Below, piece by piece: positions 1 to 64,000 of a DNA stretch of 64,000 nt. The stretch's first letter is position 1, and each line of letters starts with the position of its first letter. Where the stretch lies: assembly GCA_965249555.1 (NCBI GenBank), contig OZ252243.1, positions 2,016,001-2,080,000 of the forward strand, in the 5' to 3' direction. A model generated the notes under the pieces. That model was not told the origin of the DNA. It ran no database searches and saw only the letters and a program-made list of their open reading frames with translations. The stretch comes from Nitrosopumilus sp. Lineage in GTDB: Archaea > Thermoproteota > Nitrososphaeria > Nitrososphaerales > Nitrosopumilaceae. A program made the translations under genes and the position numbers.

Positions 1-8
1 TTTAACTT

Positions 9-308
9 GTGCCTCTTACAAACAACATCATAATCAAATTAAATGAGATAACTACTATGATTGAGGACAAGTCAAAAATATCTGAATCCGAAATTGATGA
101 GATAAAATCTATTTTTAAAACCCTTGTTGAAAATGGTGAAAGATATGATGTTGATGAAATTGAATTCTGGTTTGAAAATGAAGGAAGCTGGAAAACTAAA
201 GAATCAAGAATTAGAATTATAAATCTCTCAAATTATATTCAAGACAAATACCAACAAACAGCTCATCTACGAATCATTTCTGATGATGACTGCGGATGCA
301 AAGACTAG
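9..308 (+). CDS. hypothetical protein
   Basis: 99-aa ORF, acidic, no recognised motif. Confidence 0.7.
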   Translation: MPLTNNIIIKLNEITTMIEDKSKISESEIDEIKSIFKTLVENGERYDVDEIEFWFENEGSWKTKESRIRIINLSNYIQDKYQQTAHLRIISDDDCGCKD

Positions 309-529
309 GTTTCTAGTTGTTCTAATAATCTTCCAACAATTTTTGAATTTTCTGTTCTTTCATTAAGAATTTCTTTGAGACGAATTTCATTTTTGACATC
401 TTTTGCAATTATCTGAAAATATTCTTCATCCAGATCATTATTTGCCTGAAGTCTTTTGATTACCTCAAACAAAATCCCTATTACTTGTTTCTGTGCCTCA
501 ATTAACTTATCTTTATTTTTTTCAGACAT
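305..529 (-). CDS. hypothetical protein
   Basis: 74-aa helical ORF directly downstream of the HD gene. Confidence 0.7.
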   Translation of the reverse strand: MSEKNKDKLIEAQKQVIGILFEVIKRLQANNDLDEEYFQIIAKDVKNEIRLKEILNERTENSKIVGRLLEQLET

Positions 530-535
530 GTTTTA

Positions 536-1069
536 CTACATATCTTTGATGATCTTTGTAAATAATTCTTTTAATTTAGGATCAGTAATGTCTATCTTTG
601 CAGATTCAAAAAAAGATTCAAGTTTTTCTTTAGAATGTCCGCTCTTTTCATAGATTTTAGCTTGAAGAGCCATCTCCAATTTATCAATTTGATGCACAAT
701 TTTTGATTCAGGAGAATTATTTTCTTGGTATTCTTGCCAAATTTGTAAATATTGTGATTTAATTAAATCTGGTAAATTTTTAGTAATTTCATTAAATGCA
801 TCATTTTCTAGCTTGTTCTTTTTTTCTTTGTTGACTTGACTTGGGGTATAGTCTCCAATTTTTGATTCAGATAAATCATGCAGTAAAATCATTTTGATAA
901 TTTTTTCAGAATTATAATTTTCTAAATCAGATATCACCATACCCATTATTGCCATTGAGTAAGAATGGTCTGCAACTGATTCAGGATTCTTTAATGATAC
1001 TTTATCTATCCATCCTTGCCTAGATATTTTTTTGAGATTTGCAGCAGTTTTGAAAAAATCTAATATCAT
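536..1069 (-). CDS. HD-domain phosphohydrolase (YfbR/HDDC2-like)
   Basis: R.GW...ESVADHSY and LLHDLSE motifs. Confidence 0.9.
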   Translation of the reverse strand: MILDFFKTAANLKKISRQGWIDKVSLKNPESVADHSYSMAIMGMVISDLENYNSEKIIKMILLHDLSESKIGDYTPSQVNKEKKNKLENDAFNEITKNLPDLIKSQYLQIWQEYQENNSPESKIVHQIDKLEMALQAKIYEKSGHSKEKLESFFESAKIDITDPKLKELFTKIIKDM

Positions 1070-1161
1070 TTTATCATTATATTGATGATATTTTCTCCTA
1101 ATGAATTTTCATATTGTAGGATTTCGAACAACATAATAGTTAATTTTACTGTAATAAATTA

Positions 1162-1698
1162 ATGAAAATCTATACCAAGACAGGGGATGATGGAAATACT
1201 GGTCTGCAAGGAAATTTTAGAATAGCAAAATCTCATCCAAGAATTATATCATATGGTACAGTAGATGAAGCAAATGCTGCATTAGGAATGGTTCTAACAA
1301 ATTCATTGGATAATGATATCACAAAAATTTTAACAGAAATTCAAAACAAACTATTTTTAGTTGGTGCCGATCTTTCAAATCCCAATTTAAATGATGTAAA
1401 AAACAGAGTTACATTAGAGATGGTCGAACAATTGGAACAGTATATTGACAAATTTGAATTAGAACTTCCTCCATTAACAAATTTTATTTTACCAGGAGGC
1501 GATATTGCTGCAGCACAATTACATCATGTTAGAACTATTGTAAGACGAGCAGAAACTCAAGTGGTTCAATTAAGTGAAAAAGATGAAATCAATTCAAACT
1601 GCATCAAATATCTCAATAGATTGTCTGATTTATTTTTTGTAATGGGTCGTTTAATCAATAAAAGAAAAAACAGAGATGACATTCTCTGGAAGATCTGA
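1162..1698 (+). CDS. PduO-type ATP:cob(I)alamin adenosyltransferase
   Basis: KIYTKTGDDG, YGTVDE, RRAE and YLNRLSD motifs. Confidence 0.95.
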   Translation: MKIYTKTGDDGNTGLQGNFRIAKSHPRIISYGTVDEANAALGMVLTNSLDNDITKILTEIQNKLFLVGADLSNPNLNDVKNRVTLEMVEQLEQYIDKFELELPPLTNFILPGGDIAAAQLHHVRTIVRRAETQVVQLSEKDEINSNCIKYLNRLSDLFFVMGRLINKRKNRDDILWKI

Positions 1699-1741
1699 AA
1701 AGACAAACTTTAATTCCTCAACTGAATTCATTTTTTTAAGT

Positions 1742-1815
1742 GCCGTGGTAGCTCAGCCTGGGAGAGCACTCGGCTGAAGACCGGGCTGTCGCGCGTTCAA
1801 ATCCCGCCCGCGGCA
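1742..1815 (+). tRNA. tRNA-Phe (GAA)
   Basis: Cloverleaf GCCGTGG/CCGCGGC acceptor stem, anticodon loop CTGAAGA, TTCAAAT T-loop. Confidence 0.95.
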
Positions 1816-1899
1816 CTCATATGTTCAAATATCTTTCGTTGTAGTGATAATGCATGCTTACTATACTCCAAAGTAAGACCAAAAGCGTTGGAGAAATAA

Positions 1900-2037
1900 A
1901 TGAATTATTGTAAAATTTGTAATTCAACCAAAGATTTGATCCCATTAGAGGTCAAAATTGATCTTTTCACTCCTCAAAATCCTGATATTTTTATCTGTAG
2001 AAAATGCCTTTCAGACAAAAATTATCAAAAAAATTAA
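1900..2037 (+). CDS. small CxxC...CxxC zinc-finger protein (45 aa)
   Basis: Manual translation MNYCKICNSTKDLIPLEVKIDLFTPQNPDIFICRKCLSDKNYQKN. Confidence 0.6.
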   Translation: MNYCKICNSTKDLIPLEVKIDLFTPQNPDIFICRKCLSDKNYQKN

Positions 2038-2219
2038 CATCAAAATTTTGGTATTTTTTTATAATGACATATGGTTAAGTAGAGATTTCACTTAGTATCT
2101 TTGGTTTTCATTTTATTCCCTTCTCTTTAAAAATAAAGAAAAAGTGGAAAACCTTTCTATGTGTCTATTAGATTAAAGAAATTTTTACCAGATGCGGATT
2201 TCTCAGAGATGCATTTCAC

Positions 2220-2358
2220 AGACGTTATACGAAATCTTTTTCATATCTTGTGATGTATACCTACTGTTGGGCCTGAGAGTTGAATGAATATTGCCATGTA
2301 CAAGGGCGTTACACAGACTAACTCAAAGTGAGCGGAAAACAAAATACCACATAGATGG
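2220..2358 (+). mobile_element. IS110/IS1111-type element B, left-end fragment with partial bridge-like RNA
   Basis: 2218-2358 matches the reverse complement of 53120-53260 with 3 mismatches; core AG at 2220-21; sub-terminal IR ATACGAAATC at 2227-36. Confidence 0.7.
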
Positions 2359-2585
2359 TGTAATTATACATCGTAAAGTCATGGATGAGAATTCCAAGTG
2401 ACAGCATAACAATATGTCCTACTCTAATACTAGACTTAGTATAGCTACTAGTGCGCCAAGATCCTTACTTGTAAATCCTTTTTTCTTCAGGTCATGCTGT
2501 ATGTCTTTTGCAATTTTTTCTATTCTCTTTTTCTGTTCTGGTTTTATTGATACAACATTGCGATGCTCGCTGCCGTCTGCATGAT

Positions 2586-4019
2586 TTATTCGCCTTTCAT
2601 CTCTATTCTACTTCTAAATTCAGGCGTAATTCCAAGAGAATCATAGTTACCTGAAGAGCATGTAAAGCACATAGAATCTTTTGGGATGCCAACAGCGGCT
2701 GCAAGATTTTCAGCATCATTATATCCCAAAAAGTCTGCGCCAATACTTTGCCTTACCATCTCAGTAGTTTCCTCGGGAGTCATATCTTTTCCATTAGAAA
2801 ATGTTGCAAGTTCTTCTTTTGATGGAAAGTCAATTCCAGCATAACATGGGAATTTGATTGGGGGATATGTAATGACCATACTGATTTTTTTTGCACCTGC
2901 TCGTCGTAGCGCCTTAATAATTGCCTTGGAGCTTGTTCCTCTAACTAAACTATCATCAATTACAACGACATGTTGTCCTTCAATTATTTCCTTAATTGGA
3001 ATTATCCATCGATTAATCTCTATTCTATCAGATTGATGGGGTTCAATGAAACTTCGCAATGGACCTTTCTTACTATATCTATCTTTGAGTAAGCCTTCAT
3101 CAAATGGTACACCAAGTTCCTGTGCATATCCCAATGCTGCAGGCCTTGCAGAGTCAGGTACAGGTATTACTAAATCTGCATCCTTAATTGGGAATTTCCT
3201 TGCTAAAAATTTTCCAATATTTTTTCTTGCAACATAAATGTTAGTTCCTTCCATGTTACTTGACGGATGTGCAAAGTAAGTAAATTCAAAAGAACAATGT
3301 GCACGTGTAGGTTCATCAGAGAAACGCTCAGTCTCTAATCCATTTTTGCTCAATTTGATTAATTCGCCAGGATTTACATTTCGTTGCATCTCAGCTCCAA
3401 CTGCAGATAATGCAGAAGATTCAGATGCAACAATGTATGTATCGTCTATTTTTTTATGTCCTAAAACCATTGGACGAAATCCTTTTGGATCACGTGCAGC
3501 ATAAACAGAATTGTCATCAGAGATAAAGGTAAAACAATAAGAGCCTACCATTTCGTTTTTAAGAATTGAAAGTGCTTTTCCCATCTGACCGTTCTCAGAG
3601 ATTAATGTAACTAGTCTTTGTGCTGCGACAAGTGTGTCACTTGAGGTTTGTGGTGTAAAAGAACAGCCACCAACAAGATTTGATAACTCCTGAACATTTG
3701 CAATTGTTCCATTATGTGCAATACAGAGATCCTTTACTTTGAGTGGTTGTGCATTTTCAAGGGTACTTTGTCCCATTGTAGAATAACGTACATGCCCAAT
3801 TACTGAAGGAGATGCATATTCTTTGGTAATTGTCTTAAATTCTGATGATGATGCAGAGACTAGTCCTAGTCTTTTTAGTGGAGGTTTATTTGGAATTGCA
3901 ATGCCCCATGCTTCTTGTCCTCTATGTTGAAGTGCTCTTAGCGCATCAATTGCCATTGGCACCACATTAGTTCCACTTAGACTAAAAATTCCAACTACGC
4001 CACAATTTTCCTTAACCAT
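2586..4019 (-). CDS. purF: amidophosphoribosyltransferase
   Basis: N-terminal CGVVG, LQHRGQE, GHVRYST and VIDDSLVRGT motifs. Confidence 0.98.
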   Translation of the reverse strand: MVKENCGVVGIFSLSGTNVVPMAIDALRALQHRGQEAWGIAIPNKPPLKRLGLVSASSSEFKTITKEYASPSVIGHVRYSTMGQSTLENAQPLKVKDLCIAHNGTIANVQELSNLVGGCSFTPQTSSDTLVAAQRLVTLISENGQMGKALSILKNEMVGSYCFTFISDDNSVYAARDPKGFRPMVLGHKKIDDTYIVASESSALSAVGAEMQRNVNPGELIKLSKNGLETERFSDEPTRAHCSFEFTYFAHPSSNMEGTNIYVARKNIGKFLARKFPIKDADLVIPVPDSARPAALGYAQELGVPFDEGLLKDRYSKKGPLRSFIEPHQSDRIEINRWIIPIKEIIEGQHVVVIDDSLVRGTSSKAIIKALRRAGAKKISMVITYPPIKFPCYAGIDFPSKEELATFSNGKDMTPEETTEMVRQSIGADFLGYNDAENLAAAVGIPKDSMCFTCSSGNYDSLGITPEFRSRIEMKGE

Positions 4020-6177
4020 GAAGCACCAAGTCCTTTAACGAATTAAACCAAGTTTTATGCGCTTTATCAACTCTTAGATTAATGATCGATTTTGTTCCCT
4101 TTGTGAATTGAATTTTCTCACCATTAAACTGACCAATTAGTTTGAATGATATTTTGTCCTTTTTGAGTATATCCTCCACTTTTTTGAGATTTTTCTCCTC
4201 TATCACCAAAAGATATCTAGAATGACTTTCAGAAAATAAAATTCTGTCAACATCTAGTTTTTCACCAGGGACTTTATCTAAGAAGATATTACAACCAATT
4301 TTGTTTGTCATACAAAGTTCAGATACTGCAACTGCCAAACCACCCTTTGAGCAATCATGTGCAGATTTTAGGAGTTGACTTTGAACTACTTTTAATACAG
4401 TTTTCATATTTTTCTTGGATTCTGTAAAGTTAACAGCAGGGCATTTTCCTCCAATAAAGTTGTGAATATATTCAAAATATTCAGAACCCCCCATCTCATC
4501 TTTGGTATCTCCAACAATTACAAGAGAATCACCTTCTGTAATCTTTTGTGGAACAAGTGGATTTTTGTCAATAAGCCCCAAGACACCAATTAACGGAGTT
4601 GGTTTTATTGGTCCTGTCGGAGTTTCATTATACAAGCTAACCTTTCCCCCAACACAAGGAATTTTTGTATCATTAGCAAAATCAGCCAATCCCTTTAAAG
4701 ATTCTAAAAATGTCCAAAATATTTCAGGATCTTTTGGATTTCCAAATTGAAGATGATCAAGCATTCCAATGGGTTTTGCTCCAGTACAAACAACATTTCT
4801 GCATGCCTCCTCAAAGCAACCTATCGCACCTTCTCTGGGATTAATGTAACATTGTTTTGGATTTCCATCAATCTTTACAGAAAGAAATTTGCCATTATCT
4901 AATCGTAAAACGGATGCATCATGTCCAGGTTTTACAACAGTTCTTATGCCAACTTCATGATCATATTGTCCATAAACCCAAATCTTGCTTGCTATATTTG
5001 GTGCTGCAAGTAATGTCATCATTGTTTTAGAATAATCAGAAATTGATTCGAGTTTCTTTTCTTTTTCAATTGTTTTTAGATATACTGGTTTTTTTGATGG
5101 TAAATCAAGAAGAGTTGCATTTGCGACAACATCAGTTGGGAGATTTGCAAGTGTTTTTTTACCTTTTTTTACATGCATTTGATTGCCGGATTTTATATGA
5201 CCAATCACAGAACATGTAATACGGAATTTTTTACAAATTTCCTGTAGTTTTTTTAATTTAGTTTTGTTTGTTACAATTAGCATTCTTTCTTGTGATTCAG
5301 ATATCATAATTTCATCTGAATGCATGTTTGATTCACGTGTATGAACCAGGTTAACATCCATCTCTATTCCAACTCCTAATGCATCTGCAGTCTCTGAAAC
5401 TGCACAAGATAAACCACCGCCTCCAAGGTCTTTCATGGCATTGATTAGATTATGGTTTCTTGCCTCAAGGATTGCCTCTATGATTAATTTCTCGATGAAT
5501 GGATCTGGGATTTGAACTGCAGAACGATCTTCTGATTCTAAAGAATCTGAAGCAAACTGAGATCCACCCATTCCATCTCTTCCTGTTGAACCTCCAAGTA
5601 ATACAACCAAATCACCTATCTTGGCATGATTTTTTATCAGATTCTTTTTTTTTCCAAACCCTATTGCAGCTACATCAACTAATGCATAATTTTTATAACA
5701 ATCATCAAACTCAACTTCGCCTCCAATTGTTGGAATGCCAAGACAGTTTCCATAATCCGCAATTCCAGTAACTGCATTTTTGAAAAGCCATCTTGCTTGT
5801 TGATCTTTTTCTATATTTCCAAAACGTAATCCATTAAAGATTGCAATTGGTCTTGTACCTGCAGATAAAATATCTCTAATTACACCACCAACACCAGTTG
5901 CAGCACCACCGTATGGTTCAACAGCAGATGGATGATTATGACTTTCAATATGTGCAGTAACAACATAACCATCACCAACATCCAATACACCTGAATCATA
6001 TCCTTTCTCGTGAATTACAAGAGGTCCTTTCATTGGAAGCATTTTGAGATGTTTTTTTGATGATTTGTAAGAGCAATGTTCAGACCATTCAGCAGCTACA
6101 ATTTGTAATTCAGTAAAAGTAGGATCTCTACCAATTTTTGATTTTAATTCAGATAGTTCTTGAGATTCAAGACTCAA
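4012..6177 (-). CDS. purL: FGAM synthase subunit PurL
   Basis: WSEHCSYKSS, ESHNHPS and DLGGGGL motifs. Confidence 0.98.
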   Translation of the reverse strand: MSLESQELSELKSKIGRDPTFTELQIVAAEWSEHCSYKSSKKHLKMLPMKGPLVIHEKGYDSGVLDVGDGYVVTAHIESHNHPSAVEPYGGAATGVGGVIRDILSAGTRPIAIFNGLRFGNIEKDQQARWLFKNAVTGIADYGNCLGIPTIGGEVEFDDCYKNYALVDVAAIGFGKKKNLIKNHAKIGDLVVLLGGSTGRDGMGGSQFASDSLESEDRSAVQIPDPFIEKLIIEAILEARNHNLINAMKDLGGGGLSCAVSETADALGVGIEMDVNLVHTRESNMHSDEIMISESQERMLIVTNKTKLKKLQEICKKFRITCSVIGHIKSGNQMHVKKGKKTLANLPTDVVANATLLDLPSKKPVYLKTIEKEKKLESISDYSKTMMTLLAAPNIASKIWVYGQYDHEVGIRTVVKPGHDASVLRLDNGKFLSVKIDGNPKQCYINPREGAIGCFEEACRNVVCTGAKPIGMLDHLQFGNPKDPEIFWTFLESLKGLADFANDTKIPCVGGKVSLYNETPTGPIKPTPLIGVLGLIDKNPLVPQKITEGDSLVIVGDTKDEMGGSEYFEYIHNFIGGKCPAVNFTESKKNMKTVLKVVQSQLLKSAHDCSKGGLAVAVSELCMTNKIGCNIFLDKVPGEKLDVDRILFSESHSRYLLVIEEKNLKKVEDILKKDKISFKLIGQFNGEKIQFTKGTKSIINLRVDKAHKTWFNSLKDLVLHG

Positions 6178-6854
6178 TTGTTAACACCCATTTTTACCAA
6201 TAAAGATTCAAAGATAAGCGAAGATGGTTTGTTATCAACGGGATTAATTTCAGATTCAACTGCTCTTTCTGGATGTGGCATCATGCCAACTACATTCCCT
6301 TCTTGATTACAGACACCTGCAATTCTGTGTGAAGAACCATTTACAACTTTACTATATCTAAATACGATTTGATTTTTTTTCTTTAATTGTTTTAGTGTAT
6401 CATCATCAACATAATATCGTCCCTCACCATTTGCAATAGGTATTGGGATTTTCTCATGTAATTTGAATTGATTTGTAAATGGAGTCTTGTTATTTTCAAC
6501 AATCAAATTTGTCCACTCACACATAAAATTTAGAGATTCATTTTTGAGTAAAACTCCAGGAAGAAGGCCAGACTCTACAAGGATTTGAAAGCCGTTACAT
6601 ACACCTAAAATGGGAATTCCTTTTTCTGCCAGTTTTTGAATATCCTTTATGATTGGGCTATGAGCAGCAATTATTCCAGCTCGAAGTCGATCCCCATAAG
6701 AGAACCCACCTGGGAGGATTACTGCATCAATATTTTTTGGAAGGGTCTTTTCATGCCAATAGTATTGGGCATCAAGATTAAAGACATCAGTGAGCACATG
6801 ATACATATCACGATCACAGTTACTACCAGGAAAGACTACAACCCCGACCTTCAC
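6174..6854 (-). CDS. purQ: FGAM synthase subunit PurQ
   Basis: FPGSNCD, PGGFSYGD, GVCNGFQ and MPHPER motifs; GTG start inferred. Confidence 0.97.
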   Translation of the reverse strand: MKVGVVVFPGSNCDRDMYHVLTDVFNLDAQYYWHEKTLPKNIDAVILPGGFSYGDRLRAGIIAAHSPIIKDIQKLAEKGIPILGVCNGFQILVESGLLPGVLLKNESLNFMCEWTNLIVENNKTPFTNQFKLHEKIPIPIANGEGRYYVDDDTLKQLKKKNQIVFRYSKVVNGSSHRIAGVCNQEGNVVGMMPHPERAVESEINPVDNKPSSLIFESLLVKMGVNN

Positions 6855-6903
6855 AATTGTATTTACAATAAGCAATATTTAATTGGAATCTAATCTGAAA
6901 ATT

Positions 6904-7164
6904 CTAAGCATCAAAAACATCTATTGTCACCATACTCACCATAGGATTGTATATTCGTAGTTCATCACAGATCTCTTGTACTTTTGATTGAGCAGTTTTT
7001 TTGTCTTTTTCTTTAATTGTGAATTTTAGCATCTTTGCAGTTTTGATTTTAGAAACTGTTTTGTGGGTTCCTTTTAGAACTAGATCATTTAAGATAGTAT
7101 CTCCTTCAGGATCACTGATGCCAGGTTTGTTTTCAATGGTTACATGAACATTAAAAGTTGCCAT
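6904..7164 (-). CDS. purS: FGAM synthase subunit PurS
   Basis: DPEG motif, NP near the C-terminus, first gene of the purSQLF run. Confidence 0.95.
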   Translation of the reverse strand: MATFNVHVTIENKPGISDPEGDTILNDLVLKGTHKTVSKIKTAKMLKFTIKEKDKKTAQSKVQEICDELRIYNPMVSMVTIDVFDA

Positions 7165-7222
7165 TAATGACTTTCAAATTTAAATCGAGATTAATCTATC
7201 TTCCGAATAATTTTGAATTCGT

Positions 7223-7370
7223 ATTATACTTTATATTTTTTAAGACCCTCAACCAAATTTAGTACATGTGAGAAGTTGATAGATTTTGGAGAAGTTTTAA
7301 TCATCTTTGCTTGAATGTTTCAAAGTTTCTCAACATTGGCAGAATCCAATATGATAGTTATTCTCTCCCC
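7223..7370 (-). pseudogene. decayed small RHH-like protein
   Basis: Translates GERITIILDSANVEKL*NIQAKMIKTSPKSINFSHVLNLVEGLKKYKV* with an internal TGA; boundaries approximate. Confidence 0.35.
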
Positions 7371-7472
7371 ACAACATATCTACGTGTATTTGTTATAAAA
7401 GCAAGACCATCACATTCTGACTAACCAAGCAGATATTGGAATTTATAACAGAATATTTCACAATATTGTATA

Positions 7473-7934
7473 ATGACTAGATCTAGATATTGGAAAATCA
7501 CATCAGATGAGATGGATAACTTTGCTTATGATGAAAGTAAATTGTTAAACTGGGAGATCAAATGTGTTAGAGAGCCAGAAGAGGATGCTATCTTTATTGG
7601 AGTTTTCATGTACAGACATGGTACTGCATATGACTATGAATCAGTAAAGGGGATTTGTTACTTTTACAACAATATTGATAGAAAGGAACTTCCAGCAATT
7701 ACTGGATTCCTGAAAGGGAAATTCAATGGTAAAGAGATGGAGAAAGGAGAAAGAATTTTCCTTAAAGATTCAAAAGAAATCTATGCCAGTAAAGACATTG
7801 GAGATCTGGCAAAAGAGATGGAATCAAAATTCAATACAAAAGCCATTATTTCTTTAGAGTTTGAAGATTTAACAACTGATCAACTCAAAGAAGCAGGATT
7901 GCCAGAGGCAAAATTGTTACCAATTCCCACATAA
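7473..7934 (+). CDS. hypothetical protein
   Basis: 153-aa ORF upstream of tatC. Confidence 0.8.
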   Translation: MTRSRYWKITSDEMDNFAYDESKLLNWEIKCVREPEEDAIFIGVFMYRHGTAYDYESVKGICYFYNNIDRKELPAITGFLKGKFNGKEMEKGERIFLKDSKEIYASKDIGDLAKEMESKFNTKAIISLEFEDLTTDQLKEAGLPEAKLLPIPT

Positions 7935-7964
7935 TTGATATAGCTTAAAACACAAAGATATTAG

Positions 7965-8756
7965 ATGTCAGAGTTGGATGGAATCAATCAGCATCTCGAA
8001 GAGTTAAGAAAAAGATTACTTAGAATTGTACTAGTTATTGGTATTATTACTGCATTTATTTTATTTTTTCATGCAGAGTCAATCCAAGTAGGTCAAATTA
8101 CATTGTATTATCCAACACCTGAACCATTAAACAACATTGCAGCACAAATTACTAACCATATGAAATTCAATCTTGTTCCAGAAGATGTTCAGTTAATTCA
8201 AACAGCCCCAGGACAAGCTTTCTTTGCTCAAATATACATTGCAGCACTGGTAGGTATTGTTGCTGGAATGCCGATTATCATCAGAGAGTTAGTTGGATTC
8301 ATCAAACCAGCACTAAAAGAAAATGAAATCAATGTCAGTAGAAGTATCTCACTTCCAGCATTGGGTCTTTTTATTGCAGGCTGTATTTTTTCATACAGTT
8401 TTGTGATTCCATACATTTTAGAATTTTTGTACAGATATGGAGAATCGGCAGGGCTTGTAACTTTTCTAAATATAATGGATTTTGTTACTTTTGTTTTGCA
8501 ATTTTTGTTGGCATTTGGATTTTCATTTCAGCTTCCACTTGTAATGTATGCAATTTCTGTATCAGGAATGGTAGATTCAGACTTTTGGAGAAAAAATATC
8601 AGATATGCAATTGTTGCAATTGTAATTTTCGGTGCAGTAATTACGCCAGATGGAAGTGGTGTAACAATGTGGTTTATCGCAATTCCAATGATTATTCTTT
8701 ATGTAGCAGGCATGATAGTTATTGAGCGTAAAGAACGTAAAAAGTTGAACACTTAA
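7965..8756 (+). CDS. tatC: twin-arginine translocase TatC
   Basis: HLEELRKRL, FQLP and AVITPD motifs; multiple TM segments. Confidence 0.95.
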   Translation: MSELDGINQHLEELRKRLLRIVLVIGIITAFILFFHAESIQVGQITLYYPTPEPLNNIAAQITNHMKFNLVPEDVQLIQTAPGQAFFAQIYIAALVGIVAGMPIIIRELVGFIKPALKENEINVSRSISLPALGLFIAGCIFSYSFVIPYILEFLYRYGESAGLVTFLNIMDFVTFVLQFLLAFGFSFQLPLVMYAISVSGMVDSDFWRKNIRYAIVAIVIFGAVITPDGSGVTMWFIAIPMIILYVAGMIVIERKERKKLNT

Positions 8757-8780
8757 ATTTCAAATCAAGAAATTATTTGT

Positions 8781-8987
8781 ATGCTTGGAAGTACAGAGAT
8801 CATCGTATTAGTTGTAGTTATCGGTGTGTTAATTTTTGGTGCAAAAAAGATTCCAGAACTTGCAAAGACTTTTGGTAAAGCCAAAGGAGAATTTGAGAAA
8901 GGGAAAATAGAAGGTGATAAAGAACTCAAAGACTTTAAGGGAAAAATAGACAATGTCACCAAGGATAAAGAAGTAAAATCAGACTAG
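8781..8987 (+). CDS. tatA: twin-arginine translocase TatA
   Basis: TM helix followed by FGAKKIPELAKTFGKA. Confidence 0.93.
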   Translation: MLGSTEIIVLVVVIGVLIFGAKKIPELAKTFGKAKGEFEKGKIEGDKELKDFKGKIDNVTKDKEVKSD

Positions 8988-9412
8988 TTTTCGGCGATTT
9001 TTGCAAAATCATCTAAAATTTTAGCATAATCTTGTTCAAACTTGTTTTTTCCAAATATGCTTGACATCCTCATTTTACCCTTTAATTTTAAATCCACATC
9101 AACAATAATTTTTGTTCCTTCAGAAACTTCGATAAATTGTTGTTTGATGTAACTTCCTTTGGCATCACCGCCAATAACAAAAACCTCATGCAATACTGGT
9201 TCTCGAGTAACATGTTTTGCCATAATCACTAGTTCCAAATCTCCAAGATTCATGTGTTCTTCTACCACAGAGGTATTTCCTCTAACAGAACACACTCTAA
9301 CAGATGGAAAGTGTTGTGGAATTAATTTCTGATAGTTTTCATAATTTGATAATATTCCATAGACAGTTTCTCTTTTTGCATTAACTATTTTTTCTAAAGA
9401 GAACTTTGTCAA
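8984..9412 (-). CDS. SRPBCC/polyketide cyclase-like protein
   Basis: VYGILSNYENY..LIP pattern typical of START/SRPBCC folds. Confidence 0.7.
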   Translation of the reverse strand: MTKFSLEKIVNAKRETVYGILSNYENYQKLIPQHFPSVRVCSVRGNTSVVEEHMNLGDLELVIMAKHVTREPVLHEVFVIGGDAKGSYIKQQFIEVSEGTKIIVDVDLKLKGKMRMSSIFGKNKFEQDYAKILDDFAKIAEN

Positions 9413-9419
9413 AGGTAAT

Positions 9420-9977
9420 TTAGAGAGTGCCCCATCGAGGGTATAAATCGTGCTCTATGTTAAACTGGTCCAGACACTTTCCCACTCCGTGATTAACAAT
9501 ATCATCAATTGATTTTGGTTTTGTGTAAAATTCAGTCACAGGAGGTAGAATTACAACCCCCAAGCGAGATAACTTTAACATATTTTCTAAATGAATTGCA
9601 GAGAGGGGAGTTTCTCTTGCCATTAAAATTAGTTTTCTGGATTCCTTTATTGTAACACCTGCAGCTCTTGCAATTAATGTTTCATCATACCCATTTGCAA
9701 TTGCAGATAATGTTTTCATGCTGCATGGTGCAATGATCATTCCATCAACTCTATGAGTTCCACTTGAAACACTTGATGCCATGTTTTTTTCATTTGAGGT
9801 GCTAGTTGCAAGTGATTTTACATAGTCAGTTGTGTATTCAGTCTCCATGGAAATACATTTTTCAGCCCATTCTGACATAATCAGGTGAGTTTTTACATCA
9901 AGTTTTTTAAGAGTCTCAAGCATCCTGATTCCATAAATTACTCCAGTGCTGCCAGTAATACCAATGATTAGTTTCAA
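9420..9977 (-). CDS. ubiX: flavin prenyltransferase UbiX
   Basis: GITGSTG, SSG, APCSMKTL and RETPL motifs. Confidence 0.95.
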   Translation of the reverse strand: MKLIIGITGSTGVIYGIRMLETLKKLDVKTHLIMSEWAEKCISMETEYTTDYVKSLATSTSNEKNMASSVSSGTHRVDGMIIAPCSMKTLSAIANGYDETLIARAAGVTIKESRKLILMARETPLSAIHLENMLKLSRLGVVILPPVTEFYTKPKSIDDIVNHGVGKCLDQFNIEHDLYPRWGTL

Positions 9978-10031
9978 TAATTAATCTTGAAAACTATAGT
10001 ATTTTATGTATTAGATAGGAGATGGTTAGCA

Positions 10032-10154
10032 CTAGAGATTTTCTGCCTCATCATTTTTGGCAGATTCCTCTAACTCTTTTCTTGCTTTTCTTCGTTTAAA
10101 CCACAAAAAGATTCCAAGTGCAGTCATTACAGGTAGCAAAATTACTCCTACCAT
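10032..10154 (-). CDS. small membrane protein (40 aa)
   Basis: MVGVILLPVMTALGIFLWFKRRK: single TM helix plus basic stop-transfer. Confidence 0.5.
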   Translation of the reverse strand: MVGVILLPVMTALGIFLWFKRRKARKELEESAKNDEAENL

Positions 10155-10197
10155 CTGTAGTTCAAAATTATAAAACACATCTAAAATCAGATACCAA

Positions 10198-10460
10198 TTA
10201 AAAAGAATCTTTGGATTTACGCCTATTAGATAAATTGAAAAGGTTTGCACCTGTAATAAATTTCTCAATTCCTGCATCTTTGAGTCTACTTTCAATCAAA
10301 GAATATGCTCTTTTAGCCACATCACAACCTAACCATCTCCTACCCAATCTTTCTGCCGCTAAACAGGCAGTGGCACAACCGCAAAAAGGATCAAACACAG
10401 TTTCACCAACATCACTACTACTTTCAATTACTCTCTCTAGTAATGCAAGAGGTTTTTGTG
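10198..10460 (-). pseudogene. C-terminal fragment of an N4/N6 DNA methyltransferase
   Basis: QKPLALLERVIESSSDVGETVFDPFCGCATACLAAERLGRRWLGCD (SAM-binding motif I); N-terminal part absent. Confidence 0.85.
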
Positions 10461-10490
10461 ATCCCTATAACTTCACTGCACCTCAGACAA

Positions 10491-13139
10491 ATGTTTAAAT
10501 CTAATGTTTTTTACCAAAGATGCGTGTCCAAAGTGATACAGGGTATTTTCTCATTACTGATAATTTCTATAGCTGTCTTCTCAACTGATTATGCCTTTGC
10601 TGACGAAGTCATAGAAGAGCCTAAACGACCAATAATTAATACATTTGAAGTTTATGTTAGTGATAGTTTTTTTATTGAACCTGTAATACCTAAACAACCA
10701 GTAATTAATACAGACCATACTAGTGTTGCACCAGTTGTCAGTGGCACTTCCTACATATTGACATCTATATCCTTCATGCCACTAGTACCGGGTACATTTA
10801 CATTTGCATATCTCGATACCCAAGCCACATTTCTTGCTTATGAGAGCGATGTAGGTAAAATAAATGAATTCTTGATTCAAGCTAATTATGATCTTATAAA
10901 TTATGTTACCATTTCATATGACGGTGTTGTAGTTCAGGAGAAGTATATAGATCGTGGAATTGGTTCAGGACAAGTCACTTCAACAAGTATTGCACTTGAA
11001 TGGGATGTAGTAGATAATGCCGTAGGATATACGTTATACAAATTGGAGTTTATGCAATCAGACCAACAGGAGGTAGTAGTTCCAGGTACGAGTTTCTTAG
11101 TAAAAACTAGTGATACATCATTTACTGATACTGGTCTAAACCCAGACACAACTTACTTTTACATTGTAGAATCATATACTATTGATAATGTAAAGAATCA
11201 CAGAACATTACAGGTAACCACGGCATCTGCAGATTTTGATACCTGGCAAGCTCCAACTGCAACCCCGTCACTTTTAACAGTTGTAAGAAATGCTGATGAT
11301 TCCATCACGTTAAATTGGGATGCCTGGGAAGATGATGGTGTTGTAGAATTTACCAGTTTTATTGTTGAAATTGAAAGTTCAACTAAACACAATCGTATCA
11401 TCTTAGATGATCAAATACCCACTACTGTTACCAGTTTTACCATTTCTACTAATCATGAACATTTTGATGATGTGAATAATAGTGACAGAATTTTTGTACT
11501 TGCTGGTGATGATTTCTATAATTATATTTTGGCTGCCCCAGTGCCAGACCAAGTAGACCCAAGAACATTACAAGTACCGCCTGTTGAAAATGTAGTTGAA
11601 AATGAAAACATTGTTGAAATCGCATCAGTAATTAATACAGACCATACTAGTGTTGCACCAGTTGTCAGTGGCGGTTCCTACATATTGACATCTATATCCT
11701 TCATGCCACTAGTACCGGGTACATTTACATTTGCATATCTCGATACCCAAGCCACATTTCTTGCTTATGAGAGCGATGTAGGTGAAATAAATGAATTCTT
11801 GATTCAAGCTAATTATGATCTTATAAATTATGTTACCATTTCATATGACGGTGTTGTAGTTCAGGAGAAGTATATAGATCATGGAATTGGTTCAGGACAA
11901 GTCACTTCAACAAGTATTGCACTTGAATGGGATGTAGTAGATAATGCCGTAGGATATACGTTATACAAATTGGAGTTTATGCAATCAGACCAACAGAAGG
12001 TAGTTCCAGGTACGAGTTTCTTAGTAAAAACTAGTGATACATCATTTACTGATACTGGTCTAAACCCAGACACAACTTACTTTTACATTGTAGAATCATA
12101 TACTATTGATAATGTAAAGAATCACAGAACATTAAAGGTAACCACGGCATCTGCAGATTCTGATACCTGGCAAGCTCCAACTGCAACCCCGTCACTTTTA
12201 ACAGTTGTAAGAAATGCTGATGATTCCATCACGTTAAATTGGGATGCCTGGGAAGATGATGGTGTTGTAGAATTTACCAGTTTTATTGTTGAAATTGAAA
12301 GTTCAACTAAACACAATCGTATCATCTTAGATGATCAAATACCCACTACTGTTACCAGTTTTACCATTTCTACTAATCATGAACATTTTGATGATGTGAA
12401 TAATAGTGACAGAATTTTTGTACTTACTGCTGATGGTTTCTATAATTATATTTTGGCTGCCCCAGTGCCAGACCAAGTAGACCCAAGAACATTACAAGTA
12501 CCGCCGGTACTACCTGCCCCCTCAAAACCTCAAACCCTAGTAGCATCTGCTAATCACAACTCTGTAACTTTATCTTGGAATGAATCCAATGATGATACAA
12601 TTACAGGCTACAAGATATTATGCCGAACCCCTGCAACTGAATCCAGTCTCAAAACCTGTATTGAAAATACCGAAACAGTCAGTAACAGTTACACTGTTGA
12701 TGATTTAAAATCCGATACGGTCTATGTCTTTCGCGTAATTGCACTTAACGAGTCCGAAGAATCACCACGCTCCAATTTTGTTAAATTATCAACTGTTAGC
12801 GAACCCGTACCTTCCAACTCTGTTAAACCCCCAACTATTACTAGCGAACCTCCATCAAAACCTCAAAACTTGGAAGCATCTGCTAATAATAATACAGTAA
12901 AATTATCCTGGACTGATCCACAAGATTCGACCATAGATGGTTACAACATCTTGTGTAAAGAGCGTGGTACCAAAGACTTGGCAGTATGTAATACCTATAC
13001 TCTAAGTGATGACTCGCCAAGGGATTCATTTACTATCGAGTCATTAGATGATGGCAAATATGTCTACAGAGTAGTTGCATTTAATGAAGCAGGAGATAGC
13101 AAACGATCCAACTACGTACGAGTCAATATCGGCCAGTAA
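10491..13139 (+). CDS. secreted/surface fibronectin type III repeat protein
   Basis: Hydrophobic signal-like segment ending AFA; FN3 motifs (LEW...Y...GLNPDTTY, LSW...GYKI...YVFRVIALN); start uncertain. Confidence 0.88.
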   Translation: MFKSNVFYQRCVSKVIQGIFSLLIISIAVFSTDYAFADEVIEEPKRPIINTFEVYVSDSFFIEPVIPKQPVINTDHTSVAPVVSGTSYILTSISFMPLVPGTFTFAYLDTQATFLAYESDVGKINEFLIQANYDLINYVTISYDGVVVQEKYIDRGIGSGQVTSTSIALEWDVVDNAVGYTLYKLEFMQSDQQEVVVPGTSFLVKTSDTSFTDTGLNPDTTYFYIVESYTIDNVKNHRTLQVTTASADFDTWQAPTATPSLLTVVRNADDSITLNWDAWEDDGVVEFTSFIVEIESSTKHNRIILDDQIPTTVTSFTISTNHEHFDDVNNSDRIFVLAGDDFYNYILAAPVPDQVDPRTLQVPPVENVVENENIVEIASVINTDHTSVAPVVSGGSYILTSISFMPLVPGTFTFAYLDTQATFLAYESDVGEINEFLIQANYDLINYVTISYDGVVVQEKYIDHGIGSGQVTSTSIALEWDVVDNAVGYTLYKLEFMQSDQQKVVPGTSFLVKTSDTSFTDTGLNPDTTYFYIVESYTIDNVKNHRTLKVTTASADSDTWQAPTATPSLLTVVRNADDSITLNWDAWEDDGVVEFTSFIVEIESSTKHNRIILDDQIPTTVTSFTISTNHEHFDDVNNSDRIFVLTADGFYNYILAAPVPDQVDPRTLQVPPVLPAPSKPQTLVASANHNSVTLSWNESNDDTITGYKILCRTPATESSLKTCIENTETVSNSYTVDDLKSDTVYVFRVIALNESEESPRSNFVKLSTVSEPVPSNSVKPPTITSEPPSKPQNLEASANNNTVKLSWTDPQDSTIDGYNILCKERGTKDLAVCNTYTLSDDSPRDSFTIESLDDGKYVYRVVAFNEAGDSKRSNYVRVNIGQ
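10699..12505 (+). repeat. near-identical intragenic duplication (10699-11581 and 11626-12505)
   Basis: About 880-bp units with a few substitutions and one 3-nt indel. Confidence 0.95.
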
Positions 13140-13239
13140 TCAGCGACTTTTATTTTAACGGGAATTTGATACATGTCAGTGTCTGATCATTCAAATATTA
13201 TTTTTACATAATGATAAAACACACAAAATGATAAAGCTT

Positions 13240-13347
13240 GGGAAAAAGTCTTTAGAGGTCTAAAAAAGATGGGCACTCCAATACTAGATGGAATGAGGGT
13301 CTATTACAATTTCACCAAAAAGCATGGCTCACTCAAAGGAAAGACCT
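13240..13347 (+). pseudogene. DDE (IS6-like) transposase C-terminal remnant
   Basis: Translates EKVFRGLKKMGTPILDGMRVYYNFTKKHGSLKGKT. Confidence 0.6.
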
Positions 13348-13602
13348 CTATCCATTGCAGAGAGAATCATTTCACTTGACCAGAAACTACGAAGAGAGTA
13401 TCTCAAGGTTTTGAGTCGTTCCCCAAAATCATCGCATCTCAAGTTGCTCAAGAAAGCAAAGAGTGGATTACTCCAACAGAGAGTTGTTATTTTGTTAAAC
13501 AAGGGCAATGCCCAAAAACTGCGTAGTTTGGCTGTGAAGAAAGATGTAGAAGTTGTAGAGATGGCAGATAAGATATTGTCTGATTATTTGAAGAGAAGAT
13601 AG
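13324..13602 (+). CDS. hypothetical protein
   Basis: 92-aa basic ORF; 5' end overlaps the transposase remnant, so the true start is uncertain. Confidence 0.45.
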   Translation: MAHSKERPLSIAERIISLDQKLRREYLKVLSRSPKSSHLKLLKKAKSGLLQQRVVILLNKGNAQKLRSLAVKKDVEVVEMADKILSDYLKRR

Positions 13603-13751
13603 AATTAGGTGTAAAATAATGTTAAGAAGATTATCGTTTTTTATCAAAACCCCCAAGTAATTACATAATAACTCAATAAAATATCATATGAGGGTCATTT
13701 TTCCATGAATACTTTCTAAGAATTGTTAAACACTTCTAATTCAACAGTTAG

Positions 13752-13955
13752 ATGTTGTCAGAAATACTTTTTGAAAAATTATTAGAACAGCGAGATTTCT
13801 ATCTGAACACCCTGAAACATCGCAGATTTCAATTAATAACGGATCCATCTAAAAAGGAACTTGAGGATATTAAAATAATGCAAACAAAAACAATTGAACA
13901 GTTAAAAAAAGTGGAACAAGAACTTGCATTTCTTTCATCTAAAAAATCACATTAG
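13752..13955 (+). CDS. hypothetical coiled-coil protein
   Basis: 67-aa ORF. Confidence 0.65.
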   Translation: MLSEILFEKLLEQRDFYLNTLKHRRFQLITDPSKKELEDIKIMQTKTIEQLKKVEQELAFLSSKKSH

Positions 13956-13996
13956 AGGGCAATGAGTTTATCAAACCCATTCATTTTACAGAATTT

Positions 13997-14824
13997 ATGC
14001 TTGACGAACTTGTCAAAAATCTAGTTATAGTAAAACAAGATTTTGCAAAAAATTATACTGGGAGTGCTCACATTCAAGAAGTAATACCTGTTTCAGTTTC
14101 TAAACAATTTCCTATAGATGAACACCATTTGGAAATGCTTCATGATTTTGCTCAAAAAAATCCAATATACTATAATTCATTTGAAGAAAAAATTGCAGAA
14201 ATTCCATGTATTGTATATGAGGGTGATATCAACGAGTATTGGTTAAATAGCATAAAACATGGTTCTAGTTGCCAACCATTTTACCCTACATGGATAATGT
14301 CTGCTTATGTGATGGCTTTTATTGCAAAAAAATTAAGATATAACGAATTAGTAGACATTGGTTCTGGAGATGGACGAATTGCATTTTGTGGAAAAATATT
14401 GGGATTGATCTCACACAGTATTGAAATTGATGATGTATTGGTAAAATTACAAGAAACAATTAGTAAATCTACAAATCAAAACTTTAATCCAAAATGTAAG
14501 GATGCATTAGAGTTTGATTATTCACAACTTCAATTAATACATCCTGTATTTTTTATTGGAGGCCTGTCTCAAATGGGTGGAGATATTTTGGCAACCAATA
14601 TTATTGATAAAATAAATTGTATTTCTAATCTATCACAAAATACTGGATTAGTATTTGCTGGAAGTAATTCCAAAAGACAATTATCAAGTAACTTGGATAA
14701 TGGTGGGTGGAGCTCAATTATTGAAAAACATAATTTGAATATAGTGGATACAGTTTCATTGCCAACTATTTGGACTTTTGATCAAACAATTGAAACTCCA
14801 TATATTTTCACAAAATTCAATTAA
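13997..14824 (+). CDS. SAM-dependent methyltransferase-like protein
   Basis: LVDIGSGDGRI motif. Confidence 0.75.
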   Translation: MLDELVKNLVIVKQDFAKNYTGSAHIQEVIPVSVSKQFPIDEHHLEMLHDFAQKNPIYYNSFEEKIAEIPCIVYEGDINEYWLNSIKHGSSCQPFYPTWIMSAYVMAFIAKKLRYNELVDIGSGDGRIAFCGKILGLISHSIEIDDVLVKLQETISKSTNQNFNPKCKDALEFDYSQLQLIHPVFFIGGLSQMGGDILATNIIDKINCISNLSQNTGLVFAGSNSKRQLSSNLDNGGWSSIIEKHNLNIVDTVSLPTIWTFDQTIETPYIFTKFN

Positions 14825-15125
14825 CATAAAAAAAATAATTTTCATCCAAAATACCACATTTTGAAATTTTAACTATCTGACCTATCTTGGGAATTTGTAA
14901 AATTTTTGCCATCACTTTAATAGTATTTTCAAACTCTACTATGCAAAAATATTCCTTATTTTGCTTCGAAAATTCGATTATTTTGCCTTGAAAATCTCCT
15001 TTTCTTAGAGATATTAATCCAAAACAATGACTACAAAATTCCACAGGTGGCCACACAATTTTCTTGCAAACTGTACATTCAGGAATACAGAATTTCCCTT
15101 GTAATAATTCAGACTCAAAACTCAT
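14817..15125 (-). CDS. DUF35-like Zn-ribbon/OB-fold protein
   Basis: CTVC...PP..CSHC; adjacent to the thiolase gene. Confidence 0.85.
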   Translation of the reverse strand: MSFESELLQGKFCIPECTVCKKIVWPPVEFCSHCFGLISLRKGDFQGKIIEFSKQNKEYFCIVEFENTIKVMAKILQIPKIGQIVKISKCGILDENYFFYVN

Positions 15126-16231
15126 TTTTCTAAAACCAACACTGTTGAAGATGTAGCTGCTGCAGACATATTGTGAACCAATCCTACATCAGCATTGTCA
15201 ACTTGCCTTGTATCTGCATTTGATTGAAGTTGTTGTGTAATTTCTATAGTCTGAGCTATACCTGTTGCACCAAGTGGATGCCCTGATCCAATCAATCCAC
15301 CTCTAGGATTTATTTTAAAATCATTTGTATCATAAAGTTCTTTAACCATATTAGTTCCATTACCTGATTCAGAAAAACCCAAGGATTCTAATGCCATTGG
15401 TTCACAAACAGAAAATGCATCATGTACTTCTGCAACATCAATATCTTCTATGTTCTGATTTGCCATTTTTAATGCGGCATATCTTGCTATTTTAGTTGAT
15501 TCCATTGAACTAAACGAAGTATTTTTTGTGAATCCTGCCGAAATTGTTTTTTGACCAATACCTGTAATCCATATTGGTTCATCAGTAATCTTCTTAACTA
15601 TTTCTTCAGATGCCAAAAGAATAGATGCGCTACCCGTGCAAGGTCTTGAACAATCCAATAGTTTTAGATCGTCTGTCAATTTTTTAGAATTCATTACATC
15701 TTGTATTGTGAAAGTTTTGTTTGATAGTGCATTGGGGTTTTCTTTAGCTTGTTTATGATTCTTTACTGAAACTAGTGATATCTGTTCATCTGAAATTGAA
15801 AATTCACGTTTATATGATTTAGTAAAAATAGATGCCCAAAATATTGGATGCTTGAATTCCCCTCTAGAATTATCCCATTCTAAGATTTGACCAGGACTGT
15901 CATATCTTTCAGCACCATTAATGAGAACCACATTTGCAAGACCTGACGCAATATAGGAATATGCTGAAACTATTGAATTTGTGCCTGAATTACATAGACT
16001 TTCTATAGAATGAGCTATTTTTGGCTGAATTCCAGCCATTTCTGATAAAATCGCTGCAAGATATTTTGAATTATTGTTTGTAGAAACTAACACAGCATCA
16101 ATATCATTTCTGTTAATTTTTGGGTTAGTTTCAAAGAGTTTTTTTGTAGATTTGAGTAAAACAGATTCTATTTTTTGATCATCTTTTGTAAATGGGGTGA
16201 TTCCATATGCTGCTATTCCTACTTTAATCAT
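15122..16231 (-). CDS. thiolase-family protein
   Basis: AEVHDAF, INPRGGLIGSGHPLGATG motifs. Confidence 0.93.
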   Translation of the reverse strand: MIKVGIAAYGITPFTKDDQKIESVLLKSTKKLFETNPKINRNDIDAVLVSTNNNSKYLAAILSEMAGIQPKIAHSIESLCNSGTNSIVSAYSYIASGLANVVLINGAERYDSPGQILEWDNSRGEFKHPIFWASIFTKSYKREFSISDEQISLVSVKNHKQAKENPNALSNKTFTIQDVMNSKKLTDDLKLLDCSRPCTGSASILLASEEIVKKITDEPIWITGIGQKTISAGFTKNTSFSSMESTKIARYAALKMANQNIEDIDVAEVHDAFSVCEPMALESLGFSESGNGTNMVKELYDTNDFKINPRGGLIGSGHPLGATGIAQTIEITQQLQSNADTRQVDNADVGLVHNMSAAATSSTVLVLEK

Positions 16232-16232
16232 G

Positions 16233-17198
16233 TCACTCCTCCAGAAATGTTTTCTTTAATAATTCAAAAGATTCAGATACATCTCCTACCGGATTAAATT
16301 GAATTATTGGTAAATTAATTCCTGTTTCAGAAAAATTCTGAAGTTGTTTTTTACATTCTTCAGAAGTACCAACAATACAAAGTGATTGTAACATTGAATC
16401 TGTAACAAATTTGTAATTTGATTTTAATCCTGATTTTTTAAATTCGTCAAATATGTTAAATGTTTCATTTTTAAATCCATTTTTTGCTAAAAATTCTCTA
16501 TACACTTTCCCCACAGATATATAAAATGCCAATGTTTTTTTAGCACGTTCAATTGCAATATCTGAATCCTCTGCAACACAAGTAATTATCTGACAAGTGA
16601 CGTCAATTTTTTTCTTTGATTGCATTTTTGTTATTGTTTCTTTCATTTCATTTATTGGTCTTAGATAAAAAATTACACCATCCCCAATATCCAATGCTAA
16701 TTCAACCATTTTTTGATTAACAGCTGCTAAATAAATTGGAATTGATTCTCTTTTAGGTTTTATCAACAACATAAAATTATTTAAATTGAAAATATCTCCA
16801 GCGTAATTTACTTTTTTCCCAGATAGTACCAATCTTATTATTTCAACGTATTCTCTCATTCGTTGTACTGGTTTTTCAAATTTGTAACCATGAAAAGTTT
16901 CAACTACCGGTAAACTACTTGTTCCAAGACCTAGAATTAACCGTCCATCAGACAAAGTATCTACAGTAGCTGCACCCATTGCAATTACAGACGGACTTCT
17001 TGAATAGATGTTGATAATAGACGAGCCTATTTTTTGGGTTCTTGTCTTGTTAGACACAGCACTTAGCATTGAAAAATTCTCCATTCCCCATGTTTCAGGT
17101 ATCCAAATAGTGTCAACGTTAGTTTTAGACAGGATTTCTGAACATCCTAGAACCTGATTTACTGACAGTAATGAGCCTAGACTATATGCAATTCGCAT
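16233..17198 (-). CDS. LLM-class (luciferase-like, F420/flavin) oxidoreductase
   Basis: WIPE, ATVDTLSDGRLILGLG and IPIYLAA motifs. Confidence 0.9.
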   Translation of the reverse strand: MRIAYSLGSLLSVNQVLGCSEILSKTNVDTIWIPETWGMENFSMLSAVSNKTRTQKIGSSIINIYSRSPSVIAMGAATVDTLSDGRLILGLGTSSLPVVETFHGYKFEKPVQRMREYVEIIRLVLSGKKVNYAGDIFNLNNFMLLIKPKRESIPIYLAAVNQKMVELALDIGDGVIFYLRPINEMKETITKMQSKKKIDVTCQIITCVAEDSDIAIERAKKTLAFYISVGKVYREFLAKNGFKNETFNIFDEFKKSGLKSNYKFVTDSMLQSLCIVGTSEECKKQLQNFSETGINLPIIQFNPVGDVSESFELLKKTFLEE

Positions 17199-17253
17199 GA
17201 AAATTGTACGTACATTGGATATTTAGCGTATCTGTTTTACTAATGGGTTAATT

Positions 17254-17445
17254 TTGATTGAGGTGGAGTATTATCCGATCAAATACCAATCACAAACATT
17301 GAGTGAACAGACTTTTATTGAAAAACCATACAGGGGGGAAACCTTTTGGAATAATGCTACACAATACACCCTATCTAGCAAAGATGAATCCTTTGTAGAA
17401 GAAGTAGCATACATGATGGTTACATTGCACAGAACAGGTGCATAA
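17254..17445 (+). CDS. hypothetical protein
   Basis: 63-aa ORF filling an intergenic gap. Confidence 0.45.
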   Translation: MIEVEYYPIKYQSQTLSEQTFIEKPYRGETFWNNATQYTLSSKDESFVEEVAYMMVTLHRTGA

Positions 17446-17457
17446 GACTCAAATTTT

Positions 17458-18126
17458 TTATTTTATTATTTTTTCTATTTCTAGTGAACCCTCTTCAATA
17501 TCTTTGATAGAGTCTATCGAATACCATTTTATCTTTTTAAATTTGATTGTATTGAGTTTACCTTTTTTTGCATAACTTGGAAAAAGTGTTTTTTCTATAT
17601 CTCCTTTATTTGGTAAATCTTTGAGTGTTTCTTTTTGAAGATAATAAATTCCTGCATTCATCCACAAATCTGAAATCTCTTTTTTTTCTCTAAATTTTGA
17701 TATTTTATTTCCATTCGTTTCTAACGTGCCAAATTTAGTTCGTAATTCAATTGATGCTATAGAATTTGGTTTTTTGGAGAGTTTTCTTAAATCAATATTT
17801 GTAATTACATCCCCATTAATTACAAAAAATGATTCATCTTTAATCATTTTTCCTGCTTTTTTAATTGCACCTCCTGTACCTAATGGCAATTTTTCAATTG
17901 AGAATTTTATTTTAATTCCAATATTTTTCATAGATAAATAATTTTCAATCATTTTTGTTTTGTAACCTGTACAGATAATTACTTCATTAATCCCATATTT
18001 TTTTAGATATTTTATCTGCCATTCAATAATTGGTGTGTTTTTTATTGGAATGAGAGGTTTTGGAACATAATCTGTAATTGGGCTTAATCTTTTACCTCGT
18101 CCACCTGCTAAAATTATTGCTTTCAA
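17458..18126 (-). CDS. sugar-phosphate nucleotidyltransferase
   Basis: KAIILAGGRGKRL.P.T...PKPL, LGTGGA and VINGD motifs. Confidence 0.93.
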   Translation of the reverse strand: MKAIILAGGRGKRLSPITDYVPKPLIPIKNTPIIEWQIKYLKKYGINEVIICTGYKTKMIENYLSMKNIGIKIKFSIEKLPLGTGGAIKKAGKMIKDESFFVINGDVITNIDLRKLSKKPNSIASIELRTKFGTLETNGNKISKFREKKEISDLWMNAGIYYLQKETLKDLPNKGDIEKTLFPSYAKKGKLNTIKFKKIKWYSIDSIKDIEEGSLEIEKIIK

Positions 18127-18197
18127 CTATAATTCTCTAATTTTTGGAGTATATGAAAATTTTCAAAGTTAGTAGATATTGAATAAAATTTCATCAA

Positions 18198-18446
18198 TTA
18201 ATTGTTCTTTGATTGTGGTTGTTTTATTTCGTTAGCATTAACTACATCATCCATTTTTTGTGAAAACTCGTTATAGATCTTTTCAAGATCTTTTAGAGGT
18301 AGTTCAATTCCCAAAAGTTTCATGATTTTCTTCCAAGATTCTATGTATTTTTTGTCATCAAGACCTTTTCCCAATGTTTCAGCTACTGAATTGACTCCTT
18401 CTGTTTTACCTAAGGCATAAATTGCAATTTCTCTGTCAGTTAACAT
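18198..18446 (-). CDS. hypothetical protein
   Basis: 82-aa ORF. Confidence 0.7.
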   Translation of the reverse strand: MLTDREIAIYALGKTEGVNSVAETLGKGLDDKKYIESWKKIMKLLGIELPLKDLEKIYNEFSQKMDDVVNANEIKQPQSKNN

Positions 18447-18586
18447 ATTCTCATTCTTTTTCGGTCAAATAGTAATGTAATTCTGTATAACACCCTACAC
18501 AATATTCTTTAAAATCCGTATGGTCACAATCATAAACTTTCTTTACATCATTATTGCATTTGACACAAGTAGTCAATGTAACTCAT

Positions 18587-18979
18587 TTAGGATTTTTTGA
18601 TTTTAAGTATACCTAACCCGATTTGTATTAATCCTGCAATAATTATTGGCATAGTTTCAGAAAGTACATCTTTTCCAGTTTCTTCTGCTTTTACAGGATC
18701 TGCATTTCCAATAACAACAGCTCCTCCAGTAATGATCAATATACCTGAAATGATTATTAAAATCCCAAGACCTTTTGATGGCTCTTTTCTTGAAATAAAA
18801 TATGCGACAATTGGCAATATCATTGCTGGAAGACCCAGTCCCATGCCTCTTGTTTTATGATCAAATGGGATGAAACCCTCTCCATTATCTGAAGTATATC
18901 CTATTGCAAGATCTGCTGCATAAATTAAAAGTAAAACGATTGCGATACCAGTAATTAACAAAGCTGCAGTTATAGCCAT
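18587..18979 (-). CDS. membrane protein
   Basis: Four hydrophobic segments. Confidence 0.75.
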   Translation of the reverse strand: MAITAALLITGIAIVLLLIYAADLAIGYTSDNGEGFIPFDHKTRGMGLGLPAMILPIVAYFISRKEPSKGLGILIIISGILIITGGAVVIGNADPVKAEETGKDVLSETMPIIIAGLIQIGLGILKIKKS

Positions 18980-19013
18980 ACTAAATCAAAATTTTAACAA
19001 TTAATAAACCTAA

Positions 19014-20159
19014 TCAGGCTGACAAAACAACTGTTTTTTCTTTTAGTGTCTCTAATTTCTCTAAAAGCTGTTCAGTTGATTCTCCTTTTGTTCCAACTAG
19101 ATTGAAATGTCCTAGTTTTCTTAATGGTTTTGATATTTTTTTACCATACATTTTCAAAAATAAATTTTCATTTGAAATATCAAGTGATTGGTATTCACCT
19201 TCAAATTCTTTTGTTCCTAAAATATTGTACATTATAGTATTGTGCATTAGTTTAGTACTGCCAAGTTCTAAACCCAAAATTGCTCTGAGATGTTGCTCAA
19301 ACTGAGATGTCTCACTTGATTGTAATGTGTGATGACCAGAATTGTGAACTCTAGGTGCAATTTCATTAATTACAATATTGTTATCCGGAGTTACAAACAT
19401 TTCTATTCCAAATGTACCGGCCCCTTTAAGGACAATCATTATTTTTTCTGCAATTTGTTCAGCTTTTTGTCTAACTTCATGTGTAACTCTAGCAGGAGCT
19501 ATTGTTTCACGTAGAATATGTTCTTCATGAATATTTTCAACTAGTGGATATGTTTTGATTTGACCTTTAGTGTTTCGTGATGCAATTACTGATACTTCCA
19601 TTTTAAATGAAATAAATTTCTCCAACAACAGATTTTGTCCTTTAAAATAATCAAATGCTTCCTGAATTTCATTTTCTGAATTAATTTTAAAATTACCTCT
19701 ACCATCATATGCATCTCTTCTTGCTTTCAGTAATACAGGGAATCCAAAATTTTTTACACAATCTTTAATATCGTCAATTTTTTCTATTTTAATAAATTCG
19801 GGAATAGGAATGTTATTTTCTAACAGGAAAGATTTTTGTAAAAACTTGTCTTGAATGATTCTTAATGTTTCTGGGGAGGGGTTTACCTCTGCATTTTTTT
19901 CAACAGATTTTAGAACATCACTGTCACCAGACTCAATCTCATAAGTAATAATATCCGATTTATTTGCTAAATCTATAATTGCATCTTTATCTTTAAAATC
20001 AGCTACTATTTGTTCAGCACCAACTTGTGCAGCAGGACAGTTTTCAGTTGGATCTAATACTATAATTTTTGATATGTGTTCTGGCATTTTCTGTGCCGCC
20101 TCTGTAATCATCATTCCAAGTTGCCCGCCACCAATAATTCCAAGGATCTTTGCCATCAC
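19014..20159 (-). CDS. purK: N5-CAIR synthase
   Basis: GIIGGGQLG, YDGRG and EIAPRVHNSGH motifs. Confidence 0.97.
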   Translation of the reverse strand: MMAKILGIIGGGQLGMMITEAAQKMPEHISKIIVLDPTENCPAAQVGAEQIVADFKDKDAIIDLANKSDIITYEIESGDSDVLKSVEKNAEVNPSPETLRIIQDKFLQKSFLLENNIPIPEFIKIEKIDDIKDCVKNFGFPVLLKARRDAYDGRGNFKINSENEIQEAFDYFKGQNLLLEKFISFKMEVSVIASRNTKGQIKTYPLVENIHEEHILRETIAPARVTHEVRQKAEQIAEKIMIVLKGAGTFGIEMFVTPDNNIVINEIAPRVHNSGHHTLQSSETSQFEQHLRAILGLELGSTKLMHNTIMYNILGTKEFEGEYQSLDISNENLFLKMYGKKISKPLRKLGHFNLVGTKGESTEQLLEKLETLKEKTVVLSA

Positions 20160-20265
20160 ACCAATCAGTATTCATGGACTAAAAATAGCTAATGTTGATT
20201 TGAACAATTTTGTGAGATTTGTTGTAACAGTTATCGTTAATTACTCTCTAGTTTTTTCTAATATT

Positions 20266-20841
20266 GTGGTATATTCAAAAAAACCATTAGTTGGAATCAT
20301 TATGGGATCTAGTTCAGATAGCAGAATTATGCAAGGCGCATCTGAAATCTTAGATGAATTTGAAATCAAACATGAAGACCAAATTGTTTCTGCACATAGA
20401 ACTCCAGCCAGATTAACTGAATATGCAAAACATGCTGAAAAAATGGGATTTAAAATGATCATAGCAGGTGCTGGCGGTGCAGCACACTTGCCTGGGATGA
20501 TTGCTTCACATACAATTATTCCCGTTATAGGAGTGCCTATACTAGTTTACAATGACAAACACACAAAAAAAACTGACACTTCAAAATTTTCTGCATTTGG
20601 GGGATTGGATTCATTATTATCAATTACAGAGATGCCATCAGGATCTCCAGTTGTATCTGTAGGGATTAACAAAGCAGGTAATGCAGGAATTTACGCGATA
20701 AAAATTCTTGCAAATGAATTTCCAGATTTAAAAAAGAAACTAAAACAACACAAATCTGATCAACATAACTCAGTCATGAAAGAATCAGAGCAGTTAAAGA
20801 AAGAAGGTCTTTCAAAATTTGCTAAAAAAAAATTCAAGTAA
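20266..20841 (+). CDS. purE: N5-CAIR mutase
   Basis: GIIMGS.SD, SAHRTP and AGAGGAAHLPGM motifs; GTG start inferred. Confidence 0.96.
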   Translation: MVYSKKPLVGIIMGSSSDSRIMQGASEILDEFEIKHEDQIVSAHRTPARLTEYAKHAEKMGFKMIIAGAGGAAHLPGMIASHTIIPVIGVPILVYNDKHTKKTDTSKFSAFGGLDSLLSITEMPSGSPVVSVGINKAGNAGIYAIKILANEFPDLKKKLKQHKSDQHNSVMKESEQLKKEGLSKFAKKKFK

Positions 20842-20842
20842 T

Positions 20843-22051
20843 CTAAGTTAGTAAAGTGAATTGAATGTTTTTCTTTTTTAGTGCCTCAATTAACATATCT
20901 GCTTGTTCTTTTCCCTGAGTCTCAAGACTCAATGTTACTCCAGCTGAGCCAGCATTTATGTTGGAACTTAGTCTATCATGAACTACCTCTACAATGTTTG
21001 CATTTGCCAGTGTTATTTCATCAACAATTTCTTTGAATGCACCTGGTCTGTCAGGCAACAGTATGGATAGTTTTAGTAAACGACCCATTGCAGCAAGACC
21101 TTTGTCTACAATCTGACCTAAAAGATACATATCCACATTTCCTCCTGCTAGAATCGCAACTATTTTTTTACCAGTAGTAGGTTTCTTTGAAATCAAGTAT
21201 GCCAAACTTGCTGCACCAGCAGGTTCCACAACAAACTTCATTCTTTCCATTAGCAAGAACATTGCTTTTGTGATTTCTACATCATCAACAAGAACAATTT
21301 CATCTATGAGTTCATTAATGATATTAAATGTCAATTGTCCTGGGGTTTTTACAGAAATACCATCTGCAATTGTTCTTTTACCTCCACTTGTAGTCAAAGA
21401 ACCTTGTTTTACAGATTCATACATTGATGGAAATGATTTTGACTGAACACCTACCACTTTGATGTTGGGATTTTTTTCTTTAATTGCGATTAAAGTTCCA
21501 GCAGCTAATCCACCACCGCCTATTGGAAGATAAATTTCATCTACATCTGGCAAGTCATCTAATATCTCTAATCCTATAACTCCTTGAGCTGCAATAATTT
21601 GAGGATCATCAAAAGCATGTATCATAGTAGCTCCTGTTTCTTTAGCAATTTCTTTTGCTTTGGCAAATGATTCATCATAATTTACCCCTTCTAAGATAAC
21701 ATTTGCACCATAACCTCTAGTTGCTGCTACTTTTGCAGGAGATGCATTTTTTGGCATTACAATAGTACAAGAGATTTTTTCTAATGACGATGCAAACGCC
21801 ATTCCTTGAGCATGGTTACCTGCAGATGCTGCAACTACACCATGTTTTTTTTCTTCATCAGATAATGATTTGATTTTGTAATAAGCGCCACGAATTTTAA
21901 ATGAACCAGTTCTTTGTCGAAACTCTGCTTTCAGATAAACCTCAGAATTAGTGATCTCACTAAATACATGTGAATAAATTAACGGGGTTTTTTTTATGTC
22001 ATCTCCTCGCATTGAATGTGCCTTTAGTATTTCATCGTATGATGGGTTCAT
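20843..22051 (-). CDS. ilvA: threonine ammonia-lyase with ACT domain
   Basis: TGSFKIRGA, ASAGNHAQG, GGGGL and C-terminal LPDRPG motifs. Confidence 0.93.
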   Translation of the reverse strand: MNPSYDEILKAHSMRGDDIKKTPLIYSHVFSEITNSEVYLKAEFRQRTGSFKIRGAYYKIKSLSDEEKKHGVVAASAGNHAQGMAFASSLEKISCTIVMPKNASPAKVAATRGYGANVILEGVNYDESFAKAKEIAKETGATMIHAFDDPQIIAAQGVIGLEILDDLPDVDEIYLPIGGGGLAAGTLIAIKEKNPNIKVVGVQSKSFPSMYESVKQGSLTTSGGKRTIADGISVKTPGQLTFNIINELIDEIVLVDDVEITKAMFLLMERMKFVVEPAGAASLAYLISKKPTTGKKIVAILAGGNVDMYLLGQIVDKGLAAMGRLLKLSILLPDRPGAFKEIVDEITLANANIVEVVHDRLSSNINAGSAGVTLSLETQGKEQADMLIEALKKKNIQFTLLT

Positions 22052-22233
22052 TGGAAATGTTGCTAGTAACGATGTATTTGACTTCTTCTATACAAAAATT
22101 GTATCCATGATCAAATTTTATGCCTAAATTTGTAGGAATGCCTAAATAGATCAATAATATCGTTCAAATTATATCAGGGAATCGGATCTCCCCTTTGAGA
22201 AAATTTCTCATTTTCCGGTTCCTTGGTTTTAAT

Positions 22234-22986
22234 TTATGAGTTAATGATTTTTTCAAATTCATTTAAGCGTTTTAAAATATTTTCTTTAACTGAATCAGAT
22301 ATTTTTCTTGAATCAAATAATCCTTCTCTGTTTTTATTTTTAACAAATTCTAAATCTATTGTACACAAACAACCTTCCTCACCAGTAATTAGTCTATTGT
22401 CATCAATGAGTACAGAAGTTGTTTGATAAGTTTCAATTAAAAGAGAATCAAGTTCATTAAATAATTTTGTCTTTTTTTCTGATAGTTCTTGAAAGTCAAC
22501 CCCTGCATCTTTTTCAATCTCGGCATAAACTTTTTCTCGAAATTCATCATTCTCATAAAATATTTCAAATAATTTTTGATGATCAAAATCTTTGTATCCC
22601 ATTTCTTTTAATTTATTTAAAACAAATTGATCACTATTATCAGAAATTTCTTGTTCATTGTTTTTTGTTAAATCAACAATCTCAGATAATTCTTTTTGAC
22701 ATTCAAGCACACGTTGAGCTGGTTTATAATACAATAACACATGTAATTGCAATGATATATGCCCTGAAATTAAATAATTTCCTTCCATTATCTCAAATTT
22801 TGTAAAAATTCTTCTAAGATCTTCATTATTAGTTACTGATACTTCTTGCAGAGACCAATCTTTAAGATTAAGATTAATTTTTTGAAAATAATCAATTACT
22901 CTTTTTGGATCAAATGTTTTTTGCTCAGTTATGGTAGAATCACCCATCATGACTTTGACATCAACCATTTTTGTCAGATCAGTCAT
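22234..22986 (-). CDS. hypothetical protein
   Basis: Long acidic ORF; ATG start inferred. Confidence 0.75.
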   Translation of the reverse strand: MTDLTKMVDVKVMMGDSTITEQKTFDPKRVIDYFQKINLNLKDWSLQEVSVTNNEDLRRIFTKFEIMEGNYLISGHISLQLHVLLYYKPAQRVLECQKELSEIVDLTKNNEQEISDNSDQFVLNKLKEMGYKDFDHQKLFEIFYENDEFREKVYAEIEKDAGVDFQELSEKKTKLFNELDSLLIETYQTTSVLIDDNRLITGEEGCLCTIDLEFVKNKNREGLFDSRKISDSVKENILKRLNEFEKIINS

Positions 22987-23144
22987 CTTCGTAAGAAATA
23001 GATTTTGAATTACTTCGTTTTTTTGATTTAATTGCTGAATGAATTCATTGGGGGATCTTGAACCTAAGCGCACAAGAAATAGCAAATTATTGGTCTCCTT
23101 AAACCTTCATCAATCTCTAAATAGACAAAATCATAATTTTAGGC

Positions 23145-23267
23145 ATGACAGATTCAAAAACTACCTGTATTAACTGCGGTGTAGAGATTACAGAGTATTA
23201 TCATGAGGGGTATAAGGGGAACAGAGGAAAATGTCCTAGTTGTGGGGTGGATTTTCCTTTAGAATAG
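23145..23267 (+). CDS. small zinc-ribbon protein (40 aa)
   Basis: Manual translation MTDSKTTCINCGVEITEYYHEGYKGNRGKCPSCGVDFPLE. Confidence 0.7.
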   Translation: MTDSKTTCINCGVEITEYYHEGYKGNRGKCPSCGVDFPLE

Positions 23268-23278
23268 GAGAATAAGAT

Positions 23279-24079
23279 ATGACCGAAGATAAAAACGAAA
23301 TGAAAAAAGAATCTGAGGAATCTAAACATAAAGATACGATTCTCAACAAAAATAAAGAAAAAATTCTAGATTCTGAAACCATGATCTTGGAAACTCAAAA
23401 AAGAGTTTGGGGTGCTCTCAAAAAAGGTTATGAATATTCAGGAGTAGTTGATGAATCGGATCAATTTCTACGAAAAAATGTATTTTCGAAATTAGACATG
23501 GTGGTACTTTATGTTGATTTGGTAGGTTCAACTACAATGACGTTAGAAATGCCTGCAGAAAAAATAGCAACGATTGTAAGTTCATTTTCACAAGAGATGG
23601 CAGCAGTAATTAGACAGCATCATGGGTATGTACTAAAATTTGTGGGAGATGCTGTAATTGGATATTTTGTTTCAAAAGAAAATGGACTAGTTGTATCAGA
23701 TAATGCAGTTTTATGTGCAAAATCAATGATTTCAGTAATTCAGAAAGGAATCAACCCAATTCTAAATCAGTATGATTATCCAGATTTGATGGTAAAGATT
23801 GGTGTTGACTTTGGACAAAATATTGTAGTTAGATATGGTGCAGATGTAAAACATTCTCATGTGGATTTAATGGGTCCTGCAATGAATATTGCTGCAAAAA
23901 TCCAAAATATAGCAAAACCTAACCAAATTTTGATTGGTAATGACGTGTTTCAAAAAATAAATTCAAATTCACAAAAAGAATTCCAGCAAATTATTTGGAA
24001 AGACAATGAATGGAAGTATCGCTCCAGATTAACTGGTGAGATCTACAAAGTACACGAATACAAAGGATTAGTTGTATAG
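23279..24079 (+). CDS. class III adenylate/guanylate cyclase domain protein
   Basis: LYVDLVGST, LKFVGDAV and G.AMNIAAKIQ motifs. Confidence 0.92.
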   Translation: MTEDKNEMKKESEESKHKDTILNKNKEKILDSETMILETQKRVWGALKKGYEYSGVVDESDQFLRKNVFSKLDMVVLYVDLVGSTTMTLEMPAEKIATIVSSFSQEMAAVIRQHHGYVLKFVGDAVIGYFVSKENGLVVSDNAVLCAKSMISVIQKGINPILNQYDYPDLMVKIGVDFGQNIVVRYGADVKHSHVDLMGPAMNIAAKIQNIAKPNQILIGNDVFQKINSNSQKEFQQIIWKDNEWKYRSRLTGEIYKVHEYKGLVV

Positions 24080-24330
24080 AAAGTAAATTATCATACTGTG
24101 AATCTGTCTGGACATTCAACATGCTCATAGTGATGTTCAGTGAATTTTTCCTGAACAACATAGATTACAATCTTATGAAGATCTTTTTCTTGGATATCTT
24201 TTTTACATTTAAGACATATCTTTTTTATTCCGGCCATGTGTATCAGCGATCTAAATTGCGAATCTATAAGGATCAGCGATCAGCTCAAATTGAGCTAAAA
24301 TGACTGAGATTGTACTAAACAGTATATCAA

Positions 24331-24753
24331 ATGCCTAAAGCAATGCAGAAATATAGCAAATATGGACTATTTTTAATGGATAATTTATCGATAAAACATC
24401 TACAAGACCTTTATGGATTGAACCCCAATATTCCACATATGGCATTACAATTTCCCAGATTACCACCAGGATTAACACATCCAATGTTCAAAATTTATGA
24501 AATCCCCATGAAAGAAAAATTTTCACAAGAAGTTACTACTATTAATCAAAAACTTCAAGGGTTTCAACACATGTATCAACAATATGCATCAGGATTAGTA
24601 TCTATGAATTCTACAATCATCCCACCAGGACATCCATTGTATAGTAGACAAAATTCAGTTGAAACACTTCAAGCTGAAAATGATAAACTATTAAAAGAAA
24701 ACTTGAATTTAAAGAAAAAATTGGAAAAAGAAACTACACCTAAACATCATTGA
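24331..24753 (+). CDS. hypothetical protein
   Basis: 140-aa ORF, Pro-rich with a C-terminal coiled coil. Confidence 0.65.
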   Translation: MPKAMQKYSKYGLFLMDNLSIKHLQDLYGLNPNIPHMALQFPRLPPGLTHPMFKIYEIPMKEKFSQEVTTINQKLQGFQHMYQQYASGLVSMNSTIIPPGHPLYSRQNSVETLQAENDKLLKENLNLKKKLEKETTPKHH

Positions 24754-24829
24754 AAATTATTTTTACACTCAATTTTCAACAATCACAATTAATAAAAATC
24801 CTTATTAATTTCTAAATTCAATTTCAAAT

Positions 24830-25216
24830 ATGGTAAAAACTCCCGCAGAAAAGTGGAAGGACACTATAATAAAATATAGAAAACAGTGTCAAAATATTCT
24901 AAAATTATCAAACAGTATTCGATATGCAGGAGTCATAAATGTATACGGTAGAACATTAACTGGAATCGTTAGGCCAACTCTGAAACCTCTGTTAAAATCA
25001 GAACATGTAAAAAATGAGTTTTTCATAATTTCTACTTTAATGTCATTAAGAAAAAACACAGTTAGTACAGTTGGAAGATTAGAACATGTAATTTTACAAC
25101 ATCAAAAAATAACAATTGTGGTTTTACAGAAAAATAATATTACATACTATATTTCGATAAATAGAAAAGAAAAAGGCTTGGATAAGATTATTTCTTCAAT
25201 TAAAAAAACAATCTAA
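24830..25216 (+). CDS. hypothetical protein (roadblock/profilin-like fold suspected)
   Basis: IRYAGVIN..GR pattern common in thaumarchaeal small proteins. Confidence 0.65.
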   Translation: MVKTPAEKWKDTIIKYRKQCQNILKLSNSIRYAGVINVYGRTLTGIVRPTLKPLLKSEHVKNEFFIISTLMSLRKNTVSTVGRLEHVILQHQKITIVVLQKNNITYYISINRKEKGLDKIISSIKKTI

Positions 25217-25626
25217 GCTGGTGTAAATCCTTGATACCCACCTGTTTGCTGTGCTTTATCATTAAAGATTGGTTCAAACAAGGAAATTAGATAGTCATCA
25301 GGATCTAAAATCACTGCATTTTTTCCTGCGTCTTTTTCGACAATGTCTCGATGAATCGTGATACCTTTTGCACGTAGTTCATCAACTGCAGATTTTAGAT
25401 CACCAACAAGAAATCCTATGGTGATGCCATTTTCAATAGAACTTCCAATGTGTTGTGCAGTTAATGATGCAGGATGTAAACTCAATAAAGCACCAGATGT
25501 ACCCAAATCAACCCAAGATCTTCTTTGGTTTTTGATTGGAAGACCTATGATTTCATGGTAAAATTGTATGGATTTGTCTATGTCTTTTACAGCCAGAATC
25601 ACATTTCCAACTTTTTTGATGTTCAC
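25213..25626 (-). CDS. VOC/glyoxalase family protein
   Basis: LAVKDIDKSIQFY and LDPDDYLISL motifs; GTG start inferred. Confidence 0.88.
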   Translation of the reverse strand: MNIKKVGNVILAVKDIDKSIQFYHEIIGLPIKNQRRSWVDLGTSGALLSLHPASLTAQHIGSSIENGITIGFLVGDLKSAVDELRAKGITIHRDIVEKDAGKNAVILDPDDYLISLFEPIFNDKAQQTGGYQGFTPA

Positions 25627-25660
25627 AAATCTTATACCTAGAAGTTCTTTAAATCCATTG

Positions 25661-25879
25661 TCATTGAACTTCGACCATAGTTTCAGTCCTTTCCACACCA
25701 TTAATTTTTTGAATTTGATTGGCGACGTCTTTAATCTGGATTAATTGTTCAACATCAATTATAGCAACAGCATCAAATTGTCCACTTGTTGGAAAAGAGT
25801 CAGATATAGAAGTAATCTTTCGTAGCCTTGCAGCTATAAGTTTTTTTGGAGATTTAACCAAAATTATTGCCCTTACCAT
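25661..25879 (-). CDS. Lrp/AsnC ligand-binding domain protein
   Basis: SGQFD and GVERTET motifs. Confidence 0.85.
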   Translation of the reverse strand: MVRAIILVKSPKKLIAARLRKITSISDSFPTSGQFDAVAIIDVEQLIQIKDVANQIQKINGVERTETMVEVQ

Positions 25880-26112
25880 CCTAGATTTACCTCTACTTCA
25901 ATTAGTGTTTCAGTTGTAACAATATCTTTAATTTTTTTAAAATCAATTACCATATGATTAATGTCTTCGATATTTCCTTGTAAAAGTACACTAATGTCTG
26001 CTCTTCCGGCAACAATCATTACCTGTTTTACAACTTTACGCTTTTTCTTTAAAATTCCGACAACCCCATCTACCTTACCAGGTTTAACCATAATCAAGCA
26101 TAATGCACGCAT
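25873..26112 (-). CDS. Lrp/AsnC ligand-binding domain protein
   Basis: VKPGK, AGRAD and TTET motifs. Confidence 0.85.
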   Translation of the reverse strand: MRALCLIMVKPGKVDGVVGILKKKRKVVKQVMIVAGRADISVLLQGNIEDINHMVIDFKKIKDIVTTETLIEVEVNLGW

Positions 26113-26146
26113 AAGTAGTATACGTCATCGGTTCGGATAAAGATTC

Positions 26147-26392
26147 CTAATCCGATGCGTCTTGAGATCTTGCTTCTTCAAGATAGGCTCTTCTTTCTTC
26201 ATTGACTTTTTCCTGATCAACTACAATATCATCATCAACTATGACAATCCCCATATCGCTAAATGGCGCATTTTTTATTTTTTTACTTTTTGATTTTGTT
26301 GATTTAGCTTTTGATTTGGTAGTTTTACCAGCCTTAGCTTTTGCTGTTTTTCCTTTAGTTGTGGTTTTCTTTTTAGTCTTTTTTTCAACCAT
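26147..26392 (-). CDS. Lys-rich hypothetical protein
   Basis: Basic N-terminus, acidic C-terminus. Confidence 0.7.
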   Translation of the reverse strand: MVEKKTKKKTTTKGKTAKAKAGKTTKSKAKSTKSKSKKIKNAPFSDMGIVIVDDDIVVDQEKVNEERRAYLEEARSQDASD

Positions 26393-26849
26393 TAATATCG
26401 AAAAACAAGAGTTCGCCTTGTTTTTAAAGATTATGTAGAATTATTTTGGGAGAAACTATCCAATATCGATCAATTTAATATATTATTTTCATAATTACAT
26501 AGAATCTATTGCCTAATTTAGTATGTCATTACCATTACACACTAGAGAATAAATCAACTTTTTGTTAACAATATCCATGTCCATATGCCAAAAATGTAGA
26601 GAATCACATAATGAAAAAAACAATGCAAGAGAATATCTTCTTGAAAACCGTAGAGGGAAAGTCGGTACTAAAGAATTATGTGAATTTTGTGATTAGTTAT
26701 GAAAATAGTAGCCATCTAAGTCAATAATTTACTCCAAGTTTACTTTATCATCTGTTAATTCTCTGAAATATTATTGGGAGGTGAAAAGAAATAGCACCAT
26801 TAGCAGATTATGCAAAAATTGGAGATTCAGCAAGCTTGGCAAAAATAGA

Positions 26850-27304
26850 GTATGTATCAACCTTCACGCACAAATCAATATCATTACACAAAAAGATCTA
26901 AGATCAACTAAATCATCACACAACACATGTCAGATTGTGATCATGAGAAAATCATCATACAATTACAAGAAGGGATGAAACAACAAAAACTAATCATAGA
27001 AAATCTCATAGAATCAAACAAGGAACTGCAAAAAAAGCTGTCATATTATGAGAATGCTCACTCTCCGCCATCAAAGAATTCCCTTGAATGGAGAAAGCAA
27101 AAAAGACAACACAGACAGCCAGGCAAATCAAGACGTGGTGGAATAGCAGGACACAAGGGCAAGACACAGAAATTCAGACCAACTAGCACCAAACACCACA
27201 GATCAGATGCATGTCCTAAATGCGGTAGTGAAAATATTCATCAAACCAAAACCTGCAAAAGGATAATGGTTGAGATTCCTCCACCAACACCCTACGGTAT
27301 AACT
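26850..27304 (+). mobile_element. truncated IS66-family element (left end plus N-terminal transposase 26927-27319)
   Basis: Begins GTATGTATCAACCTTCACGCACAAATCAA, as at 56451; NAHSPPS and CPKCG shared with 56528-57898. Confidence 0.9.
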
Positions 27305-27513
27305 CCATTGAGCGTCTGATATTTCTTTGTGAATCATAAAGACATGTCTGGGTTGTTATTGTTGGATCCATATTATCATCAAATATTCACAAAATGATCA
27401 GTTTTAGGACGTGTTGATAATATCTGTCCAGTTTACCAAGTATTATGATTACTAACCTTTTGGAAGTGGACTGAAATATTCTCTAAAATAGATTATTATT
27501 GAATGTTTTATTT

Positions 27514-28017
27514 TTAATGTTGTTTTATATCAATAAACATACTATCATACTCATCATTATCATGATGCACATAAGTAAATCCTTGTTTTTTATAAAAATC
27601 AATAACATCTTCTTCGGGATTTAACATTACCAATCTACATCCTACCGTTTCTGAATACTCTATTGCTTTACTAATTGCCCAAGAAACCATATGACTTCCA
27701 ACTCCTTTTCCTTCATAATCATGATGAGTTGCCAAATAACCAATTAATAATGCAGGAATATTGCCAAATCCATCTATTTGCAAATCTTCATGTTCATCTT
27801 TTTTCATGTGAGCCATTGCGATTGTGATGAAACCAATAATTTTTCCTTCATAAACAAAAACCCATGTTTGACCTATCTGTTCGATTTGATCATTACTAGC
27901 ATGAACTTTTAGATATTCAGTAAATTTTTCTTTTGAACATTTAAAGTCACTGATACCACTTAGATCAAGTTTTAATTTTCTATATCCAACTTTATTAAAT
28001 TGGATATCAAAAGTCAT
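27514..28017 (-). CDS. GNAT acetyltransferase, TacT/AtaT-like toxin candidate
   Basis: F.C, IPALLIGYLA...YEGKGVG and FYKKQGF motifs. Confidence 0.85.
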   Translation of the reverse strand: MTFDIQFNKVGYRKLKLDLSGISDFKCSKEKFTEYLKVHASNDQIEQIGQTWVFVYEGKIIGFITIAMAHMKKDEHEDLQIDGFGNIPALLIGYLATHHDYEGKGVGSHMVSWAISKAIEYSETVGCRLVMLNPEEDVIDFYKKQGFTYVHHDNDEYDSMFIDIKQH

Positions 28018-28031
28018 TTTAAAAAAACGCG

Positions 28032-28175
28032 TTATTTTATTTCTTGTAACATTTTTGCACGTTCAAGAGCTTTCACTACATATTCCTTCTGTTCGGGAGT
28101 AGGTCCAGATTTAAGGGCAGATGTAACTTGTAACCATTGTTTTGCATTTAATGGTTTTACTTCTCTAAGAGCCAT
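28032..28175 (-). CDS. putative small antitoxin (47 aa)
   Basis: Manual translation MALREVKPLNAKQWLQVTSALKSGPTPEQKEYVVKALERAKMLQEIK, ending 14 nt upstream of the GNAT start. Confidence 0.6.
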   Translation of the reverse strand: MALREVKPLNAKQWLQVTSALKSGPTPEQKEYVVKALERAKMLQEIK

Positions 28176-28255
28176 AATATAACAGATGTATACTTTTATT
28201 TATTTCGTACTGTAATGTGCCGTACTTGATTTTACCGTACTTACCAACAGTACTA

Positions 28256-28660
28256 TCATTCCTCAATATTAGGCACGTTATGCAATGGTATTTCTTTGAT
28301 TATTGTATCTGTAATAATGTTGACTTCTTGTTCTAGATCAATCTTAGCATGGAATAATTCATCTAATGATTTTCGCCTTTGCTTCCAATTTTTATTATGA
28401 GAGTTTATTTCTGATTTTAACAAATTATCTAATTTTGAATAACAGTTAGATATTGTACTAAGTTTTAATGCAAATTGATGACCTGTGATAAATTCGTATA
28501 ATTCAGCTTCTTTAGTATCTCTGCTTTGTTCTGAAGTTGTTTTAGTATGAATTTCGATTAGATTCCTTCGTACAAGTTTTACTATCTCAATTACTATTTG
28601 TGGATGAATTAACATAATTCCATCACTCATGCCAAAAATGGTATATATCAAGCACTTAGA
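28256..28660 (-). pseudogene. C-terminal fragment of a DUF2130-like protein
   Basis: LYEFITG.QF and H.K.WK.R patterns; 5' part replaced by an IS. Confidence 0.55.
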
Positions 28661-29795
28661 TGAGACATGGGCATAATCCATTCTAATTTTTAACCGATTT
28701 CTCAAATTATTCAAATAGAAAAAGCAAAGGATCTCATCATGTTTTGTTCATTGGAATGATTACAAAACAAATAAAAATCCCTAGCAAGATTCTATGTGAG
28801 TCATTTCTTATTAGTATTTTGTATCTGGTTGGAACACTATATCTGTATGAGAATGCAGTGAGACGGGGACGGCCATATGTCTATTCAACTGTTCTGATGG
28901 TTCAGTTATTCATCGTAAAGTCATGGATGAGAATTCCAAGTAACAACACACTGCATTATTTTCTCTCAATCAAATGTACCAATGACAAATTACTCAAGGT
29001 TTGCAGATTAAATCCCTGACAGAAGGACAATTGACAGAAGATTTCAATGCTTGCCAATCAATGAAATTATTAGCACTGTAGGAGGTTTGTTTGTCTCAGA
29101 AGGATTGCTGAATAGTGAATCAGTTGATAGTTCAATGCTAAAAGCTTCAGGTCCAGTATGGCACAAATCAGACATCAAAAAGAATCACCTACCAATTGCA
29201 GGAATTGACACAAATGCCAAGTGGGGATTCTCCAAATCAAAGGGTTGGGTGTATGGATACAAACTACACATGAGGTATAGTACGGGAAGACTAGTTGTTC
29301 CATTATCTGCCATGTGTAACTACTGCAAATGTCCATGATAGCAAGCCATATGAGAAATTGATTGGGTCACTTTCTGGATTGATGAATAGTATATGGTGTG
29401 ATCCGGCATATGATGATTCCAAACCATACTAGTCAGCTAAGAATAATGCCATGAGACTGATCTGTCCAGTCAAAAAATACTATTCTACGCCCACCAGACA
29501 GAATAAAGTTGACAGAGTTTTACAATTCAGCAGTTGGTCGGAAATTATATTCTCAGAGAAAAATATCAATTGAACCACTCTTTGAAATAATCAAGGATAC
29601 GTTTAACATTAGAACAGTTCCGGTGAAAGGATTTGAGAATATATAATCATTCGTGCTGATTTGCGTGCTGGTGTATCAGTTGGCAGTGTATTATAATTGT
29701 GTAATTGGAAGTGGGAATCCAAGGATTGTGAAAAGAATGCTTTGTTGTTAGAGAAAAGTCTTGGTTTTTTTGTAAATCATTATGCCCAAGTCTCA
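28661..29795 (+). mobile_element. degenerate DDE_Tnp_1-type IS (IS4/IS5/IS982-like) with 17-bp terminal IRs
   Basis: TGAGAC(A/T)TGGGCATAAT IRs at 28661-77 and 29779-95; fragmented transposase (RRGRP, VDSS, GWVYGYKLH, IEPLFE). Confidence 0.85.
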
Positions 29796-29865
29796 GTTAA
29801 TTATAACATTCTGTCTTTTGTAATCAATCTTATGTAACTTGATTCATAATTATTATGCATAAATC

Positions 29866-30219
29866 ATGAAGATTAGCCAGATATTAATGGAGACAACCAC
29901 TCCACAAATAACTAGACATTTAATTAAATTTAGAGATGACACACATGAAGTAATTGGAAAGTCTGCTCTTGGTGTATTAGCTTGTGAGAGTGATGATCCC
30001 TCTGTTTATTTGAGTATAGAAAGATTGTTTGTAAGTCATTCTCAAATATTGGCATCACATGGAATTAAAGACGAAAAAGTATATCCATATCTTACTGGAA
30101 ATGATTTTTCTTGGGATTATAATTCAGAGTTATTCCTCATTTTAAAAAGACTCAATGACTCATATAATTCCACATTCAAGGAAATCGGAGAATTTTTAGA
30201 TGTTACATTTGATTTATGA
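29866..30219 (+). CDS. hypothetical protein
   Basis: 117-aa ORF. Confidence 0.65.
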   Translation: MKISQILMETTTPQITRHLIKFRDDTHEVIGKSALGVLACESDDPSVYLSIERLFVSHSQILASHGIKDEKVYPYLTGNDFSWDYNSELFLILKRLNDSYNSTFKEIGEFLDVTFDL

Positions 30220-30243
30220 AAACAAGCCTGTAGGTTGTGAGGT

Positions 30244-30432
30244 TTGAACTTCAACTGTGCCTTTCCATCTTGTAATTACAAACGTAATGACATTGAAGAA
30301 GAAGAATTCCTAACACATTTGAAAGAAGATCATCATAATGAGATGCTAGAGATGTCAAAACAAGAAAATATACCTATTAAAATGGCAGAGATGATAACAG
30401 TATCAAACTCAAAGGTGTTCATCAATTCTTAG
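30244..30432 (+). CDS. small C2H2-like zinc-binding protein
   Basis: C....C...H....H pattern. Confidence 0.7.
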   Translation: MNFNCAFPSCNYKRNDIEEEEFLTHLKEDHHNEMLEMSKQENIPIKMAEMITVSNSKVFINS

Positions 30433-30448
30433 AGTTAGTTGGTTTGAA

Positions 30449-30586
30449 ATGACAAAGAAAAAAGCAAAGAGAAAATCAGGGAGATTACAAAAAGGAGAGA
30501 AGTCAGGTAGGGCAAAACAACGAGTTGAGAAATACAAGCGAAAACAACAATTAAAGAAAAAGAGAAAGAAACCTAAAAAGTATTAG
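30449..30586 (+). CDS. very basic small protein (45 aa)
   Basis: Manual translation MTKKKAKRKSGRLQKGEKSGRAKQRVEKYKRKQQLKKKRKKPKKY. Confidence 0.55.
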   Translation: MTKKKAKRKSGRLQKGEKSGRAKQRVEKYKRKQQLKKKRKKPKKY

Positions 30587-30677
30587 AAAAGTGCATTATT
30601 TAGTCGTAAAAAATACTCAATGTTATTTTTTTATTTATCAATTATTATTTATTTATTAGAAAAACAATATACAATTT

Positions 30678-31064
30678 GTGAATCAGTATACTGTAATTGT
30701 TGCTGCAGGAATTGGTGCAATTGTATTGGTGGTGGTAGTTTTTGGTGCAGACATTGTAAAATTATCCGTTCCTACCCAAGAATATAGTATCTTTGTCGAC
30801 CCAATTTTGGATAAACAAAGTCTGTTTGTAATGGGGAGAGTAACAATCCAAAATACTGGCTCTCAATCATTGACAAATATTCATGTGAATTTTGGAGCCG
30901 GAGATACTCTAGATCTTAAAACTCTCAAAGCAGGACAAAAAATCATACTTTCTCCACCACCTGATAATCCCATGAAATTTGTTATGATTAGTGCTGATAA
31001 TGACATCTTTGTGAATAAAGCATATCGTGAGATGCCAAAGATGGTAGGTATGATGGGTTCATGA
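30678..31064 (+). CDS. membrane-anchored hypothetical protein
   Basis: N-terminal TM helix followed by a beta-rich domain (IQNTG). Confidence 0.75.
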   Translation: MNQYTVIVAAGIGAIVLVVVVFGADIVKLSVPTQEYSIFVDPILDKQSLFVMGRVTIQNTGSQSLTNIHVNFGAGDTLDLKTLKAGQKIILSPPPDNPMKFVMISADNDIFVNKAYREMPKMVGMMGS

Positions 31065-31109
31065 CCTTTTCACTATCAGTTAAATCCCATCACAATCAAG
31101 TGTGATTGC

Positions 31110-31934
31110 TTGAAGTTTCTGACAAGTGGTAAAGTAAAGGACATTTACGACGTTGATGATAATACTATTCTCTTCAAGTTCTCAGACAGAGTTTCTGCAT
31201 ATGATGTGAAATTCAAGCAAGGTATTCCACGAAAGGGAGAGGTTTTGTGTAAATTTGCAGAATTTTGGTTCAATGAGTTATCTGTATCAAATCATTTTGT
31301 TCGACGTGAATCTGATACTGAGATTGTTGTAAAAAAGATGCAGATGCTTCCCATAGAGTGTGTTGTTAGAGGCTATTTTTATGGAAGTTTGGTAAGTAGA
31401 TGGAAGGATGGCAAAGTCACCATACCTGAAGGAACTGACACTACATTGGCTGCCAAACTTCTTGAACCGATATTTGATCCTACTACTAAATCTGAACATG
31501 ATATTCCAATTGATAAAGCAAAAGCATTAGAGATGAATCTAGTTACTGACGAACAATATATTTGGCTAGAAAAAACTTCAATAGAAATTTACAAAAAGAT
31601 GGCAGAGATTGCAGATGGTGTTGGTTTTATCTTGGCTGATTTGAAATTAGAATTTGGAATTTTGAATGGGCAAATTATTTTGGGTGATTCAATTGGTCCT
31701 GACGAGTATCGCTTATGGCCAAAAGAATCCTTTGAGGTAGGAAAAATCCAAGACGCATATGACAAACAACTTTTGCGTGACTGGTTAACTGCTAATGGAT
31801 ATCAAAAACAATTTGATGATGCACGCAATGCAGGAAAAGAACCTGTTGCCCCCAAAATCCCACAAGAAATAATTACAAAAATGACTGAGCGTTATGTTAT
31901 TGCATATGAAAAACTTTCAGGAAAATCTTTGTAA
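31110..31934 (+). CDS. purC: SAICAR synthase
   Basis: SGKVKDIY, SDRVSAYD, IECVVRGY and LADLKLEFG motifs. Confidence 0.97.
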   Translation: MKFLTSGKVKDIYDVDDNTILFKFSDRVSAYDVKFKQGIPRKGEVLCKFAEFWFNELSVSNHFVRRESDTEIVVKKMQMLPIECVVRGYFYGSLVSRWKDGKVTIPEGTDTTLAAKLLEPIFDPTTKSEHDIPIDKAKALEMNLVTDEQYIWLEKTSIEIYKKMAEIADGVGFILADLKLEFGILNGQIILGDSIGPDEYRLWPKESFEVGKIQDAYDKQLLRDWLTANGYQKQFDDARNAGKEPVAPKIPQEIITKMTERYVIAYEKLSGKSL

Positions 31935-32280
31935 TTATAACTATGAATCTAATGTTGACTAGAAGCTAACATTCAACTCGAATTTTATTTTTGAATAACT
32001 AACAAAATATCATCTGGTTAGGTTATTTGGGGACATTGTTTCACAGCATATCTATTTTGATATTTTGGCAAATTTTTAAAACCACAACTAAAAATATTCT
32101 ACTAAAATCATATTTATTGTAATGGTATCAATATTATTAAAAGCATTACGATATTTCTTGTATTAATTACTCTTTTTTGATAACGGTATTAGTTTTATTG
32201 AAATGAAAAAAAATTGATGCGATTAGACAAAAAAATATGATACAAGGATCTTTTAGATCAGATAGAAATGTAGTCATAGT

Positions 32281-32784
32281 ATGTCTACATTATTAGAAAA
32301 ACAAATCAGCGTTAATCGGATTGTTACAACAAGCATAAAGCATGCACGTGCAATTGAAGACCCTGCACGAGCCAAAATTGTGGAAATTTTATACCGTCAA
32401 GCACTTTCTGCAGATCAGATTACAAGTGCCCTAAAAAAGGCTGGTTACAAAAAAGCATTAACTACGGTTCGTCATCATCTAGAAATTCTTAAAAATTCCG
32501 GATTAATTGAAATCGTAAAAATTGAAGAAGCAAGAGGTGCTATAAAAAAATATTATGGCACGTCAACTAAATTATTGGATTTTCAGACTCCTGAAGATTT
32601 TGATTCAAAATATTCCAAGATTATTAGCAATACTTCCACCAAAATCGAAAAGATTCTCAATGGTTTAACGCCTAAAACTACCAAATCAAAGAATAAAAAA
32701 TCCAAAGAATATTCTCAATATTTAGTCATGGAGATTATGAATAGAGCCATAACAAACATACTTGAAAAGCCTGGCAAAAAATAA
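32281..32784 (+). CDS. ArsR-family winged-helix regulator
   Basis: DP.R.KIV.IL and TVRHHLEIL..SGLI motifs. Confidence 0.88.
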   Translation: MSTLLEKQISVNRIVTTSIKHARAIEDPARAKIVEILYRQALSADQITSALKKAGYKKALTTVRHHLEILKNSGLIEIVKIEEARGAIKKYYGTSTKLLDFQTPEDFDSKYSKIISNTSTKIEKILNGLTPKTTKSKNKKSKEYSQYLVMEIMNRAITNILEKPGKK

Positions 32785-32796
32785 TGATGAAAAATA

Positions 32797-33201
32797 TTGG
32801 AAGAAAAATCTATAAAATTATTTTCTGAAAAAAATCTTGTTTTCATTGCAACAATTATGAAAGATGGGTCTCCACAAGTATCGCCTGTCTGGGCAAACTA
32901 TGAAGATGGATATGTTTTGATTAATACTGCTGAAGGAAGAATAAAACACAAAAATGTTCTACGTGATCCTCGTGTTGCAGTATCAGTCGTATCAAAAGAT
33001 AATCCACTTGACATGACAACCATTCGCGGAATAGTTGAAGAATTGATTCCAGATTATGAATACAAACATGCAGATAAACTCACACAACAATACATGGGTT
33101 GTAAACACTATCCCTTCAAACGTGATGATGAAAAAAGAGTTATCCTAAAAATAAAACCAAACAAAGTTTTTGTTTTACCTGAATTAAAGATGCAAGACTA
33201 G
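32797..33201 (+). CDS. PPOX-class F420-dependent oxidoreductase
   Basis: IAT...DGSPQVSPVW and K.KNV.RDPRVAVSV motifs. Confidence 0.9.
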   Translation: MEEKSIKLFSEKNLVFIATIMKDGSPQVSPVWANYEDGYVLINTAEGRIKHKNVLRDPRVAVSVVSKDNPLDMTTIRGIVEELIPDYEYKHADKLTQQYMGCKHYPFKRDDEKRVILKIKPNKVFVLPELKMQD

Positions 33202-33211
33202 TAATTTAGAA

Positions 33212-33237
33212 TGTTTCTAAACTCGAGTTTAGAAACA
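33212..33237. repeat. 26-bp perfect palindrome of a dispersed TTTCTAAAYTCGARTTTAGAAA family
   Basis: TGTTTCTAAACTCGAGTTTAGAAACA; related copies at 36741, 37378 and 37448. Confidence 0.85.
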
Positions 33238-33282
33238 AGTTTAATTATGAATAAAAAAATAGAAAAAAGTTAGTAAGACAGT

Positions 33283-33597
33283 TTAACGTTTACGTTTAGC
33301 TGCCTTTCTTTTTGGTGCTTTACGTTTAGCTGCCACTCTACGTTTTGGTGCTTTACGTTTAGCTGCCACTCTACGTTTTGGTGCTGCTCTCTTTCGAGTT
33401 GCTGCTCCACGTTTAGCTGCCACTCTACGTTTTGGTGCTGCTCTCTTTCGAGTTACTGCTCCACGTTTAGCTGCTGCCTTACGTCTACGAGAGGCTTTTG
33501 CTTTAGTAGCTGCTGCTGTTTTGGCTGCTGCGTTTCTCTTTCGAGTACGTGCTGCTTTTTTAGCTGCTGCTGCTCTTTTGGCTTTAGATATTGCCAT
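33283..33597 (-). CDS. histone H1-like Lys/Arg/Ala-rich repeat protein
   Basis: Repeated PKRRVAAKR units; no acidic residues after the inferred start. Confidence 0.75.
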   Translation of the reverse strand: MAISKAKRAAAAKKAARTRKRNAAAKTAAATKAKASRRRKAAAKRGAVTRKRAAPKRRVAAKRGAATRKRAAPKRRVAAKRKAPKRRVAAKRKAPKRKAAKRKR

Positions 33598-33697
33598 AAC
33601 TTTTTCCAAAAGTTATGCGTGTTATATGGTACAAGTCACACATAACTACGCTATCTATAGAAAAATTTGACAATTTTTTTAATTTAAAAAAATGCGA

Positions 33698-34189
33698 TCA
33701 ACAATTTGTTATGCAAACAACAGCTGTATCCGTAGTTGATTGTTCTTTTTGTGGCCTGATAATTATTTTGTATAATTTTTCTTCATCAAATGGAATATCA
33801 AACTGTGTTGTTATCTCAATTGGTTTGTTTGGTTCTAACCATTCTATGAACAAGTCTTTAGAAGAAAATGTTTCTTCACCATAAATTGCAATATGTTTTT
33901 GTTCTTTTTCATCAACAATGTAGAATTGTCCTCCTGTAAGCAGAGTTTTTTCATCACTGACATTTTTTGCAGTGATTCCAATCATTACAAACGTGTTTTC
34001 AGGTCTTTTTTCTTCACTACCATTATGTGTTCCTTCAAATGTTATTACATATTCCACTGGTCCAACTGTAACTGTCTCTCCAGCAACTGATGAAATGTAA
34101 TTTGTTTGATATTGTGCGTACATGAACATTCCAGCACCCATTGTAGCTATTATTGCACCTATTACAATTATAGCACCCATTTTTACCAT
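33698..34189 (-). CDS. DUF4352-like membrane-anchored protein
   Basis: N-terminal TM helix followed by an Ig-like domain (GETVTVG, F.IVD, FDIP). Confidence 0.75.
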   Translation of the reverse strand: MVKMGAIIVIGAIIATMGAGMFMYAQYQTNYISSVAGETVTVGPVEYVITFEGTHNGSEEKRPENTFVMIGITAKNVSDEKTLLTGGQFYIVDEKEQKHIAIYGEETFSSKDLFIEWLEPNKPIEITTQFDIPFDEEKLYKIIIRPQKEQSTTDTAVVCITNC

Positions 34190-34481
34190 GAAAACACTGA
34201 ATTATTTTGGTATATAGTTGAAACGCAATTTTTGGTAAAAAAGATCACTTTATGGAAAATACTGCGATCACCAGTGTATTGTGATTATTTTGTACATACA
34301 CAGCGTTATCTTCACAAATGCCCTAGTAATATCGATCGCCCTCAAGACTTTTCATCGTTCTCTGTCTTGAGGATTGATCTTTTCTTGCGATCAAAATGAT
34401 TAATGTAATAATCTCATGTTACACGATTATAATTTAAATATCCTATTTTTGGGATTTGCGTCAATAAATACAAAAACAATC

Positions 34482-35004
34482 ATGGGAATTTCCCTAGCTA
34501 CTGTCTTTGCCATTTCTATGACAATGACTGCTGCAATGGCAGATATCCCAGGTTCTATGACTGTTGTTTCAGCATCATCCGATGGTATAACACATGTTAT
34601 GGAAGTTGAAGACAAAATCAAACAAATTCCAGCAAACAAAGCAGATGATCTAATTACATTCTGGGCTTTTGCAGGTACCTGTACCGGATGATGCTCCTGT
34701 AGGAACTGCGCTTACTGTAGATGCGATTACTATCCATCACTCAGTAAATGATCATCAAGCATTTGGAAAAGCTGCACAATCTTCACCAGTACAAAGTCTC
34801 CATCCTCATCAAGCACATTTTGATGCAAGCTTTTGTATCGTTGGATTAGAAAGTCCAAAAGCAGATTTTAAAGTACAACACAAAACTGTTACTTTAGAAG
34901 CTTCTGATACTGCAATTGCAATAGCTACTGGAACTATCGGTACTCGTGTTGATTGTACTGACTCTCCAACAACTTTGGGAATTACTAGTCTAGTAACCAT
35001 ATAG
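34482..35004 (+). pseudogene. frameshifted secreted protein (ORFs 34416-34691 and 34669-35004)
   Basis: Signal peptide in the first frame; continuation in an overlapping frame near 34680. Confidence 0.55.
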
Positions 35005-35684
35005 GGGATTGTGGATCCCCGGACAGGGGTTCGATTCTCCAACAACTTTGGGAATTACTAGTCTAGTAACACCACCAACTGGATTACCAATTCCATAGGA
35101 AGATTTTCTTTCTTTTTCTTTATTTTTTGATCAAAATTTAGGGGGTTTAGCTTTTACGCACAACAATAAAAGATCATACATGTTTAGCTGGGAGATCATG
35201 GTGGTTTGATGATTGCATTTCATATCTAGGCACAAGTGTTCATCCCCCCCTCAAAATGGCTAATTTTGAAAAAATGGTATTGTACCTACATGAACTAAAT
35301 TTCAAGAGGGGTTTAACGTTTAGGTATGATTTTAGAAAACTTGTCATTTTAGGAAATTTTCTAACAATGGAGTAATCCAATTCATTATTTGTGAAAATAA
35401 ATTTGATGAGACTGAAATTCTTCAAAAAAACCATTCACAGACTTGAATGATTCATTCATAGACGTTTCATTAATCTGTAAAAATAAATTTCTAACATTTT
35501 ATTTTTAGATGAATTCTAATTTTACACTCTGCATGTGCATTTGGACACACAATCTATGTGGAATAGGGGGGGGGCTTTTTGGAAAAAATATCACTAATTC
35601 TGAATATTTACAAGATTTTCAAAATGAATATACGTCTTCATTCACCATGTGATGTCACATCACATGTAAATTCAGTCTAATGGA

Positions 35685-35906
35685 TTATGGTTCAAGCTGG
35701 TCTGGTGGATTATAGCCAAGCTGGTCAACAACTTGTTTTTCAGCTTCATCTGCTAGGTTTGAAATTACTTCATTTCCCCAATCCTGTAACATTACATTTT
35801 GTGCTCCTTGATACACCATAGCAAAGAGCAAATCCATAAACTCAATGATTATACTTGGATCTAAACTGAACAATAACTCCAAACCCATAAGTTTTTTGAC
35901 CCACAT
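35685..35906 (-). CDS. hypothetical protein
   Basis: 73-aa ORF. Confidence 0.45.
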   Translation of the reverse strand: MWVKKLMGLELLFSLDPSIIIEFMDLLFAMVYQGAQNVMLQDWGNEVISNLADEAEKQVVDQLGYNPPDQLEP

Positions 35907-36010
35907 TTTGTATTAACCGATTGTATGTATAATATTGAAATTACATACATTTGACAAGTTTTTAGATAAAAAATGAGGGTAAACCCTCTACGAAATGATA
36001 GATTTGGACT

Positions 36011-36163
36011 CTATTCTCTTTCTATTTTAATGGTAATTCTGCCTTTTTTGGCAGTATTTACCACTTTGAGAGCTTTATCCAACACTCCCATACCAAATCT
36101 TGACAGCTCTGCTGAAGAAATAGTTAATTCTCTTGGTTTTGATTTTAAGGTTTTTGTTTTCAT
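36011..36163 (-). CDS. small hypothetical protein (50 aa)
   Basis: Manual translation MKTKTLKSKPRELTISSAELSRFGMGVLDKALKVVNTAKKGRITIKIERE. Confidence 0.55.
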   Translation of the reverse strand: MKTKTLKSKPRELTISSAELSRFGMGVLDKALKVVNTAKKGRITIKIERE

Positions 36164-36225
36164 AATTTAGAATAGAAAGTTTTGGATATAAGACACACAC
36201 GTAGAACTGATAAATCATCTATTTT

Positions 36226-36675
36226 TTAGAATGTCTTCATCAAAAATCTTGCAGTTTTTTCATGCATTTCAGATACTCTGTCCATTGCATCAAAAACTGT
36301 CTGTTGGTTGATGTTTTCTTTATCATCTAATACAAAATAAACCCCAATCTTTTGTTTGCCATCTTCAGTGATAATTTTGTTAATGGCATGAATTGAATTG
36401 CAAAAGTCAGCTACTTTTTTTGCAAATTTTTCTTTTTCTTCTTCATTAAATCCTAAATATCTTGCAATTTGGTTATTTTTCATTATTGCTTTTGCTCCTA
36501 CTACTATGACCCCTGATTGTGCTTTTGGTTCAAATATTTCCACAGGAATTCCGTATTGACCTGCATGTTTTACTAGAATTTGAAAAGAGTTTTCCGGATT
36601 TTCCACTTCTTCAAAAGAAAGGCCTTCATGAATTAACCATCTTTCAATATTGTCTCGCATTCTTGATACACTCAT
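36226..36675 (-). CDS. DUF2299-like conserved archaeal protein
   Basis: I..WL..EGL N-terminal pattern; ATG start inferred. Confidence 0.7.
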   Translation of the reverse strand: MSVSRMRDNIERWLIHEGLSFEEVENPENSFQILVKHAGQYGIPVEIFEPKAQSGVIVVGAKAIMKNNQIARYLGFNEEEKEKFAKKVADFCNSIHAINKIITEDGKQKIGVYFVLDDKENINQQTVFDAMDRVSEMHEKTARFLMKTF

Positions 36676-36740
36676 AATAACACCTACAAAACAAGTTCTA
36701 TATGATTCTAAATTCAAATGACTACTAGTCTCAATTTATG

Positions 36741-36768
36741 ATATTTCTAAATTCGAATTTAGAAATAT
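36741..36768. repeat. 28-bp perfect palindrome (same family as 33212)
   Basis: ATATTTCTAAATTCGAATTTAGAAATAT. Confidence 0.85.
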
Positions 36769-36801
36769 TGAAAATCTATACCTGAAGAGCATCTTACAAT
36801 T

Positions 36802-37029
36802 CTAGATGTTTACATTAAGTCCTGAATCTAATCCAGGAATTGATGCTGCAATGAAAATATTGAAAATAATTCCAATCACCATAAATGCTAAACCTAGATA
36901 CAAACAATTTTTTGCTTTACGTGGATCATCATGACGTAAAATAAAAAATGCGATAATTCCTCCAATGACTCCAAATAATATTGGTAACAAAAACCATGCA
37001 TTACTTCTTCGTTTTTCTGGATATGACAT
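36802..37029 (-). CDS. small membrane protein
   Basis: Two TM segments; WFLLPI...GGIIA...DDP.KAK pattern. Confidence 0.75.
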   Translation of the reverse strand: MSYPEKRRSNAWFLLPILFGVIGGIIAFFILRHDDPRKAKNCLYLGLAFMVIGIIFNIFIAASIPGLDSGLNVNI

Positions 37030-37041
37030 AATTCTTCACAA

Positions 37042-37290
37042 TTATTTTGCAGTTACTGTTTTTTTATGTAACTGTGTGATCTCTATTTCTACTGTTTCTA
37101 ATGGATCTTCAACTTGATTACGTCTAATTGAGAACATTTTTGGTTTTTCAAAATCGTCAGTACAATCAGGGCATGCATAAACTAACACTCTATGTTCATT
37201 TGGTGCCTTTGGGTTAGATAATCTAGGATAGTATACTAGTCTTGCACCACAGTCAACACAATATCTGTTGGCTCTTCTAGTTCTGACCAA
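37042..37290 (-). CDS. zinc-ribbon protein
   Basis: CVDC...CPDC. Confidence 0.7.
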   Translation of the reverse strand: MVRTRRANRYCVDCGARLVYYPRLSNPKAPNEHRVLVYACPDCTDDFEKPKMFSIRRNQVEDPLETVEIEITQLHKKTVTAK

Positions 37291-37377
37291 TGTAAAACTC
37301 CTGCATTATTCTAGATATGCGATCATCTATTAGATCTATATTGTCTAATAGAGTAAACCAATTACTATCAACCGATC

Positions 37378-37475
37378 AATATTTCAAAATTCGAGTTTAG
37401 AAACATAAATTATTCTATATGTAGATTTATCACAGGTGTTCTAAAAGAATATTTCAAAATTCGAGTTTAGAAACA
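37378..37475. repeat. 28-bp direct repeat (37378-37405, 37448-37475), palindrome-family variant next to tRNA-Asn
   Basis: AATATTTCAAAATTCGAGTTTAGAAACA occurs twice. Confidence 0.85.
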
Positions 37476-37480
37476 AGAGG

Positions 37481-37554
37481 CGCCGCCCATCAGACTTGAA
37501 CTGACGACCATCCGATTAACAGTCGGACGCTCTACCACGCTGAGCTAGGGCGGC
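37481..37554 (-). tRNA. tRNA-Asn (GTT)
   Basis: GCCGCCC/GGGCGGC acceptor stem, anticodon loop CTGTTAA, TTCAAGT T-loop. Confidence 0.96.
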
Positions 37555-37626
37555 AACACGTTTGTACCTTGGTAAAAGTGATTTAATCTTTACGACTATT
37601 GAAATTAGACTTACTCTAATGTTAGA

Positions 37627-37914
37627 TTAGTTAAATTTAGAAAAAAATTCTTTGATTTCATTTGAATGGTTTTCTACTAATTTTATAATTTCTAAATGTT
37701 CATCAGCTGTTGGTTCTCTATGATGAACAATCTGAAATGCACCAAGTGCAGAACCTACCATCTCTCCGACAAAAAATCCACACAAAAAATCACCAATACT
37801 TGCACAGTCCCATATTTCCCCAACTCTGGGTGAAGCTCCTGATGTTTTGTATAATTCTAATGTTTGTTCAATTAAATCTGTTGTTTGTTTTGCAAATTCA
37901 GGATCAAGAGTCAT
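37627..37914 (-). CDS. hypothetical protein
   Basis: 95-aa ORF downstream of rpl6. Confidence 0.75.
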   Translation of the reverse strand: MTLDPEFAKQTTDLIEQTLELYKTSGASPRVGEIWDCASIGDFLCGFFVGEMVGSALGAFQIVHHREPTADEHLEIIKLVENHSNEIKEFFSKFN

Positions 37915-37930
37915 AAGAAAAATTAGAAAT

Positions 37931-38488
37931 CTATTTTTCTATACCTTTTTTTGTATCATAGATGTAAACACCATCTAAGAAAACTCTGTGGTCTTTGTTT
38001 TTTACTCTAGTTTTTAACTCAATGTTTGCAGCAGTTTGAGTAATATCTGTCCAAACTTCTCCAGTAAGAATTACATCTTCACCTTTAGGAATCACTTTGG
38101 TGTTTCCAACAATTTTTGTAATTCTTGGTGCACGTTCGCCTTGGAAGTTTTCAATTAAAATTTTCTTACCATCTACTTTTACTGTAATTGGAAAGTGTGC
38201 AAAGACAATTTTCATCTTAATTGTATATCCTTTTACTAATCCTTCACAAATATTTCTGATAAGTGATCTTGCAGTATGTAAAATTGAATAATCTCTTTTT
38301 CTAAAACCTGTTGCCTTTAGGAGAACTTTACCTTCTACAATTTCTATTTTTACTGGAATGCTACGAAAACTTTTGTAAGTTTTACCTAATGGTCCTACGA
38401 ATTCTAACATGTTTTTATTTTGTGTAATTTTAACTCCTTCTGGAATAATTACTTCCTCTTGAAATTTTTCAACTTGATTAGTAGACAT
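37931..38488 (-). CDS. rpl6: 50S ribosomal protein L6
   Basis: AHFPI and D.RVFLDGVY motifs. Confidence 0.97.
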   Translation of the reverse strand: MSTNQVEKFQEEVIIPEGVKITQNKNMLEFVGPLGKTYKSFRSIPVKIEIVEGKVLLKATGFRKRDYSILHTARSLIRNICEGLVKGYTIKMKIVFAHFPITVKVDGKKILIENFQGERAPRITKIVGNTKVIPKGEDVILTGEVWTDITQTAANIELKTRVKNKDHRVFLDGVYIYDTKKGIEK

Positions 38489-38870
38489 AACCTATCAAAA
38501 ATCCTCCAATTCCTTTTTGTATTGCTTCATGATGAGACATTACCCCTTGATTTGTAGTAACTAGAAGCATTCCTCTATTGTATGCAGGTAAGTACTGTTG
38601 TTCCCAACTGTTAAATTCATCATTTTTTACTTTGAATCTTGGGGAAATTGCTCCACATTTTGTTATTTTTGCTAATAGATTGATTTTGAATTTTCCTCCT
38701 CTTTTGTCATCAATATGTTCAAATTCTCCAACATACCCTTCTTTTTGGAGTGTCTTCAGAACTTCAATTCCTAGTTTTGAGGTTGGAAGAACTATGCATT
38801 TGATATTTCTTCGTGCTTCATTATTGTATATTGTTACAAATAGATTTGCTAAAATGTTCGTTGCTGGCAT
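38478..38870 (-). CDS. rps8: 30S ribosomal protein S8
   Basis: CGAISPRF, TTNQGVMSH and GG motifs. Confidence 0.97.
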   Translation of the reverse strand: MPATNILANLFVTIYNNEARRNIKCIVLPTSKLGIEVLKTLQKEGYVGEFEHIDDKRGGKFKINLLAKITKCGAISPRFKVKNDEFNSWEQQYLPAYNRGMLLVTTNQGVMSHHEAIQKGIGGFLIGYVY

Positions 38871-38874
38871 AATA

Positions 38875-39054
38875 TCACATATTTTTCCTAAATCCTAAAG
38901 ATACTGCCACTTCTCTGAAACATCGTCTGCATAGCATCAAGTCGTATTTCTGTATAACTGCTGTGTAATCTCCACATCTTTTACACCATCTTGAACCTCT
39001 ACCAAAGTCATGTTTTTTTCTTCCAGTAAATTCGTATGATCTATCTTTTGGCAT
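38875..39054 (-). CDS. rps14: 30S ribosomal protein S14
   Basis: Manual translation contains GRGSRWCKRCG...KYDLMLCRRCFRE; absent from the ORF track (59 aa). Confidence 0.95.
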   Translation of the reverse strand: MPKDRSYEFTGRKKHDFGRGSRWCKRCGDYTAVIQKYDLMLCRRCFREVAVSLGFRKNM

Positions 39055-39575
39055 TATTCTACCGTGACTCCATATTCTTTTACTAGATAATCCTTTGCTT
39101 CTTGACTTGTTATAACATGCGATTTTCCAACGCTTGCTTTGTGTTTGCTTCTTTTTCTTATACTGTAACCTGGTCTAGACAATGTAATTGAAATTCCAAG
39201 ACCTAAAATTCCAATTTGTGGTTCGTATTTTACTCCTGGAATGTCTATGTGCTCATTAATTCCAAATGAATAGTTTCCAAAGTTATCAAATGATTTACCC
39301 TTAATTACGTCTCCTTTAGCTTCTAACAATCTTTTTAGTAATGCTTTAGCATCTTCACCGCGAACTGTTACTGACACTCCTATTGGTTCTCCTTTTCTAA
39401 TTCCCCAATCTCTTTGTGTTTCTTTTGCAGCACGTTCAGATGGTTTTTTTCCTGAAATTTGATTAAGTGCTTTCTTTGCAATTTCAATCACATCTCCTGA
39501 CTTGCCTATTCCCATGTTTAGAACTATTTTCTCTAAAGAAATTTTTTTCATTGGGGTTTCTGTTGTTTGAGACAT
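39054..39575 (-). CDS. rpl5: 50S ribosomal protein L5
   Basis: KIVLNMGIG, SFD.FGN.SFGI.EHI motifs. Confidence 0.97.
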   Translation of the reverse strand: MSQTTETPMKKISLEKIVLNMGIGKSGDVIEIAKKALNQISGKKPSERAAKETQRDWGIRKGEPIGVSVTVRGEDAKALLKRLLEAKGDVIKGKSFDNFGNYSFGINEHIDIPGVKYEPQIGILGLGISITLSRPGYSIRKRSKHKASVGKSHVITSQEAKDYLVKEYGVTVE

Positions 39576-39579
39576 ATGA

Positions 39580-40296
39580 TCACTTTATTTGAATTATTGG
39601 TTCCTCTTTTCCTATTGCTATTACGATGTCAGTTGGGACCTCAATCTTTCTATCACCTAAAGCAAGAATTACTCTTTTTGGAAGAATGAATGTTCCTTTT
39701 TCTATAGATTCAATTTTACCTATTTGACCTGCATTAGTTCCACGTATTACCAAACATTGACAACCTGCTTCTAATTTTATTACTTCAAGAATTTTTTGAT
39801 CTGGTATTTGTATCAAACAAGTATCTCCAATATTCACTTTAATATCTGAAATCGTTGAACGTCCATCACCAAATCCTATTTGCAATTTTCCTTTGTTAAT
39901 TGTAGTTTTACTGGATACTCTAACAATTTTTTTTGATTTTTCTGACTCTTTAATCTTAATTGGCTTTAGTAATTTTTCTTCTGATGGAACTAGACGATAA
40001 ATATCTGGAACATTTTCTAATTCTATCACATCCATTAATCCAATTGCATGGTGAAGTGATTTTCTTACAACTCCGTCAATTTTTACTTTACCTGAATATA
40101 TTGCAGTTTTTGCCTCTCTAAGACTGGCAACAATTTTTAGCGTATCTCTTAGAAACACTGCAGTAGGTATGGAATAACTCTTTTTGTGTGGGCCTGGTCT
40201 CACTGTGATTACAAATCTCTTATTCTTTCTGGTAATTCCCCAGAACTGCGGAGCCATTTGACGTTTGAGTTTTTTACTTCCTGCAATACTTACCAT
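39580..40296 (-). CDS. rps4e: 30S ribosomal protein S4e
   Basis: LKR..AP.FW, PGPH and GLMDVI motifs. Confidence 0.96.
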   Translation of the reverse strand: MVSIAGSKKLKRQMAPQFWGITRKNKRFVITVRPGPHKKSYSIPTAVFLRDTLKIVASLREAKTAIYSGKVKIDGVVRKSLHHAIGLMDVIELENVPDIYRLVPSEEKLLKPIKIKESEKSKKIVRVSSKTTINKGKLQIGFGDGRSTISDIKVNIGDTCLIQIPDQKILEVIKLEAGCQCLVIRGTNAGQIGKIESIEKGTFILPKRVILALGDRKIEVPTDIVIAIGKEEPIIQIK

Positions 40297-40757
40297 TAAC
40301 TATCATCTTCCTTTTTTTTGGTTTTTTCTACCTCTTTTGTTTCTTTAGGAACCTCTTTTGTTTCTTTAGGAACCTCTTTTGTAGGTGTTTTTTTGGGCTG
40401 TTTTTTAGGATCTTTACCTTCAAGCTTTGCAATTCTCCATCTATTTTCAGTATTGAGTGAAGTTACTACAAGATTTGAGGTGTGGATGTAAACATCAAAT
40501 TTATCCCCTTTTGTTTTTTCTTTCTTTATTCCTTCAATGGTTACACTATTTTTTTGTGGAGATATTTTTCCAATTTTACCATCTACTCCTTTAAATTCAC
40601 CTCTTACAATTTTCACACTGTCTCCTTCATTAACACGAACACTTCGTTTTCCATATTTTTTGTGGAGATCTTTTGATAATGCACTTCCAAGTTGTTTACT
40701 TCTTGTTTGGAATGTTGCTTGATAAATCATCTTATTGCGCATTTTAGTTGGTTTCAT
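40296..40757 (-). CDS. rpl24: 50S ribosomal protein L24 with KEVPKET-repeat tail
   Basis: [12 protein letters not shown] and IH.SNL motifs. Confidence 0.96.
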
Positions 40758-40761
40758 TTTT

Positions 40762-41184
40762 TTATACCACCATTGATGCCAAGTTAGCTACTCTTGGCCA
40801 TTTTTCTGAAGCTTCAGCTGCAACTGGTCCTTTGATGTCTGTTCCTCGTGTTTCTCCTTCTGGAGTAATTAGAACTGCTGCATTATCTTCAAAACAAACT
40901 CTAACACCGTTTAATCTTCTAACTGCATATTTTTGTCTAACAATTACTGCACCATGTACTTGTTTTCTTAATTCTGCAGGTCCTTTCTTTACTACTACAT
41001 TACAAAAATCACCTACTGCTGCTGCAGGAAGTCTTGATGCTCTTGTTTTGTGTCTTGGTACATTGATTATTTCTAAAATTTTAGCGCCAGAATTATCAGC
41101 ACACACAATTTGTGCGCCAACTGGAATTACTCTTGTAACATATGGGCGAAATTCTTCTACTCCTTTACCTGCTTGTTTTGCCAT
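40762..41184 (-). CDS. rpl14: 50S ribosomal protein L14
   Basis: CADNSGAK and FEDNAAV motifs. Confidence 0.98.
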
Positions 41185-41507
41185 TATGATCTAACCTCTA
41201 CTACTACATATGATATTGATTTTGATATTGGTCTGCATTCTGCAGTCAACACATCATCTCCAAATTCAACATCAATACAACCTGGAACGTGTGCATGAAT
41301 TGTACTTTTACCCCTTGCATATCTCTTAAATTTACTAAAGTAAACCGGTGCATCTTTTTGTAGCGTAATTGTCTGTTTTGCTTTACTACCTGTTACCTTC
41401 CCATCAAAGAGTTTTCCTCTTACTGACAAGTTTCCGTGGAATGGACAATTTTTGTCTGTACATTCTCTTTTTGGTTCTTTTACTTTTAATCCAATGTTTA
41501 GAGTCAT
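41184..41507 (-). CDS. rps17: 30S ribosomal protein S17
   Basis: CPFHG.LSVRG and ECRPISK motifs. Confidence 0.97.
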   Translation of the reverse strand: MTLNIGLKVKEPKRECTDKNCPFHGNLSVRGKLFDGKVTGSKAKQTITLQKDAPVYFSKFKRYARGKSTIHAHVPGCIDVEFGDDVLTAECRPISKSISYVVVEVRS

Positions 41508-41770
41508 GCTTTTCCTCCTATTCTGTCAAATGGTCTTTTTGCAATTTTAGAACCATCTATTATCGTGTCTTTCCCATCAATTGAGAATTTCCAACTATTT
41601 TTTGATTTGGCAATAGATTTTGTTCCCTTCTTTGTGTTTATTCTAAACATTGATTTTGTTTCATCAATAATACTCCCATTTAATCCTATAATTTGTGGAT
41701 TAGATGATTGAATAATCTCAGTATGTAATCCAACGAATTCATGTGATGTAATGTTGTCTATTGTGATCAT
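41504..41770 (-). CDS. rnp1: RNase P protein component 1 (Rpp29)
   Basis: HE.VGL, G.IIDETK and RP.DR motifs. Confidence 0.93.
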   Translation of the reverse strand: MITIDNITSHEFVGLHTEIIQSSNPQIIGLNGSIIDETKSMFRINTKKGTKSIAKSKNSWKFSIDGKDTIIDGSKIAKRPFDRIGGKA

Positions 41771-41973
41771 TTCTCTTTTTTCATCTCGTTTATTCTAGTT
41801 AGCATTCTTGCAATATCATGACGTAGTGGTTTTAGTTTACCACTTTGTTTTCTTAGTGTACCTTTAGCTCCATCAACTCTAAGTTTTTTAAGCTCACTTC
41901 TTGTCTCTTGAATCTTACTTTTGAGATCTTTTTCGTTTAACTGTTTAATGGTTTTCATACTAAGTCTTGTCAT
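41767..41973 (-). CDS. rpl29: 50S ribosomal protein L29
   Basis: R.DIARMLT.INE motif; operon position. Confidence 0.95.
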
Positions 41974-42992
41974 TTCAATTTGGCCTCTTCTTCCTCTAAT
42001 GTTTCAATACTTTTCATTTTTTCTTCTTCAATAACAATTTGCTCTGTTTCTGATTTTACCTTACTTTTTGCATCATCACTTGTCTTTACTGCATCATCAC
42101 TTGTCTTTACTGCATCATCACTTGTCTTTACTGCATCATCACTTGTCTTTACTGCATCATCACTTGTCTTTACTGCATCATCACTTGTCTTTACTGCATC
42201 ATCACTTGTCTTTACTGCATCATCACTTGTCTTTACTGCATCATCACTTGTCTTTACTGCATCATCACTTGTCTTTACTGCATCATCACTTGTCTTTACT
42301 GCATCATCACTTGTCTTTACTGCATCATCACTTGTCTTTACTGCATCATCACTTGTCTTTACTGTTTTTTCTTCTTGAACTTGTTTTGTCTTCTTTACTT
42401 TTTTATCTTTCATTTCAAATTCCGGAATAAATTTTTCTTTTCTTGCAATTCTAATTCGAATACCAATTAACCCCATTGCAGTTTGTACGTGTGCAATGTC
42501 TTCATCAACAATAATTTCTGCGTGATGTCCTGCTCTTGGTAAAATTCCTGCTGTATGTTTTTCAAATGCTGAACGATCCCCTCTGAGTTTTCCAGAAATT
42601 GTTATTTGAACTCCCATTGCACCGCCTTCCATAATTTGTTTCAATGTCCACATCGTCGCTCTTCTGAATGCAGTCCCTCGCTCAATATGTGATGCCATTC
42701 TATTACACATCACACTTGGAGCTAGTTCCGGTTTCTCAATTTCTACTACTGAAATTTGAGGACTCTTTAATCCAAAATCTGTTTCAAGTTTTTCAGTGAG
42801 GGCTCTGATTCCCGTACCTTTTCTTCCGATAACTATTCCCGGTCTTGTTACATGTAATGCAACTCTTGTACCTGTTGGTGTTTTTGATATCTCTGCATGT
42901 GAAAAACCTGCATCTTTAATTGCTTCTCTTAGATAATCTTTGAGAAGCATCATGTTATAGTTATCTTTGATTACATTTTTGATTGCTGACAT
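41970..42992 (-). CDS. rps3: 30S ribosomal protein S3 with a (VKTSDDA)14 insertion
   Basis: [16 protein letters not shown] and SGKL motifs. Confidence 0.97.
42069..42362. repeat. perfect tandem repeat, 14 x 21 bp
   Basis: Unit TGCATCATCACTTGTCTTTAC; 294 bp; no spacers. Confidence 0.97.
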
Positions 42993-42993
42993 T

Positions 42994-43452
42994 CTAAATC
43001 TCCTGAGCTACCAGCTCTACATGAGTCAATACATCGTTCTTTGCAGTTGCTCTTCCCATTGCTCTTGGGATGAATCTTTTTATGGTTACTCCTTTGTGAA
43101 CAGTTGCGTTTACAATTCTTAATCTATCTAAATCCATTCCTTTGTATTCTGCATTTGATTCTAAATTATCTAAAACTTTGATGAACTCTTTTGCTGTTTT
43201 TTGTGGATAACGACCTGACATCATTCCAGGATCTGATTTATGACCTACTTGGTTTTTGAATCGTCTAAATGCAACTGCTCTGTCTTTGTTAATTACTGCT
43301 TGTAAGAAATCTCTTGCTTTTTCAATTGACAATCCCTTGATAGCAACTGCAACTTCACGTGCATGTTTGTGTGAGATGTCTTTTTCTCTTAATGATGAAC
43401 GAACATGTCTTGTTGCATCATAATTTTGGAAAGCGTAATTGAATCTACCCAT
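42994..43452 (-). CDS. rpl22: 50S ribosomal protein L22
   Basis: GRYP.K.A, NAEYKG and PRAMGRA motifs. Confidence 0.97.
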
Positions 43453-43457
43453 AGCAA

Positions 43458-43853
43458 TCACTTCAATGGCACATAAAGGCTGGATCTTGATGCTCCTACT
43501 CCTGGTGCACCATGTGAGACTTTTTTGTTTGTTATGACATATTCTCCCAAGTAATGACCAATCATTTCTGTTCTAATTACGACTGGTTTGAACTCTTTTC
43601 CTGAAAAAACATTTACTGTAACATCTACCATGTATGGTAGAATGATCAAATCTCTTAGGTGAGTTTTGATGGGATTCTTTAATTTTCCTGCCTTTGCAGC
43701 CTTTATCTCTTCGATTAATTTTCTTTTTCCATCATTAATACCTCTGGTAAGAGATCTTCTTTGTCTAGAGTTGAATAATAAAAATAATTTCTCTAAAGAT
43801 GTATTTTCTAATTCCTCTTTTGGAATTCCTCTGTATAAAAATTCTTTAACCAT
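43458..43853 (-). CDS. rps19: 30S ribosomal protein S19
   Basis: KTHLRD, MIGHYLGE and HG.PGVGASRSS motifs. Confidence 0.97.
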   Translation of the reverse strand: MVKEFLYRGIPKEELENTSLEKLFLLFNSRQRRSLTRGINDGKRKLIEEIKAAKAGKLKNPIKTHLRDLIILPYMVDVTVNVFSGKEFKPVVIRTEMIGHYLGEYVITNKKVSHGAPGVGASRSSLYVPLK

Positions 43854-43897
43854 CTTTCTTCTCCTCTGTTAATGTACTTCGAGTTTTATGGTCCATA

Positions 43898-44164
43898 TTA
43901 TAGCATTCCTATCTTTGTTGCCAAATCCCTAGCTTTTGCTGTATTTTCAAACTGAACAAATGCTTTTTTGCCATAAATTGTTCTTGCGGTGTTGACATTG
44001 GTAACGTTTTCATTGTAAAGTGTTTTTACAGCCTCAGCAATTTGTGGTTTGCTTGCTGAAATCTCTACAATGAAACAAATTTTACTTTCATTTTCTACCA
44101 TTGCAAAAGTTTTTTCTGTAATGTATGGTTTAACAATAATTCTACTTGCCTGTTCTACATTCAT
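43898..44164 (-). CDS. rpl23: 50S ribosomal protein L23
   Basis: P.ITEK and GKKAFV motifs. Confidence 0.96.
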   Translation of the reverse strand: MNVEQASRIIVKPYITEKTFAMVENESKICFIVEISASKPQIAEAVKTLYNENVTNVNTARTIYGKKAFVQFENTAKARDLATKIGML

Positions 44165-44976
44165 TGTGTTTTCACCATTAACTCCAGATGTGTTGATTTG
44201 ATTTTTCCAATTTCTGTTATTGCTGATTTGGAATATACTGTTAATCTAATTGGATCCGATCCTGGAGCCAAATCTAATACGCTTAGATCTTTGACATTTT
44301 TTGCCTCTACGCCCGGAAGTGCCCCTATTGCTTTTCTCAAGTTTGAAGAATCCATTGTTACAAACAATATACTCTTTCCAACTTTCTTACTTCTTCCTCT
44401 AAGTCTTGATTGCCCAGAACGTACTTTTCTTGATTCTAATCTTTTAACGTCTTGCGATAGGTTTAGTGAATCCAACACTTTGGTGATTTCACTTGTTTTA
44501 GAAATTGATTCTATATCGTCTGACACTATAATTGGAAATGATTCAATACCTTCAACTTTGTGACCACGTGATTCTACAAGATCTTTTGATGCCGTAGCTG
44601 CAATTGCAGAACACAATGCAAGCTTTTTTTCTTTTTTGTTTAATTTCTTGTAAATTACCTTCCCTACGATAGGTGGATGTGCTTGTCTTCCTCCTCTAGT
44701 TGATGCAACTTCTGCACCTTGGCCTGATCTTCCTCCTCCTCCTCCGGTTGCTCGGGCTACACGAGATACACCTTGACCTGTTGGAGGATTATTTGAGTCT
44801 GCTACTACATCTTGACCTGCGGTTGGATGTCTTCCTTGTGGTTGGAATTTATGCGATGTTAAATTAGTGAAAGCCTTGTGAATCAATTCTCTTCTAAATG
44901 GAGTTGAAAATATTATTGGAAGTTCTACTTCTCCATCTTTTGTTCCAGTAGTTGTGTATGCTGCAGTCTTCATCAT
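44161..44976 (-). CDS. rpl4: 50S ribosomal protein L4
   Basis: TRGGRQAHPP and LAPG motifs. Confidence 0.96.
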   Translation of the reverse strand: MMKTAAYTTTGTKDGEVELPIIFSTPFRRELIHKAFTNLTSHKFQPQGRHPTAGQDVVADSNNPPTGQGVSRVARATGGGGGRSGQGAEVASTRGGRQAHPPIVGKVIYKKLNKKEKKLALCSAIAATASKDLVESRGHKVEGIESFPIIVSDDIESISKTSEITKVLDSLNLSQDVKRLESRKVRSGQSRLRGRSKKVGKSILFVTMDSSNLRKAIGALPGVEAKNVKDLSVLDLAPGSDPIRLTVYSKSAITEIGKIKSTHLELMVKTQ

Positions 44977-45965
44977 ACTACTACCTCCAAAATGTTTGGT
45001 TTGTTAACTTTGACTGGTGCATTTCTAATCTGACTTCGTAGTTTAATCAATCTTCTATATGTTCCTGGAACTGAACCTTTTAGAACAATAAAATCTCCTT
45101 TCACTAATCCAAAGTGTTTGTATCCTCCATCTGGATTTATTTTAATTTGATCATCATTTGTATTACCTATTATCATAATTCGTTTATCATATTCAGTTCT
45201 TTGATGGAATCCCATTTGTCCTGCTCTTGGAACAGTATACATGACACTTTGTGGAGATATTGGACCAAGTGAACCTACTTCTCTAACTGTTTTTCTTGAT
45301 TTGTGTTGTTTCTTTTTTACTCCCCATCTTTGTATAACACCTTGCCATCCTTTGCCTTTAGTAATTGCTGCAACATCTACTGTTGAACCAATTTCAAAAA
45401 TTTGATCAATTTTGATTTCTTTTCCAAGTAACTCTTTAACATGGTTGAATTGTTTTTCTATATCCCCACCACTAACTGAAGCTTCAAAAATATATGGTTT
45501 CTTTTGTTCTAATCCTGCTGAACGCGGAGAAACTGCAACGATTGCAAATATTTCTTTAATTTTTCTTAATCTTTTTCCTGCATTTTCTAATGCTCCTTCT
45601 TTATTTTTTAATTTAATTTCTTTTGCAATATGTTTTGGAATGTCTTCTGCATATACATCAAATTCTGCATGTAATCCATCATGATCTTTTGAATACCCTC
45701 TAATTCCTAAAATTAGTACTGGTGGAGTTACTAAGACTGTTCCAAGACTAACAAGTTGTTTTCCTGCATTTGGAGTCTTTTCACGATCGTCAATACTCAC
45801 AATCTGTACGCATCCTGCTTTGAATCCGCAATGAGCTAAAATCTTTGGTTCTTCTGTGTCTAATTTTGGCCATGCTCTAATTCTTGCTTCCATGCTTTTG
45901 GCACGTCCTCTTGGTGAGTATGCAAGGCTTCCTCTACGTGGTGAATGGCGTTTTCGAGCTCCCAT
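44973..45965 (-). CDS. rpl3: 50S ribosomal protein L3
   Basis: PRRGSLAYSPR.RA, TKGKG.QG and AGQMGFHQRTE motifs. Confidence 0.98.
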   Translation of the reverse strand: MGARKRHSPRRGSLAYSPRGRAKSMEARIRAWPKLDTEEPKILAHCGFKAGCVQIVSIDDREKTPNAGKQLVSLGTVLVTPPVLILGIRGYSKDHDGLHAEFDVYAEDIPKHIAKEIKLKNKEGALENAGKRLRKIKEIFAIVAVSPRSAGLEQKKPYIFEASVSGGDIEKQFNHVKELLGKEIKIDQIFEIGSTVDVAAITKGKGWQGVIQRWGVKKKQHKSRKTVREVGSLGPISPQSVMYTVPRAGQMGFHQRTEYDKRIMIIGNTNDDQIKINPDGGYKHFGLVKGDFIVLKGSVPGTYRRLIKLRSQIRNAPVKVNKPNILEVVV

Positions 45966-46059
45966 GGTTAAGTCGCATCATCGATTTCCCTCTATTAAAC
46001 CATATGAGATATCGTTAACCACTTAGGAAATCTTGGTTAACAATCTATTTGTTAAATTG

Positions 46060-46170
46060 TTATAGATTTAACAAATCTATTATCACATTCCAAACGGTAA
46101 TTCCGCCAATAATAATTCCTATCACTCCCATCCCAATTGCCAATAGTAAGAAATTTTTTCTCTCTGCCAT
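46060..46170 (-). CDS. small membrane protein (36 aa)
   Basis: Manual translation MAERKNFLLLAIGMGVIGIIIGGITVWNVIIDLLNL, coupled to the upstream stop codon. Confidence 0.45.
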   Translation of the reverse strand: MAERKNFLLLAIGMGVIGIIIGGITVWNVIIDLLNL

Positions 46171-46171
46171 G

Positions 46172-46984
46172 TTATGATGTTCTTTGAGCATTAATTATTG
46201 CTAGTGTTCCTAATAGTGCTTCTTCTAGACGTACAGTTTGAGTAGCCTGATCTGGAAAAAAGTTTAGAATCTTTGCATTTTGCACATTTTTCATTTTTCC
46301 TCGAAGGATCTCATGAACTCCTTTTTCAGGTGAACCAAATACTATCAGTGTTGGTTGATCTGATTTTGTATATTTAGAAACCTGCTCTTTTGTTGCAGTT
46401 TTTCCTTTTCTAGATGTGATGATAATGTTTCCTTTCCACTCATTTAATAGTGAAAACAAGTTTGCTCGCTCTTTGACTGAATATCCCCAATACTCTTGCA
46501 CTTCATTCTTATCAATTTCTTTTACTGAAAATCTAGGATGACCCTCTTTGAATTGAACTGTGACTCTTTTTCCTACTGAAGTCTTACCAAAAAACTGTAC
46601 TAGTTGATTTATTCCAACATCTACAAATCTTTTTCCTTTTATACTAACTACAATCCCTTCTCTGACATCCCCTCTATTGATGTTTTTTGAATTTGCTGGT
46701 GTGATGTGACTAGGAATTTTTAATGGCTGAAGTACTCCTGCAAATTTCAAGTCATTCATTTTAGGAAATAATCTTCTTCTCAAAAATTGAGGTGTTTCTA
46801 AATATTTTAGAATCATCACAAGTAGACTTCCATCCTGTTTATTGTCTCCATCTTGATACACATAGATTGTTTCTATTTTGAAAATAGAGCATGCCCTTGC
46901 TAAAACTGATATTTTTCTAGTTTTGTCTATCTTTAGTGAATCATCAGATAGTGCTGATTCGGGAATGGCTACTGATAATTTCAA
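46172..46984 (-). CDS. SPOUT RNA methyltransferase (DUF171 family)
   Basis: SVAIP.S, YLETPQFLR, VFGSP and TVRLEEA motifs. Confidence 0.92.
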   Translation of the reverse strand: MKLSVAIPESALSDDSLKIDKTRKISVLARACSIFKIETIYVYQDGDNKQDGSLLVMILKYLETPQFLRRRLFPKMNDLKFAGVLQPLKIPSHITPANSKNINRGDVREGIVVSIKGKRFVDVGINQLVQFFGKTSVGKRVTVQFKEGHPRFSVKEIDKNEVQEYWGYSVKERANLFSLLNEWKGNIIITSRKGKTATKEQVSKYTKSDQPTLIVFGSPEKGVHEILRGKMKNVQNAKILNFFPDQATQTVRLEEALLGTLAIINAQRTS

Positions 46985-47016
46985 TGTAATTTTATCTCAC
47001 AAGCAGTTAAAAGTAA

Positions 47017-47754
47017 TTATTTTTGATCGTGTGGGTATTTCTCTTTTGCAGTCTTTGCATAGTTTGCTATCTGCTCCTTAGAAATTATTTCATACTCACC
47101 TGTTTCTGTTTTTATTTGTGCCATTCTAATATGATCCATTCCTTCTTTATCTTCACTTGATAGATAAATTCCTGCTGTAGCTAATACTGCGGCATCCTCT
47201 AATGAAAGATCATTTTTGTAAGTTTTTTCTAAAAAGTCAGTTACTTGATCCGAACTTGCTCCAATTGCAATTGCATCATATGAGATGTATGTTCCACTAG
47301 GATCAGTTAGATACAACTGTGGTGTTTTGTTTATTACTCCACCTAGAATAAGTGCAACACCAAAAGGTCTTACACCTGCATATTGTGTGTATTGTTGACA
47401 TTGGTCAGCTAAATGCTTTGCAATTGCTTCAACTTCAACTGGTTCATCATAAATCATTTTGTTACTTTGAGAAAAGAATCTTGCATTGTCTACTTGGCTT
47501 CTTGCATCTGGGATATATCCTGCTGCTGCAACTCCAACATGATCATCAATTTGGAAAATCTTTTGTGCTGTTTCAGAAATTTGTAATTTTCTTGGTTTTT
47601 CTTCAACTGCAATAACTATTCCATCTTTACATTTTACACCAACTGCGATTGTGCCTCTTCTTACAGTTTCAATAGCATACTCTACTTGGTAAAGTCTACC
47701 ATCTGGTGAAAATACTGTAATTGCTCTATCGTAACCTTGTTGTGCAGGAAGCAT
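47017..47754 (-). CDS. psmA: proteasome alpha subunit
   Basis: YDRAITVFSPDGRLYQVEYA motif. Confidence 0.98.
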   Translation of the reverse strand: MLPAQQGYDRAITVFSPDGRLYQVEYAIETVRRGTIAVGVKCKDGIVIAVEEKPRKLQISETAQKIFQIDDHVGVAAAGYIPDARSQVDNARFFSQSNKMIYDEPVEVEAIAKHLADQCQQYTQYAGVRPFGVALILGGVINKTPQLYLTDPSGTYISYDAIAIGASSDQVTDFLEKTYKNDLSLEDAAVLATAGIYLSSEDKEGMDHIRMAQIKTETGEYEIISKEQIANYAKTAKEKYPHDQK

Positions 47755-47903
47755 TTGATTCCAATGCTTAGAATGTACAATTTAAACTGTACCCATTATT
47801 GGAAAAAATTGCTACTTTGATCGAAGCCTAAGACATTGGTGTATTTTTGTAAATTATGCCATCTTTCATGAAAGCTTATTTGCAACTGAATTATTGTGGA
47901 TTT

Positions 47904-48320
47904 ATGAAATTTGAAATTGAATTTTTTGGACATGAAAATATTAGATCAAACCATCAAAAGACTATCGAGATTACAAAAGAATCTCATTTAACACCTCAAG
48001 GAGATTGTATAATTGGTATCAATGCAACTTCAAGTTGTGCTGATTTACCTCAAGAGTTAAAAGATAAACTCAAAACATCTGATACCAAAATAATTTTTTC
48101 AATTAGTGTAGGTAAACATGAATTTCTAATAGAGGGAAAAGGTCATCCTGATCTAATACTTACCCATTCTGAAGATATTGTAATTAGAAAAAGTGATTTT
48201 ATTTGTCCAAGAACGTTGGCCATTAATTGTGATAAGGCATCTGATTTCTTACCACGAGAGATGGTTTCATTATTACAGAATCCTAAAACAAAAGGTGTCT
48301 TTACTATAACCGTAGACTAG
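47904..48320 (+). CDS. DUF371 family protein
   Basis: GHENI...H..TIEITKE..LTP.GDCIIG motif. Confidence 0.9.
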   Translation: MKFEIEFFGHENIRSNHQKTIEITKESHLTPQGDCIIGINATSSCADLPQELKDKLKTSDTKIIFSISVGKHEFLIEGKGHPDLILTHSEDIVIRKSDFICPRTLAINCDKASDFLPREMVSLLQNPKTKGVFTITVD

Positions 48321-48567
48321 TACTGTGACAATTTTATAGGCGTATATCTAATTTTGATTATGGGTCGTAAAACTAACATTTTCATTTTGATCCCATTAGC
48401 AGCTTTTGCAACAATAATTCTTGGATTTGGGATGTACAACACATTATGCAAAAACTCTGAGATTCCTTTACCTTGTTAACATTTGTCAAATATTCTCTGA
48501 TTATTTCTTGTTTTAGTTAATTCTGGTTTAGCAAGATTCTCTTAAAGTATAAGCCATTAGAATTTTC

Positions 48568-48909
48568 ATGGTAAAACCAATAGTAGAATTACCAATTTCT
48601 AAAAAACCTACCGATGCGGAACTCAAAAAACTCAAAGAATATTTCAAAGAAATGCCAGTTGCTGAGATCCTTTCAGGACTAAAATTTGCAAAGAATAGAT
48701 GGTCTGCAAAAGATGCTGGAACTCTAAAGGTGGGAAGGAAAAGCATTATTCAAAAAGAGGTTCATTCTGTTACTACTGAGCAAGCTCAATGGAGATTAAA
48801 GAATTGGAAGATGATGATAGCAAATTATCGTAGACGTGGATACAGTTATCCTACAATTTCTAGAATAAAGAAAATTCTTGTTCAGAAAAGTAAAAAGAAA
48901 TCTAAGTAA
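48568..48909 (+). CDS. basic conserved hypothetical protein
   Basis: 113-aa Lys/Arg-rich ORF. Confidence 0.7.
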   Translation: MVKPIVELPISKKPTDAELKKLKEYFKEMPVAEILSGLKFAKNRWSAKDAGTLKVGRKSIIQKEVHSVTTEQAQWRLKNWKMMIANYRRRGYSYPTISRIKKILVQKSKKKSK

Positions 48910-49264
48910 ATTGGAGATTCCATTGATGAGACCATTTACGAATAAAGTACACTGTTATTGAAAATTCTACTATTATCATCATCAAAAATGATGGCAAACC
49001 AAGTTGATGGTCTGTACGTAACATCATTTCTACCCAATCAATATCCAAATTTTCTGCAGTTTGTCCTCCTCCTATGAACATTCTGTCTGAGTTATATTCA
49101 GGAATCAATGCCATGTGAATTCCGGCTAATGATAGTTCTACAATAATCACAATAAGCAAATATTTTCTGAATTTTTTGATATGATATGCTGCATACCAAT
49201 TCATAATTGGAATAAAACAGTAAATTGTTTGTCTTGTTAAGCTTACAGGACCATCAGCCGGCAT
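48902..49264 (-). CDS. membrane protein
   Basis: Hydrophobic segments; KWS..WN C-terminus. Confidence 0.7.
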   Translation of the reverse strand: MPADGPVSLTRQTIYCFIPIMNWYAAYHIKKFRKYLLIVIIVELSLAGIHMALIPEYNSDRMFIGGGQTAENLDIDWVEMMLRTDHQLGLPSFLMMIIVEFSITVYFIRKWSHQWNLQFT

Positions 49265-49323
49265 AAATCACAAAAATTCTGATTGTTAATTAGTATTGCT
49301 AATGACTTTGTAAAAACAAAATT

Positions 49324-49974
49324 CTATAATAAAATGTCTGATCTCTTCTCAGCTATTTGTTGTTTGAGACTATCAGGAATTTCTGGAATTGTTGATTTGG
49401 TCTGACCTGCAATTACACTGTGTGCCTCTTCTAGAATTGCTAGCGTATCTGCATTTGTCTCAGCACCAATACTGATACCATCGCCCATAGCTAATGATGA
49501 ACCTGACATTACATCACCAAGTATTTTTGATAAATCTTGCATAGAAGCATTTGCCTCCGGCATAATTCCTTTTAGTGATGGAGCTAGTCCTCTGATAATT
49601 GACATACATGGGCTCAGTGTTACTACTACATCACCAAGTTCTGATACTGTATCTAGTCTAAGTTTGATCTGTTCCATAGATAATTTTGCACCACTTACCA
49701 TATTTTTCATCTTTCTAACCTGAGTCAGTTCTCCTGCATATGCATGAGCATAACCTGTTTTGTTATTTCTTTGAGCATTTACAATCTTCTCAAAGATTGT
49801 ATCGTGTTTTTTCTGTAATTTTTCATTAATTACTTCTAATTTTGAAATCTGAAATTGTAATTTTTTTTGTGCAAAATCAATTTTGTTTTTAATTGGTTTC
49901 TCAGGCTTTACCTTACCAATTACTCTCTGAGATATGCTTTCTCCTTCTCCTTTGTTCCAAGAGTTGCTTAACAT
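49324..49974 (-). CDS. Snf7/ESCRT-III (CdvB paralog)
   Basis: Coiled coil, YA.EL...RK, LEQI.LRL.TV.ELGD and ILEEA patterns. Confidence 0.88.
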   Translation of the reverse strand: MLSNSWNKGEGESISQRVIGKVKPEKPIKNKIDFAQKKLQFQISKLEVINEKLQKKHDTIFEKIVNAQRNNKTGYAHAYAGELTQVRKMKNMVSGAKLSMEQIKLRLDTVSELGDVVVTLSPCMSIIRGLAPSLKGIMPEANASMQDLSKILGDVMSGSSLAMGDGISIGAETNADTLAILEEAHSVIAGQTKSTIPEIPDSLKQQIAEKRSDILL

Positions 49975-50068
49975 GCCTTAATTTACCTAGTCTCTCTCAA
50001 AATTTTTGTTTTAAACAGATTTGTCACTGCATCTAGTGTCACTGGAGTGACAACGGGGAATGGTTACA

Positions 50069-51178
50069 CTATCCAAAGGTAAATGTGAATATCTGAAATC
50101 CTTTATCTTCAATCTGTATTTCTAATAAGTGCGATTCACTATTTTTACTGCTTATAATGTTGTATAGATCAGGCTCTGAGACTATCAACATATTTCCAGA
50201 TGTAATATCATCTCCTGAATACTTTGCAGGAATTGGTTTCCCATCAAGAAATATTTTTAATTCTGCAACATTGTCTGTCACTATGTTTACTTGTTTTGCG
50301 TTGTATCTCAACTTGATGGTTCCAGTATCTGATACTAATTCCATACTGTCTTCATAATTCCTCCAATCCCCTGTCAGGTAGAATTTATGCAAGTCTGTTT
50401 TACCTGATTCTAAATATGTAACAGTTTTTCCTAGATTAAATCCTTCTTCACTTCCTAATTGATTTCTACTTTGTGCAAATTTGTAACCAAAGTATAATTC
50501 AGGTGTTCTAAACATTGAATGTTCAAATTCATCAATGTCTACAAGTGATGCAGCTGAAGCCATCTGAATTCCAAGTGATGCAGCTCTTTCATCTAAAAGT
50601 TGTTGAATAATTTTTTCAGTTTCTTGATATCCCCCTTCTCCAATATGATCATATCTGATGTATCCTTCATGGTCTGCAATGTATTTTCTTGGCCAGTATC
50701 TATTTTCAAATGCCTTCCATGTCTCCATATCGTTATCCAAAATAACAGGATAACTAATACCGTATTTTTCTATTGCCATCTTGACATTCTCAGGATCTTT
50801 TTCAAATTCAAATTCTGGAGAATGAATTCCAATGATTAACAATCCTTGGTCTGCATATTTGTCATCCCATGCAGTGATGTATGGAAGTGTTCTAATGCAA
50901 TTAATACAACTGTATGTCCAAATGTCATAAAGTATCACTTTATCTTTGATCTTTTCGCTTAATTCTTCAGGTGTGGTGTTGAGATAATGGGCAATTCCAA
51001 CTAAATCTGGGGCTGTCTTGAATCTTGATTTATCAATTTTAACCATTGAATTTTCTTCAGATGTAATATTTGCTGACTCAAATTTTTCATCAAATGACGA
51101 AAAAATCATGCTCGTTATTCCTAATCCTGTGACAATTACAATTCCTAAGATTAACGCTGTTTTTATTTCTGATTTCAT
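50069..51178 (-). CDS. membrane-anchored redoxin (DipZ-like)
   Basis: WTYSCINC, HSPEFEFEK and TPELY.GY motifs. Confidence 0.92.
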   Translation of the reverse strand: MKSEIKTALILGIVIVTGLGITSMIFSSFDEKFESANITSEENSMVKIDKSRFKTAPDLVGIAHYLNTTPEELSEKIKDKVILYDIWTYSCINCIRTLPYITAWDDKYADQGLLIIGIHSPEFEFEKDPENVKMAIEKYGISYPVILDNDMETWKAFENRYWPRKYIADHEGYIRYDHIGEGGYQETEKIIQQLLDERAASLGIQMASAASLVDIDEFEHSMFRTPELYFGYKFAQSRNQLGSEEGFNLGKTVTYLESGKTDLHKFYLTGDWRNYEDSMELVSDTGTIKLRYNAKQVNIVTDNVAELKIFLDGKPIPAKYSGDDITSGNMLIVSEPDLYNIISSKNSESHLLEIQIEDKGFQIFTFTFG

Positions 51179-51182
51179 TTAA

Positions 51183-51914
51183 TCACCCTAGTAACACCAA
51201 ATCATTAAGAAGTGGGAAATTTGCAATGTATGCAAGTTGATTTGTAAATACTAGAATTCCTAAAATGATGATGAATGCACCCAAGATTACGTTGTAGTAT
51301 TTGAGATGTTTAGACATTGAACGAATTAGTCTTGTGGCTCTTGAGAAAAAGACACCCATTAAGATGAATGGAATTCCTAGACCTAATGAATATGCAAGTA
51401 ATAAGCTAAATGAAAGAGATGGAGTGGTAGCTGCTAAAGTAAGTATTGTTCCAAGTATTGGCCCAACACATGGAGTCCATCCTACTGCAAAAGCTAAACC
51501 AAATACAAATGACATTGGATAGCTTGACTTTGAACTTTTTGGAAAGAATTTTTTCTCTATATTTAATGAACGAATTTTTGTAGATAACAACATAAAAATC
51601 CCAAAAGAAATAATAATTATTCCACCTACAAAATTAAGACTCTCTGTAAATTCACTAGCAGCGTTAGAAAGAACACTGTTAATCAAAACTCCTAAAATAG
51701 AAAATACTATTGAAAATCCCAAGACAAAAAATACGGTATTTAGTACAATGTTTAATCGATTAATAGTAAGGACAGATCCGCTTTTAGAGCCAAGTTCTGT
51801 AACAGTTGTTCCTGATATGTATGCAAGAAAAGCTGGAATCATTGGGAGAATACAGGGAGCAATAAATGAACCTAGGCCAGCAAGTAATGCTACAAATATT
51901 GTAGGATCTGCCAT
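51183..51914 (-). CDS. ccdA: cytochrome c biogenesis CcdA/DsbD-like protein
   Basis: SF.APCILP and WTPCVGPILG motifs. Confidence 0.92.
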   Translation of the reverse strand: MADPTIFVALLAGLGSFIAPCILPMIPAFLAYISGTTVTELGSKSGSVLTINRLNIVLNTVFFVLGFSIVFSILGVLINSVLSNAASEFTESLNFVGGIIIISFGIFMLLSTKIRSLNIEKKFFPKSSKSSYPMSFVFGLAFAVGWTPCVGPILGTILTLAATTPSLSFSLLLAYSLGLGIPFILMGVFFSRATRLIRSMSKHLKYYNVILGAFIIILGILVFTNQLAYIANFPLLNDLVLLG

Positions 51915-51979
51915 GCGTTAAAATTGCAATTTTTCCTTTAAAGCATTCTTCCATATTATTACCTAATACAATGTATGTA

Positions 51980-53063
51980 TAGCGAAGAGTCAAAGTTCGT
52001 GAACTAAAAATCATCAAAACACTTTTTGATCACCACACACAATGAAACACATGGACAAGTTAGAACAGCTTGAAGCAGCATACAAAAAGGAAAACTCCAA
52101 AGATATAGTCAGGATGCTTGCAGTACTAATGGTTCTCAAAGAGGGTAAGGAATTAGAGTACGCACAAACACTACACCGCTGTACAAACTGGGTACGCAAA
52201 TGGGTTGATCGTTTTAAAGTAGATGGCCTATATGATCACCCAAGGAGTGGAAGACCATGTGTAATCCCAAAGAAGCAAATGGATTCTATTATGTTCAAAA
52301 TTATGTTGACACTATTTACACCTGTAATGCTGCAGCAGACAATATTTGATTCTACTGGAATAAAATTTCACATAACACATGTCAGAAAAATAATGCACCA
52401 GTATGGAATGTATGGAATGTCTGCTAAAACTGCACAAAAATATCACGTCAATCATGCAAGTGTAACAGCTGTGCGCAGCTGGGCAGCAACGCATGAAAAA
52501 GAGAATTCCACACCTAAAAAAGAGTGGATTCACCATTGCAATGCTTGATGAGGCATTCTTTGTTAGGGATGTAAAGGCAGGACGAAAATATTGGTCACCA
52601 GTTGCCAAAAGAATATTTCTCCCATATGTGGGAAACCATGAAAGTTTGGCAGTGTATGGAACAATTACAATCAATGGAGACCAACTGTTTAGAATTTATA
52701 AAAAATTCAACGGTATAACATTTGTAGAATATCTAAAAGAGCTACACTACAAATATGGTAAAATTGCGTTGATACTTGACAGGGCATCAGTGCAGCAATC
52801 AAAGAAGGTCAGGGACTTTTTGACAGATAATCCAGATGTTAAACTGATTTGGCTACCAAAAGGACCCACCATATCTAAACATGATAGAGCAGTGTTGGAA
52901 AATAGGCAAGCATGTGTTGTTGGTATCAGAATATTATGCAATGTTTGCAATAATGAATAATGCAGTGTCACAATACTTTGGAACAAAAAAATTCAAACTT
53001 GATGTTGTTAATTATATTTTTAGAAATCCTGCAAAGATGTTCACGAACTTTTGATCGTCGCTA
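51980..53063 (+). mobile_element. IS630-family element, copy 1 (frameshifted transposase 52042 to about 53050)
   Basis: IRs TAGCGAAGAGTCAAAGTTCGTGAAC / GTTCACGAACTTTTGATCGTCGCTA flanked by TA; HTH...RSGRP, DE, ILDRA and YLNMIE motifs. Confidence 0.93.
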
Positions 53064-53065
53064 TA

Positions 53066-53258
53066 CCATCACCCTCCTTTTTGATCAAATTGCCTGATCT
53101 AGCGGAATGCTCCCATTTGCCATCTATGTGGTATTTTGTTTTCCGCTCACTTTGAGTTAGTCTGTGTAACGCCCTTGTACATGGCAGTAATAATTCAACT
53201 CTCAGGCCCAACAGTAGGTATACATCACAAGATATGAAAAAGATTTCGTATAACGTCT
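53066..53258 (-). mobile_element. IS110/IS1111-type element B, left end up to the SD and start codon
   Basis: Core AG, sub-terminal IR ATACGAAATC, structured non-coding region, then AAGGAGGGTG ATGG interrupted by IS630 at TA. Confidence 0.7.
53092..53207 (-). ncRNA. candidate bridge/seek RNA of element B
   Basis: Closing stem GCCTGA/TCAGGC around two hairpins with internal loops (GAGTTG/TAACTC; AGCGGAA/TTCCGCT); a loop holds ATGGGAG matching the element's right end. Confidence 0.6.
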
Positions 53259-53350
53259 GTTAAGAGATTGATCATCAGAAACTGGGGGGCCTAAATACAT
53301 CAGGAATAATGAAATGGAATTGATTTTATACTACGTTTGATCAAAATATA

Positions 53351-53578
53351 ATGATGAAACCAAAAAGCAAACTCTCTTTTACAGTATGTAGTGAAGATGA
53401 AGGTGGATTTAGTGCACAATGTATTGAATTTCCAGGAATTATAACTCAAGCTGATACAGAGTCTAAACTCACAGAAATGATGACTGATGCAGTAAATGGC
53501 TATTTTGAATCCTTTCCAGAAGAACGAAAGAGATTACAAAACATAAAGAAAAATAAAGTGATAGAGATCAGTGTCTAA
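53351..53578 (+). CDS. hicB: HicB-family antitoxin
   Basis: EDEGGFSA.C.EFPG.ITQADT motif. Confidence 0.88.
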   Translation: MMKPKSKLSFTVCSEDEGGFSAQCIEFPGIITQADTESKLTEMMTDAVNGYFESFPEERKRLQNIKKNKVIEISV

Positions 53579-53783
53579 AAAACTACCAATTCTATCATCT
53601 AGAGATATTCTGAGAATACTGCGCAGACACAAATTTTGGCAAACTGGACAGACTGGTAGCCATATTTTTATGACTGATGGAAAGCACAAGGTCACAATTC
53701 CACAAAGAAAGGAAATGAAGAAAGGGACTATGATATCCATAATTACACAGTCAGGATTAACACGAGAAGATTTTCTCAAATAA
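53571..53783 (+). CDS. hicA: HicA-family mRNA interferase toxin
   Basis: LP..S..DILRIL...F..Q.GSH...VTIP...GT..SII.QSG pattern. Confidence 0.9.
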   Translation: MSKKLPILSSRDILRILRRHKFWQTGQTGSHIFMTDGKHKVTIPQRKEMKKGTMISIITQSGLTREDFLK

Positions 53784-53963
53784 TGGATATCACATTTTAT
53801 GTCAAAAACTATCTTATGCCTTTTGAACACATCATCAACTGCTCAACACTATCGGAGACATTTCAAACCGATGTGATAATTGTCAAATACTGTGGTGATA
53901 TTCGGTTGATTTGCTAGAATGGGTTTTGAACAGAAGAGTTATACCATTATACTCAAAACTGAT

Positions 53964-53999
53964 GTATGTATTGATTTGTGCGTGAAGGTTGATACATAC
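53964..53999 (-). mobile_element. 36-bp IS66-derived mini-element
   Basis: Reverse complement GTATGTATCAACCTTCACGCACAAATCAATACATAC equals the IS66 left end fused to the right IR. Confidence 0.75.
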
Positions 54000-54011
54000 T
54001 TCACATGGATA

Positions 54012-55095
54012 TAGCGACGATCAAAAGTTCGTGAACATCTTTGCAGGATTTCTAAAAATATAATTAACAACATCAAGTTTGAATTTTTTTGTTCCAAAGT
54101 ATTGTGACACTGCATTATTCATTATTGTAAACATTGCATAATATTCTGATACCAACAACACATGCTTGCCTATTTTCCAACACTGCTCTATCATGTTTAG
54201 ATATGGTGGGTCCTTTTGGTAGCCAAATCAGTTTAACATCTGGATTATCTGTCAAAAAGTCCTTGACCTTCTTTGATTTGTGCACTGATGCCCTGTCAAG
54301 TATCAACGCAATTTTACCATATTTGTAGTGTAGCTCTTTTAGATATTCTACAAATGTTATACCGTTGAATTTTTTATAAATTCTAAACAGTTGGCCCCCA
54401 TTGATTGTAATTGTTCCATACACTGCCAAACTTTCATGGTTTCCCACATATGGGAGAAATATTCTTTTGGCAACTGGTGACCAATATTTTCGTCCTGCCT
54501 TTACATCCCTAACAAAGAATGCCTCATCAAGCATTGCAATGGTGAATCCACTCTTTTTTAGGTGTGGAATTCTCTTTTTCATGCGTTGCTGCCCAGCTGC
54601 GCACAGCTGTTACACTTGCATGATTGACGTGATATTTTTGTGCAGTTTTAGCAGACATTCCATACATTCCATACTGGTGCATTATTTTTCTGACATGTGT
54701 TATGTGAAATTTTATTCCAGTAGAATCAAATATTGTCTGCTGCAGCATTACAGGTGTAAATAGTGTCAACATAATTTTGAACATAATAGAATCCATTTGC
54801 TTCTTTGGGATTACACATGGTCTTCCACTCCTTGGGTGATCATATAGGCCATCTACTTTAAAACGATCAACCCATTTGCGTACCCAGTTTGTACAGCGGT
54901 GTAGTGTTTGTGCGTACTCTAATTCCTTACCCTCTTTGAGAACCATTAGTACTGCAAGCATCCTGACTATATCTTTGGAGTTTTCCTTTTTGTATGCTGC
55001 TTCAAGCTGTTCTAACTTGTCCATGTGTTTCATTGTGTGTGGTGATCAAAAAGTGTTTTGATGATTTTTAGTTCACGAACTTTGACTCTTCGCTA
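54012..55095 (-). mobile_element. IS630-family element, copy 2 (inverted)
   Basis: Near-identical reverse complement of 51980-53063, flanked by TA. Confidence 0.93.
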
Positions 55096-55247
55096 TATCA
55101 ACCTTCGCGCACAAATCAATAGCTATATGTGAATACAAAAAGAAGGAATTCAGATAGCATAAAAAATGAACCCAGGTTCAGGACTCGTAATTCATCGTCC
55201 TCAAAGAAAAGTCCAAAGAGACAGATTAGGGGGAAAAAGACAAGGGC

Positions 55248-56231
55248 ATGTATGTTGGCATTGACTTGCACAAGAAATTTCTTCAAGTGGCAACAATGGA
55301 TAATGACGGAAAGATATTACAAAACATAAAAGTTGAGAACACTCATGAATCAATCAGGAAACATTTTACAGACATACAGATTCATGCCAATATTGTCATG
55401 GAATCATCATCAGTATAACACGTATGGATTTCTTACAGATGAATTGGGATACAAAAACGTGACACTCTCAAACCCGTATCTTACAAAGACAATAGCCGCA
55501 TCAAAAAAAACAGACAAGATTGATGCCAGGATACTGGCAGATCTTTTGCGTGGAGGATACATTGCAACATGCCATATTCCAAACAAAAAGATAGTAAAAC
55601 ATCGCCAGCTGGTAAGATACAGAAAAAAACTCATTCAGTGGAGAACATCTCTCAAAAATTCTGTCCATGGAATTTTGTTACAGGAGGGAATCAAGATACC
55701 CGGAGTCACATTCACTGTAACATACAACAAAAGACTCACCTCCCTAGGTGACTATCGCATAGATGGATTTGTACGACAGATAGACTATCTTAATCTGCAA
55801 ATTGCAGATATTAATTCAAGAGTGTATGCTGCTGTAAATGCCAGTCCTGATGCCATGATAATAAAATCAATACCCGGAATTGGTGACTACTCGTCACTAG
55901 TTATCGCATCAGAAATTGCAAATATTAGCAGATTCAATGACTCTCACAAGTTATGCGCATATGCAGGAGTCGTGCCATCAGTCAGAAACTCTGCAGATTA
56001 CACCATGGCAGCATAACCAAAAGAGGAAGCATGACACTACGATGGGTCCTTATCCAATGCGTCCATTCTCATGCAATACATGCCAAGAACAGTGACATTA
56101 CAAAATTTTACAATCGCATTAAAAAGAAGAGAGGCTCATCAAAAGATGCAGTTGCCGCATCATCCCAGATTCTGTGAGTGATTTACTGGATGCTAAAAGA
56201 GAGGAGAGAATTTGTACAGAATTACAGTTAG
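55248..56231 (+). pseudogene. IS110 DEDD transposase (two frameshifts and one TGA)
   Basis: MYVGIDLHK, VMES, KKTDKIDA, SIPGIG, YAGVVPSVRNS and G.ITKRGS..LRW motifs across frames. Confidence 0.9.
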
Positions 56232-56400
56232 GACTGCAAGTCGCGTTTGGTATGTTGAGGGACAAGCCTCGGTTGATAACTGCGAATAGGTCCTAACGAA
56301 GGGATGAAGATAGCATTGAGGAAGAAGCCTCGTATGGATACATGTCCGTCATCTTTTGTTTGAAAGCATTCCCTAGCGAAAGCTATGCCTTGGGATGTAA
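56227..56400 (+). ncRNA. candidate bridge/seek RNA of element A
   Basis: Two internal-loop hairpins, each capped by GAGG-N6-CCTC; guides match the target and donor junctions; third hairpin TAGC-GAAA-GCTA. Confidence 0.78.
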
Positions 56401-56450
56401 AAAAGTAGGAAATGTATAAAAACAATTCACATGGATACATACCTAAACAG

Positions 56451-57913
56451 GTATGTATCAACCTTCACGCACAAATCAACACTATTACACAAAAAGATCT
56501 AAGATCAACTAAATCATCATACAAAACATGTCAGGTTGTGGTCATGAGAAAATCATCATACAGCTACAAAAAAAGACAAAACAACAAGACGAAGTGATAA
56601 AACAACTACAAGCAGAGATAAAACAACAAAAACTAATCACAGGGAATCTCATAGAATCAAACAAGGAACTACAAAAAAGACTGTCATATTATGAGAATGC
56701 GCACTCTCCGCCATCAAAGAATTCCCTTGAATGGAGAAAGCAAAAAAGACAACACAGACAGCCAGGCAAATCAAGACGTGGTGGAATAGCAGGACACGTT
56801 GGCAAGACACAGAAATTCAGACCAACTAGCACCAAACACCACAGATCAGATGCATGTCCCAAATGCGGTAGTGAAAATATTCATCAAACCAAAACCTGCA
56901 AAAGGATAATGGTTGAGATTCCTCCACCAACACCCTACGGTATAACTGAGCATGTTTTGAATCAATACATCTGCATGGACTGTTCTGATAATTTTCAAAC
57001 CACGGGAAACCTTCCACTACATGGATGTTTTGATGGTTCAGTGATACGTGAGGTAGTCTCACTGTTCTCAAAGAGATTGACATACGATGCTATCAGAACC
57101 ACACTCTATGAAAGATATGGATTAGAAATCAGCAATACAACCGTACAATCCATTCTTCGCAACGGTAGTGTGATGTTAGAGTCATTTTACAATGACATCC
57201 ACAGCGAAATCGTGACTGAAAAGATTCTCGGAATCGATGAGACCGGATTTTCAATTGATGGAAATACTGGATGGATGTGGGTTGCAAGAAGCAAGACTAG
57301 TGCACAGTATGCCTTGGAGTACAGCAGAGGTGCCAATGTTCTAAAAAAGTACTGGAAGAAATTCAAAGGAACCCTAGTGTCTGACGGATATGCTCCGTAC
57401 AGGACAGTATTTTGTGATAACACAAAGCAGAGATGCACCGCACACCTGCAGCGCGATGCCAAATATCTGGCAATAAAATCAAAGGACAAAAAGGCCAGGA
57501 TTCTATATGAGAAACTCTCAGGGATGCTAGGTCATGCCAGGGTTTGGAGTGTAGGTAATCGTCATACAAAACGGCGGGAAACGTACAGGAATGATTTACT
57601 AAAACAGCTGGACCGTATCATTGCACGATATTTGAAAGGTGATACGGAGATGGTTCAGTTTGGCAAGAAGCTAAAGACTGCAAGGAACAGCATGTTTACG
57701 TTTGTCATGGATGGTGATGTCCCGTCAACTAACAATGATGCAGAGAATTCCATTCGAAAGTGCGTGATGCAGAGGAATGTTCGCGGGCAGATGAAGAGTG
57801 ATCAGGGCATGAGGATGATCTCAGTCTTTCTCACATGCTTTGAGACATGGAGAATAAGGGAATTGAACATGTTTTCTGAGATGGCAAAATACATCTAAGT
57901 GCTTAATACATAC
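56451..57913 (+). mobile_element. IS66-family element (single-ORF, ISBst12-like), intact
   Basis: IRs GTATGTAT(C/T)AA; 8-bp TSD CTAAACAG at 56443-50 and 57914-21. Confidence 0.93.
56528..57898 (+). CDS. IS66-family transposase
   Basis: N.HSPPS, CPKCG, IDETG, LVSDGY..Y, QRCTAHL.R and TNNDAE.SIR motifs. Confidence 0.95.
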   Translation: MSGCGHEKIIIQLQKKTKQQDEVIKQLQAEIKQQKLITGNLIESNKELQKRLSYYENAHSPPSKNSLEWRKQKRQHRQPGKSRRGGIAGHVGKTQKFRPTSTKHHRSDACPKCGSENIHQTKTCKRIMVEIPPPTPYGITEHVLNQYICMDCSDNFQTTGNLPLHGCFDGSVIREVVSLFSKRLTYDAIRTTLYERYGLEISNTTVQSILRNGSVMLESFYNDIHSEIVTEKILGIDETGFSIDGNTGWMWVARSKTSAQYALEYSRGANVLKKYWKKFKGTLVSDGYAPYRTVFCDNTKQRCTAHLQRDAKYLAIKSKDKKARILYEKLSGMLGHARVWSVGNRHTKRRETYRNDLLKQLDRIIARYLKGDTEMVQFGKKLKTARNSMFTFVMDGDVPSTNNDAENSIRKCVMQRNVRGQMKSDQGMRMISVFLTCFETWRIRELNMFSEMAKYI

Positions 57914-57952
57914 CTAAACAGTTATTTATATAGAAATTTAGTAATTGAGTAT

Positions 57953-58222
57953 ATGATGTCAGCAATGCATCAAATGCAATACACTGGATTCACAACAACC
58001 ATGTTAGCTCTTGAACCAACTGCAACTGATACTGAAGTCTATTTTGTAGAATTAAAACAAGATGAAGATGGACGTTTTGTTGCTACTGTTCCAAAATTAC
58101 CTGGTGTTGTAACTGATGGTGCTACAGAAGATGAAGCATTAGATAATGTTAATGATGCAGTTCAAGCCATGTTAGAAGCTAAAGGATTAAAGCAACAGTT
58201 TATTCTTATCAGTGTTTCATAA
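57953..58222 (+). CDS. hicB: HicB-family antitoxin
   Basis: DEDGRFVATVP.LPGVVTDG.T..EAL.N..DA motif. Confidence 0.9.
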   Translation: MMSAMHQMQYTGFTTTMLALEPTATDTEVYFVELKQDEDGRFVATVPKLPGVVTDGATEDEALDNVNDAVQAMLEAKGLKQQFILISVS

Positions 58223-58229
58223 CGTCGTA

Positions 58230-58451
58230 TTGCCTAAGTTACCACGACCTTCTACTAGAGAATTAGCAGCTTTTCTAAATACTCAAGGTTACACTTTGGA
58301 TCATTCAAGAAAACATCATGTTTTTAAAAATAGTGCAGGAGCAATGGTAACTGTTCCTGAAAGACAAGAAATAGGAACTGGATTACTGATGGCAATATTG
58401 GCTGAAATTGGTTGTAGTAGAGATGATTTTATGAAATGGTGGCAAAAATAA
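58230..58451 (+). CDS. hicA: HicA-family toxin
   Basis: LP....REL..FL...GY...HHVFK...VTVP...EIG.GLL.AIL pattern. Confidence 0.85.
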   Translation: MPKLPRPSTRELAAFLNTQGYTLDHSRKHHVFKNSAGAMVTVPERQEIGTGLLMAILAEIGCSRDDFMKWWQK

Positions 58452-58497
58452 ACTCAAAAAGCATAGAACATATAATTCAGTGGGGTAAAACCTTGAT

Positions 58498-58953
58498 ATG
58501 ATTCCTGAAGAAGAAATTCGAAACAACCTTGTTGATATGGGATACATATTGGCAACACCAAGAGCACTTTTTCCAAGTTATTACAAATTGAATGATGGAA
58601 CTATTGCTAGAGCATTAATCAACATAAATTATCTGATCGCCGATCCACAAGCTCCACAGGGTTTTGCAGTAAACCAAACCAATTCCGTTACTGCATTTGT
58701 ACCAAAAGAAAAGCGACATCCTGAATTATTTCAACCATATAATACTGCAGAGTTATTGAAAGACCCTATAGATGAAGATGTGGAATTTGAAGTTTTACGA
58801 GAAAACTTTAGCGTTTATGATCTCAGTAATGATATGATTCTTAGTGTTAAGACAGTTGTAGGTCAAATCATAAAATCAAAATATCATACTAGAGACGGAG
58901 AACCAATCTATAGTATTAACACAAATCCAATCATCAAAGCAAAAAAGAAATAA
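58498..58953 (+). CDS. hypothetical protein
   Basis: 151-aa ORF; two similar Y.L.DG/YDLSND beta units and a GEPIY motif. Confidence 0.7.
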   Translation: MIPEEEIRNNLVDMGYILATPRALFPSYYKLNDGTIARALININYLIADPQAPQGFAVNQTNSVTAFVPKEKRHPELFQPYNTAELLKDPIDEDVEFEVLRENFSVYDLSNDMILSVKTVVGQIIKSKYHTRDGEPIYSINTNPIIKAKKK

Positions 58954-59036
58954 AATAGAATTTTTTAGGCATGAGACATATTCAAAATCATTGTTAATTA
59001 AAAAAGAACGTCAATTTCTTACTGAAAAAACGTATG

Positions 59037-59544
59037 TATCCATGTGAATTGTTTTTATACATTTCCCACTTTTTTACATCCAGAGGAATAGCTTTCGCTA
59101 GGGAATGCTTTCAAACAAAAGATGACGGACATGTATCCATACGAGGCTTCTTCCTCAATGCTATCTTCATCCCTTCGTTAGGACATATTCGCAGTTATCA
59201 ACCGAGGCTTGTCCCTCAACATACCAAACGCGACTTGCAGTCCTAACTGTAATTCTGTACAAATTCTCTCCTCTTTTTTAGCATCCAGTAAATCACTCAC
59301 AGAATCTGGGATGATGCGGCAACTGCATCTTTTGATGAGCCTCTCTTCTTTTTAATGCGATTGTAAAATTTTGTAATGTCACTGTTCTTGGCATGTATTG
59401 CATGAGAATGGACGCATTGGATAATGACCCATCGTAGTGTCATGCTTCCTCTTTTGGTTATGCTGCCATGGTGTAATCTGCAGAGTTTCTGACTGATGGC
59501 ACGACTCCTGCATATGCGCATAACTTGTGAGAGTCATTGAATCT
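59037..59544 (-). mobile_element. IS110 element A, partial copy 2 (right end, RNA and transposase C-terminus)
   Basis: Reverse complement of about 55930-56437 with a few substitutions. Confidence 0.9.
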
Positions 59545-59670
59545 CCCATACGAAATCGTCTCCAATTACTACGGACACTTTTTAGCGTGCTTTGCTGAAT
59601 CAGGACATCTCAGATATGCCTTGCATCTTATACTTTTGTTGTGTCAGTTCATGATTTTGTGTACGATACA
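59543..59670 (-). mobile_element. IS110/IS1111-type element B, right-end fragment
   Basis: Minus strand GATTTCGTAT-GGG-AG (IR to the ATACGAAATC of the left ends), preceded by a putative transposase tail YRTQNHELTQQKYK. Confidence 0.6.
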
Positions 59671-59713
59671 CTTTCAGAATTGCAAAGAGAAGAGGAAGTG
59701 GAAATGTGTGTGC

Positions 59714-60113
59714 TCATCTTTTCCCAATCTTGCCCCGGATAAACCGGTACATCTTCTCTGCTGATTTTTTTGGTATTGCATCAATTGTACCGTTTGTGTT
59801 TCTTCCCCAGAAGATGTGATTCCTTTCACTCTTTGACATTTCCGTCATTCCCCTCACAAAGAAGACCAGCGATGATGAGAACAGTCCCTTCTCCAGTCTG
59901 ATGTTTGTGATGGTATTGTAATAGTACTCTTCAATGTTTTCCCCAAAGCCCAGCCGTATCAGGTTTCGGATAATTACCCTCTTTTCTGTAAGATATACGG
60001 TGTTTGGGTTGATTAGTGCCGCACCACCGGGCAGTACCCTTGACTGTCTTGCAGACATTATTAGTCTCGCCAGAATCCAGCCGGTCTCTGATCTTTTCTA
60101 CCTCTGAGCTCAT
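59714..60113 (-). pseudogene. frameshifted bacterial-type PH-domain protein
   Basis: L..GE start in one frame; YLTEKRVII...I.NIRLEKGLFSS in another. Confidence 0.6.
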
Positions 60114-60359
60114 GATGTACCCTGTATGTTTTGTATAAAAGGTATATCTTGCAGTTTAGGGCAGCACACCAGATATAAGATCCTGGATTATCTTGTATGC
60201 CCCAAGCAGCGCATCATGTAACATGTCATATGATATGGCAAATACTCCCGTATACCACAGGACTATCACTATACCAAGAAACACACAGAGCTTGAGAATC
60301 CCCCACATGTATACATACAATACAATCCGTTTTTAACTGGGTTGAATGGAATTTTTGGC

Positions 60360-60464
60360 ATGAACAAGCGTCTCGTAATGGTAGGTGTACTTTTAGGGAT
60401 TATAGTTACATTTGCAGTAATTATTGGCTCACCTGCATTAGGTGGATTTGATACTTTACGATAA
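60360..60464 (+). CDS. small membrane protein (34 aa)
   Basis: Manual translation MNKRLVMVGVLLGIIVTFAVIIGSPALGGFDTLR. Confidence 0.5.
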   Translation: MNKRLVMVGVLLGIIVTFAVIIGSPALGGFDTLR

Positions 60465-61595
60465 TCACCCAAATTTAGTATGTGCTTTTTCAAAAATTTC
60501 AAGCGTTTTTTCAATATCTACCTTTGATAACCACGCAGTAACAGAAATTCTCAATCTTGCTTGATTTTTTGGAACTGTAGGGTATCTAATTGGTTGTGCA
60601 AATACTCCATTATTAAACAAAAATTCTCCAAAGTCCATTGCTGACTTTTCATTTCCGATAATTATTGGTATGATATGTGTTGGAGAATTTGTCTCATATC
60701 CAATTTGTCTCAATCCTTTTGAGAGTTGTTTGACATTTTTTTCTAGCTTTTCCTTTTGTTTTTCTCTGTTTGATTCAAATCTTTTCAGGGAATGTTCAAT
60801 CAAAAATGAAGGAAGTGCAGATGTGTAAATAAATGATTTTGATTTGTTAATACATAAATCAATCACATTATTTTGTGATGCAACATATCCTCCAAATGAT
60901 CCTAGCCCTTTACTTAGACTACTAATATACAAATCAATTTTTTTTGCAACATTGAAATAATTTGGAGTTCCTTTCCCGTCTTCTCCAATAACAAAATCCC
61001 CGTGTGCATCATCTACAATAGTAATTGCATTTGTTTTTTCTGAGATCTCAGTTATTTGTTTTAATAATGAAAAATCTCCATCCATACTAAATATTCCTTC
61101 AGTGATTACAACTTTGTTTTTCCCATTCTGCTTTAGTTTCTTTTGTAAATCCTGCATATCATTATGTTTGTAAATTAAAACTTTAGCATCTGATAATTTA
61201 CATGATTCTATAATACTTGCATGGTTTAACTCATCACTTAGAATCAAATCGCCTTTTTTTACAATTGAAGAAATTGCCCCAAGATTTGCCATGTATCCTG
61301 TAGGGTAAACTAAACTGTTTTGTTTTGATTTATGTTTTGCAAGGATATCTTCTAATTTTTTGTATGATTCATCATTTCCAGAAACAAGTCTTGAACTTGA
61401 CTGAAGCTGTTTAAATTGAATCTTTGTTGTTGTAATTCCAAGATAATCATTTGAACATAAGTTGAGAAGTTTTTTACCATTAATTGTAATATGTGAATCT
61501 TTTACCTTACCGTATCGTAATTTTCTGTAGAGGTTGTTTTGCTTAATTTTACCTATCTCTGAATCAATAAAGTCTAGTTTATGCTTTGAGACCAA
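60465..61595 (-). CDS. bioF: 8-amino-7-oxononanoate synthase
   Basis: SNDYLG, GYMAN, NHASI, DDAHG and SLSK motifs; bio cluster. Confidence 0.93.
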   Translation of the reverse strand: MVSKHKLDFIDSEIGKIKQNNLYRKLRYGKVKDSHITINGKKLLNLCSNDYLGITTTKIQFKQLQSSSRLVSGNDESYKKLEDILAKHKSKQNSLVYPTGYMANLGAISSIVKKGDLILSDELNHASIIESCKLSDAKVLIYKHNDMQDLQKKLKQNGKNKVVITEGIFSMDGDFSLLKQITEISEKTNAITIVDDAHGDFVIGEDGKGTPNYFNVAKKIDLYISSLSKGLGSFGGYVASQNNVIDLCINKSKSFIYTSALPSFLIEHSLKRFESNREKQKEKLEKNVKQLSKGLRQIGYETNSPTHIIPIIIGNEKSAMDFGEFLFNNGVFAQPIRYPTVPKNQARLRISVTAWLSKVDIEKTLEIFEKAHTKFG

Positions 61596-62556
61596 TTTTC
61601 TCTATCATTTTAAGGTCTTTTTTAGCCTCATTTCCATCCATCGTCAGATATCCTGCAGTGATAATCCCATTTGCACCACTTTGAAGTAATTCTTCACCAG
61701 AATCATCAAGATTTGTTTCTCTTCCACCAGAAATTTTGATGACTGATTCTGGTAAGAGAAATCGGATCACAGAAAACATTCGAATAATCTCTGAATTAGA
61801 TAACTCTGTTTGCAATTCAAGTGGAGTTCCAGGCATTGGCACTAACATGTTAATTGTCACTTCTTCAGGGTATAGTCTGGATAATTCTAATGCTAACTCT
61901 CGTCTCTGTTCTCTTGTTTCTCCAAGTCCGATAATTCCCCCAGTGCATAACTCTAATCCTGCATCTCTTGCAATTTTTAATGTCTTTAACCTATCTTCAT
62001 ATGTATGCGTAGTACAAATTTCGGAAAATTTTGATTTTGCAGTCTCCAAATTATGGTTGTATCTTTTTACTTTGAGTTCTTTTAGCTTTTTTGCTTGTTC
62101 TTGTGTTAGAAAACCTAAACTACATTCTATAGTTATTCCAACTTTATCATTAACTTCAATAATTATTCTACATACTTTATCAAAATCTTTTGGTGATGGT
62201 TCTCTCCATGCTGCAACTAGACAATATGATTCGGCACCTTCATCTTTTGCTTTTTGAGCTTTTTCAACTATTTCTTCAGGTGTAGGTAATTGGTATGTTT
62301 CAATTCCTGTATCAAAAAAAGCAGATTGTCCACAAAATGTACAGTCTTCACTGCATGCATTTTTTTTAATATTGTTTAACTGCTCCACATCTACCCTATC
62401 TCCATTAAAATCCCTGGTGATCTCATTTGCATAACTTGCTAAATCTTTTAGATTTTCATCTGGAATATTAAATAATTTTTCAGCATCTTCTGATGATATT
62501 CCAATTCCAGAAAATACTTTTTCCTGACACTCTTTGATAAACTCTAGAGTATTCAC
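61579..62556 (-). CDS. bioB: biotin synthase
   Basis: CSEDCTFCGQS, YNHNLET and C.GGIIGLGE motifs; start inferred. Confidence 0.96.
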   Translation of the reverse strand: MNTLEFIKECQEKVFSGIGISSEDAEKLFNIPDENLKDLASYANEITRDFNGDRVDVEQLNNIKKNACSEDCTFCGQSAFFDTGIETYQLPTPEEIVEKAQKAKDEGAESYCLVAAWREPSPKDFDKVCRIIIEVNDKVGITIECSLGFLTQEQAKKLKELKVKRYNHNLETAKSKFSEICTTHTYEDRLKTLKIARDAGLELCTGGIIGLGETREQRRELALELSRLYPEEVTINMLVPMPGTPLELQTELSNSEIIRMFSVIRFLLPESVIKISGGRETNLDDSGEELLQSGANGIITAGYLTMDGNEAKKDLKMIEKIGLKA

Positions 62557-62629
62557 AATTAACTTCAACAATTTTTCATTAATAACACTAGTGGAAAGGT
62601 TAACCTTTGTGGTTGTAGGGGGTTAACGG

Positions 62630-63946
62630 TTAAACTACCTTTGATTTTGCAGTCTGAATTGTTTTTATTGTCCTATTTAGGAGCAAATCCAGTTCTTTTT
62701 CTGAAATTGCCAGTGGTGGAACAAGCATGACGATGTTTCCTAGAGTTCTAAGATAGATTCCATTCTTTTTACCCTCTTCAAAAAATATCTTATTGATTGA
62801 TTTTTTAGGATGAATTGGAGTTTTTTTCTTTTTATTAGTCACTAATTCAATTCCCATCAACATTCCTTTGTGTCTAACATCTCCTACAATATCGATTTCT
62901 GAAATTTCTTGATAAAAATTTTCAAAGATTTTTGATGTTTTTTGAATCTTTTTGATCAAATTATTTTTTTTATACATTTTGAGATTTTCATTTGCAACCG
63001 CTGCTGCAATGGGATTTCCTGTGTATGTATGACCGTGAAATAGATGCTTCCAATCATTAAATTCACCTAAATACGAATCATAAATTTTTTTGTTTGTCAA
63101 GGTTGTAGCCATTGTTAGATATCCACCAGTTAACATTTTTCCATAAGCAACAATGTCTGGAATACTTTTTTGTTCTTCATACTGTATCATGGAACCTAAT
63201 CTTCCAAAACCAGTTGCTATTTCATCTAAAACAAATAATACATCATATTTTTTACAAATCTGGCTGATTTTTTTCTGAAATCCTTTTGGATAAATCATAA
63301 CGCCTCCTGCTACTTGTGCACCACTTTCCATTACAAAAGCTGCAATGTTACTACTTTTTGAGATTTTTTTTTCAATTTTTTCTAAACAATAGTTTTGATA
63401 ATCTAAAAAAGTAAATCCTTTGGGTATTCTGTATTTGTTAGGAACTGAAAATTGTATTGTTGAAAATAATTGTTTTTTAAATTTACCAAAAAATTCCGGT
63501 ACAAATCCTACTGACATTGCTCCAAATGTATCTCCATGATATCCATTTTTTAGTGTGGCAATCTCTGTTTTCTTTTCATTTCCAATGTTTTTCCAGTATT
63601 GTAATGCTAGTTTGATAGCAATCTCCATTGCAGTAGAACCATTATCAGAATAAAAGACTCTGTGCATTCCTGGAGATATTTTTACTAGACTTTCTGCAAG
63701 CCTCTCTGCAGGCTCATTTGTGAGATTAAACATGGAAGAATGCTGCAGTTTTTTACTCTGATTTGTAATGGCTTTCACTAATTCTGGATTAGAGTGTCCC
63801 CATACATTGCACCACATTGATGCTACTCCGTCAAGCATTTTGTTGCCTTTAGTATCAATTAACCACACTCCTTTCCCTTTGGTGATTGTATCAAACGAAT
63901 TCCATTCTTTCATCTGAGTGTTTGGGTGCCAAATAGAACTTTTCAA
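62630..63946 (-). CDS. bioA: DAPA aminotransferase
   Basis: IWHP.TQM, SDNGSTAMEIA.K, YHGDT.G, DEIATGFGR and HGHTY motifs. Confidence 0.96.
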   Translation of the reverse strand: MKSSIWHPNTQMKEWNSFDTITKGKGVWLIDTKGNKMLDGVASMWCNVWGHSNPELVKAITNQSKKLQHSSMFNLTNEPAERLAESLVKISPGMHRVFYSDNGSTAMEIAIKLALQYWKNIGNEKKTEIATLKNGYHGDTFGAMSVGFVPEFFGKFKKQLFSTIQFSVPNKYRIPKGFTFLDYQNYCLEKIEKKISKSSNIAAFVMESGAQVAGGVMIYPKGFQKKISQICKKYDVLFVLDEIATGFGRLGSMIQYEEQKSIPDIVAYGKMLTGGYLTMATTLTNKKIYDSYLGEFNDWKHLFHGHTYTGNPIAAAVANENLKMYKKNNLIKKIQKTSKIFENFYQEISEIDIVGDVRHKGMLMGIELVTNKKKKTPIHPKKSINKIFFEEGKKNGIYLRTLGNIVMLVPPLAISEKELDLLLNRTIKTIQTAKSKVV

Positions 63947-64000
63947 CTGATTTTGTAAGATTACAGATCTTAATAATTAACCGATAAAGTTAATCAACTA

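What the first reader, a model, noticed from the sequence alone, without database searches (positions are those of the whole stretch)
2220..2358. Second bridge-like RNA (element B), encoded at the left end, with a guide that differs between copies
Seen: 2218-2358 and the reverse complement of 53120-53260 are identical over 141 bp except at three positions (2286, 2288, 2291). All three fall on the 5' strand of one internal loop (TGAAT-ATT-GCC versus TTATT-ACT-GCC). The loop's 3' strand GTTACACAG resembles both left flanks (TTCACAG, TTAACAG) ending in an AG core. The longer copy has a second loop carrying ATGGGAG, the same as the element's right end CGTATGGG-AG at 59543. Sub-terminal IRs (ATACGAAATC) lie 7 and 3 nt from the ends, the IS1111-group spacing. 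Yet the RNA lies upstream of an SD and ATG, whereas most described IS1111-group elements carry it downstream. Loop geometry mirrors element A (guide+ATT+hairpin; core followed by ACT or CAT..TCCG). Inference: natural reprogramming of a target guide in an archaeal RNA-guided recombinase. Weak point: the predicted right-donor guide matches poorly (AAC only).
Basis: partly seen in the sequence, partly recalled or inferred. Interest (0 to 1): 0.8.

Follow-up and report, generated by a model that had tools for sequence, protein, structure and literature searches.

The report
Archaeal IS110 bridge RNA, varied guides
The repeat is the left end of a decayed archaeal insertion sequence whose upstream RNA carries two short hypervariable stretches that match the DNA on either side of insertion sites, a natural example of retargeting in a known kind of RNA-guided recombinase.

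Summary
Window 2215-2358 and the reverse complement of 53120-53263 match over 144 nt; inside the element they differ only at 2286, 2288 and 2291.

Both are left-end fragments of a ~1.28-kb IS110-family element, "B". It has 26 left ends and 36 right ends in this archaeal genome, and no intact transposase in 9 near-full copies.

The left end folds into a basal stem enclosing two internal-loop hairpins. Covariation across 10 genomes of four families in the order search, and 9 of the genus, supports this.

- **Loop 1** holds two 5-nt hypervariable blocks. The 3' block plus AG equals left flanks. The 5' block is the reverse complement of right flanks.
- **Loop 2** holds AATGGGAG, which equals the right end, and a 3-nt right-donor guide (AAC) that covaries with left-end positions 3-5.

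Within this genome a copy's own guide does not predict its own flank better than shuffling (5 of 16 exact, p=0.25). The pooled guides do (11 of 15, P~4e-20), and so do own guides in other genomes (26 of 30 at 4/5 or better).

Guide order and 10-bp subterminal repeats are IS1111-like, but the RNA lies upstream of the gene. Expression is untested. I file it as a new member of a known kind.

The parts
2220..2221 (+). AG core at the left junction of window copy 1. The left flank is TTTCAC-AG.
   Evidence: Empty sites elsewhere define the junction as LT-AG|ACGTT.
2222..2358 (+). Window copy 1: element B positions 1-137 only. It holds the subterminal repeat, the P1 5' strand, all of loop 1 and the 5' half of loop 2. 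It lacks the left-donor guide and the P1 3' strand. It is fused at GATGG(T) to a 53-nt piece (2354-2406) of an IS4/IS5-like element.
   Evidence: Model R1 scores it 96.4 bits as a partial match.
2285..2291 (+). Right-target guide block of copy 1: TGAAT (2285-2289), then A, then the T/C position at 2291 (T here).
   Evidence: The reverse complement ATTCA is the right flank of 6 right ends in register and of 5 more with a 1-nt offset.
2310..2316 (+). Left-target guide TACAC (2310-2314) plus the AG core copy (2315-2316).
53066..53256 (-). Window copy 2: element B positions 1-191. It holds the complete RNA region (P1-P5 and both loops) and the Shine-Dalgarno sequence. An IS630-like insertion cuts it at the TA of GGTA|TG in the start-codon region. 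The left flank is CTTAAC-AG (AG at 53258-53257).
   Evidence: Model R1 scores it 178.6 bits over the full model.
53187..53193 (-). Right-target guide block of copy 2: TTATT (53193-53189), then A, then C at 53187.
53162..53168 (-). Left-target guide TACAC (53168-53164) plus AG (53163-53162).
53138..53140 (-). Right-donor guide AAC (element positions 117-119), complementary to GTT at left-end positions 3-5.
   Evidence: 56 of 60 positions pair across 20 lineage classes, against 14-25 of 60 at other offsets. No shuffle out of 20,000 reached the observed value.
53110..53117 (-). Left-donor guide AATGGGAG. It has the same sense as the element's right end ...GTATGGGAG, including the core.
   Evidence: It is identical in B, B2 (G002), G098 and G190, so it does not vary and there is no covariation evidence.
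53092..53207 (-). Span of the predicted RNA core, from the P1 5' strand (53207-53202) to the P1 3' strand (53097-53092). It encloses the loop-1 hairpin (P2/P3) and the loop-2 hairpin (P4/P5).
   Evidence: The RNA's real 5' and 3' ends are unknown.
51978..53065 (.). IS630-like element (HTH plus DDE_3 ORFs) that truncates copy 2. An inverted second copy lies at 54010-55097.
59543..59681 (-). Separate right-end fragment of a B variant, ...AATTGGAGACGATTTCGTATGGGAG, ending at 59543. It sits in the AG|ATTCAATG site of a partial copy of another IS110-family gene (59032-59542).
55925..55936 (+). Unoccupied B target in the transposase gene of the neighbouring IS110-family element 'A': TTAGC-AG-ATTCA.
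   Evidence: The same site carries a B right end in 6 places in the genome.

Best explanation
Both window repeats are left-end remnants of element B, a ~1.28-kb insertion sequence of the IS110 family.

**Ends.** B is bounded by LT-AG|ACGTT ATACGAAATC ... GATTTCGTAT GGGAG|RT. It makes no target duplication. It shares a 2-nt AG core with its target.

**RNA.** The ~190-nt left non-coding end, upstream of the Shine-Dalgarno sequence and ATG, encodes a bridge/seekRNA-type RNA. A basal stem (P1) encloses two hairpins, each with an internal loop.

[quoted passage not shown] - **Loop 2 binds the donor.** A 3-nt guide (AAC) in its 5' strand pairs with left-end positions 3-5. AAUGGGAG in its 3' strand matches the right end and the core.

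The two window copies carry the same left guide (TACAC). Their right guides differ (TGAAT-AU against TTATT-AC), so they specify different right half-sites.

**What is shown here.** The element's anatomy and ends are shown. So are the transposase family, the concentration of variation in the two blocks, the structure covariation and the guide-flank and guide-end covariation.

**What is inferred from characterised relatives.** Three steps rest on relatives: that the region is transcribed, that the RNA binds the transposase, and that it directs recombination. The relatives are IS621, ISEc11 and ISEc21 (PMC11208160 and PMC11187229).

In this genome the family looks extinct or non-autonomous. Insertion sites fit the pool of guide variants rather than each copy's own guide.
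For: **Ends and core.** Empty and occupied sites define the ends and the AG core.

**Transposase.** The best ORF (291 aa) scores 204.5 bits on NF033542, 'IS110 family RNA-guided transposase' (cut-off 140). It also matches PF01548 and PF02371. IS621 and ISCro4 transposases are its PDB hits, at E about 2e-10.

**Hypervariability.** 9 of 11 block columns vary against 11 of 125 elsewhere. Diversity is 0.29 against 0.013.

**Pool-level match in this genome.**
- 11 of 15 independent left flanks equal one of the 6 left-guide variants, against a background of 0.9% (P about 4e-20). All 15 are within 1 mismatch.
- 8 of 26 independent right flanks equal the reverse complement of one of the 5 right-guide variants in register, against a background of 1.3% (P about 1e-9).

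**Simple insertions confirmed by empty sites.**
- Copy 2207470 (TGAAT-ACT / TTGAT) sits in CTTGAT-AG-TATTCA. The left half matches 5 of 5, and AGTATTCA matches 8 of 8.
- Copy 851549 (TTATT-ACT / TACAC) sits in TTACAC-AG-TTATAA. The left half matches 5 of 5 and the right half 5 of 6.

**Other genomes.**
- In G002 three left-guide variants (GCGAA, GCAAA, TCAAA) each match their own flank 5 of 5, and ACGAA-CU matches AG|TTCGT.
- In G098 GGGTT matches AACCC.
- In G190 AUUAAC matches G|TTAAT.
- In G062 a 9-nt left match is seen.
- Overall 13 of 30 are exact and 26 of 30 are at 4/5 or better, against 1.3 and 4.2 for shuffles (0 of 20,000 as high). Collapsed to 18 rows, 8 and 15 against 0.84 and 2.45.

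**Right-donor guide.** 16 of 20 classes pair fully and 56 of 60 positions pair, against 39.6 for shuffles (0 of 20,000) and 14-25 of 60 at other offsets.

**Structure.** 88.8% of cells pair, against 38.7% or less when partners are slid. 13 of 26 pairs carry double changes, against 7.6 for shuffles (1 of 500). RNAalifold recovers P2-P5 on its own, with 13 of 21 pairs compensated.

**Strand.** Invariant or frequent G.U pairs (U.G in P3 in 22-24 rows) fit the sense strand as RNA.
Against: - **No expression data.** No RNA run was listed for this sequence, so transcription, RNA ends and protein binding are untested.
- **Weak single-sequence folding.** Single-sequence folding is no better than shuffles (z -0.16 and +1.14).
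- **No own-copy match here.** Within this genome own guide against own left flank is not better than random pairing (5 of 16 exact, shuffles 3.56, p=0.25). 7 of 16 copies have 2-3 mismatches. Only 4 of 9 near-full copies have a right flank within 1 mismatch of their own right guide.
- **Unfixed right-guide register.** The 5-nt block abuts the core with a bulged A in some cases (AACC, ATTCA flanks). In others it is one base further on and contiguous (TATTCA).
- **Broken genes.** All 9 near-full copies have broken ORFs, the longest 291 aa of about 333. Some have N instead of D in the first catalytic motif (GINIHK).
- **Invariant left-donor guide.** It gives no covariation evidence.
- **Alignment caveats.** The structure alignments were fitted to my model, and the sequences are related, so shuffle counts overstate.
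- **Not in Rfam.** No Rfam family matches.
Confidence: 0.85

Rival explanations
1. The left end is only a protein-recognised terminal region or 5' UTR. Target choice (TTNAC-AG-...) is set by the transposase. The variable positions are drift in dead copies that happen to resemble flanks.
For: All copies in this genome are decayed. Own-copy guide-flank matching here is not significant. The left flanks share a loose TT.AC pattern that a protein could read.
Against: Drift would not put 9 of 20 variable columns into 11 of 136 positions. It would not produce only variants that equal real flanks (11 of 15 exact). In other genomes quite different guides (GCGAA, GTAAT, CGATA, GGCTC, GCAAC) track quite different flanks. 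The donor guide tracks the element's own end.
Confidence: 0.04
2. The guides act at the DNA level, as in IS200/IS605 where subterminal hairpin 'guide' DNA pairs with the cleavage site. No RNA would be involved.
For: Nothing here shows an RNA (one search lists no RNA holder). The pairing rules found would also hold for single-stranded DNA.
Against: The transposase is a DEDD IS110-family enzyme. Characterised members of that family use an RNA (PMC11208160 passages; PMC11187229 sections 6, 9, 12). Stems keep many G.U pairs that would be G.T or A.C in DNA, depending on the strand. The element lies directly upstream of the gene, in the orientation of a transcript.
Confidence: 0.05
3. The blocks are records of past flanks rather than determinants. 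On this reading, flank sequence is copied into the element during excision or insertion.
For: The left-guide block plus AGAC equals the left junction (LT-AG-AC). Several copies carry a guide that matches another copy's site.
Against: No such copying mechanism is known for this family. The right-guide block is the reverse complement of the flank, not a copy. The block lies 64-93 nt inside the element between invariant stems. In relatives, experimentally changing the RNA redirects insertion (PMC11187229 section 12; PMC11208160 passages).
Confidence: 0.03

Closest known systems
IS1111-family elements with seekRNA (ISEc11, ISPa11, ISKpn4; Siddiquee et al. 2024, PMC11187229, sections 6, 9 and 12 read)
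   Same: - DEDD transposase of about 333 aa, within the 330-350 aa range given there.
- Subterminal inverted repeats (10 bp here).
- The segment complementary to the top strand lies 5' of the segment complementary to the bottom strand.
- The two matches overlap at the insertion point.
- GL-P----S(G/A) motif: GLAPSHRDSG in G098 and GLAPSHRDSA here.
- Targets lie in other mobile elements.
   Different: The RNA lies upstream of the transposase gene, not downstream. [quoted passage not shown] B also has a ~143-nt right NCR. The host is an archaeon. I did not test phylogenetic placement of the transposase within IS1111 against IS110.
IS621 bridge RNA (Durrant et al. 2024, PMC11208160, passages read; Hiraizumi et al. 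2024, search listing only)
   Same: - An RNA in the left end with two internal loops, one for the target and one for the donor.
[quoted passage not shown]
- A 2-nt core shared by donor and target.
- The transposase gives a PDB sequence hit at E=1.7e-10.
   Different: - The order of the two guides within each loop is reversed: the right guide is 5' here.
- The core is AG, not CT.
- The subterminal repeat is long.
- A basal stem encloses both hairpins.
- The right-donor guide is only 3 nt and starts at position 3 of the end.
Natural redirection in ISMch6 against ISEc21 (PMC11187229, section 12)
   Same: A few base changes in the target-defining segment of otherwise similar RNAs go with a changed target.
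   Different: That case compares two IS from different hosts with 72% identical transposases, and a single copy. Here at least 6 left-guide and 5 right-guide variants occur among copies about 94-100% identical within one genome, with more variants in sister genomes.
ISPpu9 and its Ssr9 small RNA in Pseudomonas putida (PMC12288879, abstract in the search listing only)
   Same: Stand-alone copies of the IS110-family RNA gene exist apart from full elements. Window copy 1 and 7 other truncated left ends joined to an IS4/IS5-like body resemble these: 5 share one flank, and 92149 and 1913914 have others.
   Different: There the RNA gene lies downstream of the transposase. Here the solo copies are truncation products, and their expression is unknown.

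Membership tests
IS110 family insertion sequence | DEDD (RuvC-like) N-terminal domain plus Transposase_20 C-terminal domain | tested here: met
   PF01548 at 58.8 bits, PF02371 at 91 bits, and NF033542 at 204.5 bits (cut-off 140) on L001:370-1242.
IS110 family insertion sequence | Site-specific insertion without target duplication, with a short core shared by donor junction and target | tested here: met
   Empty against occupied sites...ACACAG|TTA... becomes ...ACACAG|ACGTT...GGGAG|TTA....
IS110 family insertion sequence | An intact transposase gene with catalytic residues | tested here: not met
   0 of 9 near-full copies has an ORF over 291 aa, against an expected ~333 aa. They carry different indels and stops, and some have GINIHK instead of GIDVHK. 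Intact ~356-aa relatives exist in public data. This shows decay of these copies, not non-membership.
Bridge RNA / seekRNA | A structured non-coding region with internal loops between conserved stems | tested here: met
   Five helices. 88.8% of cells pair against 38.7% or less when slid. 13 of 26 pairs have double changes. RNAalifold recovers four helices.
Bridge RNA / seekRNA | [quoted passage not shown] | tested here: met
   Pool-level match in this genome. Own-copy covariation in 30 copies from 13 other genomes. Right-flank matches in G002, G098 and G190. Own-copy test within this genome: not significant.
Bridge RNA / seekRNA | A second loop complementary to the element's own ends (donor) | tested here: met
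   The right-donor guide covaries with left-end positions 3-5. The left-donor guide AATGGGAG equals the right end in four lineages, but without variation.
Bridge RNA / seekRNA | The RNA is transcribed, binds the transposase and is needed for transposition | not testable with these tools
IS1111 group | Subterminal inverted repeats of 7-17 bp | tested here: met
   ATACGAAATC / GATTTCGTAT, 10 of 10, lying 5 nt inside each end. The repeats differ but stay complementary in relatives: CATGTGTT in G002 and ATATGAAAAAT in G190.
IS1111 group | The top-strand match lies 5' of the bottom-strand match in the RNA | tested here: met
   The right guide (reverse complement of the flank) is in the 5' strand and the left guide (same sense) in the 3' strand, in both loops.
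IS1111 group | The long non-coding region and RNA lie downstream of the transposase gene | tested here: not met
   The RNA occupies positions ~50-165 of the left end, upstream of the Shine-Dalgarno sequence and ATG at 192. The right NCR is about 143 nt.
IS1111 group | The transposase clusters with IS1111-family transposases in a phylogeny | not tested
   No named reference set was to hand. Plasmid tblastn gave only 'IS110 family transposase' labels, with the best hits haloarchaeal and rhizobial at ~37% identity.

The most novel reading that the evidence does not exclude
The copies form a shared, trans-acting guide pool. All copies keep the same ends and donor loop but carry different target loops. 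Insertion sites fit the pool rather than the inserting copy's own guide. On this reading, RNA from one copy steers siblings, including MITE-like deletion derivatives. Target-loop-only fragments that ride inside an IS4/IS5-like element would add guides to the same pool. A single family would then sample many sites, and guides would be selected at the level of the family rather than of the individual copy.
Probability: 0.3. Interest if true: 0.65.

Novelty: new member of a known kind. Interest (0 to 1): 0.45.

Why it matters
RNA-guided IS110/IS1111 recombinases are being developed as programmable genome-writing tools.

This locus gives a compact archaeal example (Nitrososphaeria-like, by the names of the closest homologues). 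In it, one genome and its relatives display a natural series of retargeted guides separated by single-base steps. The two-loop architecture is mapped, including a very short 3-nt right-donor guide.

It also shows a hybrid layout: IS1111-type guide order and long subterminal repeats, but an upstream RNA. Only exceptions of this kind have been noted in print.

Guides and sites are mismatched inside one genome. This raises a testable question: do such RNAs act in trans among sibling copies?

The covariance models built here (R1, R2) describe an RNA that has no Rfam family.

Tried and rejected
**Single-sequence folding.** Both window copies fold no better than shuffles. I therefore took structure from comparative data only.

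**Rfam.** Nothing at gathering level on the window except two tRNAs. Nothing at E up to 10 on a full left end.

I rejected pairing the 53256 left end with the 59543 right end. On the minus strand the right end would have to lie near 51976. What lies there is an IS630-like element and then a membrane-protein gene.

**Inversion idea.** I asked whether an inversion between the two inverted IS630-like copies would rejoin copy 2 to the IS110 gene at 55248. It does not. That gene belongs to a different IS110-family element ('A'), and 55098 onward is not B sequence.

**Own-copy covariation in this genome.** Not significant. I did not drop this result.

**T/C position (2291 / 53187).** I considered that it switches the register of the right guide: U pairing with core A when the block abuts the core, C pairing with core G when it is one base further on. 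Copy 1239168 fits this. Copy 1798470 (AU, but in the offset site) does not. The idea is left as untested.

**G215/G140 lineage (TG core).** The only candidate right end (at +1615) does not match the left-donor guide well, so I drew no conclusion.

**Rows left out of the counts.** I could not locate the left junction for L041, L046, L050, L057, L075, L079 and L084. L065 is a duplicate of L063.

**IS1111 against IS110 by plasmid tblastn.** The labels are uninformative.

**RNA evidence.** No RNA holder was listed.

**Literature searches for prior description.**. In one search none of the 10 papers listed holds 'bridge RNA' or 'seekRNA' (all zero occurrences) alongside the Nitrososphaeria or Thaumarchaeota terms.

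Full report
**1. The observation**

The repeat finder gives inverted arms 2215-2358 and 53120-53263, 144 nt and 97% complementary. A direct comparison finds four differences. One (2217) lies in the flank.

Both copies begin ACGTTATACGAAATC directly after an AG: 2220-2221 on the plus strand and 53258-53257 on the minus strand.

**2. What the repeat belongs to**

BLAST against the whole genome (2.23 Mb, one contig, 34.4% G+C; the window is 2016001-2080000) finds 27 left-end hits and 36 right ends. One left-end hit is really the inverted repeat of a right end, leaving 26.

Uninterrupted copies of a repeated target give the exact ends:
- Empty: ...CCAATTACACA(A/G)TTATAATAC...
- Occupied: ...CCAATTACACAG|ACGTTATAC...GTATGGGAG|TTATAATAC...

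The element, which I call B, is about 1280 bp. It makes no target duplication and shares an AG core with its target. It has perfect 10-bp subterminal inverted repeats, ATACGAAATC / GATTTCGTAT.

The best surviving ORF (291 aa) scores 204.5 bits on NF033542, 'IS110 family RNA-guided transposase' (cut-off 140). It also matches PF01548 and PF02371. Its PDB hits are the IS621 and ISCro4 transposases, at E about 2e-10.

None of the 9 near-full copies has an intact gene. They carry different, mosaic combinations of indels and stops.

The host is an archaeon (archaeal SSU and LSU rRNA). The 441 protein homologues with E at most 1e-10 are typically about 356 aa. Where named, they are called IS110 family transposases of Nitrosotenuis, Nitrosopumilaceae, Nitrosotalea or Nitrososphaerales.

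**3. What is in the window**

- **Copy 1 (2222-2358)** is only B positions 1-137. It is fused at a GATGG(T) microhomology to 53 nt of an element with an IS4/IS5-type DDE_Tnp_1 transposase. It has loop 1 but lacks the 3' half of loop 2.
- **Copy 2 (53256 down to 53066)** has the whole non-coding left end. An IS630-like insertion (51978-53065) cuts it at the start codon.
- **The right end at 59543** is a separate 139-nt fragment. It sits in the AG|ATTCAATG site of a partial copy of a different IS110-family gene. The intact neighbour of that gene (55248-56177) still has the free site TTAGC-AG-ATTCA at 55925-55936.

**4. The variable blocks**

In an alignment of 26 left ends almost all variation falls in two 5-nt blocks and one adjacent position:
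- GTTGAA[TGAAT / TGGAT / TTATT / AGGTT / TGGTT]A[T/C]TGCC
- GGGCGT[TACAC / TTGAT / TTAAC / TTGAC / TTCAC / CCAAC]AGACTAAC

Among 22 ungapped copies, 9 of 11 block columns vary against 11 of 125 others (p=2e-7). Diversity is 0.29 against 0.013. The variants are connected mostly by single-base steps.

**5. Guides and flanks in this genome**

Empty sites define three repeated targets:
- ATTACAC-AG-TTA(T/C)AATAC, in the terminal repeat of the IS4/IS5-like element.
- ACTTGAT-AG-TATTCAAG.
- TATT(A/G)(A/G/C)C-AG-ATTCAATG, in conserved codons of other IS110-family transposase genes.

Two insertions are provably simple and fit their own guides:
- Copy 2207470 (TGAAT-ACT / TTGAT) matches CTTGAT-AG-TATTCA at 5 of 5 on the left, and AGTATTCA at 8 of 8.
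- Copy 851549 (TTATT-ACT / TACAC) matches TTACAC-AG-TTATAA at 5 of 5 on the left and 5 of 6 on the right.

Taken over all copies, however, own left guide against own left flank is not better than chance. It gives 5 of 16 exact, against a shuffle mean of 3.56 (p=0.25). Seven copies have 2-3 mismatches.

The pool of guides does explain the sites:
- 11 of 15 independent left flanks equal one of the six left-guide variants, against a background of 0.9% (P about 4e-20).
- All 15 are within one mismatch.
- 8 of 26 independent right flanks equal the reverse complement of a right-guide variant in register, against a background of 1.3% (P about 1e-9).

Fifteen right flanks in unique DNA begin AACC or AATC. 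These fit the GGTT and GGAT guides.

The left guide lies within 93 nt of the left junction. Ordinary crossovers between copies would therefore rarely separate it from its flank. The mismatches point to guidance in trans by sibling RNAs or to gene conversion, and I cannot tell which.

**6. Relatives**

A covariance model of the region (R1, then R2) finds homologues in 9 of 101 sampled genomes of the genus and in 10 of 151 of the order. The order hits span four families. Both counts include G000.

Own guide and own flank agree in these genomes:
- In G002 the left guides GCGAA, GCAAA and TCAAA sit next to AAGCGAA-AG, ACGCAAA-AG and GATCAAA-AG. The right guide ACGAA-CU faces AG|TTCGT.
- In G098 GGGTT faces AACCC.
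- In G190 GTAAT and TAGAC match their flanks, and AUUAAC faces G|TTAAT.
- In G062 nine bases match.
- In G215 and G140 the guide GGCTC-TG matches CGGCTC-TG, so in that lineage the core itself appears to be TG.

Over 30 copies from 13 other genomes, 13 are exact and 26 have at least 4 of 5. Shuffles give 1.3 and 4.2, and 0 of 20,000 reach the observed values. Collapsed to one row per genome and guide class (18 rows), the counts are 8 and 15 against 0.84 and 2.45. Relatedness inflates such tests, but at least a dozen distinct guide classes are involved.

**7. The donor loop**

AATGGGAG in the 3' strand of loop 2 equals the right end (..ATGGGAG) in B, G002, G098 and G190. It does not vary.

The three bases after GCGG-NN in the 5' strand of loop 2 pair with left-end positions 3-5. 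The guide/end triplet pairs seen are AAC/GTT, GGC or GGU/GCC, AGC/GCT, AGU/ACT, AUC/GAT, GUA/TAC, GUC/GAC and AUA/TAT.

These pair fully in 16 of 20 lineage classes and at 56 of 60 positions. Shuffles give 39.6, with 0 of 20,000 as high. Other offsets give 14-25 of 60.

**8. Structure**

A basal stem (P1) encloses two hairpins: P2/P3 with loop 1 and P4/P5 with loop 2.

On 27 sequences, 88.8% of cells pair, against at most 38.7% when partners are slid. 13 of 26 pairs show changes on both sides, against 7.6 for shuffles (1 of 500). RNAalifold on a second set of 24 predicts P2-P5 by itself, with 13 of 21 pairs compensated. Both alignments were fitted to my model, so they lean towards it.

Frequent G.U pairs fit the sense strand.

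**9. Comparison with what is known**

[quoted passage not shown] In IS1111-family seekRNAs the top-strand match is 5' of the bottom-strand match (PMC11187229, sections 9 and 12).

B has the IS1111 order, IS1111-type subterminal repeats, a transposase of IS1111-like length and a GL-P----S(G/A) motif. Its RNA, however, is upstream of the gene, as in the IS110 group.

Siddiquee et al. list such exceptions (ISMtsp17, and ISHvo10 and ISAcp5 with NCRs on both sides; section 6). They also describe one natural redirection (ISMch6; section 12). Archaeal IS110 recombinases are known (bioRxiv 10.1101/2024.06.21.599552, passages read).

I found no description of this archaeal clade's RNA in four literature searches. 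I could not see supplements.

**10. Verdict**

It is a new member of a known kind, with three useful features:
- an unusually rich natural series of retargeted guides;
- a mapped 3-nt right-donor guide;
- a guide-site mismatch pattern within one genome that suggests action in trans.

Transcription and activity remain untested, and in this genome the family appears dead.

Noticed in passing
window 51978-53065 and 54010-55097: Two 1088-bp IS630-like copies (HTH plus DDE_3 ORFs, 99% identical) lie in inverted orientation. They bracket a 944-bp segment that holds the B left end and a HicA-type toxin ORF (53571-53783), with a small upstream ORF (53351-53578) that has no Pfam match.
   Followed up: partly
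window 55098-56442 and 59032-59542: Another IS110-family element ('A') has a frameshifted gene (55248-56177) and a long ~265-nt downstream non-coding region. An inverted duplicate of its 3' 513 bp lies at 59032-59544. Conserved codons of its Transposase_20 domain are a preferred B target.
   Followed up: partly
window 56451-57898 and 26850-27241: An IS66-family transposase gene (456 aa; NF033517 at 221.9 bits) has a partial second copy (85-93% identical) at 26850-27241. It is followed by a HicB-like / HicA pair at 57899-58451.
   Followed up: partly
genome 547111, 373195, 1498340, 1867481, 2109975 (locus L069:150-1450): Five copies of an IS4/IS5-like element (338-aa DDE_Tnp_1 ORF) carry the same truncated B left end, with loop 1 and guides TGGAT-AC / TTAAC, inside their left terminal repeat. 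A B target-loop module has therefore been multiplied by another transposon.
   Followed up: partly
genome 674403, 1584121, 1803998, 1839074, 2126947: A further repeat family shares only the last ~80 nt of B (the right end) behind an unrelated conserved body. MITE-like B deletion derivatives of about 215-320 bp also exist (672486-672700, 1498951-1499268, 2219381-2219669).
   Followed up: no
loci L077, L085, L088 (G215) and L078 (G140): In this lineage both the left-target guide and the left junction end in TG instead of AG. This suggests a changed core dinucleotide. The right end could not be confirmed.
   Followed up: partly
window 41985-42425: About 20 tandem copies of a 21-bp unit lie inside the ORF 41970-42992 (minus strand).
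   Followed up: no
window 10699-12299: Two long internal direct repeats (300 nt reported, 99% identical, spaced 924-927 bp) lie inside the 898-aa ORF 10443-13139.
   Followed up: no
locus L048 150-1586 (G098): The B copy in G098 abuts a long ORF with a TnpB-like C-terminal zinc-finger region; the resemblance is recalled and was not scanned. Its left flank resembles the TTTTGGGAA..TT...GAT-AG target seen in this genome. B relatives may therefore target ends of IS200/IS605-type elements.
   Followed up: no

What the first reader, a model, noticed from the sequence alone, without database searches (positions are those of the whole stretch)
56227..56400. Archaeal IS110 bridge/seek RNA programmed against the terminal repeats of a co-resident IS66 transposon
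Seen: domain 1 is closed by GTTAGGAC/GTCCTAAC (56227-34, 56290-97) and has an inner GAGG-N6-CCTC hairpin. Its loop strands are GGTATGT (56249-55) and GGTTGATA (56271-78), which together spell GGTTGA-TA-CATACC, exactly the reverse complement of the IS66 left terminus at 56450-63. Domain 2 (GATGA/TCATC, same inner hairpin) has ATAGC (56310-14) and ATGGATA (56334-40), which spell the element's own circle junction ATGGA-TA-GCTAT. Both copies of the element are followed by TA-CATAC. The occupied left flank AATCAATA differs from the guide only at positions compatible with G-T/U-G wobble. Known: IS110/IS1111 recombinases use bispecific guide RNAs, and IS4321/IS5075 target Tn21-family TIRs. Inference: an archaeal RNA-guided recombinase with a TA core that parasitises or inactivates IS66 ends. 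This copy's transposase is broken, so it would need an intact copy in trans.
Basis: partly seen in the sequence, partly recalled or inferred. Interest (0 to 1): 0.92.

Follow-up and report, generated by a model that had tools for sequence, protein, structure and literature searches.

The report
Archaeal guide-RNA transposon targeting IS66 ends
A jumping gene in an ammonia-oxidising archaeon carries its own small guide RNA that steers it into the ends of a second jumping gene; the mechanism is already known from bacteria, but here it appears in a new host with an unusually varied set of guides.

Summary
Window 55122-56435 is an IS1111-type member of the IS110 family. Its recombinase gene is broken here but intact in 3 of 9 full-length genomic copies. 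Its 3' non-coding region (56227-56398) folds into two internal-loop domains.

Evidence for the guide RNA:
- Among 20 copies in this genome, variation is concentrated in the two strands of loop 1 (10 and 8 variants), while the stems and loop 2 stay constant.
- Loop-1 strands match the DNA flanking the element, both in this genome and in 76 related loci from other Nitrosopumilaceae genomes (permutation tests, 0 of 20000).
- Loop-2 strands track the element's own ends.
- 15 of 29 stem pairs show compensatory changes.

The window copy's guide spells GGTTGA-TA-CATAC(C), the terminal 13 nt of the IS66 left end. An intact sibling with the same guide sits exactly in such an end, and 12 of 21 left junctions lie in IS66 sequence. 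A related lineage in another genome also occupies IS66-type ends.

This is a new member of a known kind (bridge/seekRNA). Expression, circle formation and IS66 inactivation are untested. The wobble idea gains no statistical support.

The parts
55122..56435 (+). IS1111-type IS110-family element, copy 1 (1314 bp). It is flanked by TA at 55120-21 and 56436-37.
   Evidence: Boundaries come from comparing 21 left and 29 right ends in the genome.
55248..56231 (+). Recombinase pseudogene. The frame is broken twice. In intact copies the stop codon is the TAG at 56229-31, inside the first RNA stem.
   Evidence: ORF fragments. The intact 331-aa form occurs in 3 of 9 full-length copies. Family assignments.
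56227..56297 (+). RNA domain 1, the target-binding loop. Stems: 56227-33 with 56291-97, 56241-45 with 56281-85, and 56256-60 with 56267-71.
   Evidence: compensatory changes in helices 1-3.
56247..56255 (+). 5' guide strand TTGGTATGT. [quoted passage not shown]
56271..56278 (+). 3' guide strand GGTTGATA. It has the same sense as the left target plus TA, so it would pair with the bottom strand.
56299..56357 (+). RNA domain 2, the donor-binding loop. ATAGC (56310-14) is complementary to the left end GCTAT. ATGGATA (56334-40) equals the right end ATGGA plus TA.
   Evidence: Invariant in 20 copies. It covaries with the ends across families: ATGGATA or ATAGATA with right ends ATGGA or ATAGA, and TAGC or TGGT with left ends GCTA or ACCA.
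56366..56398 (+). Third hairpin of the non-coding region.
   Evidence: RNAalifold on 20 copies. Covariation was not tested across families.
56415..56422 (+). A/T-rich TATA-like box, 5 nt upstream of the subterminal repeat. It is a candidate outward-facing archaeal promoter that would read across a circle junction (inferred).
   Evidence: A box at the same position in all 15 right ends listed for the window and 13 related loci. That it is a promoter is my inference from recalled archaeal consensus.
55127..55134 (+). Left subterminal inverted repeat ATGTGAAT. Its partner ATTCACAT lies at 56425-32.
   Evidence: Read. The terminal extensions are TA+GCTAT (7 nt) and GGA (3 nt).
56438..56443 (+). 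Right target half CATACC, matched by the 5' guide strand.
55098..55121 (+). Left flank: IS66 left-end nt 8-29 (one mismatch) plus TA. This flank is shared with 6 other 'class I' copies.
56451..57914 (+). IS66-family element with a single 456-aa transposase gene (56528-57898). Its 8-bp duplication CTAAACAG lies at 56443-50 and 57915-22. Its left end 56451-63 is an unoccupied perfect target on the minus strand.
53964..53999 (-). 36-bp IS66 remnant (left-end nt 1-29 plus TACATAC). It contains the uninterrupted site AATCAA-TA-CATAC, the empty form of the window copy's insertion site.
   Evidence: Single genomic match. Sequence read.
54000..54011 (+). 12-nt fragment identical to the IS110 right end TTCACATGGATA. 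Its origin is unexplained.
54014..55093 (-). IS630-like element flanked by TA. A second copy lies at 51979-53061 (+).
   Evidence: HTH and DDE_3 domains.
59039..59544 (-). IS110 copy 2, truncated. It keeps the recombinase 3' end and the whole RNA, with the same guides as copy 1, and is followed by TA-CATACG.

Best explanation
The window holds a decayed copy of an IS1111-type insertion sequence of the IS110 family. The family is active, or was recently active, in a Nitrosopumilaceae archaeon. Intact copies encode a 331-aa DEDD/serine recombinase and, starting at its stop codon, a roughly 170-nt bridge (seek) RNA.

Loop 1 of the RNA reads the target. Its 5' strand pairs with the top strand to the right of the crossover, and its 3' strand pairs with the bottom strand to the left. 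Loop 2 reads the joined ends of the excised circle in the same way (ATGGA-TA-G/ACTAT). The recombinase then exchanges strands at a T(A) shared by circle and target. The result is left flank-TA-element-TA-right flank, with no duplication.

The guide in the window copy specifies GGTTGA-TA-CATAC(C), the outermost 13 nt of the co-resident IS66 left end read inward. Other copies in the same genome carry mutated guides. At least 5 different positions of IS66 are occupied, and some guides specify unrelated sites.

Shown here: family membership, RNA structure, the guide-flank and guide-end relationships, and occupancy of IS66 ends.

Inferred from published work on IS621 and IS1111-family elements: RNA binding by the recombinase, the circular intermediate, and strand exchange.

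The window copy could move only if an intact copy supplied the protein. Its RNA gene and both ends look intact.
For: Protein:
- Pfam PF01548 (89 bits) and PF02371 (77 bits).
- NF033542 at 225.6 bits against a cutoff of 140.
- IS621 (8wt6) at E = 1.5e-13 and ISCro4 (9t56) at E = 2.7e-13, with the D, E and D..D motifs and a Ser aligned.

Copies: 44 BLAST segments in the genome. 3 of 9 full-length copies have an intact ORF.

RNA:
- A two-domain fold on the plus strand only.
- A covariance model finds it at 79 places in 76 related loci.
- 97.2% of cells are paired, against 37-50% when partners are slid. 15 of 29 pairs change on both sides. 0 of 500 shuffles reach the observed values.

Guides within the genome:
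- 10 distinct 5' strands and 8 distinct 3' strands among 20 copies, with variation concentrated there.
- Own guide against own flank: mean 6.6 against 5.55 for permuted flanks, 0 of 20000. The three intact copies score 8, 9 and 8 of 9.

Guides across genomes:
- 23 of 68 junctions match 9 of 9, and 42 of 68 match at least 8 of 9.
- With one row per distinct guide, the right side scores 6.57 of 9 against 4.50, and the left side 3.69 of 5 against 1.59. Both give 0 of 20000.

Donor loop: the 3' strand reads ATGGATA where the right end is ATGGA and ATAGATA where it is ATAGA, in 14 of 15 cases I checked by eye. The 5' strand reads TAGC for left end (G/A)CTAT and TGGT for ACCAT.

IS66 targeting:
- Copy 709350-710681 lies exactly in an IS66 left end.
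- 12 of 21 left junctions lie in IS66 sequence, at 5 positions. The window copy is one of these 12; I assigned it by eye.
- In another genome, 9 of 13 loci of a 76%-identical lineage lie in IS66 right ends or IS66-derived short elements, with a guide adapted to that end.

IS1111 hallmarks: the RNA lies downstream of the gene, subterminal repeats are present, the terminal extensions are 7 and 3 nt, and the top-strand complement lies 5' of the bottom-strand match. Passages in PMC11187229 give these as family traits.
Against: - No expression data: no RNA run was listed.
- No circle junction in the assembly (0 matches) or in contigs of 4 runs.
- The single-sequence fold is only modestly better than shuffles (z = -1.66, 10 of 200 shuffles as good).
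- 6 of 20 copies match their own guide at only 4-5 of 9 positions. These copies were either rearranged after insertion or inserted with another copy's RNA.
- Left-side matches in this genome are weak. By eye, 9 full-length copies score 0 to 5 of 5. The window copy scores 2 of 5 by Watson-Crick pairing.
- The register of the right guide relative to the element end differs by 0, 1 or 2 nt among guides that all match 9 of 9. I cannot explain this.
- 46 perfect GGTTGATACATAC sites are unoccupied, against 1 occupied with its IS66 flank intact. Activity is therefore low, or insertions are lost.
- The alignment used for pair counts was fitted to the model structure, which favours pairing.
Confidence: 0.9

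Rival explanations
1. The window copy and its six 'class I' siblings did not each insert through their own guide. In this view one IS110 insertion into a shortened IS66 created a composite: IS66 left end nt 1-29, then IS110, then TACATAC. That composite was then spread by the IS66 transposase acting on the IS66-like termini GTATGTA...TACATAC. The IS66-derived flanks of this copy would then reflect hitch-hiking, not RNA-guided targeting.
For: - 7 of 21 left junctions share the identical 29-nt IS66 left end and a private left-end variant (G-CTAT against A-CTAT). The DNA outside GTATGTA differs in the 6 copies where it is readable.
- After insertion the right junction keeps GATACATAC, 9 of the 13 terminal nt of an IS66 end.
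- In the window, and at genome 2221606, the unit is followed by 8 nt and then an IS66 left end. This is the layout of IS66 tandem arrays with 8-bp spacers at genome 2202955-2207297.
Against: - No 8-bp duplication flanks the one class I copy for which both outer flanks can be read, genome 2210592-2211898 (TTGTGTGT against GTTAATGT, by eye).
- Only 7 nt of an IS66 right end are present.
- An empty AATCAA-TA-CATAC site exists. This fits plain IS110 insertion or excision at that site.
- One class I copy has a different right flank, TA-ATCATATT at genome 1250086.
Confidence: 0.2
2. The complementarities are coincidences of an A+T-rich, repeat-laden region. In this view the 3' region is an untranslated tail or terminator with no guiding role.
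For: - The genome is 34% G+C.
- The fold z-score is weak.
- Rfam reports nothing for the region.
Against: - Permutation tests in two independent data sets give 0 of 20000.
- Random TA sites reach 8 of 9 in 1.4% of cases, against 12 of 29 observed.
- Variation is confined to the loop strands.
- Stems show compensatory changes.
Confidence: 0.02
3. The RNA acts on IS66 rather than for IS110. It might work as a short antisense or decoy against IS66 end transcripts or transposase binding. Alternatively the loop strands are copied from the target after insertion, rather than directing insertion.
For: - The guide equals an IS66 terminus.
- An unoccupied perfect IS66 end lies 14 nt from the element.
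Against: - Guide strands in relatives match non-IS66 sites and even the left end of another IS110 family.
- Loop 2 matches the element's own ends, which an anti-IS66 role does not need.
- Strands of 7-9 nt are short for antisense action (my judgement).
- For bacterial relatives, published work shows that the guide determines the target (passages in PMC11208160 and PMC11187229).
Confidence: 0.03

Closest known systems
IS1111-family insertion sequences with a seekRNA (ISEc11, ISPa11, ISKpn4; Siddiquee et al. 2024, PMC11187229, passages read)
   Same: - A DEDD recombinase.
- The guide RNA is encoded downstream of the gene.
- Subterminal inverted repeats, with 7-nt left and 3-nt right extensions.
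[quoted passage not shown]
- Natural reprogramming among relatives.
   Different: - The host is an archaeon.
- The subterminal repeat is short (8 bp, against the 11-13 bp quoted as usual).
- Both target and donor strands lie in two simple internal loops.
- The target is an IS66 end.
- An A/T-rich box sits in the right end, where bacteria have a split sigma-70 promoter (this last point is inferred).
IS621 bridge RNA and recombinase (IS110 group; Durrant et al. 2024, PMC11208160, passages read; structures 8wt6-9)
   Same: - A bispecific RNA with a variable first loop for the target and a conserved second loop for the donor.
- Each loop reads the left side on the bottom strand and the right side on the top strand.
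- The recombinase is homologous (E = 1.5e-13).
   Different: [quoted passage not shown] Here the RNA lies in the right end and the strand order is reversed.
- The core is CT in IS621. Here it is TA in the donor, and only T is constant in targets.
[quoted passage not shown]
   Same: An IS1111-type element that uses the terminal repeat of another transposable element as its landing site, at a fixed position and orientation.
   Different: - The target element is different (IS66 family, not Tn3/Tn21 family).
- The host domain is different.
- Here several guide variants occupy several positions of the same host element.
- I did not test sequence relatedness to IS4321.

Membership tests
IS110 family (RNA-guided DEDD recombinases) | N-terminal DEDD/RuvC-like domain plus C-terminal Transposase_20 domain. 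| tested here: met
   PF01548 covers residues 3-148 (89.3 bits) and PF02371 covers 207-292 (76.9 bits). NF033542 scores 225.6 bits against a cutoff of 140. The test used the intact copy P0001; the window copy is frameshifted.
IS110 family (RNA-guided DEDD recombinases) | Catalytic D-E-D-D and serine residues are conserved. | tested here: inconclusive
   In the alignment to IS621, GIDLH, ME, KTDKIDA and a Ser in VRNS align with GIDTA, IE, KTDTVDA and YES. Which residues are catalytic is recalled from memory, not taken from a call.
IS110 family (RNA-guided DEDD recombinases) | A structured non-coding RNA with two internal loops, the first variable and the second conserved. | tested here: met
IS110 family (RNA-guided DEDD recombinases) | Loop 1 strands covary with the insertion-site flanks. 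| tested here: met
IS110 family (RNA-guided DEDD recombinases) | Loop 2 strands match the joined element ends. | tested here: met
   ATGGATA or ATAGATA goes with right end ATGGA or ATAGA in 14 of 15 cases. TAGC or TGGT goes with left end (G/A)CTAT or ACCAT (compared by eye).
IS110 family (RNA-guided DEDD recombinases) | A circular intermediate, and an RNA that the recombinase binds and requires. | not testable with these tools
   No circle junction in the assembly or in contigs. No RNA runs were listed.
IS1111 subgroup | The long non-coding region and RNA lie downstream of the recombinase gene. | tested here: met
   The RNA starts at the stop codon (56229-31) and the right end is at 56435.
IS1111 subgroup | Subterminal inverted repeats, with about 7 nt beyond them on the left and 3 nt on the right. 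| tested here: met
   ATGTGAAT at 55127-34 and ATTCACAT at 56425-32 (8 bp). The extensions are TA+GCTAT and GGA. The repeat is shorter than the usual 11-13 bp but within the 7-17 bp range quoted in PMC11208160.
IS1111 subgroup | In the RNA, the complement of the target's top strand precedes the match to the bottom strand. | tested here: met
   The 5' strand is the reverse complement of the right flank, and the 3' strand equals the left flank plus TA. The rule is quoted from PMC11187229.
IS1111 subgroup | The recombinase is related to that of IS1111 over its full length, including the C-terminus. | not tested
   No IS1111 reference protein was on hand. Only IS110-group structures are in the PDB search.
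IS-end hunters (IS4321/IS5075-like behaviour) | Insertion at a fixed position and orientation in the terminal repeat of another transposable element. | tested here: met
   In this genome, 1 junction lies in the IS66 left end and 2 in the IS66 right end, all at the TA 5 nt from the tip. In another genome, 9 of 13 loci of a related lineage lie in IS66-type ends.

The most novel reading that the evidence does not exclude
These Nitrosopumilaceae genomes may record natural guide evolution in progress. In this reading, one IS1111-type lineage has diversified its target loop within a single genome into at least 10 right-guide and 8 left-guide variants, and at least 5 different positions of the resident IS66 carry its copies. 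A sister lineage in another genome has re-tuned its guide to that genome's IS66 ends. A third lineage is programmed against the left end of another IS110 family. An IS66-type short element has in turn landed inside an IS110 guide-RNA gene. If this holds, RNA-guided insertion sequences here form a layered parasite-on-parasite network that drives the nested IS clusters of these IS-rich archaea. The elements would run on an archaeal promoter box in the right end and tolerate a one-base core and a sliding right-guide register.
Probability: 0.4. Interest if true: 0.65.

Novelty: new member of a known kind. Interest (0 to 1): 0.5.

Why it matters
- It extends RNA-guided (bridge/seekRNA) recombination, with sequence-level support, to mesophilic ammonia-oxidising archaea. 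The system is compact: a 331-aa protein plus an RNA of about 170 nt.
- Many naturally reprogrammed guides come paired with their insertion sites. This is a ready-made data set for the rules of guide length, register and core tolerance in the IS1111 branch.
- It explains why IS110, IS66 and IS630 copies are nested in these genomes. A passage in PMC13343696 reports 14.95% IS content for one Nitrosopumilus assembly.
- It gives annotators a model, the covariance model, for a non-coding gene that Rfam did not report.
- It does not change the known mechanism.

Tried and rejected
Negative or uninformative results:
- Rfam scan of 50000-64000 at E up to 1: no family over the RNA. The only hit is a weak SNORD31-like match elsewhere.
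- Single-sequence folding: the right architecture on the plus strand, but z is only -1.66. I did not use it as evidence on its own.
- Sequencing runs: 7 runs listed, no RNA holder listed.
- Contigs of runs X1, X3, X4 and X5 laid on 54900-56700: many short repeat-derived pieces. Variant letters at 56249-51 fit the guide variants among copies. No joint of right end to left end was seen, and no empty site. One back-joint (56479 to 55120) is simply the class I left junction.
- Circle or tandem junction CACATGGATA[AG]CTATATG in the assembly: 0 matches.
- Wobble hypothesis: among 75 mismatches in 41 guide-junction pairs scoring 6-8 of 9, 20 are G-T or U-G compatible, against 16.6 expected from composition. 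There is no enrichment, so the idea is neither supported nor excluded for the left flank of the window copy.
- An 8-bp duplication around the class I unit: none, by eye.
- An uninterrupted TGCTGATTCATAC site, which would explain the one-base-shorter right junction in the L022 family: 0 in the loci held. TGCTKGATTCATAC occurs 3 times.
- Origin of the 12-nt right-end fragment at 54000-54011: I considered several insertion and deletion histories, and none fits all junctions.

- I made no structure prediction, complex prediction, protein-atlas search or large protein search, because family membership was already clear.

Literature:
- Four searches found no paper in the held library that describes guide RNAs of Nitrosopumilaceae IS110 elements, or IS110-family insertion into IS66 ends.
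The element catalogues of PMC11208160, PMC11187229 and bioRxiv 10.1101/2024.06.21.599552 may list archaeal members that I could not see.
Full report
**What is there.** I read the region. One refinement: IS66 begins at 56451, not 56450. Base 56450 is the last base of its 8-bp duplication CTAAACAG (56443-50, repeated at 57915-22). The IS110-type element runs from GCTAT (55122) to ATGGA (56435), with TA on both sides (55120-21 and 56436-37), followed by CATAC (56438-42). Its recombinase frame is split into three ORFs. A second, truncated copy lies at 59039-59544 on the minus strand and is also followed by TA-CATAC. The surroundings are a nest of insertion sequences:
- two IS630-like copies (51979-53061 and 54014-55093);
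- an IS66-family element with one 456-aa gene (56451-57914; PF03050, NF033517);
- short IS66 remnants.

**Host and family.** The window lies in a 2.23-Mb single-contig genome. Its rRNA genes match the archaeal Rfam models best. BLAST of the element against the genome gives 44 segments. Of 9 full-length copies, 3 have an intact 331-aa ORF. That protein carries PF01548 and PF02371. It exceeds the cutoff of NF033542 'IS110 family RNA-guided transposase' (225.6 against 140 bits). It matches the solved IS621 and ISCro4 recombinases at E of about 1e-13. A scan of one genome per species returned 76 related loci. Of these, 74 come from records titled Nitrosopumilus, Nitrosopumilaceae, Cenarchaeum or Nitrososphaerota, and 2 from a record titled only 'MAG: bacterium'.

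**The RNA.** The minus strand does not. The energy z-score alone is weak (-1.66). I built a covariance model from 20 copies in this genome. It finds the RNA at 79 places in the related loci. On that alignment (47 distinct rows) 97.2% of cells pair, against 37-50% when partners are slid by 1-3 columns. 15 of 29 pairs show changes on both sides, and 0 of 500 shuffles reach the observed values. The alignment was fitted to the structure, which inflates pairing somewhat. The compensatory changes are also plain in the raw sequences, for example GAGG/CCTC becoming GGGG/CCCC or GGGA/TCCC.

**Guides within this genome.** In the 20 copies that keep the RNA, the stems and all of domain 2 are nearly invariant. 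The two strands of the domain-1 internal loop occur in 10 and 8 versions. 9 of 15 guide columns have entropy of at least 0.8 bit, against 11 of 169 elsewhere (p = 1e-6). The reverse complement of the 5' strand matches the DNA just right of the element:
- Own guide against own flank averages 6.6 of 9, against 5.55 for permuted flanks (0 of 20000).
- The three copies with an intact gene score 8, 9 and 8.
- The clearest case is the intact copy at genome 282100-283429. Its strands TATGATTGT and TTTTTTA predict ...TTTT-TA-CAATCATA, and its flanks read GATTTT-TA and TA-CAATCATAAC.
- Taking the ten guide versions as a repertoire, 12 of 29 right junctions match one of them at 8 or more of 9 positions, against 1.4% of random TA sites.
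- Against this, 6 of 20 copies match their own guide at only 4-5 of 9 positions. Left-side matches in this genome are loose: 0-5 of 5 by eye, and 2 of 5 for the window copy.

**Guides across genomes.** In the related loci the same relationship holds with quite different sequences. 23 of 68 right junctions match 9 of 9, and 42 of 68 match at least 8 of 9. Using one row per distinct guide, the right strand scores 6.57 of 9 against 4.50 for permuted flanks. The left strand scores 3.69 of 5 against 1.59. Both give 0 of 20000. Domain 2 follows the element's own ends. Its 3' strand reads ATGGATA where the right end is ATGGA and ATAGATA where it is ATAGA (14 of 15 cases I compared). Its 5' strand reads TAGC where the left end is (G/A)CTAT and TGGT where it is ACCAT. 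This is the bispecific logic of bridge RNAs.

**Subgroup.** Passages of PMC11187229 give the IS1111-family traits:
- RNA region downstream of the gene;
- subterminal inverted repeats;
- 7 nt beyond them on the left and 3 nt on the right;
- the top-strand complement lying 5' of the bottom-strand match.

All are met here, with ATGTGAAT/ATTCACAT as repeats and TA+GCTAT and GGA as extensions. The repeat is short at 8 bp. Passages of PMC11208160 describe the opposite strand order and an upstream RNA for IS621. They also say many IS1111 members hold donor-binding bases in a multi-loop. Here both loops are simple internal loops.

**IS66 as target.** The window copy's guide spells GGTTGA-TA-CATAC(C). 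The intact copy at genome 709350-710681 has the same guide. It lies with its left end against ...GAAGGTTGA-TA (IS66 nt 77 to 6, reversed) and its right end against TA-CATAC followed by unrelated DNA. That is exactly 5 nt from the tip of an IS66 left end. Two more left junctions lie at the equivalent TA of the IS66 right end (GCTTGA-TA). In all, 12 of 21 left junctions are in IS66 sequence, at five positions: nt 6/7 of the left end, nt 29-31, nt 60-61, about nt 1434, and the right-end tip. 11 of the 12 come from BLAST; I assigned the window copy by eye. Some of these positions fit other guide versions, as compared by eye:
- The strands TCAACTA and AATGATTTT of the copy ending at genome 1584634 fit the IS66 site TCAAC-TA-AATCATC.
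- The TTTAGATGT and GTTAGATGT strands fit AAAA-TA-CATCTAAG near the IS66 right end. One left junction and two right junctions lie at that site.

16 of 29 right junctions read TA-CATAC followed by diverse DNA. This is what insertion 5 nt inside an IS66 tip leaves behind. In another Nitrosopumilus genome a lineage 76% identical in protein has the strands TATGAATCA and CTTGCTA. Of its 13 loci, 2 lie 8 nt past the stop of an IS66-family transposase gene. Another 7 lie about 71 nt from an IS66-like left end, inside short IS66 derivatives. 12 of the 13 have (T)TGATTCATAC on the right. Targeting of IS66-type ends therefore recurs with a guide re-tuned to the local end sequence.

**The window copy itself.** It belongs to a group of 7 copies ('class I') whose left flank is IS66 left-end nt 1-29 plus TA, and whose first base is G instead of A. 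In the window, the first 7 nt of that flank are displaced by an IS630 insertion and a 12-nt right-end-like fragment. Its insertion site reconstructs as AATCAA-TA-CATAC. Exactly one uninterrupted copy of this site exists in the genome, at window 53964-53999. There it forms a 36-bp remnant made of IS66 left-end nt 1-29 plus TACATAC. The copy therefore sits in an IS66 derivative rather than a full IS66 end. That is true, but such mismatches are not enriched on the right-guide side of the data set (20 of 75 against 16.6 expected). Left-side matching is loose in general. Whether the seven class I copies are independent insertions, or one composite spread by the IS66 transposase, remains open (rival 1).

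**Mechanism.** I take the published model for the family as the most likely one. The element excises as a circle that joins ATGGA-TA-(A/G)CTAT. The RNA holds circle and target side by side through its two loops. The recombinase exchanges strands at the shared T(A). Steps shown here: the sequence relationships and the occupied sites. Steps inferred: RNA expression, binding, the circle and the chemistry. Two features differ from the textbook picture and are unexplained:
- The left junction is always TA, but the base after the T at the right junction is A, T, G or C. In the 76% lineage, all 13 left junctions are TA, while the right junctions are TT in 6 and TG in 7.
- Guides that match 9 of 9 do so in three registers relative to the element end.

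**Limits.** There are no RNA data and no circle junction. 46 perfect target sites are unoccupied. The window copy is a pseudogene that would need protein from one of the three intact copies.

**Novelty.** The mechanism, the subgroup traits and the habit of landing in another transposon's terminal repeat are all in print for bacteria. [quoted passage not shown] Four literature searches found nothing on these archaeal elements' guides or on IS66 as a target. Supplements were closed. I rate it a new member of a known kind, made more interesting by the in-genome guide repertoire and the IS-on-IS layering.

Noticed in passing
L015:1111-1255, L019, L020, L021, L066, L068-L070, L077, L051:1152-1297, L052:1155-1300, L050, L074:1162-1307: A different IS110 lineage has loop-1 strands TTTTCACAT and AAACTATA. 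These spell AAACTA-TA-TGTGAA, the left end of the window's IS110 family. Its copies sit at that position, giving the nested left end ACTA-TA-ACCATATGTG. This is one RNA-guided IS targeting another.
   Followed up: partly
L035:2484-2700: A short element with IS66-like ends (GTATGAATCAAGC...GGTTGATACATAC) and an 8-bp duplication GATAATTG is inserted inside the donor loop of an IS110 guide-RNA gene. This is the reverse of the IS110-into-IS66 relationship (by eye).
   Followed up: no
window 56415-56422 and the same position in 13 related loci: A conserved A/T-rich box (TATAAAAA, TTTAAAAA, TTATAAAT and similar) lies 5 nt upstream of the CACAT of the right end and is often preceded by AAAT(G). It looks like an archaeal BRE/TATA element facing outward, which would read into the left end only in the circular form. 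The promoter reading is from recalled consensus.
   Followed up: partly
genome C1:2202955-2207297 (outside the window), and window 56438-57922: IS66 copies stand in head-to-tail arrays separated by one and the same 8-bp spacer (CATAAAAC). The window shows the same layout: CATAC-CTAAACAG-IS66-CTAAACAG. This suggests IS66 forms tandem copies that share the target duplication.
   Followed up: partly
window 53964-54011: A 36-bp IS66 remnant (left-end nt 1-29 plus TACATAC) is followed directly by a 12-nt copy of the IS110 right end, and then by an IS630 insertion at a TA run. No simple history explains this junction.
   Followed up: partly
related loci L022-L033 and L057; own genome 1839579 and 1558284: The base after the T at the right junction varies (A, T, G, C), while the left junction is always TA. 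The same guide also gives junctions that differ by one base (ATAGA-TT-GATTC against ATAGA-T-GATTC). This points to a one-base effective core or a flexible register.
   Followed up: partly
window 51972-51978 and 53062-53075: The first IS630 copy is inserted at the TA of a GTATG-TA-TACCATC sequence that resembles an IS66-type terminus. Both IS630 copies in the window sit at TA steps of IS66-like tips (by eye).
   Followed up: no
window 53351-53783 and 57899-58451: There are two pairs of small adjacent ORFs (75+70 aa and 107+79 aa). From memory their sequences look like HicB/HicA-type antitoxin-toxin pairs. One pair lies directly after the IS66 right end. No family search was run on them.
   Followed up: no
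window 59865-59920: A weak match to the C/D-box family SNORD31 (21.3 bits against a gathering score of 40; E = 0.83). It is probably chance, though archaea do have C/D-box RNAs.
   Followed up: no
related loci L037, L043, L048, L067, L072, L076: These are mosaic elements. The recombinase is only 59-62% identical to the window family, yet the guide RNA scores as high as in the 85% family (131-144 bits). This suggests recombination between IS110 lineages.
   Followed up: no

What the first reader, a model, noticed from the sequence alone, without database searches (positions are those of the whole stretch)
59535..59670. IS110-B right end interrupts the IS110-A transposase at a guide-matching site
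Copy 2 of element A is cut exactly where the minus strand reads GATTTCGTAT-GGG-AG-ATTCAATG. The right flank ATTCA is the reverse complement of the TGAAT guide in the B RNA at 2285-89. The uninterrupted site in copy 1 is TTAGC-AG-ATTCA (near 55925-36), which supplies the AG core. This suggests a chain in which B inserts into A and A inserts into IS66. The left-guide match here is weak (CAG only).
Basis: partly seen in the sequence, partly recalled or inferred. Interest (0 to 1): 0.7.

Follow-up and report, generated by a model that had tools for sequence, protein, structure and literature searches.

The report
RNA-guided jumping gene inside another
The right end of one RNA-guided insertion sequence sits inside the transposase gene of a second, related one, at a spot that matches the first element's guide RNA; this is a clear natural example of a behaviour already described for this family.

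Summary
Window 59545-59681 (minus strand) is the last 137 nt of a 1.29-kb IS110/IS1111-type element (B). It abuts position 833 of a second IS110-family element (A, 59544-59032) at a shared AG core.

B carries an upstream non-coding RNA with two arms. The two sides of the first internal loop are hypervariable. The 3' side (V2) equals the left flank plus the core. Both covary with the flanks across relatives in Nitrosopumilaceae genomes (0 of 20000 and 0 of 5000 shuffles reach the observed match) and within this genome.

The A site, TT(G/A)AC-AG-ATTCA, encodes I-(D/N/S)-R-F of the Transposase_20 domain. It matches existing B guide variants: TGAAT on the right, and TTGACAG or TTAACAG on the left. 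The same B-end|A junction occurs at 6 of 35 B right ends. These lie in several A and B sub-lineages, so A was hit more than once.

A has its own guide loop, which specifies the tip of an IS66-like terminal repeat, so the proposed chain holds.

This is a new member of a known kind: ISEc21 targets IS3 transposase codons in the same way. All 7 full-length B copies examined have broken transposase frames.

The parts
59545..59681 (-). Right-end fragment of element B (B positions 1149-1287). It ends ...GATTTCGTAT-GGG.
   Evidence: 93.5% identity to the B reference copy, reaching its last base; aligned with 34 other B right ends.
59543..59544 (-). Core dinucleotide AG (CT on the + strand), shared by the B end and the A site.
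   Evidence: one AG in empty sites and one at each junction in filled sites; 33 of 35 right ends are followed by AG.
59032..59544 (-). Element A copy 2. Only the 3' part is present (A positions 833-1345): the end of the transposase gene plus the 3' non-coding region with A's guide loop.
   Evidence: (inverted repeat I2), and (guide blocks are present in the row 2075244).
59672..59697 (+). A 26-nt scrap of B (about B 1069-1094) in inverted orientation, joined at a 10-bp palindrome (TTTCAGAATT/AATTCTGAAA). It marks where the B remnant is broken.
   Evidence: query 128-153 matches five other B copies at 100% in the opposite orientation; B sequence.
55119..56442 (+). Element A copy 1, full length, with a frameshifted transposase. 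The uninterrupted B target is at 55925-55936 (TTAGC-AG-ATTCA).
56250..56278 (+). Target loop of A's own guide RNA: GTATGT (complement of ACATAC), the hairpin GAGGGACAAGCCTC, then GGTTGAT (left target plus core).
   Evidence: two hypervariable blocks across 23 A copies; the block matches its own right flank, for example 9/9, 9/9 and 8/8.
2213..2358 (+). Solo B left-end fragment (B 1-146). It carries the target loop: V1 is 2285-2292 (TGAATATT) and V2 is 2309-2316 (TTACACAG). It is cut inside the second (donor) arm and has no transposase.
53063..53260 (-). Second B left-end fragment (B 6-202).
   Evidence: (I3).
56451..57898 (+). IS66-family element. The terminal repeat GTATGTATCAACCTTCACGCACAAATCAAC is at 56451-56482 and the transposase ORF is at 56528-57898.
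   Evidence: (PF03050, E 5.5e-41).

Best explanation
Element B is an IS110/IS1111-type insertion sequence of ammonia-oxidising archaea. Its transposase is steered by a non-coding RNA made from the 200 nt upstream of the gene.

The RNA has an outer stem and two arms, and each arm has an internal loop. [quoted passage not shown] In the second loop the 3' side equals B's own right end plus the core.

Recombination at the AG core places B between the two halves without duplicating the target. One guide combination present in this genome (V1 TGAAT, V2 TTGACAG or TTAACAG) specifies TT(G/A)AC-AG-ATTCA. That sequence exists only in the codons I-(D/N)-R-F of the transposase gene of the unrelated-lineage IS110-family element A. 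B therefore landed there repeatedly and split A's Transposase_20 domain.

The window holds the decayed remnant of one such event. It consists of the last 137 nt of B joined to the 3' 513 nt of A. The rest of B and the 5' part of A were lost to later rearrangement.

Shown: the anatomy, the core, the guide-flank covariation, and the recurrence of the junction. Inferred: that the RNA is made and bound, and that the guides can act in trans.
For: B ends and core.
- 26 left and 35 right ends align to one boundary.
- Three repeat families and A supply empty sites with a single AG and filled sites with an AG at each junction.
- One copy (G000 2207461-2208785) is a simple insertion into ACTTGAT-AG-TATTCAAG. 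Its own V1 matches 8/8 and its own V2 7/8.

RNA structure. On 17 sequences from this genome and relatives, 92.7% of cells are paired. 10 of 25 pairs have changes on both sides. 0 of 500 shuffles are as good, and slid controls give 24-43% paired.

Guide covariation across relatives.
- V2 against its own left flank: 60 of 84 positions in 12 distinct guides. Shuffles average 29.0 with a maximum of 54, and 0 of 20000 reach the observed value.
- V1 against its own right flank: summed longest complementary run 57, against 37.0 for shuffles with a maximum of 53, and 0 of 5000 reach it.

Guide match within the genome.
- 8 of 25 distinct right flanks match a resident V1 5-mer exactly (background 1.3%), and 15 of 25 match within one mismatch (background 13.7%).
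- 10 of 14 distinct left flanks match a resident V2 5-mer exactly (background 0.9%), and 14 of 14 match within one mismatch.

The A site.
- 6 of 35 B right ends and 1 of 26 left ends lie at the same nucleotide of A.
- The B copy whose left end is in A carries V1 TGAATATT and V2 TTTGACAG, and its left flank is TATTGAC-AG.
- TTGACAGATTCA occurs 2 times and TTAACAGATTCA 5 times in the genome, always in A. AGATTCA occurs 878 times, only 25 of them in A, yet all 6 AGATTCA-flanked B ends are in A.

Independence of the hits.
- On the A tree the interrupted copies need 6 changes, the same as shuffled labels, and well-supported branches force at least 2 origins.
- The B ends at the six junctions carry at least 3 different variant patterns that are shared with B copies outside A.

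Family. Both transposases have PF01548 plus PF02371 and pass NF033542 (216 and 226 bits against a cut-off of 140).
Against: - No complete A-left/B/A-right insertion survives. There are six right junctions but only one left junction, and that B copy has a non-A right flank. The simple-insertion history is therefore inferred.
- ATTCA fits TGAAT only if the RNA base next to the core-pairing CU is skipped. In the contiguous register the same guide specifies TATTCA, which is the target actually used in another repeat family.
- The left half of the window's own target is gone. Its closest relative, copy 1, reads TATTAGC, which is 2 mismatches from any resident V2.
- Only 3 of 12 B copies have a V2 that fits their own left flank perfectly, so guide action in trans or later recombination has to be assumed.
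- All 7 full-length B copies examined have broken frames, so no activity can be shown today.
- No RNA data exist for the guide.
- The A tree is poorly resolved (15 of 19 inner branches open), and gene conversion between A copies could mimic independent hits.
Confidence: 0.85

Rival explanations
1. There was one ancient B insertion into one A copy. The composite (B end plus the A 3' part) was then spread by duplication, by A's own movement or by recombination. The six junctions would then be copies of one event and would say nothing about preference.
For: All six junctions share exactly the same breakpoint, and all retain only the A 3' part. The A tree is weakly resolved, with 15 of 19 inner branches open. 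G000 1584119 and 1839072 share a 1.85-kb repeat around the junction.
Against: The A parts differ by 8-10% from each other. Two of them pair with uninterrupted A copies on well-supported or fairly supported branches (96/94 and 91/80). The label needs 6 changes, no fewer than shuffled labels. The B ends carry at least 3 variant patterns shared with non-A B copies, and the window's has its own indel variant. Flanks outside the composite differ in 4 of the 6 loci. An A 3' fragment alone cannot move as an A element.
Confidence: 0.1
2. The window junction did not form where it now lies. It was brought there, or homogenised, by recombination between inverted A copies that flank the IS66-like element. 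The guided insertion happened in another A copy.
For: The two A arms in the window are 99% alike, while A copies in general are 90-95% alike. They sit in inverted orientation 2.6 kb apart. Many B copies have flanks from two different targets, and two identical inverted B copies share one left flank. This shows frequent recombination between copies.
Against: This changes only the local history, not the nature of the junction. No reciprocal product was found in the window.
Confidence: 0.3
3. The junction is an unguided accident (illegitimate recombination or a deletion end-point), and the TGAAT/ATTCA complementarity is chance.
For: A 5-nt match on its own is weak. The register needs a skipped base.
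Against: The B side ends at the exact element terminus with the AG core. The same nucleotide of A is used 7 times. Guide-flank covariation is strong both across species and within the genome.
Confidence: 0.02

Closest known systems
ISEc21 (IS110 family; Siddiquee et al. 2024, PMC11187229, passages read)
   Same: It has an upstream non-coding region that encodes a seekRNA. Its natural target is a conserved stretch of codons inside the transposase gene of another IS family (the second D of DDE in IS3-family elements). It inserts at a fixed position and orientation without target duplication.
   Different: In ISEc21 the top-strand match lies 3' of the bottom-strand match, whereas in B it lies 5'. 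B's victim belongs to its own superfamily (the IS110-type Transposase_20 motif I-D/S-R-F). B is archaeal and has subterminal inverted repeats.
IS1111-group elements with seekRNA (ISEc11, ISPa11, ISKpn4; same paper)
   Same: [quoted passage not shown] Subterminal inverted repeats are present. The terminal extensions are 7 nt on the left and 3 nt on the right: B has AGACGTT before ATACGAAATC, and GGG after GATTTCGTAT.
   Different: In that group the non-coding region is normally downstream of the transposase gene; B's is upstream. The paper names ISMtsp17 as such an exception. B's repeat is 10 bp perfect, against the usual 11-13 bp.
IS621 bridge RNA (Durrant et al. 2024, PMC11208160, passages read; structure 8wt6)
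   Same: It has two internal loops, one for the target and one for the donor. The left guide pairs with the bottom strand including the core and the right guide pairs with the top strand. A core dinucleotide is shared. The B transposase matches the IS621 protein at E 7e-12 over residues 158-292.
   Different: [quoted passage not shown] No Rfam 15 family matches the B or A RNA. B's core is AG. For most B targets the right guide pairs with a one-base offset.
[quoted passage not shown]
   Same: This is the model for element A: an IS1111-type element whose target is the tip of another transposon's terminal repeat.
   Different: A's target is an IS66-like repeat in an archaeon. Only one clean insertion of that kind (G000 709346) was found here.

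Membership tests
IS110 family RNA-guided transposase (NCBIfam NF033542; Pfam PF01548 + PF02371) | A DEDD (RuvC-like) N-terminal domain plus a Transposase_20 C-terminal domain. | tested here: met
   B (309-codon open stretch of copy 2207461): PF01548 at E 7.7e-19, PF02371 at E 7.2e-26, NF033542 at 216 bits (cut-off 140). A (331 aa): 2.9e-25, 1.6e-21 and 226 bits.
IS110 family RNA-guided transposase (NCBIfam NF033542; Pfam PF01548 + PF02371) | Site-specific insertion with no target duplication beyond a shared core dinucleotide. | tested here: met
   Empty versus filled sites in four repeat families: one AG when empty, and an AG at both junctions when filled.
IS110 family RNA-guided transposase (NCBIfam NF033542; Pfam PF01548 + PF02371) | A non-coding-region RNA whose loop sides base-pair with both strands of the target. 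| tested here: met
   V1 and V2 covary with the flanks across relatives and within the genome. The stems are supported by compensatory changes.
IS110 family RNA-guided transposase (NCBIfam NF033542; Pfam PF01548 + PF02371) | A second loop that recognises the element's own joined ends (the donor). | tested here: inconclusive
   The 3' side, (A/G)AAUGGGAG, equals the right end ATGGG-AG, and it changes together with that end in relative L026 (GGCTG in both). No convincing complement to the left end was found on the 5' side.
IS110 family RNA-guided transposase (NCBIfam NF033542; Pfam PF01548 + PF02371) | The RNA is transcribed and bound by the transposase, and a circular intermediate forms. | not testable with these tools
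   No RNA run was listed for this sequence.
IS1111 subgroup | Subterminal inverted repeats (usually 11-13 bp) with terminal extensions of 7 bp (left) and 3 bp (right). | tested here: met
   The left end is AG-ACGTT then ATACGAAATC. The right end is GATTTCGTAT then GGG. The repeat is 10 bp perfect. The count of 7 includes one copy of the core, following the convention quoted.
IS1111 subgroup | The long non-coding region lies downstream of the transposase gene. | tested here: not met
   B's 200-nt non-coding region is upstream. The paper lists such exceptions. Element A does have it downstream.
IS1111 subgroup | [quoted passage not shown] | tested here: met
   V1 (complement of the right flank) lies 5' of V2 (identical to the left flank plus the core). 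A has the same order.
IS1111 subgroup | The transposase clusters with IS1111 over its full length. | not tested
   No IS1111 reference sequence was compared.
IS621-type bridge RNA | [quoted passage not shown] | tested here: not met
   The order is reversed in both loops of B. The definition comes from passages of PMC11208160.

The most novel reading that the evidence does not exclude
Within one archaeal genome an RNA-guided insertion sequence has split into a population of copies that differ almost only in their guide loops. There are 7 V1 and 6 V2 variants in left ends that are otherwise 95-99% identical. Each guide pair is tuned to a different resident repeat, and the guides work in trans as a shared pool. 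One pair has been retuned to a conserved catalytic-domain motif of a rival IS110-family transposase, so that B spreads by knocking out A. This would be element-against-element competition, layered three deep (B into A, A into the IS66-like end).
Probability: 0.3. Interest if true: 0.65.

Novelty: new member of a known kind. Interest (0 to 1): 0.45.

Why it matters
RNA-guided (bridge or seek RNA) recombinases are being developed as genome-writing tools. Natural cases show which rules of guide-target pairing evolution actually uses.

This genome offers three things:
- An archaeal family that combines IS1111-type ends and guide order with an upstream RNA gene.
- Two pairing registers for the right guide.
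- Many naturally reprogrammed guide variants with their targets side by side in one chromosome.

It also shows that such elements can home in on each other's transposase genes. This bears on how insertion sequences limit one another and why they pile up in nests.

Tried and rejected
- Rfam 15. No family reached threshold for the B left end or for the A 3' region. The only hit was rliG at 17.5 bits against a gathering score of 55.
- Thermodynamic folding. Folding the truncated window copy (2213-2400) was no better than shuffles (z -0.51). RNAalifold on near-identical genome copies gave an unhelpful structure. The structure used in the report was derived by eye and then tested on relatives.
- Contiguous pairing of V1 with core plus right flank. 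It explains only 1 of 25 distinct flanks exactly, so it was rejected as the general register and the one-base-offset register was adopted.
- Complementarity between the 5' side of the second loop and the B left end. Nothing convincing was found by inspection.
- B left-end DNA in other genomes. It was not found in the 40 other genomes searched, 24 of them in the same genus.
- RNA evidence. No RNA holder was listed.
- Contigs of four DNA runs laid on 58700-60300. Among the pieces shown, none bridged 59544/59545 with 31 nt on both sides, and 1237 pieces were not shown. This gives no verdict on whether the junction is present elsewhere.
- The empty site at G000 1990311 (GTTTGAC-AG-ATTTG). I checked whether it lies in another IS110 gene. 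It does not; it lies just upstream of a 325-aa ORF of another kind.
- The supplementary tables of the two 2024 papers (target lists) could not be opened. They may already list related archaeal elements.

Full report
**What is at the coordinates.** The + strand at 59535-59557 reads CATTGAAT-CT-CCC-ATACGAAATC, so the minus strand reads GATTTCGTAT-GGG-AG-ATTCAATG as reported. A 513-nt inverted repeat, 99% complementary, joins 55930-56442 to 59032-59544 and stops at 59544.

The left arm is the 3' part of a full-length IS110-family element, A. A copy 1 spans 55119-56442. Its broken frames carry DEDD_Tnp_IS110 and Transposase_20. In that copy the uninterrupted site is TTAGC(55925-29)-AG-ATTCA(55932-36).

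Beyond 59544, window 59545-59681 aligns at 93.5% to positions 1149-1287 of a 1287-nt repeat, B, of which the genome holds 60 aligned pieces. B encodes its own DEDD plus Transposase_20 protein. Both proteins pass NCBIfam NF033542, 'IS110 family RNA-guided transposase' (216 and 226 bits, cut-off 140). The B protein also matches the IS621 transposase structure 8wt6 (E 7e-12).

On the minus strand the order is B(1149-1287) then A(833-1345), in the same orientation. The B side ends at the element's true terminus and the A side starts inside the gene, so B entered A and not the reverse. The inner end of the B remnant is a 10-bp palindrome followed by a 16-26-nt inverted scrap of B at 59672-59697.

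**Ends, core and targets of B.** Aligning 26 left and 35 right ends gives ...N7-AG|ACGTT-ATACGAAATC... on the left and ...GATTTCGTAT-GGG|AG-N... on the right. AG follows 33 of the 35 right ends.

Several flanks lie in other repeats, so empty sites are available:
- ACTTGAT-AG-TATTCAAG (three empty copies; filled at G000 2207461-2208785 and elsewhere)
- ATTACAC-AG-TTA(C/T)AATAC
- ATTTTAC-AG-GA(T/C)TAT
- GTTTGAC-AG-ATTTGTTG
- the A site, TATT(A/G)(G/A/C)C-AG-ATTCAA

Each empty site has one AG and each filled site has one AG at both junctions. AG is therefore the crossover core and nothing else is duplicated.

B has 10-bp subterminal inverted repeats. Its terminal extensions are 7 nt (counting the core) and 3 nt. 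This is the pattern given for the IS1111 group by Siddiquee et al. 2024 (PMC11187229, passage).

**The guide RNA.** The 200 nt upstream of the B transposase are 95-99% identical among copies, except for two short blocks:
- V1: GTTGAA[TGAATACT / TGAATATT / TGGATACT / TGGTTACT / AGGTTACT / TTATTACT]GCC
- V2: GCGT[TTGATAG / TTAACAG / TACACAG / TTGACAG / TTCACAG / CCAACAG]ACT

V1 and V2 are the two sides of an internal loop. The loop is closed by GAGUU/AACUC and capped by the GCC...GGC hairpin. A second arm (AGCGGAA/UUCCGCU) carries (A/G)AAUGGGAG on its 3' side, which equals the B right end plus the core. An outer stem (GCCUGA/UCAGGC) encloses both arms.

I fetched relatives of the B transposase. 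There were 34 loci, all in Nitrosopumilaceae or other thaumarchaeal and archaeal assemblies. 19 of them include the 5' part, and these were aligned. On 17 sequences the proposed structure has 92.7% of cells paired. 10 of 25 pairs have changes on both sides. 0 of 500 shuffles are as good, and slid controls give 24-43% paired.

**Covariation with the flanks.**
- Across relatives I dropped L022 (no homologous left end), L019 and L017 (left boundary absent or aberrant). That left 17 rows with 12 distinct V2. V2 equals its own left flank at 60 of 84 positions. Shuffled pairings average 29.0, with a maximum of 54, and 0 of 20000 reach 60. Examples are TCTGTAG, CCGGCAG, TCAGTAG, CGTAAGAG and TGTATGAG.
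- For V1 there were 15 loci with a right end and 11 distinct V1. One right end, L024, was mislocated by my pattern and was left in. The summed longest complementary run to the locus's own core plus right flank is 57. Shuffles average 37.0, with a maximum of 53, and 0 of 5000 reach 57. Relatives whose V1 ends ...CUU pair contiguously from the core (AGAATAG, AGTTCC, AGTTTAC, AGGTTAC).
- B and its nearest relatives have a V1 that ends ...ACU. They mostly pair GGGUU with AACCC, skipping the A next to the core-pairing CU.
- Within this genome, 35 right ends collapse to 25 distinct flanks. 8 match a resident V1 5-mer exactly in that offset register (background 1.3%, binomial p 9e-10), and 15 match within one mismatch (background 13.7%). 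The contiguous register explains 1 exactly.
- 26 left ends collapse to 14 distinct flanks. 10 match a resident V2 5-mer exactly (background 0.9%), and 14 match within one mismatch (background 8.8%).
- Caveat: these tests draw both guides and flanks from one related family, so the p-values are only indicative.

The order of the guides, top-strand complement first and bottom-strand match second, is the one reported for IS1111-type seekRNAs. It is the reverse of ISEc21 and IS621.

**Does the A site match?**
- Right half: ATTCA is the exact complement of TGAAT, the commonest V1 5-mer, in the offset register. In the contiguous register the same guide specifies TATTCA, which is the target in another repeat family.
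- Left half: the window's own left half is lost. Among the 15 uninterrupted A copies the site reads TATTAGC (6), TATTAAC (5), TATTGAC (3) or TATTACC (1). TTGACAG and TTAACAG are resident V2 variants.
- The one B copy whose left end lies in A (G000 1239177) has left flank TATTGAC-AG, V2 TTTGACAG and V1 TGAATATT.
- TTGACAGATTCA (2 occurrences) and TTAACAGATTCA (5) occur in the genome only inside A. AGATTCA occurs 878 times, 25 of them in A, yet all 6 B right ends followed by AGATTCA are in A.
- The site encodes I-(D/N/S)-R-F within the Transposase_20 match of A.

**One event or several?** The same B-end|A(833) junction is at G000 57116, 1558716, 1584119, 1839072, 2075545 (the window) and 2219667.
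- Outside the composite the flanks differ, except for one pair that shares a 1.85-kb repeat.
- I built a tree of the A 3' parts. It has 22 rows: 7 interrupted, including a B-less fragment at 1661095, and 15 uninterrupted. No rows were dropped, and three truncated copies give long branches. The interrupted label needs 6 changes, as many as shuffled labels, and supported branches force at least 2 origins.
- The window copy sits next to window copy 1.
- The B ends at the junctions carry at least 3 variant patterns that are shared with B copies elsewhere. The window's has its own indel variant.
- I conclude that A was hit more than once. Gene conversion cannot be excluded.

**The chain.** A has the same kind of loop in its 3' non-coding region. 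Two hypervariable blocks flank the hairpin GAGGGACAAGCCTC.
- In the window copies the blocks are GTATGT (56250-55) and GGTTGAT (56272-78). They specify GGTTG-AT-ACATAC.
- The first block is complementary to the copy's own right flank in several copies (9/9, 9/9 and 8/8).
- GAAGGTTGATACATAC is the outer tip of the terminal repeat that starts the IS66-family element at 56451. It occurs 41 times in the genome.
- One A copy (G000 709346) is a clean insertion there.
- B into A into the IS66-like end is therefore supported. Window copy 1, however, is preceded by the first 28 nt of that repeat in the other orientation. 8 of 21 A left ends share this arrangement, and I could not explain it.

**State of the elements.** All 7 full-length B copies examined have interrupted frames. 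The best, 2207461, has a single TAG at codon 18. A has three copies with a 373-codon open frame. Only 3 of 12 B copies have a V2 that fits their own left flank perfectly. Many B copies also have flanks from two different targets. This suggests guides acting in trans (the non-coding region works in trans for ISEc11 and ISEc21; passages), recombination between copies, or both.

**Comparison and novelty.**
- Insertion of an IS110-family element into conserved transposase codons of another IS is already in print. ISEc21 inserts into the second-D codons of IS3-family elements (PMC11187229, passage).
- IS1111-type elements that target transposon terminal repeats are also known (title of Partridge & Hall 2003, seen).
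- A full-text search for IS110 + Nitrosopumilus + insertion sequence gave 3 papers. None was on this by title or abstract.
- What is new here is the family itself: it is archaeal, combines IS1111-type ends and guide order with an upstream RNA gene, and is absent from Rfam 15. Also new are a victim within the same superfamily, the two pairing registers, and the many guide variants in one genome.
- The finding is correct and well worth recording, but it is a new member of a known kind.

Noticed in passing
window 56250-56278 (and the same place in 23 A copies genome-wide): Element A has its own target loop in the 3' non-coding region. Two hypervariable blocks flank the hairpin GAGGGACAAGCCTC. The main variant specifies GGTTG-AT-ACATAC, the tip of the IS66-like terminal repeat. 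Other variants (for example ATGATTGT/TTTTTT) fit their own different flanks.
   Followed up: partly
window 55093-55118; G000 94803, 1239984, 1247674, 1854327, 2194383, 2210591: 8 of 21 A left ends are preceded by the first 28 nt of the IS66-like terminal repeat in forward orientation. The unit [repeat28 + A] therefore starts GTATGTATC and ends GATACATAC, like a small IS66 derivative carrying A. The outer flanks differ between copies, and no target duplication was seen in the one full copy checked. Unexplained.
   Followed up: partly
G000 373204, 547102, 1498349, 1867472, 2109966, 92140, 1913923: The first 145-154 nt of B (the target loop, but not the 3' half of the donor arm) are fused to an unrelated sequence in seven places, mostly inside a 1.1-kb repeat. 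This may be a chimeric or non-autonomous derivative.
   Followed up: no
L021 about 1150-1225 and L033 about 1230-1245 (relatives in other genomes): The left flank of these elements is a partial copy of the element's own left end up to V2 plus the core. The element inserted into the guide-coding DNA of another copy, which necessarily equals the left half of its target.
   Followed up: partly
G000 1661095-1660585: An A 3' fragment starts at the same nucleotide (GATTCAAC...) but is joined to unrelated DNA with no B end. It groups with the interrupted copy at 2219668 (support 100/99). It may be a later deletion or a recombination product.
   Followed up: partly
G000 2219372-2219667, 1498942-1499266, 672477-672698: Short B derivatives consist of a left-end piece (64-132 nt) joined to a right-end piece (171-219 nt). 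They are MITE-like and have no transposase. Right-end fragments recur with breakpoints at B 1069 and 1210.
   Followed up: no
G000 332330-333430 (about 20 copies), 1882460-1882660 (9-14 copies), 490660-490960 (7-8 copies): The other repeated B targets lie in a 1.1-kb repeat and in two short (200-300-nt) repeats. Each is matched by a different V1/V2 pair.
   Followed up: partly
window 51978-53065 and 54010-55097: Two 1088-nt copies of an IS630-like element (HTH plus DDE_3, in two overlapping frames) lie in inverted orientation, 99% alike. They enclose 944 nt that include a B left-end fragment and an IS66-like repeat tip followed by a 12-nt scrap of the A right end (53969-54009).
   Followed up: no
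window 41985-42425 and 10699-12299: A 21-nt tandem repeat (at least 15 units) lies inside the ORF 41970-42992. An internal duplication of about 925 nt (99% alike) lies inside the 898-aa ORF 10443-13139.
   Followed up: no
window 59714-60058 (-) and L049 1566-1967 (-): The gene next to the B remnant encodes a bacterial-PH-domain protein (bPH_3). It has a paralogue, with a similar N-terminus, next to another B target site (G000 1990311).
   Followed up: no
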